A stretch of DNA of 12,639 bases from Naegleria gruberi (taxonomy: Eukaryota), in the NCBI GenBank assembly GCA_000004985.1, contig GG739000.1; one strand, 5' to 3'. The notes under the pieces are model-generated. The model saw nothing but the letters and a program-made list of their open reading frames with translations, was not told where the DNA came from and made no database searches. Position numbers and translations under genes: made by a program. Shown here piece after piece: positions 1 to 12,639 of this stretch (positions are counted from its first letter, which is position 1; the number at the start of each line of letters is the position of its first letter).

Positions 1-434
1 TTCAGGATGTATCAATTTGTTTGTGGAATAATGGTTATTCGAATGCTGCACACATGCTTCCAGGAAATGGAAAGTATCAAATTGTGGACCTGAAATCATC
101 TGCCTTTTTAAAATGTAAAACTCAATATGAAACTGCCTACTCGTGCTTGAAGCTCAGCTCTAAGAGTGCTCAAGTATTCTTGAGTGCACCATCATTGCCA
201 GGTCTTGATATTTCATCAATGGTCATGAGTCGACCACCGATGGTTATCATGCCAGGTGGGGCCAAATTTAATAGCACAAGTTTGGAATATGAATATCCAT
301 CAAGTCCAACTCCAGTGGTTAGCAGTAGCAGTATTTCACCTGCCAAATCAAAAGCCAATAACAATTCTAATATGGTAGTTTTGAGCCAATTAGTGGTTGT
401 GTTGGTGGTTTTGGTTTTGAATTTACTTGTTTAA
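1..434 (+). CDS. 3'-terminal part of a Ser/Thr-rich secreted/surface-type protein with a C-terminal hydrophobic tail (GPI-anchor-signal-like); 5' partial, frame open to the window edge
   Basis: The frame is open from nt 3 to TAA at 432-434; the listed ORF 'start' at 21 is a TTG, not an ATG. The predicted C-terminus reads ...PSSPTPVVSSSSISPAKSKANNNSNMVVLSQLVVVLVVLVLNLLV*. That is a Ser/Thr-rich stretch, then small-residue candidate omega sites (S/A/N), a short polar spacer and a ~20-aa hydrophobic tail, which is the classic GPI-attachment layout. The antisense ORF at 170-364 is less protein-like. There is no homology evidence. Confidence 0.35.
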   Translation, partial: QDVSICLWNNGYSNAAHMLPGNGKYQIVDLKSSAFLKCKTQYETAYSCLKLSSKSAQVFLSAPSLPGLDISSMVMSRPPMVIMPGGAKFNSTSLEYEYPSSPTPVVSSSSISPAKSKANNNSNMVVLSQLVVVLVVLVLNLLV

Positions 435-760
435 TTTCAACTTCTTTATTGGGTTTTTTAAAAAATACAATTATTATCCTTAATGTGTATTTTCTGAATT
501 AATTCCACTTTTGAAAGAATGTCGAATGATTTGACAATTTAAATTTTTATTATTAAGGAATGATAATTGTATCATTCTTTTCATGAATCAAGTTTGATCA
601 TTCTTTCTTTCATAGAATCATCAAAATCTTGAGTACTCTATTTACACTGTATTCTGTAGGTGGTGATATCCATGAGAATACTCACCATTCCATTAAGGTC
701 CTTTGAGAGAGAGAATTAAATTAGTTATGATATCACACCAATTTCACCTCACACAACTAG

Positions 761-1303
761 TCATTCAATATAGGACTTGTTATTCACAGCAGCTGCAGTT
801 GGTGGACATGTCTTACTTCTCTGCACTGTACTAATTTCAGTGCGTGAAGAATGAACACCAACCAAACGTCCACACGACTTTAATTGAGGTAAAGCCTTTG
901 GAGAGGGCATGTAATCGGATGCTAAATAACCAGGAATGTAGGGAAGAGGTGATATTGACTTTTGTCTTGCAGCATCATGATTATTCTTCAATAGCATTGG
1001 AAAGCAAATCTTGTTATCAGCAAATGGATCACCATCATTATACAATTGAGAGTAGAGAATATTTTGATGGGGATGATAGTTTGAAAATTGCTTCGAGTCT
1101 TGTTTGAGACTATCATTGAGTGGATCACGAGGTGAATTTATAAAATCCTTACTAGTGAGTTTGGAAGTCTTTTTAACCTTCTTTTGTTTTTTACCTTCAA
1201 TGAGGCTTTGTTTCATCATGTTATGAAGTTTTTCTAATTGTTCCTCAGTGAGTGATTGTTTAACCGATGCTTTGGCATGAGTGAGAGCTGTATTACTCCC
1301 CAT
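761..1303 (-). CDS. hypothetical Lys-rich, low-complexity protein (180-aa ORF, ATG 1303-1301, TGA 763-761); possible extra 5' coding exon 1384..1553 joined by a 73-nt GT-AG intron (1311..1383)
   Basis: This is a long, stop-free reading frame on the minus strand in AT-rich DNA. Composition is K/E/S-rich (KKQKKVKKTSK), which looks like a nuclear or basic protein. The overlapping + strand ORF 844-1107 is the antisense shadow. On the minus strand, upstream ORF 1359-1553 joins in frame if GTGTAAG...CAAAATAG (1383->1311) is spliced out. The minus-strand AATAAA is at about 545-550. Confidence 0.45.
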   Translation of the reverse strand: MGSNTALTHAKASVKQSLTEEQLEKLHNMMKQSLIEGKKQKKVKKTSKLTSKDFINSPRDPLNDSLKQDSKQFSNYHPHQNILYSQLYNDGDPFADNKICFPMLLKNNHDAARQKSISPLPYIPGYLASDYMPSPKALPQLKSCGRLVGVHSSRTEISTVQRSKTCPPTAAAVNNKSYIE

Positions 1304-1627
1304 CTTTGATCTATTTTGAAAAAGAGAGTCAAATAATTGATAGTATTACTATTAAGTTTCAACAAGAATAAGTGGTCTTACACCTTAATAAACTTGCGGT
1401 GTAGTAGTTTGTTGTTGTTTTTAAAAGAAGAATTTTTATCAAATGATGACGACGAGTGGTTCTTTCTGGTGAGAAGTGACTATGTGAATGTCCTTGTTGA
1501 GCAGTTTTTTTTATGATGTTACGGTTTGGTTTTCGAACACTTGTGTTTTTCATTCTCCAAATAAGGTCAATTAAGGGTCACTTTTTATATTTGATTGTAC
1601 AGAGACCTTTTTGGTTTTTTTATCGCG

Positions 1628-3954
1628 NNNNNNNNNNNNNNNNNNNNNNNNNNNNNNNNNNNNNNNNNNNNNNNNNNNNNNNNNNNNNNNNNNNNNNNNN
1701 NNNNNNNNNNNNNNNNNNNNNNNNNNNNNNNNNNNNNNNNNNNNNNNNNNNNNNNNNNNNNNNNNNNNNNNNNNNNNNNNNNNNNNNNNNNNNNNNNNNN
1801 NNNNNNNNNNNNNNNNNNNNNNNNNNNNNNNNNNNNNNNNNNNNNNNNNNNNNNNNNNNNNNNNNNNNNNNNNNNNNNNNNNNNNNNNNNNNNNNNNNNN
1901 NNNNNNNNNNNNNNNNNNNNNNNNNNNNNNNNNNNNNNNNNNNNNNNNNNNNNNNNNNNNNNNNNNNNNNNNNNNNNNNNNNNNNNNNNNNNNNNNNNNN
2001 NNNNNNNNNNNNNNNNNNNNNNNNNNNNNNNNNNNNNNNNNNNNNNNNNNNNNNNNNNNNNNNNNNNNNNNNNNNNNNNNNNNNNNNNNNNNNNNNNNNN
2101 NNNNNNNNNNNNNNNNNNNNNNNNNNNNNNNNNNNNNNNNNNNNNNNNNNNNNNNNNNNNNNNNNNNNNNNNNNNNNNNNNNNNNNNNNNNNNNNNNNNN
2201 NNNNNNNNNNNNNNNNNNNNNNNNNNNNNNNNNNNNNNNNNNNNNNNNNNNNNNNNNNNNNNNNNNNNNNNNNNNNNNNNNNNNNNNNNNNNNNNNNNNN
2301 NNNNNNNNNNNNNNNNNNNNNNNNNNNNNNNNNNNNNNNNNNNNNNNNNNNNNNNNNNNNNNNNNNNNNNNNNNNNNNNNNNNNNNNNNNNNNNNNNNNN
2401 NNNNNNNNNNNNNNNNNNNNNNNNNNNNNNNNNNNNNNNNNNNNNNNNNNNNNNNNNNNNNNNNNNNNNNNNNNNNNNNNNNNNNNNNNNNNNNNNNNNN
2501 NNNNNNNNNNNNNNNNNNNNNNNNNNNNNNNNNNNNNNNNNNNNNNNNNNNNNNNNNNNNNNNNNNNNNNNNNNNNNNNNNNNNNNNNNNNNNNNNNNNN
2601 NNNNNNNNNNNNNNNNNNNNNNNNNNNNNNNNNNNNNNNNNNNNNNNNNNNNNNNNNNNNNNNNNNNNNNNNNNNNNNNNNNNNNNNNNNNNNNNNNNNN
2701 NNNNNNNNNNNNNNNNNNNNNNNNNNNNNNNNNNNNNNNNNNNNNNNNNNNNNNNNNNNNNNNNNNNNNNNNNNNNNNNNNNNNNNNNNNNNNNNNNNNN
2801 NNNNNNNNNNNNNNNNNNNNNNNNNNNNNNNNNNNNNNNNNNNNNNNNNNNNNNNNNNNNNNNNNNNNNNNNNNNNNNNNNNNNNNNNNNNNNNNNNNNN
2901 NNNNNNNNNNNNNNNNNNNNNNNNNNNNNNNNNNNNNNNNNNNNNNNNNNNNNNNNNNNNNNNNNNNNNNNNNNNNNNNNNNNNNNNNNNNNNNNNNNNN
3001 NNNNNNNNNNNNNNNNNNNNNNNNNNNNNNNNNNNNNNNNNNNNNNNNNNNNNNNNNNNNNNNNNNNNNNNNNNNNNNNNNNNNNNNNNNNNNNNNNNNN
3101 NNNNNNNNNNNNNNNNNNNNNNNNNNNNNNNNNNNNNNNNNNNNNNNNNNNNNNNNNNNNNNNNNNNNNNNNNNNNNNNNNNNNNNNNNNNNNNNNNNNN
3201 NNNNNNNNNNNNNNNNNNNNNNNNNNNNNNNNNNNNNNNNNNNNNNNNNNNNNNNNNNNNNNNNNNNNNNNNNNNNNNNNNNNNNNNNNNNNNNNNNNNN
3301 NNNNNNNNNNNNNNNNNNNNNNNNNNNNNNNNNNNNNNNNNNNNNNNNNNNNNNNNNNNNNNNNNNNNNNNNNNNNNNNNNNNNNNNNNNNNNNNNNNNN
3401 NNNNNNNNNNNNNNNNNNNNNNNNNNNNNNNNNNNNNNNNNNNNNNNNNNNNNNNNNNNNNNNNNNNNNNNNNNNNNNNNNNNNNNNNNNNNNNNNNNNN
3501 NNNNNNNNNNNNNNNNNNNNNNNNNNNNNNNNNNNNNNNNNNNNNNNNNNNNNNNNNNNNNNNNNNNNNNNNNNNNNNNNNNNNNNNNNNNNNNNNNNNN
3601 NNNNNNNNNNNNNNNNNNNNNNNNNNNNNNNNNNNNNNNNNNNNNNNNNNNNNNNNNNNNNNNNNNNNNNNNNNNNNNNNNNNNNNNNNNNNNNNNNNNN
3701 NNNNNNNNNNNNNNNNNNNNNNNNNNNNNNNNNNNNNNNNNNNNNNNNNNNNNNNNNNNNNNNNNNNNNNNNNNNNNNNNNNNNNNNNNNNNNNNNNNNN
3801 NNNNNNNNNNNNNNNNNNNNNNNNNNNNNNNNNNNNNNNNNNNNNNNNNNNNNNNNNNNNNNNNNNNNNNNNNNNNNNNNNNNNNNNNNNNNNNNNNNNN
3901 NNNNNNNNNNNNNNNNNNNNNNNNNNNNNNNNNNNNNNNNNNNNNNNNNNNNNN
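1628..3954. other. assembly gap (2327 N)
   Basis: Uninterrupted N run. All six-frame 'ORFs' crossing it (1513-4002, 1595-3970, 1611-3977, 1620-3959) are artefacts of translating N. Confidence 0.99.
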
Positions 3955-4285
3955 TTCATTCTTCGGTTAATTGCTGACTTGAAACCAGTCTCGTCATTAT
4001 GATCATCACAATAACACTCATCATTAGCATTATTCTTTTAAGAGATGGTTATTACTTTCATTGTTAATGAGGAAGGAACGGAGGAGGACATTTTTTAATA
4101 GATGTGATGAAAATTAATACGGTACTACTGTAGTAGGTACATTCCACTTTTGATTACAAAGATTGTTGTTTGTTATGATGAAAATAAGTAGAGCATGATG
4201 TAATGATGATAGTTTTTTTAAAATTGAATTTTTTTTGTTTTGAATTTTAAACGGCAAGACAAATGAAATTTTGGCGGCCCTTTTA

Positions 4286-6175
4286 TTATGGATCCATTTG
4301 AATGAGATTATGCTGTTGTTGATCTTCCTCTTGTTGATGAGATGCAACATGTTGACCTGGAAATGCATTTTGCAATTCTTCTTCATCCTCACTTAAAAAA
4401 TCATAGGATAGTTGCTCTCTGATTTCTCTTGCCTGTGAGGAAGAATTCTTTTTCATGTGATACCACAAGGCCAATAGAACAGCAACCAGGATAGTGGTTG
4501 ATGATGCAATCATTCCAGTTAATGGAAGAATATATCCATAGGATTCCTCTTCCTCAGCTGCTGTTGAATTGGTGCACACATGATTCTTGAATGAAATTCT
4601 GAAACCTTCAGGACAAAATGGAACTGCCTTCATTATGAACCTTTCTGTTTGATCTACAAAGTAGAAGGACAATCCATCAGTTGCAAAACGAACAGAGTGG
4701 AGTAACGCCGAATCGCTTTTAAAAACAAACTCAATCAAAGCATTTTCATCTCCAAGTTTCAAGCGATACACTCTTCCAATTGATGAGGTTATTTTTCGAA
4801 TCAAATACATACAAGTCACCATCATTGGTGTAGTGAACATCTTTAGGTTGAAGAGTGTTTTTGAAGCGTCACTTTCTGTATTGTATCCAGACACTCCAGG
4901 AATACCATAGATAGTAGAAATGATGCCGTCCTTTGAAACTGACATGATCTTGTGTATCTGCAATAACCATTTCGCCTTCAACACTGACAAAGAAGGAGGA
5001 AACTTCTTGAATTTTGGCCTCTGTTGCTGGAAGTCCATCACCCAAGCCACCTGCAACCTTGGTAAGAGTATTTCCTTTTACTTTCCATACGAAACGAGTT
5101 GGTTCGGTAAAGTAAATTTCATCTTCTGTTGGAATAAGAAGTAGTTGTAGCATCAGAACCAACAATTCTCACCAATTTACCATCAACAACCTTACTCACA
5201 AACATTTCATGGGCAACATGTATTTCATCCTTACTGTTAATCAAAACAGATGGTGGCATTTTCACATCGATAAACCTTTCCCAAGTTCCATCTGTTTTAA
5301 GCTTGAAAAGGAATGATCCAAATTTTAAGGCAATAATGAAATCACCATTTGAAAGTACATCAAAGGATGAAATAGAGGAGGTTTTTTCTTGACGAACTAG
5401 TTCCGTTTGACCAGTTTCGGCTTTGACAATAGTCAAAGAATCTAGAAGGCATAGATAAATATCACCATTATCCATTATTTTCATTTTACCTGGCAAAAAT
5501 ATTCTTGATAGATGCTCATATTTGGAATTTACCTTAAGGGTTTCCAAATTCAAAATTTTTAAACTATTGCCCTCAATAAAGAAAATCTGACGTCTAGACC
5601 GTGGGAGGTGAGAAGGATTGACAAATATTTTTATAAAAAATTTAGAAGTCACTCAAAAAACAAAAATTTGTTAAAGTCGAGCCGAAGGTTTATTGGACCA
5701 AGAGTGAGACAGTGTGTTCAAAGTATCAATTACCACTTGTTCTTCTAGAAACAAGTACTTCTGGGTAATTGTTGTTTGTTGTTTTTTTTTGTTGAATATT
5801 TAACGGTCAGAACAGACAACTTTCAGCGGTTTTTGGTTGGCGCGAAATTACCGTGATGTAACATTTTTTAGCTCACCTCCCTCGGTCTACTGACGTCAAT
5901 AGTAATCTCTTGACATTTCCAGTAGCTTGATCAATAACGAAAATCTCCTCTTCTTCTATTAAGACTTTGGTATCATTCCAAGCAAATCTTAGAGACATCC
6001 ATACTGGTTCTCCAATCACCGAATTTGTACCTTCTTCATTATCGGGAGAGATTGTTCCTCCAGCAATTCTCATGGTCCTCCATCTTAATGGAACTTTACT
6101 AACTCTCTCAATATTTGCAACTTGGCTTGTTGATGATGCCTTAATCATTATTTTGCTCCGATGAAATAACAACAT
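4286..6175 (-). CDS. multi-exon gene for a single-pass (type-I-like) membrane protein with a beta-propeller-like repeat ectodomain, a TM helix and an acidic cytoplasmic tail. Proposed exons: 5877..6175, 5181..5593, about 4968..5125, about 4286..4930 (last junction uncertain)
   Basis: ATG at 6175-6173 sits immediately after an in-frame TGA. Exon 1 ends ...CGA GGG AG|GTGAGC (donor at 5876-5875). Acceptor TCTAG|ACGTCAG at 5594 gives a 283-nt intron and an in-frame join (..SVDRGRRQIFF..). The second intron is 55 nt (5126..5180, GTAAAT...CCAACAG) and joins ..VSKVVD|EDEIYFTEP.. in frame. A third frame change near 4931-4967 could be a 37-nt GT-AG element or a real frameshift. The protein has repeated strand-rich blocks (DGKLVRIV, NGDFIIALKFGS, IYFTEP, DGIISTIYGIPG). 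A hydrophobic 23-mer (ILPLTGMIASSTTILVAVLLALW) is followed by KKNSSS..DFLSEDEEEL..QQEEDQQQ. Stop is TAATAA at 4288-4283, overlapping an AATAAA on the minus strand. No N-terminal signal peptide was found in exon 1. Confidence 0.55.
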
Positions 6176-6302
6176 TCATCAACAAAGCAATAGTAATGTA
6201 TAACACGATAGAGGTCCAAATTTTAATGGCTCCAACCCTCTCGATGGAGAATGAGCTCCTAGTAGAAGATCCTCCCTTATTGCAATTGTTTGTTGTCGTG
6301 TG

Positions 6303-6371
6303 CCCGCTAAACACTTACTGTCAAAGCGTGCTGGTACTTTGACGATTTTGCGTCAAGCTATTTTCGTCAAA
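6303..6371. repeat. left motif cluster: 9-mer CCCGCTAAA (6303-6311), then TTGACGATTTT (6339-6349), GCGTCAA (6350-6356) and TTTTCGTCAAA (6361-6371)
   Basis: TTGACGATTTT is identical to 8908-8918 in direct orientation. TTTTCGTCAAA is the exact reverse complement of TTTGACGAAAA at 8995-9005. CCCGCTAAA is the exact reverse complement of TTTAGCGGG at 9032-9040. Confidence 0.6.
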
Positions 6372-6610
6372 CAAGCGAAAAGTTGTCTTAGCAGGAGGGA
6401 ACTTGGAAATTTTTCCAATTTCAAATAACAAATAAATTTCCAAGTCAATAAATTTCAATTTATTAAAAGTATTGATATGCATAATAATGCACAGGAATAT
6501 ATTTCTCTTCATCAGGGAGTTTGACAACAACACATGGGAGCATTTCAAATGCTTCACTTCTACTAATCTCCCTTGTCTTATTGGTGGTGTTGGAAATTAA
6601 GGTAATCTCA

Positions 6611-7615
6611 TTAAAATCTTTTGAAAGATGCCACTTTGAAAACTTCGTTCGTTTTGATATCCTTGATACAATCTAATTCCTTTCTTACAACGTAGTGACC
6701 AACTATACATTCAGAGGCAATAAGAGGTTCATTTAAATCCATTAAATCACATAATTGGCACATATCAAAGTACATGATTGAATATCGAGCAGAATTTGAA
6801 CAAACGTAAGTCTTTGAGAGTGTGAAATTGAGCCCTTCTCCAATAAAAGCAGAATTTACACCAAGAGGGCCGTACATTCTACAAGAATTGACTAACTCAG
6901 TACAAATATGAAAGTTTGGTGTTGCTTTCTTTTCTCCAACCACTTTCTGATAATCAATTAACACTTGAAACAATTCAATCTCAATGTCTCCTAATTTGGA
7001 TAACTGAAATGAGTCTGTCAGCTTATCAATTATAGAGGCAAATCTATGAATTATTTCAACCTTTGATTCTATTTCCTTAAATCCTTCGATATGCGTAAAC
7101 AGCTCTAAATAATAATGACAGATCATGTAAATTTCAATTGCCTTTAGACTGTTCATAATCTGGCCATTTGTGGTCTTTCTAGGATGCTTGTGAAGGAATG
7201 ATGGATACTTTTGTTTCAGAAACAATGTCAAATCTTTCCCAGTATTGAACAGGGATCATTTTCATCATTTCTTGGAAAACTCCTTCATATAATACATGCA
7301 TTGAATCATAGCAACAAATATCTGATGGTGATGGATTCAATTCTTGATCCAAAATTGGTGAAATTGGATGCACAATAGAGTCTCCCTATGCAAAGACATC
7401 TTGATACTCATCTAAACAGCTCACCATTTGATTAATCATTTCATTCATATTTCTGACTGCGTGTTTATATCTAGCCAATTCTTTCTTAATTCTTTCATTC
7501 TCATCAACTAAATCATTATAGTGTTTCAAAAATGCAGAATTTGCAAATGATTCCGGAACTTCATTTGAATCATCATTGCTTGAAGAAGCCTTCTTGTTGG
7601 AAGGTTCATTGTAAG
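6611..7615 (-). pseudogene. transposase-derived ORF, C-terminal-region-like, recalling plant En/Spm-CACTA TNP2 (Transposase_21 + DUF4218) or fungal KDZ transposases. The reading frame is disrupted by an in-frame TAG (7388-7386) and a +1 shift near 7180-7230
   Basis: Three collinear minus-strand ORF pieces: 7425-7615, 7182-7385 (same frame, separated only by TAG) and 6611-7231 (shifted frame). Motifs, recalled from memory and not searched: ...DICCYDSMHVLYEGVFQEMM... resembles the D-x-MH-[IV]-EKN-V block. About 150 aa downstream, ...ATPNFHICTELVNSCRMYGPLGVNSAFIGEGLNFT...NSARYSIMYFD... resembles PK[ML]H-x-LVHL...GP...WMYPFER...ARPEGSIAEGY of DUF4218. There is no DDE-region counterpart upstream; that space is taken by a + strand ORF. 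This fits a truncated, decayed copy. Confidence 0.38.
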
Positions 7616-7722
7616 AAGAAGCATTCTTGGTAGAAGACTTTGGTCATGATGATAAAACCATTGTGCTCACCCATAAAGAGAGAGCAAAGATTTGTGAATT
7701 AGGTGAGAAAACCTCTCAAATA

Positions 7723-8070
7723 ATGCATGTTTGCTCTACCTACTTTGAAAAGTCAATTACAAAGCTTAACCAAGATGAAAGAAAGCTATTGTTTAAGATA
7801 ATATTTGATGCAATGGGTTGGAAAATAAGCAAACACAAGAACAAACTCAGTAAATACAGAGGTGTCTTTAGAACAATTGCAAGCAACCTTAAGAAAAAGA
7901 AGGGTGCAAAACAAAATGAATCAGTAAAGAAGAAGAAGACAGAACTTGAGGAGACCATCTCAAAAAAGAGAAAAGAAAGAGAGGAAAACAATGATTCTGG
8001 ATCATCCTCTTGTGAGGAAGAAACCATTGAAGAGGATTCCACTGATGATATGAGTGATGATGAATGTTGA
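7723..8070 (+). CDS. small Lys/Glu-rich protein (115 aa from the first ATG; frame open from 7615) with a basic KKKK/KRK core and an acidic Ser/Asp C-terminal tail (..SSSCEEETIEEDSTDDMSDDEC*)
   Basis: The 147-codon stop-free frame 7627-8070 has strongly biased charged composition. The opposite-strand ORF 7740-8153 is a poly-F/L/S antisense shadow. AATAAA at 8109-8114 lies 39 nt after the TGA (8068-8070). First ATG is at 7723. A GGTGAG at 7702-7707 could mark an upstream splice donor, so the 5' end is uncertain. Confidence 0.5.
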   Translation: MHVCSTYFEKSITKLNQDERKLLFKIIFDAMGWKISKHKNKLSKYRGVFRTIASNLKKKKGAKQNESVKKKKTELEETISKKRKEREENNDSGSSSCEEETIEEDSTDDMSDDEC

Positions 8071-8108
8071 TTGTAAAATGTTGGGTTATTAAATGGGAAT
8101 TTATTTTT

Positions 8109-8114
8109 AATAAA
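8109..8114 (+). other. polyadenylation signal AATAAA for the 7723-8070 gene
   Basis: Canonical hexamer 39 nt downstream of the stop, inside an A/T-rich tract. Confidence 0.4.
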
Positions 8115-8278
8115 AAAATGTCTACACATCAACTCCCTCATCATATCATACAAAACTGTCGGTTAGTACTACAACATTATTTTTACTACAATTTAAAATC
8201 ATCAGTGATCACTCATTAAATATTGAATAGTATCATTAATTTGTTAATACGATAATTGTTGGCGGAGTTTTATTGTTT

Positions 8279-8380
8279 ATTGGTTTGTTGTATTTAAATT
8301 TCTTAATTTCTTAATTTTTTAATTATTGTTGTTAGTTGGATTTATAAAGATTTTATTCTTCGAAATTGGTTTGTTGTATT
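8279..8380. repeat. 16-bp direct repeat ATTGGTTTGTTGTATT (8279-8294 and 8365-8380) flanking a tandem TCTTAATT x2 (8299-8314)
   Basis: Exact matches read from the sequence; AT-rich intergenic DNA downstream of the 7723-8070 gene. Confidence 0.6.
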
Positions 8381-8747
8381 ATTTTCATATTATATGATTT
8401 TACCTGCTACGGATCATCAAAATTATTCATCACAAGAAATTAGGTAATTTGTTATAATTCAATTTGTGCTAAACAGCACGATTTATATGCAAGCAACAGA
8501 TTTTGAACAGAAAACAATGTAAGTAATTTTGATTTATTATCATTAATTTTGAATGTAACTGAAGAGGTGAGTGATATTTCATCAGTTGGAGTGAGGATGA
8601 GGAGTGTAGATATTTTTTTCGGTTGGAAATTTGGAATGGAAGTGGATCTAATAATAGATGAGTTTGGAACTTGGAAATTTTACAAGATTTTGGAGTAAAT
8701 AATTGCTGGAATTTAGTCAATAATTGACAATAATTATTATGAATTTT

Positions 8748-9040
8748 TTGACGTAATTATTGATGTTTTTTCATCAATATTTGATACAAAACATTATCAA
8801 TTTATTATCAATTTTTGACGTCAAAAATTGATAATAAATCATTAAGAATTGACGATAATTCTTGACGTCAATTGCGCGTTAATTTGGAATTTTTCTCCCA
8901 ACACTTGTTGACGATTTTATTATGCTTTAAGCATCAATTTTTAACATTTTTCAATAAACTTTATTTCATAATTTTGCAATCTGATACGTTAAAATTTGAC
9001 GAAAAAATTGTTAAAATTATCATCAAAATAATTTAGCGGG
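8748..9040. repeat. right motif cluster: at least 6 TTGACG cores (8748, 8815, 8849, 8863, 8908, 8996), a TGACGTCA palindrome (8864-8871), an 8-bp inverted repeat AATTGACG/CGTCAATT (8847-8854/8866-8873) and terminal 9-mer TTTAGCGGG (9032-9040)
   Basis: Direct count in the sequence. TTGACG is expected about 3 times in the whole readable window on both strands at this base composition. It occurs about 10 times, and all copies fall in these two ~300-bp regions. Confidence 0.75.
8800..8839. repeat. 40-bp perfect palindrome ATTTATTATCAATTTTTGACGTCAAAAATTGATAATAAAT centred on GACGTC
   Basis: Checked base by base: 8800-8819 is the exact reverse complement of 8820-8839. The palindrome breaks at 8799/8840. 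Confidence 0.95.
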
Positions 9041-9222
9041 GTGTTGAGAAGAAATTTTTTTTTTTAAAATAATATGGTTGGTTATCTTCCGAGAAACTGG
9101 GAATTCTTTTTCGGTTTGGATTAAGTAATATACCCTAACGAACACAATCACATCCAATTTTTAACTATAAGGCAACGCTGTTTTTGGTCTGTATATGAAG
9201 AATTTTTAATAATGAATGTGAA

Positions 9223-9293
9223 GCGTCGATGGTTTAGTGGTAGAATACGGCGTTGCCATCGCCGTGACCCGGGTTCAATTCCCGGTCGACGCA
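9223..9293 (+). tRNA. tRNA-Gly (anticodon GCC), 71 nt
   Basis: GCGTCGA acceptor 5' arm pairs with TCGACGC at 9286-9292, with discriminator A at 9293. The D-arm is GTTT/AGTGGTA/GAAT, matching the A box TTTAGTGGTAG. The anticodon stem CGGCG/CGCCG carries loop TTGCCAT, giving GCC. There is a 4-nt variable loop. The T-arm CCGGG-TTCAATT-CCCGG matches the B box GGTTCAATTCC. No CCA is encoded. The anticodon arm ACGTTGCCATCG matches yeast tRNA-Gly(GCC) as I recall it. Confidence 0.93.
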
Positions 9294-9302
9294 TGAAGTA
9301 TC

Positions 9303-9307
9303 TTTTT
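9303..9307 (+). terminator. RNA polymerase III terminator (T5 run) 10 nt after the tRNA 3' end
   Basis: TTTTT at 9303-9307 on the coding strand, directly downstream of the tRNA. Confidence 0.55.
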
Positions 9308-9572
9308 ATTCCTTCGTTGTTGAAGTAATTTTAATTATTTTTCTACCACTCATGGAAGACATGTATTTGTACAATAATCTGTATTTTCTCTCAATTTAGA
9401 ACAGTAATCATTGAGATATTCACCTCCTTCCAAATAGCATTTTTTAACCTAAAAAATATGCTAAAAAAAGATGCCGACTAACTTTTTAACAACAACAATA
9501 CAGATTGATCTCCTGGAAACATGCCGACAACATGATTCTATCACCAATGGATTTAACGATTCCCAATGAGAT

Positions 9573-10818
9573 NNNNNNNNNNNNNNNNNNNNNNNNNNNN
9601 NNNNNNNNNNNNNNNNNNNNNNNNNNNNNNNNNNNNNNNNNNNNNNNNNNNNNNNNNNNNNNNNNNNNNNNNNNNNNNNNNNNNNNNNNNNNNNNNNNNN
9701 NNNNNNNNNNNNNNNNNNNNNNNNNNNNNNNNNNNNNNNNNNNNNNNNNNNNNNNNNNNNNNNNNNNNNNNNNNNNNNNNNNNNNNNNNNNNNNNNNNNN
9801 NNNNNNNNNNNNNNNNNNNNNNNNNNNNNNNNNNNNNNNNNNNNNNNNNNNNNNNNNNNNNNNNNNNNNNNNNNNNNNNNNNNNNNNNNNNNNNNNNNNN
9901 NNNNNNNNNNNNNNNNNNNNNNNNNNNNNNNNNNNNNNNNNNNNNNNNNNNNNNNNNNNNNNNNNNNNNNNNNNNNNNNNNNNNNNNNNNNNNNNNNNNN
10001 NNNNNNNNNNNNNNNNNNNNNNNNNNNNNNNNNNNNNNNNNNNNNNNNNNNNNNNNNNNNNNNNNNNNNNNNNNNNNNNNNNNNNNNNNNNNNNNNNNNN
10101 NNNNNNNNNNNNNNNNNNNNNNNNNNNNNNNNNNNNNNNNNNNNNNNNNNNNNNNNNNNNNNNNNNNNNNNNNNNNNNNNNNNNNNNNNNNNNNNNNNNN
10201 NNNNNNNNNNNNNNNNNNNNNNNNNNNNNNNNNNNNNNNNNNNNNNNNNNNNNNNNNNNNNNNNNNNNNNNNNNNNNNNNNNNNNNNNNNNNNNNNNNNN
10301 NNNNNNNNNNNNNNNNNNNNNNNNNNNNNNNNNNNNNNNNNNNNNNNNNNNNNNNNNNNNNNNNNNNNNNNNNNNNNNNNNNNNNNNNNNNNNNNNNNNN
10401 NNNNNNNNNNNNNNNNNNNNNNNNNNNNNNNNNNNNNNNNNNNNNNNNNNNNNNNNNNNNNNNNNNNNNNNNNNNNNNNNNNNNNNNNNNNNNNNNNNNN
10501 NNNNNNNNNNNNNNNNNNNNNNNNNNNNNNNNNNNNNNNNNNNNNNNNNNNNNNNNNNNNNNNNNNNNNNNNNNNNNNNNNNNNNNNNNNNNNNNNNNNN
10601 NNNNNNNNNNNNNNNNNNNNNNNNNNNNNNNNNNNNNNNNNNNNNNNNNNNNNNNNNNNNNNNNNNNNNNNNNNNNNNNNNNNNNNNNNNNNNNNNNNNN
10701 NNNNNNNNNNNNNNNNNNNNNNNNNNNNNNNNNNNNNNNNNNNNNNNNNNNNNNNNNNNNNNNNNNNNNNNNNNNNNNNNNNNNNNNNNNNNNNNNNNNN
10801 NNNNNNNNNNNNNNNNNN
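9573..10818. other. assembly gap (1246 N)
   Basis: N run. ORFs 9486-10841, 9505-10848 and 9566-10912, and the 9553-10818 part of ORF 9553-11898, are artefacts. Confidence 0.99.
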
Positions 10819-12207
10819 ATCGAGAAGTGGGCTATCTTCATCCATTAGATTGATTGAATGTGGAGAGTCTGGTGATGTAGGCGAAATGCTGAATGTTGGT
10901 TGTGTTGGTTGAGAAAAACATGGGTTGGTAAATCTTCCCATTCCTGGATAATTTTCCATGACTTCCATTCTCCTTACCATTTCTTCTTCTTCCATTTTCA
11001 TAACATATCTACTATATTCTTCTTCTTCTTCCAGTCTTCTCATATTTATCATTCTTCTCCTTCCAAAACCTCCACCACCTCTAAAACGACGACCTACAGG
11101 ATTATAGTCTCTTTCCATCATTCTCAAAGATTGGAAATCAGGATGGTCATCCATTGCATCATATTGCTGATCAGATTGATTCATTGTTTTGAATGAATTG
11201 GTAGCATTGGAAAACTTGCCAATAAATCCCTTTCCTTCATTTTCCTTCAGGTAGACATGCAAAGGTTGTTTGAGATTTGACTCTATTCCCCTCACATTGT
11301 TATAAAAAGCCTTGAGAGCATTTCTCTTGGATTCGTCAAGCCTCTTTGTCTGAAAGTTAAAGTTGAAATTCAAAGCCTTCTCCTCTCCTTTATCGTCACA
11401 ATGATTCTTCTTTTTGATAGTTCTTCTGACAAAGTGACCCTTTGGTGGTGCAACATTTCTTTCAATCTTACGAGGTGAAATATGATATGGATCAGTTGAT
11501 GATGATGATGACTCCTTTCCAAACTCTATGAATGCAAATGAATCATCTTGTTCTTCTCTAGCTAATGATAATGCTGATTCGAATGATTGTCCCATAGAGA
11601 AGAATGGAGATTCATACGATGAGGCTGTTTGCTGCTGCTCCTCCAACTCCTCTTTAGTGTAGAGTTTCGTATCAACTTTGAATAGGCTCTCATCTTCACA
11701 ATAGAGAGAAGAATAAGGCTTGTTCGATTGTTCTGCAGAAGGGCCTCCACCACCACCATACGAACGAATCATTGAGTTGTTGTTGTATCTTAGAGGTTTT
11801 ACCATAGTAGTATACAGAGAGAAAGGTGTGCTTGTTGTTGAGGTGTTTTTTTCGAGTTGTAGTTCTTTGGCTTTTCTGTGTTTGAGGCTGTTTTTCAATG
11901 TAGTGAATCAAGGCTGACTCGCTAAGAGTATTGTTATCGGAGGAAGAAACAAGCCTAATTTTCAATTCTCTCTCTTTGATGAGAGGCAATTTCAATTTGA
12001 AAAAGGTAGTGACAATTTGTGGAGGCTCCACACTGAGAATATCACATGGTCATAGATCTGTGTGATTTCGAATAATATTAATCATCAAATAATTACTAAA
12101 TTTTCACAAAGCCAATAATATAGTCAACATCAAAACCTAATAATCCACATGTGATCTTCCTCTCTGCCCTTTTCATAGGATTCCAACATGTCAACCCAAA
12201 TGTTCAT
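10819..12207 (-). CDS. 5' portion of a gene for a low-complexity RGG-box / poly-Glu / Ser-rich protein; 3' part lost in the gap. Proposed exons: 12137..12207 (ATG 12207-12205), 11919..12032, and <=11887 running into the gap; alternative start ATG at 11805-11803
   Basis: A stop-free frame runs 10819-11887, about 356 codons. Content includes ..RRFRGGGGFGRRR.., LEEEEEYSRYVMKMEEEEMV, SSSSS and a QPTQPTFSISPTSPDSP tail running into the gap. Upstream frame pieces join in frame if a 31-nt element (11888..11918, GTCAGC...AAAAACAG) and a 104-nt intron (12033..12136, GTTTTG...TATTCTCAG) are removed. ATG 12207 has an in-frame TGA 21 nt upstream. The exon structure is inferred, not verified. Confidence 0.5.
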
Positions 12208-12306
12208 CCCAAAATTCCCTTCACCTCAGCTTCACCATCACGAGATGACGCTCATAAACTTTCAAGTACTCGTCATGATCCAGAGAGCGCCAAGAAAGTT
12301 ATTTTT

Positions 12307-12313
12307 TTATAAA
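12307..12313 (+). promoter_or_regulatory. TATAAAA box in a ~140-bp divergent intergenic region
   Basis: TATAAAA sits 34 nt upstream of ATG 12347 on the + strand. The region separates minus-strand ATG 12207 and plus-strand ATG 12347. Confidence 0.3.
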
Positions 12314-12346
12314 ATTTAAAAAAATGATCTTTTCCACAGCTGTTTC

Positions 12347-12422
12347 CATGACTGCTCACAAGAGCAATAAGATTCTCTCTGGTAGACCAGCAGCATTGAA
12401 GATGATGATCCAAGGTTCTTCA
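12347..12422 (+). CDS. first coding exon of a + strand gene that continues beyond the window (MTAHKSNKILSGRPAALKMMIQGSS...), ending at donor GTAGGT (12423-12428). An in-frame ATG at 12323 is an alternative start
   Basis: An ATG is followed by 25 sense codons and the exon ends ..TCA G|GTAGGT, a strong donor. The peptide is basic and hydroxylated, compatible with an N-terminal targeting peptide. The rest of the gene is outside the window, so this is weakly supported. Confidence 0.3.
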
Positions 12423-12639
12423 GGTAGGTTTTGATCATGTTTTATATTGTTTGTTTAAATATATTGATGAACATTTTTTGCCAATCATGATGATGGAATA
12501 TTTGTATTTTTTGTATTCCATTTGCTCTCTTCTTTGATCATTGTCATCATTTGATGATAATATATTTACACTGCTATAATAATAATAACAATAATGGATC
12601 TTTATGATGATTAATTTCACTATGATCTTCATATGTTAA

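Follow-up and report, generated by a model that had tools for sequence, protein, structure and literature searches.

A non-autonomous insertion in Naegleria gruberi from a two-gene transposon family of probable divergent CMC (CACTA/Mirage/Chapaev) type

The locus raises the question whether the DNA between a protein-coding gene and a tRNA gene in Naegleria gruberi is a mobile element and, if so, of which kind and with which limits. The window, that is the whole stretch of 12,639 nucleotides that was analysed (contig GG739000.1), contains a 9-bp inverted repeat with GTG on both outer sides. A first-pass annotation had taken this arrangement as the frame of a decayed DNA transposon, and repeat and flanks were re-read exactly as given there. 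Positions 6303-9040 (2738 bp) very probably constitute one non-autonomous, internally deleted insertion of a two-gene Naegleria cut-and-paste transposon whose lineage is a divergent one within the CMC (CACTA/Mirage/Chapaev) superfamily. The host of the element is N. gruberi or a very close relative. The ends and their surroundings are as follows.

6300-6302, no strand: left putative target-site duplication GTG, the same 3 bp as at 9041-9043.
6303-6311, plus strand: left terminal inverted repeat CCCGCTAAA, on the transposase-gene side, the inverse of 9032-9040 without mismatch.
9032-9040, minus strand: right terminal inverted repeat TTTAGCGGG, on the ORF2 side, the exact reverse complement of the confirmed left end.
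9041-9043, no strand: right putative target-site duplication GTG, its letters read directly.
9223-9293: tRNA-Gly(GCC), identified with ARAGORN (Rfam 66.9 bits), 182 bp from the right repeat.

On the other side, the ATG-initiated ORF reaches to 6175 with its 5' side, which leaves 128 bp to the left repeat; both distances are correct in the first-pass annotation. The reconstructed pre-insertion intergenic region measures 313 bp from the 5' end of the protein gene to tRNA-Gly, and the insertion may affect expression of the adjoining protein-coding gene or of tRNA-Gly. The notion that the tRNA gene marks a landing zone had to be given up; tRNA targeting was ruled out by the four other loci scanned (L001-L004), none of which has a tRNA gene.

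The interior of the insertion contains remnants of two genes.

6463-7366, minus strand: remnant of a DDE transposase gene, approximately the C-terminal 300 codons, from ...PISPILDQ to the stop after ...YAYQYF.
7367-7643, minus strand (current coding sense): inverted 277-bp fragment of ORF2, from blastn against L002.
7644-8070, plus strand: C-terminal remnant of ORF2, including the Lys/Glu-rich ORF 7723-8070, from alignment of ORF2 C-termini.

The minus-strand ORF represents the C-terminal third of a DDE transposase of about 690 aa. A frame-damaged transposase ORF had been placed at 6611-7615; its identity as a transposase holds, while its limits do not, as homology extends over 6463-7366 only and 7367-7643 is inverted ORF2. 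The ORF is 98% identical to the N. gruberi protein EFC41272 (P0001). The remnant has frameshifts near 7222 and near 6625 and keeps the D-x-M-H, KA-x-E, NFH and GPL..SAF-x-x-E motifs. The deletion has taken the region with the two catalytic D residues and the C(2)C motif. The full-length transposase has 690 aa (P0005), of which about 300 damaged codons are kept in the window. Related N. gruberi NEG-M proteins are found on at least five scaffolds (EFC35875, which is full length with 690 aa, EFC49423 together with EFC49422, EFC41272, EFC35460 and EFC49894), and the sequence is thus a member of a multi-copy repeat family.

Scanned directly against Pfam, neither the window ORFs nor their Naegleria homologues gave a significant match, the best score among the Naegleria proteins being 16.2 bits (P0005) against a cut-off of 28.6 bits. 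A search with the family HMM matched 82 proteins. Among 40 long proteins from this search, PF02992 (Transposase_21) was matched by 31, DUF1258 by 29 and DUF4218 by six, and several, for example Thrips palmi XP_034231506, passed the gathering thresholds. Comparison with hhalign of the heterolobosean family and Transposase_21/DUF1258-positive animal proteins gave a probability of 100% (E 5e-53) over 475 columns, with the DGV, D-PAR, C-x2-C, D-x-MH, N-x-H and F-x-F-E motifs aligned. A relative on L005 has precomputed matches to both DUF1258 and Transposase_21. The C-x2-C motif, in the form FCHxC, is present in every family member that spans the region and is invariant in the 40-sequence alignment. 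H-x3-H is found in the distant members P0084 and P0016, and the proteins of N. gruberi and N. lovaniensis have H-x3-E/D instead. The family HMM and hhalign together establish homology to the Transposase_21-type DDE transposases; as the Naegleria proteins are below the Pfam thresholds, membership in CMC depends on profile-level, transitive homology. A CACTA-type transposase (PF02992/PF13960) had been suspected before, to be recognised by comparing the ORF with Pfam. The direct scan fell short, while profile-profile comparison was positive, and the suspicion is borne out by profile links to Transposase_21, DUF4218 and DUF1258 proteins.

The N-terminal half of the transposase, used as query in a word-indexed search, retrieved itself and one N. 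gruberi protein only. Sequence searches of PDB with the transposase and ORF2 profiles gave nothing significant, and the N-terminal Cys-rich region had only weak zinc-ribbon or RING-like matches there (E > 0.1). P0003 was modelled with AlphaFold2 from four aligned sequences, and at a mean pLDDT of 45.6 the model did not have the quality that a fold search requires.

The second gene, ORF2, is conserved in four loci and has no detectable similarity in Pfam or PDB, TnpA-type families included. The small Lys/Glu-rich ORF at 7723-8070 is present as first noted, not as a separate ORF but as the C-terminal remnant of this gene; the translation of 7644-8070 can be aligned to the C-terminal ends of the ORF2 proteins from N. 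lovaniensis (506 aa) and L004 (445 aa). ORF2 is contiguous in L002, and comparison with that locus reveals the rearrangement in the window. Positions 7367-7643 correspond to L002 422-682 on the plus strand (92%) and 7644-7748 to L002 423-319 on the minus strand (99%), the breakpoint at 7366/7367 being set by blastn. The equivalent of L002 683-2961 is missing (about 2.3 kb lost), and the inverted fragment has a premature stop where L002 has Leu. The L002 and L003 copies are truncated as well, and the internal points of truncation, deletion or inversion differ between copies. The window copy has retained its ends, the right one as placed by statistics, and has lost its interior relative to a full-length relative, which is the structure of a non-autonomous derivative.

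The regions just within the ends are characterized by a short repeated motif.

6339-6370: left subterminal cluster of three TTGACG, at 6339 (plus strand), 6351 (minus) and 6365 (minus), from a motif scan.
8071-9031, no strand: right subterminal region, AT-rich and non-coding (GC about 26%), with eight TTGACG at 8748-9001.
8800-8839, no strand: perfect 40-bp palindrome centred on TGACGTCA, arms 100% complementary with 0 nt between them.

The window has 14 TTGACG sites where 2.15 are expected; none of 200 shuffles reached 14, and 11 of the sites are in the two clusters. The clusters begin 27 bp inside the left repeat and 26 bp inside the right repeat. Two 11-mers are common to both clusters: TTGACGATTTT is read at 6339 and again at 8908, TTTGACGAAAA at 8995 and, as the reverse complement, at 6361. 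All of this agrees with the first-pass annotation. The palindrome consists of two abutting inverted TTGACG sites plus flanks, and its centre TGACGTCA is what we take to be a classic bZIP/CRE-type site. None of the ORFs in 8071-9031 has database relatives. Another motif considered for the subterminal regions, TTGGAAATTT, did not reach significance. The three left sites are all kept in L003. In the N. lovaniensis locus (L001) ORF2 and the transposase lie between two TTGACG clusters, at 4660-4792 and at 11311-11343, in support of the earlier description of these clusters as subterminal repeats. The arrays lie at the 3' sides of both genes and are absent from the 135 bp between the divergent gene starts. 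ORF2, the Cys-rich module of the transposase or both may be the protein that binds TTGACG.

The left boundary at CCCGCTAAA is confirmed by an independent copy. The ENA metagenome contig L003 is 98.9% identical to window positions 6293-7197, with an alignment free of mismatches up to G/CCCGCTAAA (the slash marks the terminus). The edge of the repeat is the end of similarity, with unrelated DNA outside. The outer flanks differ, GTG in the window and GGG in L003, where the flank is a different ATG-initiated ORF. L003 derives from a short-read metagenome assembly and its break at the repeat edge may be a graph artefact; even so, a repeat boundary is still marked there. One further TTGACG, 41 bp beyond the terminus in L003, falls inside the ORF (ELDDL) and was taken as chance. 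With several copies in N. gruberi and one that ends at the same terminus in a different flank, the reading as a decayed DNA transposon is upheld.

The right boundary at 9040 and the length of the target-site duplication are probable placements. Neither a second copy of the right end nor an empty site was retrieved in the scans. A 22-nt query for the right end had no match in JGI metagenomes, viral contigs or GTDB genomes, and a 19-nt query for the left end had none in viral contigs. A chimeric query of all right-half ORFs, for contigs with the right end, gave no match, and the search for related loci in metagenomes gave no confirmed locus. Position 9040 and the 3-bp duplication therefore depend on single-copy statistics. 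CCCGCTAAA and its reverse complement have only two sites in the window, allowing up to one mismatch. Shuffling of the outer 142-bp segments produced a 9-mer inverted repeat in about 7% of cases, so the 9-mer pair alone is weak evidence; an inverted repeat with an identical 3-bp flank was produced in 0.17%. The uninserted locus is predicted to read ...TTGTTGTC-GTG-TTGAGAAG..., the predicted empty site being TTGTTTGTTGTCGTGTTGAGAAGAAATTT.

The length of the duplication can be compared with L001. CCCGC is found there at 4544, the sole plus-strand occurrence in 4000-12000, and GCGGG at 11409-11413, both just outside the TTGACG clusters. The putative ends are TGA/CCCGC...GCGGG/GAG, with flanks that agree over 2 bp (GA) and not 3. 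It is unlikely, though not strongly so, that the proposed element and ends hold while the duplication is a Mirage-like one of 2 bp, TG in the window with a coincidental third base. Besides the GA shared in L001, this reading is favoured by relatives with equally strong matches to Transposase_21 and to DUF1258, a Pfam family centred on Caenorhabditis. The window flanks, on the other hand, match cleanly over 3 bp. The L001 termini are placed tentatively by a 5-nt motif, only CCCGC being common with the window ends. The L001 transposase is 51% identical and its catalytic region is internally deleted, which indicates an old copy whose flanks may have mutated. A duplication of 3 bp is preferred.

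It is quite improbable that the insertion is a genuine remnant with its right boundary elsewhere, the 9-mer at 9032 and its GTG being coincidental and the whole a truncated fragment. The second copy confirms the left end only, fragmentary copies such as L002 and L003 do exist, and 112 chance-type 9-bp inverted pairs are found in 3.2 kb of AT-rich DNA, next to the approximately 7% of shuffles for the outer segments. With the left end fixed, however, the expectation for this G+C-rich 9-mer is 0.0008-0.0016 in the 1152 bp from the ORF2 stop to the tRNA, and about 1e-5 together with a GTG flank. The TTGACG cluster ends short of the right 9-mer, and the distance from the last site mirrors that on the left. 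An immobile host gene family, in which a domesticated transposase and its partner with a TTGACG-rich promoter or enhancer were spread by segmental duplication, can be dismissed as highly improbable, for although TGACGTCA presumably resembles a bZIP/CRE-type site, no transposition event or empty site was observed and some N. gruberi gene models (EFC35875) are intact, similarity stops sharply at the inverted-repeat terminus with unrelated flanks, the copies are broken at differing internal points, the window copy is disabled yet has perfect ends, and the arrays lie 3' of both genes instead of between their starts.

Under the preferred reading, an insertion of a two-gene transposon that ends at 6303 and 9040, the full element would consist of a gene for a DDE transposase of about 690 aa, head to head with an accessory ORF2 of 450-500 aa, both genes flanked by TTGACG arrays and short termini 5'-CCCGC...GCGGG-3'. 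The transposase would come in trans from an intact copy, EFC35875 for example, and would recognise the arrays and the 9-bp ends together with ORF2 and/or through its own N-terminal Cys-rich module. Excision would be followed by reinsertion at staggered cuts, giving a short duplication, here GTG (3 bp) or possibly 2 bp. The loss of about 2.3 kb would have removed the N-terminus of ORF2, the shared promoter region and the N-terminal two-thirds of the transposase with both catalytic D residues. Because of this deletion, the 277-bp inversion, two frameshifts and a stop codon the window copy encodes neither protein. Its intact ends, arrays and flanking duplication and its approximately 99% identity to another copy suggest that the insertion is recent and that it could still move in trans.

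The kind of element is ordinary and the organism is poorly catalogued. The literature searches turned up no description of a CMC-type element in Naegleria. More tentatively, and with somewhat less than even confidence, the family may represent an undescribed, Heterolobosea-specific CMC/CMCT lineage, invisible to Pfam, with CCCGC...GCGGG ends, CRE-like TTGACG(TCA) arrays and a novel ORF2, and recently active in N. gruberi. In that case it could be tried out in Naegleria, either as an endogenous mobile element or as a genetic tool. Copies with about 99% identity and an apparently intact 690-aa transposase gene suggest recent activity in N. gruberi, which would render the system of TTGACG arrays and ORF2 accessible to experiment. 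A family so far annotated as 'predicted protein' receives a defined structure of ends, subterminal motif and two genes; its members would be missed by Pfam-based pipelines. The range of the CMC superfamily would be extended into Heterolobosea, where a CAC...GTG terminus is not universal.

Among known systems, Mirage of C. elegans, to which Pfam DUF1258 is presumably linked, is similar in that the nearest non-Naegleria transposase relatives reach or exceed the gathering score of DUF1258. The target-site duplication of Mirage is 2 bp, in contrast to the 3-bp flank match of the window copy. Duplications within the 2-5 bp of CMC elements are seen in one or two copies only, GTG/GTG in the window and tentatively GA/GA in N. 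lovaniensis. Chapaev belongs to the same superfamily and has a compatible duplication of 3-4 bp, together with invariable 5'-CAC...GTG-3' termini (PMC4079192) that are absent from the Naegleria element. Termini in the clade are 5'-CA...TG-3' in most cases (PMC12730594; also PMC4079192), whereas the ends here are CCCGCTAAA...TTTAGCGGG, the left one in two copies.

CACTA/En-Spm elements (PF02992 Transposase_21 'tnp2' plus PF13960 DUF4218) differ from the Naegleria element in several respects. Both ends of the latter read CCCGC (CCCGC...GCGGG) instead of CACTA...TAGTG, in agreement with the initial view that it is not a canonical CACTA element, and the terminal inverted repeat is just 9 bp. ORF2 has no TnpA-type similarity detectable in Pfam or PDB, the transposases are below the Pfam thresholds, N. 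gruberi and N. lovaniensis transposases have Glu/Asp in place of the second His of H(3-4)H, and the host is a heterolobosean amoeba. The two are alike in the homologous DDE catalytic core and in the C(2)C motif (as defined in PMC12730594) after the second D in the Naegleria family. They also have in common a short target-site duplication (3 bp in the window), short subterminal repeats arrayed inside both ends (three left and eight right), a second element-encoded protein and internally deleted, non-autonomous derivatives.

The candidate DNA transposon at window 6303-9040 is multi-copy; its left edge is defined, and it has a transposase of the CACTA/Mirage/Chapaev (CMC) type, an accessory gene (ORF2) and motif arrays near its ends. 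Its parts and the neighbouring tRNA gene are as follows.

Features of the element and its right flank
6463-7366, minus strand: transposase remnant, C-terminal roughly 300 codons, frameshifts near 7222 and 6625
7367-7643: inverted ORF2 fragment, 277 bp, with a premature stop
7644-8070, plus strand: C-terminus of ORF2
8071-9031: right non-coding region, 26% GC, holding the right TTGACG array
9223-9293: tRNA-Gly(GCC) gene, 71 nt without encoded CCA, Rfam 66.9 bits

The left end of the element is CCCGCTAAA (6303-6311) and its putative right end the exact reverse complement (9032-9040), and GTG lies directly outside both, at the coordinates reported in the first-pass annotation. By itself a 9-bp inverted repeat is weak evidence, since shuffling the two outer 142-bp segments produced one in about 7% of cases; one with an identical 3-bp flank arose in 0.17%. 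The left end is defined by a second copy, reached via the protein cluster of N. gruberi EFC41272 and encoding the protein P0087 on a 4562-bp ENA metagenome contig (L003, assembly ERZ929261). This contig is 98.9% identical to window 6293-7197 over 907 bp. The alignment is essentially perfect inward of CCCGCTAAA, all three left TTGACG sites included, and similarity drops at once outside it, where CCCGC is preceded by TTGTCGTGTG in the window and by TTGTTGAGGG in L003, with none further out. Because the similarity ends exactly there, the left terminal inverted repeat marks the edge of the repeated sequence, and its earlier placement is matched by an independent copy in another flank. With the left end fixed, chance would place the right inverted 9-mer 0.0008-0.0016 times between the ORF2 stop and the tRNA gene (1152 bp), and about 1e-5 times together with the matching GTG. 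The database search gave no protein-level relatives of the right half of the element, and exact-pattern scans of metagenome, viral and prokaryotic collections gave no hit; neither a second right-end copy nor an empty site was obtained.

Pfam did not detect a domain in a direct scan of the Naegleria proteins; the best of them, the 690-aa transposase EFC35875, scores 16.2 bits against a Transposase_21 cut-off of 28.6 bits. A profile of two related family transposases (P0004 and P0003) found 82 proteins among 1.84 billion representatives, and Pfam analysis of 40 long hits gave PF02992 Transposase_21 (tnp2) in 31, DUF1258 in 29 and DUF4218 in 6. Gathering thresholds were exceeded by individual hits, such as Thrips palmi XP_034231506 (DUF1258 53.8 bits, Transposase_21 39.3 bits). 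The heterolobosean family (A5) aligned with the Pfam-positive animal proteins (A9) in hhalign with a probability of 100% (E 5e-53, 475 columns), and the aligned motifs were DGV (first D), D-PAR (second D), C-x2-C, D-x-MH, KA-x-E, N-x-H...H and GPLW..S-F-x-F-E. The same motifs are given for the CACTA/Mirage/Chapaev/Transib clade (PMC12730594). The Pfam comparison proposed earlier thus yields no direct match, but homology to PF02992-positive transposases holds at the profile level. Transposase homology places the element in the CMC superfamily. PDB sequence searches were negative, and an AlphaFold2 model of P0003 from a four-sequence alignment (mean pLDDT 45.6) was too poor for structure search.

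The minus-strand ORF inside the element is 98% identical to the predicted protein EFC41272 and has less similar relatives in both N. gruberi and N. lovaniensis, which assigns the window to N. gruberi or a very close relative. In N. gruberi NEG-M related proteins are found on at least five scaffolds, including the apparently intact EFC35875, and three models group with EFC41272 at 90% or above. The window translation is not identical to any of these proteins and therefore represents a further copy or allele. A head-to-head pair of transposase and a 450-500-aa ORF2 is common to the N. lovaniensis locus (L001), a second ERZ929261 contig (L002) and two further loci (L004, L005); no similarity to ORF2 was found in Pfam or PDB.

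Compared with L002, the window copy lacks about 2.3 kb, comprising the N-terminus of ORF2, the 135 bp between the two gene starts and the N-terminal two-thirds of the transposase. Of the aligned motifs the remnant retains those from D-x-MH on, and both catalytic D residues are missing. The frame-damaged transposase-like ORF of the first-pass annotation overlaps this remnant, transposase homology being confined to 6463-7366, and the small Lys/Glu-rich ORF noted there is present but is the ORF2 C-terminus. Aberrant repair leaves scars such as a deletion with a small inversion; the window copy is a non-autonomous derivative formed by deletion and inversion.

Other copies are also damaged. In N. 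lovaniensis the transposase is divided between two gene models of 275 and 407 aa (L001 9893-10001), and this copy is defective since, relative to P0004 and EFC35875, it lacks a stretch of about 120 residues surrounding the first catalytic D. In L002 (1-318, corresponding to window 7749 onward) the ORF2 frame stops abruptly (…CSTYFDG*) and diverges from the window after CTACTTTGA, so that this copy too is truncated, at a different internal point. The element match in L002 (3134/3135) and L003 (1132/1133) ends at one shared internal point, window 7196/7197, beyond which the contigs continue with a BTB-domain gene and an adh_short gene, both unrelated. This is either a split of one element by rearrangement or large insertion in the source organism, or a break in the assembly graph.

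The window contains 14 copies of TTGACG, where 2.15 are expected, and none of 200 shuffles reached that count. Three sites cluster at 6339-6370 and eight at 8748-9001; the two 11-mers common to both clusters and the offsets of 27 and 26 bp from the ends had been correctly described. The right array includes a perfect 40-bp palindrome (8800-8839, ATTTATTATCAATTTTTGAC followed by GTCAAAAATTGATAATAAAT) centred on a CRE-like octamer, TGACGTCA, and there is a second TTGACGTCAA at 8862-8871; together these sequences suggest dimer binding of the subterminal motif. A 16-nt exact direct repeat, GGAACTTGGAAATTTT, is found once in each subterminal region (6398-6413 and 8666-8681). Its core, TTGGAAATTT, has four exact copies in the window, all inside the element, and was rejected as a second subterminal motif, the count not being significant window-wide and the sequence being absent at the N. 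lovaniensis ends.

At L001, TTGACG clusters (4660-4792 and 11311-11343) enclose ORF2 and the transposase, and just outside them lie CCCGC at 4544, the sole plus-strand occurrence in an 8-kb stretch, and GCGGG at 11409-11413. As N. lovaniensis has both, CCCGC...GCGGG termini and TTGACG arrays appear to be characteristic of the family. The flanks of these putative ends have only GA in common, and the target-site duplication may be 3 bp long, as in the window, or 2 bp. About 0.9 kb off the ORF2-side end is a gene for an 894-aa protein with a tyrosine recombinase domain (PF00589 Phage_integrase) at 937-3621 of PYSW02000024.1, which may be an adjoining Crypton- or DIRS-like mobile element. L005 (ENA ERZ27230167 k119_69125) is a more distant relative with precomputed DUF1258 and Transposase_21 hits. 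Its sides (1-1059, 4817-5104) have no TTGACG arrays; both contain a few inverted repeats with ATTCTGATA, which are not significant, and 1-230 consists of tandem repeats of about 95 bp. Subterminal motifs may differ between lineages.

The window is eukaryotic and AT-rich (about 26-39% GC in the unmasked parts). Two runs of N, 1628-3954 (2327 bases) and 9573-10818 (1246 bases), reflect either gaps in the assembly or masking, and they give rise to false six-frame ORFs (1513-4002 and 9486-11898). The tRNA-Gly(GCC) gene lies 182 bp beyond the element's right end and, with the element taken out, 313 bp from the ATG of the neighbouring gene. An adjacent tRNA gene was absent at all four other loci scanned (L001-L004), and the proposed tRNA landing zone is therefore not a family property. 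Both characterised insertions are just upstream of an ATG-initiated ORF, at 128 bp in the window (6175-6302) and 24 bp in L003 (2040-2063, next to a different ORF). These two cases hint at a preference for 5' intergenic DNA, for which a compact genome may be the whole reason.

In En/Spm, TnpD cuts and TnpA binds the subterminal repeats. By analogy, an intact copy would supply the transposase, assisted by ORF2 and/or the N-terminal Cys-rich module of the transposase. The transposase with its helpers would bind the TTGACG arrays and the 9-bp ends, and the element would be excised and then reinserted with a 2-3-nt stagger. The perfect ends, the equally perfect flanking repeats and the identity of about 99% to another copy indicate that the window copy is probably a recent insertion, still mobilisable in trans.

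No description of such an element in Naegleria was found in the literature; Repbase or Dfam may already list it. The element helps annotation and is of modest general interest. It resembles CACTA elements in its short target-site duplication, subterminal repeats and two-gene organisation, while its ORF2 is related to nothing detectable. The terminal criterion for CACTA and Chapaev is CAC...GTG (PMC4079192, PMC12730594). Unlike both, the element has CCCGC...GCGGG termini, in agreement with the earlier view that it is not a canonical En/Spm element, and we rate it as a CMC member with a non-canonical terminus.

Follow-up and report, generated by a model that had tools for sequence, protein, structure and literature searches.

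A probable defective, non-autonomous copy of a two-gene CMC transposon in Naegleria gruberi

The stretch of DNA analyzed here (the window) comprises 12,639 nucleotides of Naegleria gruberi contig GG739000.1 and is AT-rich eukaryotic DNA with two runs of N, at 1628-3954 (2,327 bases) and 9573-10818 (1,246 bases). The region 6303-9040 lies between these runs, is free of gaps, and contains the remnants of two genes together with terminal and subterminal sequences, as follows:

6300-6302 and again 9041-9043: flanking GTG, a candidate 3-bp target-site duplication read from the sequence
6303-6311, plus strand: terminal inverted repeat CCCGCTAAA, the transposase-side end, pairing 9/9 with 9032-9040
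6312-6462, minus strand: subterminal noncoding region 3' of the transposase stop, where three TTGACG/CGTCAA motifs lie within 6339-6370
6463-7366, minus strand: transposase gene remnant, about residues 457-751 of a 751-aa Naegleria lovaniensis protein
7367-7643, minus strand: internal ORF-A fragment of 277 bp, inverted relative to the remaining ORF-A, with a nonsense TAG at 7386-7388
7644-8070, plus strand: 3' part of ORF-A, HDDKTIVLTHKE...DDEC, 141 codons with the frame intact and a TGA stop at 8068-8070
8071-9031: ORF-A-side subterminal noncoding region, with eight TTGACG motifs at 8748-9001
9032-9040, minus strand: terminal inverted repeat, reading TTTAGCGGG on the plus strand, the ORF-A-side end

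Three ORF pieces occupy the minus strand, at 7386-7529 (open to 7643), 7179-7373 and 6611-7231. An earlier note on this DNA, made from the sequence alone, had read them as one frame-damaged protein; the pieces and the motifs quoted from them are all present where they were placed, and two of the three do belong together. By sequence comparison, the minus strand from 7366 to 6463 is the last ~300 codons (the C-terminal 40%) of a transposase gene whose reading frame two 2-bp frameshifts interrupt. Its recognizable blocks are the following:

7310-7278, minus strand: YDSMHVLYEGV
6922-6908, minus strand: TPNFH
6877-6863, minus strand: MYGPL
6853-6824, minus strand: SAFIGEGLNF
6793-6764, minus strand: SARYSIMYFD

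Within these blocks, the aspartate codon of a D-x-M-H motif lies at 7305-7307, the first histidine of an H(3-4)H motif at 6908-6910, and the predicted catalytic glutamate at 6836-6838.

The frame shift reported in the earlier note near 7226 is a loss of AT (2 bp) in GACATATTG, at 7226/7227, relative to the 5.5-kb metagenome contig L001. A second 2-bp frameshift, at ~6623/6624, had gone unnoticed and conceals the last ~50 codons, and the remnant, which had been taken to end at 6611, runs on to a TAA at 6463-6465. After KVASF, the N. gruberi "predicted proteins" P0001 and P0002 continue with SKDFNEITL...YQNF. In the window this stretch is encoded in a different frame, ending at that TAA, and these final ~50 codons match P0001, P0002 and the N. 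lovaniensis protein P0004 up to their C termini. The repaired fragment is 98.7% identical to P0001 (231 aa), 61% identical to P0002 (301 aa) and 48.5% identical to P0004, and its translation also retrieved P0003, encoded on L001.

A profile was built from 61 relatives only, with the identified Naegleria proteins left out. It gives the ORF at 6614-7255 a score of 51.3 bits (E = 4e-16) and the ORF at 7182-7385 one of 16.2 bits (E = 2e-5); for the repaired fragment the score is 64.9 bits, a similarity between the fragment and its relatives that, at the sequence level, is far beyond chance. The score of the 5' piece (7389-7643) is -0.2 bits, and in L001 and N. lovaniensis this piece belongs to a gene on the opposite strand; it is therefore not part of the transposase. 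The first ~456 transposase codons, including those for both predicted catalytic aspartates and the C(2)C zinc motif, are gone from the window copy, leaving the glutamate codon at 6836-6838 as the sole survivor of the predicted DDE triad. The earlier view that the catalytic N-terminal region is missing and that the sequence is a decaying element copy is thus upheld.

The third ORF piece, at 7367-7643, is an inverted fragment of the second gene, ORF-A. In blastn alignments, L001 2962-3134 (transposase) corresponds to window 7366-7196, reversed, at 97% identity; L001 422-682 corresponds to window 7367-7643, direct, at 92% identity; and L001 319-423 corresponds to window 7748-7644, reversed, at 99% identity. 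Positions 319-682 of L001 form one continuous frame on the strand opposite the transposase (...KHYNDLVDENERIKK...DVFALGDSIVH, followed directly by HDDKTIVLTHKERAK...), which is broken in the window after DVFALGDSIVH: everything up to this point is read from the minus strand, and the remainder from the plus strand, over 7645-8067 with its stop codon at 8068-8070. Relative to L001, positions 683-2961 are absent from the window and the adjoining 277 bp are inverted. This ancestral order is inferred from one metagenome contig, itself truncated and frameshifted, and the inversion could be an assembly error. The first ~290 codons of ORF-A and the promoter region shared by the two genes are also gone, and about half of the element is missing through one internal deletion. 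The TAG that the earlier note had placed in the transposase frame does exist, at 7386-7388, where L001 has a TTG (Leu) codon of ORF-A; since the 5' piece is ORF-A, the TAG does not interrupt the transposase.

The inversion breakpoint falls inside a 10-bp palindrome, CATCATGATG (L001 414-423; window 7644-7652 / 7367-7370). Two base pairs (GA) are used on both sides of this breakpoint, and their reuse at a palindrome suggests an origin by hairpin formation or template switching. The L001 copy is itself defective (L001 3134-5519 and ~590-600): its transposase homology stops at 3134 (KYPSF, followed by GR and a stop), where a minus-strand gene with a BTB domain starts, and two ORFs, separated at 581-584, now make up its ORF-A. 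This split lies in the block 422-682, which has two gaps relative to the window.

ORF-A encodes a protein of ~470-520 aa with a Ser/Asn-rich linker and a coiled coil, and is collinear and homologous in four elements. The N. lovaniensis ORF-A and the rejoined N. gruberi-type sequence are 23% identical (E = 9e-10). A Pfam scan of ORF-A gave nothing, and a profile search returned Naegleria proteins only, with no relatives detected outside this genus. The AlphaFold model of ORF-A (pLDDT 38.7) was too poor for a structure search. Its C terminus may be BEN-like in appearance.

The ends of the window copy are recognizable by comparison with related elements. CCCGC occurs once in the window (at 6303), as does GCGGG (at 9036-9040), and the two extend to a perfect 9-bp inverted repeat situated outside both gene remnants and oriented as the N. 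lovaniensis elements predict. The window contains 309 inverted pairs of 9 nt, and the 9-bp terminal repeat by itself is not significant; it is accepted because the CCCGC terminus is conserved and its position fits. The CCCGC(T) terminus also bounds the identical N. lovaniensis copies and is found at the left ends of the elements on L006/L007 and L005. The boundaries at 6303 and 9040 are set by this likeness, from a single copy, and are best regarded as probable. The flanking repeats are GTG/GTG (3 bp) in the window and 2 bp in three N. lovaniensis copies, leaving their length uncertain at 2-3 bp. TTGACG occurs 14 times in the window, compared with an expectation of 2.15, and 11 of the 14 occurrences are in the two subterminal regions. 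The ORF-A-side subterminal region also contains a perfect 40-bp palindrome at 8800-8839 (two 20-nt arms, no spacer, centre TTGACGTCAA), and a perfect 16-nt direct repeat, GGAACTTGGAAATTTT, is present in both subterminal regions, at 6398-6413 and 8666-8681.

The window fragment has paralogues in both species, namely P0002 and P0006 (N. gruberi) and P0004 and P0152 (N. lovaniensis). Full-length paralogues retaining the DDE residues, which the earlier note had anticipated, are among them. The N. gruberi protein P0006 (690 aa) has all the conserved catalytic columns, and P0004 (751 aa), which was found with a composite full-length query, is encoded identically at three N. lovaniensis loci with unrelated neighbours. 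A further N. gruberi protein, P0008, is encoded on the same contig as P0002. The three P0004 loci share a block of 5,893 bp at 99.5 to 99.9% identity, with sharp ends (CCCGCTACTCGCGG... and ...CCATGAGAAGCGGG) flanked by 2-bp repeats (AA, TG and GA). The first 220 bp of these copies contain a cluster of TTGACG/CGTCAA motifs, and in each copy a divergent ORF-A lies 171 bp upstream of the transposase gene. On the contig L004 (12390-18837), the right flank of the element copy is mirrored: an ATPase gene and a short-chain dehydrogenase gene at 12410-15156 recur, inverted, at 16033-18779, and after them, at the contig end, stand 38 bp of the right end of the element, also inverted. Such a mirror would be either a true inverted duplication or a palindrome produced in assembling long reads.

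A second N. lovaniensis family encodes the 786-aa transposase P0152, which is 57% identical to P0004. Its block of 7,060 bp is 100% identical at two loci (L006 and L007 5449-12508), with the left end (T)CCCGCACCCC and the right end ...GATGGTACTCT; its right end has no matching inverted terminus, and no flank duplication was seen for this family. From the identity of their sequences, the N. lovaniensis copies appear to have been mobile recently and look young enough to be active. A RepeatMasker listing for N. lovaniensis includes 38 CMC-EnSpm pieces amounting to 69.8 kb (PMC6125883); no description of the Naegleria element family itself was found in the searchable literature.

At 2,738 bp, as against 5,893 bp for the intact N. 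lovaniensis element, the window copy keeps both termini and has lost internal coding sequence. Window positions 6303-9040 thus very probably represent a cut-and-paste transposon of Naegleria with two genes, from the CMC (CACTA/En-Spm, Mirage, Chapaev) superfamily, in a copy that is defective and non-autonomous.

The superfamily assignment came by an indirect route. In direct hmmscan searches of Pfam, the window fragment, its pieces and P0001 to P0005 had no match, including to PF02992 and PF13960, the families to which the earlier note had pointed, and the neighbouring ORFs gave nothing meaningful. The best Naegleria member, P0152, reaches PF02992 with 27.7 bits (E = 1.9e-6), just under the cut-off of 28.6. 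A family profile of four members, searched against 1.84 billion representatives, matched 787 proteins at E <= 1e-3, 146 of them at E <= 1e-10, and five of the top matches (profile E from 1e-21 to 1e-18) exceed the gathering score of PF02992. Among 63 scanned relatives, Pfam identified PF02992 Transposase_21 (TNP2) in 58, DUF1258 (PF06869) in 53 and DUF4218 (PF13960) in 22 (best E = 9.7e-6), and it is with these 22 that the window aligns over the H...GP...F-x-F-E block. The link to PF02992 emerges only through the family profile, and the predicted structure also supports it.

Eight columns are invariant among the 63 proteins: D301, D380, C398, C401, D475, H478, H606 and E630 (P0004 numbering). 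D301 ends a strand (293-303) in the P0004 model, D380 follows just after another (371-378), and E630 lies in a helix (627-637); these three residues are the predicted DDE triad for catalysis, carried by an RNase H-like core. Position 610, the second histidine of H(3-4)H, is histidine in at least 90% of the relatives, aspartate in P0004 and glutamate in the window (TPNFHICTE). By sequence profile and motif layout, the Naegleria elements very probably belong to the CMC superfamily, which bears out the TNP2/En-Spm half of the earlier comparison.

An AlphaFold2 model of the transposase, based on the 63-sequence alignment, has a pLDDT of 76 and a pTM of 0.75. A Foldseek search of the PDB with this model gave 13 matches at E <= 1e-3, all of them RAG1, BbRAGL or HzTransib (E from 6e-9 to 4e-4). 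These are the only significant structural matches, with alignments of 500 to 700 columns, a sequence identity of ~10% and modest TM-scores when normalized by target length (0.42-0.55 for RAG1/BbRAGL and 0.33-0.34 for HzTransib), and as the outcome of a model comparison they point to a shared fold, not to family membership in Transib/RAG1. The C(2)C and H(3-4)H layout is also that of the Transib/RAG1/ProtoRAG (BbRAGL) proteins (PMC12730594), and the published relationship between CMC and Transib agrees with the fold matches (PMC12730594). Unlike RAG1, the Naegleria element is without a RAG2-like partner; unlike Transib, it has flank repeats shorter than 5 bp, and its sequence profiles lead to TNP2-type proteins.

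The Naegleria elements resemble known CMC elements in their significant profile homology over ~500 residues. CMC target-site duplications measure 2-5 bp; the candidate duplications here are short but inconsistent, at 2 bp in the first N. lovaniensis family and 3 bp in the window, with none seen in the second family. The subterminal repeats are clustered as in En/Spm, and an accessory gene likewise accompanies the transposase gene. In contrast to the CAC(TA)...GTG ends of CMC elements, the Naegleria termini are CCCGC...GCGGG: those tested read CCCGCT...AGCGGG, not CA...TG, in the window and in the first N. lovaniensis family, and the left ends of two more elements agree. CA...TG/CACTA termini are usual in the clade "in most cases" and are not an absolute criterion (PMC12730594). 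Further differences are the aspartate or glutamate in place of the second histidine of H(3-4)H, a sequence too diverged for the Pfam gathering thresholds, and the divergent transcription of the two genes; likeness between ORF-A, which has no detected relatives outside Naegleria, and TnpA of En/Spm was not seen.

Three other explanations of the locus are less probable. The earlier note had also likened the protein to KDZ elements (Kyakuja/Dileera/Zisupton), and placing the element there, or in Plavaka, instead of in CMC is the most improbable of the three. These groups likewise comprise large eukaryotic DDE transposases, Plavaka also has C(2)C/H(3-4)H (PMC12730594), and 2 of the 63 relatives have Plavaka matches, though weak ones (best E = 1.1e-3). 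Yet no KDZ family is matched in Pfam by the window fragment, the Naegleria proteins or any of the 63 relatives, compared with 58 of 63 for Transposase_21 and 53 of 63 for DUF1258. The target duplication of Zisupton is 8 bp (PMC12730594), as opposed to flank repeats of 2-3 bp here, and Plavaka itself is now placed beside EnSpm (PMC12730594). Scarcely more credible is a reading of the fragment as a host gene, functional or domesticated, whose apparent lesions would be introns or recoding sites. A sequence 98.7% identical to it does have an N. gruberi gene model (the 231-aa P0001), and an open frame is kept in the 3' part of ORF-A, but the start of P0001 lies past the first frameshift, as is typical of a gene caller rescuing an ORF. 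The frame breaks are not introns but sites at which relatives differ by 2 bp, TAG stands in place of the L001 TTG, the C(2)C motif has been lost along with two of the three predicted catalytic residues, and the fragment lies between transposon termini, beside an inverted scrap of another gene. A sense reading of the TAG and an interpretation of the breaks as tiny introns were both discarded, relatives having TTG and 2-bp indels at those exact places.

The remaining explanation accepts the element and attributes the deletion and inversion, at 7366/7367 and 7643/7644, to misassembly of the window. The location of the breakpoint in the 10-bp palindrome, the two N runs in the window and the reliance on a single metagenome contig as the comparator all speak for an artefact of this kind. 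It is nonetheless unlikely: no gap exists within 6303-9040, the deletion junction fuses two coding regions cleanly, the transposase remnant has decayed independently, and P0001, a different N. gruberi sequence, also begins past the first frameshift, consistent with a similarly truncated copy.

The intact N. lovaniensis element, of ~5.9 kb, has two divergently transcribed genes, one for ORF-A and one for a DDE transposase of ~750 aa whose predicted fold is RAG1/Transib-like. The intact enzyme may excise and reinsert the element, producing short (2-3 bp) target duplications, and ORF-A, like TnpA in En/Spm, may bind the subterminal repeats (TTGACG). In the window copy, the deletion and the inversion could both have arisen at the 10-bp palindrome in a single event, through faulty repair or template switching, with the two 2-bp frameshifts and the nonsense codon presumably arising later. 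Such a copy would be unable to make transposase and would be movable at most in trans. Internally deleted non-autonomous derivatives of this type are known as dSpm or I elements, and the window copy is like them.

The window copy is an ordinary decayed transposon copy, ordinary genomic debris, and its interest lies in what it says about annotation and about the family. The N. gruberi "predicted proteins" P0001 and P0002 are transposon debris and not host genes, and CMC elements of Naegleria have been missed by Pfam-based annotation. CMC transposases with a predicted RAG1/Transib fold are extended to Heterolobosea, with atypical termini, and the window copy illustrates clearly how a deletion derivative can come to carry a local inversion. 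The Naegleria elements might also constitute a distinct, deep-branching CMC/Transib lineage, marked by CCCGC termini, H(3)D/E and a lineage-specific ORF-A, and active currently or very recently in N. lovaniensis, a tentative proposal about which we are more doubtful than confident. If this were true, the family would provide a tractable RAG1-fold transposase from a heterolobosean, and the window copy would preserve the trace of a repair event at a palindrome that both deleted and inverted DNA.

The minus-strand ORFs at 4286-5056, 5119-5652 and 5873-6175 have no Pfam match and probably form one host gene, starting ~130 bp from the element end. On the other side, 183 bp from the element end, is a tRNA-Gly(GCC) gene at 9223-9293 on the plus strand (ARAGORN; Rfam, 66.9 bits), the only match in the Rfam scan. 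The insertion looks intergenic, between the host gene at 4286-6175 and the tRNA. The related element copies, at five loci, all lack a nearby tRNA; the proximity seen here therefore looks coincidental, and tRNA-targeted insertion was rejected on the same observation. Farther downstream, the second N run falls inside a long minus-strand ORF (9553-11898) for an RGG-rich protein.

Follow-up and report, generated by a model that had tools for sequence, protein, structure and literature searches.

The window analysed here, a 12,639-nt stretch of Naegleria gruberi DNA (GCA_000004985.1, GG739000.1) with two N runs at 1628-3954 and 9573-10818, carries a transposase gene remnant, an inverted segment, the 3′ part of an accessory protein gene (ORF2) and, beyond the latter, a dense array of TTGACG motifs, followed by a tRNA-Gly(GCC) gene (Table 1). 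A 9-bp terminal inverted repeat brackets the transposase remnant and ORF2, and the larger of two TTGACG clusters lies on the ORF2 side, as it also does in a related element of N. lovaniensis described below.

Table 1. Coordinates of the features at the locus, counted from the first letter of the window.
Feature	Position	Strand	Remarks
GTG outside left terminus	6300..6302		Directly outside
Left terminal inverted repeat CCCGCTAAA	6303..6311	+	9-bp
Small TTGACG cluster	6339, 6351, 6365	+, -, -	Transposase-side end; spans 6339-6370
TTGGAAATTT, left end	6403, 6434	+, -	Within 6398..6445; second motif common to both ends
Transposase gene remnant	6466..7364	-	Matches P0041 (N. lovaniensis, 786 aa) at about residues 485-786 (tblastn)
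Inverted segment, 277 bp	7367..7643		Versus L001 4838-5098 (blastn)
ORF2 3′ part (accessory protein)	7644..8070	+	Points towards main array
TTGGAAATTT, right end, twice	8623, 8671 (8623..8680)	+	Inner edge of right subterminal region
Imperfect 49-bp palindrome (76%)	8710..8758		Contains GTCAATAATTGAC
Main TTGACG array	8748-9001	both	8 matches, 6 physical sites
TTGACG in main array	8748, 8815, 8849, 8862, 8908, 8996	+	
TTGACG in main array	8819, 8866	-	
TTAACG variant in main array	8877, 8987		10 motifs together with TTGACG
Hairpin ATTGATG-TTTTTT-CATCAAT	8759-8778		
Perfect 40-bp palindrome, ATTTATTATCAATTTTTGAC followed by GTCAAAAATTGATAATAAAT	8800-8839		Two 20-bp units ATTTATTATCAATTTTTGAC head to head on GACGTC
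TGACGTCA copies	8863-8870, 8816-8823		Second copy inside the 40-bp palindrome
Second head-to-head dimer TTGACGTCAA	8862-8871		Within 8-bp inverted repeat
8-bp inverted repeat, AATTGACG / CGTCAATT	8847-8854 / 8866-8873		
Right terminal inverted repeat TTTAGCGGG	9032..9040	-	Reverse complement of CCCGCTAAA
GTG outside right terminus	9041..9043		Partner of 6300-6302
tRNA-Gly(GCC)	9223-9293	+	Sole Rfam match

TTGACG motifs and palindromes

Strand-wise, TTGACG matches the window 14 times, corresponding to 12 physical sites, against an expectation of 2.15 ± 1.42; none of 200 dinucleotide-preserving shuffles got to 14. A preliminary description of this DNA had reported the excess, which is real, but with about 10 copies where about three were expected, and its count of copies has to be replaced by ours. 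Its statement that all copies fall in two short regions was slightly overstated, given that 11 matches are clustered and three (5389, 5894 and 11334) are scattered outside both clusters. The 260 bp in which it saw seven copies are indeed dense, and hold eight by strand-wise counting, i.e., six physical sites. The density of TTGACG in the main array is about 31 per kb. The same region is rich in ATTGAT/ATCAAT copies, and the k-mers enriched in it relative to the remaining window are TTGACG(T/A), ATTGAC, ATTGAT and AATTGA. As a background, we counted a single TTGACG in 5.5 kb from the N. gruberi-like metagenome contig L001, and 12 in N. lovaniensis host DNA (44.5 kb, 0.27 per kb), a scarcity which speaks against the genome-wide bias towards AT-rich k-mers that the preliminary description had named as a possible refutation. 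Used as a protein query, 525 aa of concatenated open frames from 8455-9478 returned no matches.

Further short sequences are common to the two ends. Besides TTGGAAATTT, the 16-mer GGAACTTGGAAATTTT, located within 6398..6445, is found again at 8666-8681, and two inverted matches relate one end to the other: a 12-bp match between 6434-6445 and 8669-8680 (AAATTTCCAAGT / ACTTGGAAATTT) and an 11-bp match between 6361-6371 and 8995-9005 (TTTTCGTCAAA / TTTGACGAAAA), which stand in mirror order at the two ends. We also considered an LTR-like direct repeat between 6355-6476 and 8607-8751 and rejected it: the alignment is weak (score 69; shuffles 41 ± 7, maximum 65) and the similarity is better explained by the short motifs common to both ends.

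The array is also rich in symmetry. The 40-bp palindrome at 8800-8839 proved perfect on re-check and its centre is TTGACGTCAA, the same head-to-head dimer that recurs nearby, while TGACG half-sites lie at 8749, 8850, 8909 and 8997. The stem-loop with a T6 loop was likewise recovered at its expected place, and the CRE-type palindrome is nested in an 8-bp inverted repeat as had been described, its coordinates having been one base off. A hairpin prediction, one of the checks originally proposed, returned a strong fold for 8740-8880 as single-stranded DNA (-27.2 kcal/mol, z = -5.2 versus shuffles). The sequence flanking the 40-bp palindrome is not mirrored, and an exact 22-mer from the palindrome core found no match in viral contigs or in JGI metagenome contigs.

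A damaged element and its intact relative

Boundaries of the element in the window were defined by the inverted repeat together with cross-species comparison. The terminal 9-mer has exactly two matches in the window, exact or with one mismatch, and these are inverted partners; the CCCGC pentamer occurs only twice on both window strands, at 6303 and, inverted, at 9036-9040. From this comparison the array appears to sit in a 2.7-kb internally deleted and rearranged DNA transposon spanning 6303-9040. The TTGACG clusters lie 36-67 nt (left) and 35-292 nt (right) inside its termini. The GTG/GTG flanks may be a 3-bp target-site duplication, whereas the N. lovaniensis relatives have duplications of 2 bp; a 2-bp rule fails in the window with the exact termini, where TG stands against GT.

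The coding content of the element is degenerate. In the transposase remnant the reading frame is broken near 7225 and at 6620-6669 and the N-terminal ~480 residues are absent, but the remaining part compares with residues 531-731 of the N. lovaniensis transposase P0041 at 51% identity (BLASTP, E 2e-65). On the minus strand, the ORF at 6611-7231 is 98% identical to the N. gruberi protein P0001 from a 508-kb scaffold and 65% identical to P0002 from a 712-kb scaffold, and on the plus strand the ORF at 7627-8070 is 100% identical to the N. gruberi gene model P0004. Judged by these comparisons, the ORFs of the window element are members of a small multi-copy family. The window ORF2 aligns to residues 439-489 of a 506-aa N. 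lovaniensis ORF2 (E 2e-4), and ORF2 proteins from five family members show weak but colinear conservation. A Pfam search with nine window ORFs gave nothing useful, the transposase fragment having no direct match, and a PDB sequence search with ORF2 and P0041 gave no matches; in Pfam and PDB sequence searches, no recognisable DNA-binding domain was seen in ORF2 or in the transposase N-terminus. No confirmed relative of the window transposase fragment was found among JGI metagenome contigs.

Comparison with the N. gruberi-like contig L001, in which the transposase still has its N-terminal half and ORF2 is longer, allows the damage to be described. The window is without the ~2.3 kb equivalent of L001 2559-4837, and the adjoining 277-bp segment is inverted; in the same region, residues 1-27 of protein P0005 map to the minus strand and residues 28-101 to the plus strand (tblastn). 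Taken together, the ~2.3-kb loss and the 277-bp inversion relative to L001 indicate that the window copy is a damaged, non-autonomous derivative.

N. lovaniensis harbours three full copies of a related element; two of them match at 100% over 7060 bp, with 98.6-99.8% identity for the third. As the flanks of the three copies are unrelated, an element of ~7.1 kb is defined. It ends in 5′-CCCGCACCCC...AAGAAGCGGG-3′, i.e., CCCGC...GCGGG, and is bordered by 2-bp target duplications in each of the three copies (TT/TT, AT/AT and GA/GA). Its 506-aa ORF2 and 786-aa transposase are transcribed divergently from the centre with their 3′ ends facing the termini. Of its 11 TTGACG copies, seven lie at nt 117-282 from the ORF2-side end and two at 70-102 nt from the other end, which leaves two in the 6.7-kb interior; counting TTRACG, there are nine and four at the ends versus six in that interior. 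The ORF2-side array contains a 33-bp motif unit in three tandem copies (at least 91% identity) plus a degenerate fourth (70%), and also has the inverted pair CGTCAAATTGACG.

The two arrays can be aligned with each other. When the reverse complement of 8641-9040 is compared with the first 400 nt, on the ORF2 side, of the element in N. lovaniensis, a colinear alignment beginning at about nt 10 scores 137. Shuffles score 63.8 ± 10, natural N. lovaniensis segments of 400 nt (n = 486) score 58.5 ± 14.1 and at most 97, and other stretches of the window reach no more than 94 against the same ORF2-side end. An extended motif consensus, WWWTTGACGWMAAAA, is common to the N. gruberi window and N. lovaniensis. 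In a third relative, L010, the first letters are CCCGCAC, four TTAACG lie within 190 nt of this terminus and TTGACG is absent, and in the more distant relatives L006, L007, L008 and L009 no TTGACG arrays were present in the retrieved sequence. The family is small: an exhaustive HMMER search of 1.84 billion representative proteins, with a 312-aa paralogue as query, returned no more than 37 relatives, some of them from N. gruberi and N. lovaniensis.

We consider it very probable that a non-autonomous, rearranged transposon of the CMC (CACTA/EnSpm-Mirage-Chapaev) type spans 6303-9040 and that the array is the subterminal repeat region at one of its ends. TTGACG/TTRACG motifs crowd the outermost ~300 nt on the ORF2 side, and the ~70 nt next to the transposase-side terminus have three further TTGACG. 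Transposon subterminal binding sites had been among the candidates first put forward, and as far as location is concerned this has held up, the main array lying just inside a CMC-type terminus and the N. lovaniensis element having the same array near the same CCCGC terminus; that the sites are bound is suggested by analogy with known systems. By analogy to TnpA of En/Spm, the motifs would be probable binding sites for an element-encoded protein, for which the N-terminal region of the transposase or ORF2 is a candidate, with TTGACGAAAA and head-to-head TTGACGTCAA as candidate binding-site sequences. Such binding would mark the ends, pair them and, for cut-and-paste transposition, bring the transposase to the short repeats at the termini, and the head-to-head TTGACGTCAA dimers, including the one at the centre of the 40-bp palindrome, could be sites for a dimer.

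Origin of the palindrome and other readings of the array

At the position of the 40-bp palindrome, the N. lovaniensis element has its 33-bp tandem repeats; both sequences carry TTTTTTCGTCAAT and the perfect palindrome is without counterpart in N. lovaniensis. The direct tandem copies at the aligned spot suggest that this part of the array evolves by local duplication. We think it most likely that one 20-bp motif unit was recently duplicated in place, in inverted orientation, to give the palindrome, which would then not be a conserved device.

The motifs themselves invite a different reading, in which the array is a host cis-regulatory module whose CRE-type sites serve a Naegleria bZIP protein as enhancer, promoter or insulator, either independently of the transposon or after exaptation. 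The core is identical to that of CRE (TGACGTCA) and of plant as-1/TGA (TGACG) bZIP sites; there are two perfect TTGACGTCAA palindromes and several TGACG half-sites within 260 bp, and the 6339-6370 cluster stands just upstream of a minus-strand host gene with ORF starts near 6175-6314. However, CRE sites are found upstream of Pol II genes, whereas those in the window are located in a transposon end whose array recurs in the N. lovaniensis element, there at a fixed distance from mobile-element termini in three genomic contexts. Both clusters are inside the CCCGC...GCGGG boundaries, and no Pol II gene starts by the main array: ORF2 ends at 8070 facing it, the closest ORFs have their ends here, no ORF or known RNA starts at it, and what follows is the tRNA gene, much as the preliminary description had it. 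Its doubt about a simple promoter was also well placed, as both element genes point their 3′ ends towards the motif arrays, which makes a promoter function for them unlikely. Because the element carries these sites with it and they lie at the 3′ ends of genes, we do not primarily explain them by a role as host promoter or enhancer, and we regard a host module as improbable. In the literature we found no paper on TGACGTCA/TTGACG in Naegleria regulation, nor on these elements.

It is very unlikely that the array matters as structural DNA, that is, that the palindrome and hairpins extrude a cruciform acting as a replication origin, recombination hotspot or fragile site. In favour of this reading, the palindrome is perfect, its surroundings fold strongly as a single strand, and the element has undergone an inversion as well as a deletion. 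Against this, origin-type features are absent, what is enriched is a motif, TTGACG, found on either side of the palindrome as well as at the opposite end, and not structure, and N. lovaniensis has direct tandem repeats at the aligned position, so the palindrome is not a conserved requirement; the cruciform or origin-like function proposed earlier found no support except for the palindrome's ability to fold. A link to the tRNA gene, as its upstream control region, a Pol III boundary or a landing pad for tRNA-targeting elements, is hardly to be expected either. The tRNA-Gly(GCC) gene is close, the last motif being 218 bp and the element end 183 bp away from it, but the terminus at 9040 separates it from the array, and one insertion near one tRNA makes no pattern. 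The surroundings of the three N. lovaniensis copies are free of tRNA genes to a distance of about 10 kb, as is L001, so the ~20-kb loci of the former and the contig show no fixed short distance of the kind seen in tRNA-targeting elements, and the bZIP-bound insulator or hotspot near a tRNA gene suggested at first found no support. The tRNA-Gly is an incidental neighbour of the insertion site. The least credible reading is an artefact or chance product, in which AT-rich k-mer bias inflates the motif count or a fold-back misassembly makes the palindrome. While the sequence comes from a small scaffold of 12.6 kb that is interrupted by two gaps and covers a repeat-rich, rearranged region, the motif count is reached by none of the shuffles, and the background amounts to ~0.2-0.3 per kb in 50 kb of Naegleria DNA; the palindrome is just 40 bp long, and its differing flanks both align colinearly to the related element, which argues against a fold-back assembly artefact.

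Two further candidates were rejected. A giant-virus AAAATTGA promoter or hairpin terminator has no viral match to go with it and transposon homology explains the region, and a Helitron 3′ hairpin would require another end structure.

Family placement and meaning for Naegleria

The subterminal repeat region of a transposon, as we read the array, can be compared with those of described superfamilies. RepeatModeler has annotated CMC-EnSpm elements in N. lovaniensis (PMC6125883). In our searches the N. lovaniensis transposase P0041 scored 27.7 bits against Pfam Transposase_21/tnp2 (E 1.9e-6), just below the cut-off of 28.6, a distant relative scored 31.2 bits, above the cut-off, and distant relatives reached 23-25 bits with DUF4218 (cut-off 27) and also matched DUF1258, a Caenorhabditis family. 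CMC membership of the window element is, on these profile scores of its relatives, borderline. A match to DUF1258 together with Transposase_21 and DUF4218 is a likeness to Mirage/Chapaev. By eye, the C(2)C motif is present after the ADLPA/second catalytic Asp region (CHLC in P0041 and P0007, CHIC in L001), but H(3-4)H is not evident: a single His (NFHIASE, NFHICTE) stands before the catalytic Glu where it is expected, and the termini differ from the CA...TG of Mirage/Chapaev.

CACTA elements have short terminal repeats and asymmetric arrays of motifs in two orientations, which are required in cis. The window element and that of N. lovaniensis have this anatomy, with direct and inverted motifs near both termini, asymmetrically distributed. 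The resemblance to En/Spm, maize En-1 and soybean Tgmt* lies in direct and inverted short motifs within a few hundred nt of the ends, and CACTA elements in general are also alike in palindromes or stem-loops formed by inverted pairs, in short terminal inverted repeats, in a DDE transposase that on the borderline profile scores above would be tnp2-like, and in a motif that diverges between related elements, here TTGACG versus TTAACG. Tgmt* has four repeats in 159 bp at one end versus 24 in 732 bp at the other, forming two and 12 palindromes, and TnpA-type proteins bind CACTA subterminal repeats (PMC2613891). The asymmetry of the window element is comparable, with three versus eight strand-wise TTGACG (10 with TTAACG), but the repeats of the Naegleria element are known from sequence, whereas those of CACTA elements are known to be bound.

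There are other differences as well. Elements of the CMCT clade (CMC with Transib) usually have 5′-CA...TG-3′ termini and target duplications of 2-5 bp (PMC12730594). The latter range accommodates the 2 bp of all three N. lovaniensis copies and the 3 bp (GTG/GTG) of the window, but in place of CA...TG, or of the CACTA...TAGTG of CACTA elements, the termini are CCCGC...GCGGG in the window, in N. lovaniensis and in L010. CACTA elements duplicate 3 bp, while the intact N. lovaniensis copies duplicate 2 bp; their motif measures 12-17 bp, in contrast to a conserved Naegleria core of 6-7 bp (~15 bp extended); and En/Spm makes TnpA and TnpD from one alternatively spliced transcript, whereas Naegleria has two separate divergent genes.

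These differences allow us to speculate, as a tentative possibility that we hold to be rather doubtful, that the element represents an undescribed CMC-like lineage with little occurrence outside Naegleria and a few uncultured eukaryotes, having CCCGC...GCGGG termini with 2-bp duplications, a dedicated accessory ORF2 of no known fold and a TTRACG recognition that doubles as a host CRE when dimerised (TTGACGTCAA). If so, every insertion would bring complete bZIP-type sites to a new place, and the element might exploit or imitate the binding of host bZIP proteins.

The type of structure is already known and general concepts are unchanged, but the result is useful for the annotation of Naegleria, whose mobile elements are barely described. 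What was a motif cluster is now annotated as the end of a DNA transposon, with boundaries, termini, a target-duplication length, the candidate cis-acting motif TTGACG/TTRACG and a conserved accessory gene. It also calls for caution, as CRE-like palindromes in Naegleria intergenic DNA may be transposon-borne and not host regulatory. The intact relative in N. lovaniensis, recently active to judge from its two 100% identical 7-kb copies, is a potential experimental or genetic tool.

Mosaic and identical copies of the transposon family

Copies of the transposon family are mosaics, judging by a comparison of the window with L001, a metagenome contig carrying N. gruberi-like sequence. Window positions 7196-7748 match L001 with 92-99% sequence identity, and a 277-bp segment in this stretch (7367-7643) is in inverted orientation relative to L001. 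The window is missing ~2.3 kb found in L001, comprising the N-terminal half of the transposase and the 5′ part of ORF2, the accessory second gene, whereas L001 is missing the C-terminal half of the transposase and continues into a BTB-domain gene.

Two copies of the related 7.1-kb element of N. lovaniensis, on the separate contigs L003 and L004, are 100% identical over 7060 bp (5449-12508 in L003 and L004), and both transposase and ORF2 are intact. Such identity between copies on different contigs, together with the integrity of both genes, suggests very recent transposition of an element that is possibly still active.

Near the right end of one of these copies there is a 422-bp insertion (L003 12509-12930), at a site where the other copy shows the 9 bp cgttaaaat. 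It is bounded by 12-bp terminal inverted repeats (TATGGCGGCGCA / TGCGCCGCCATA) with an inverted pair (CTGTCAGATATTCGTCAA / TTGACGAATATCTGACAG) immediately internal to them, and on these grounds it is a MITE-like element. TTGACG is also found close to each of its ends.

Repeats in the window

The exact 16-mer listed below belongs to a ~30-bp direct repeat whose copies are 83% identical.

Repeat features of the window
Feature	Sequence	Window position	Location
Inverted repeat, arms ~26 bp	CTGACGTCTAGACCGTGGGAGGTGAG / CTCACCTCCCTCGGTCTACTGACGTCA	5587-5898	Around putative intron of − strand gene
Exact 16-mer, two copies 86 bp apart	ATTGGTTTGTTGTATT	8279-8294 and 8365-8380	Non-coding, between ORF2 and the TTGACG array

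Read on the − strand, one arm of the inverted repeat contains the splice donor GTGAGC and the other the acceptor TCTAG, and removal of the putative intron preserves the frame (...VDRGR|RQIFFIEG...). TGACGTC is present at the outer ends of the repeat. The arrangement looks like a small ‘introner’-like inverted-repeat element that either turned into an intron or brought one with it; no further copies were found among the ten loci compared.

A subterminal motif variant

A third relative, L010 (assembly GCA_050043615.1), begins with CCCGCAC, a terminus as in its relatives, and its subterminal region (214-420) carries TTAACG and ATTAAT-type motifs, with TTGACG absent. The shared terminus alongside TTAACG in place of TTGACG hints at co-evolution of the subterminal motif and its reader protein.
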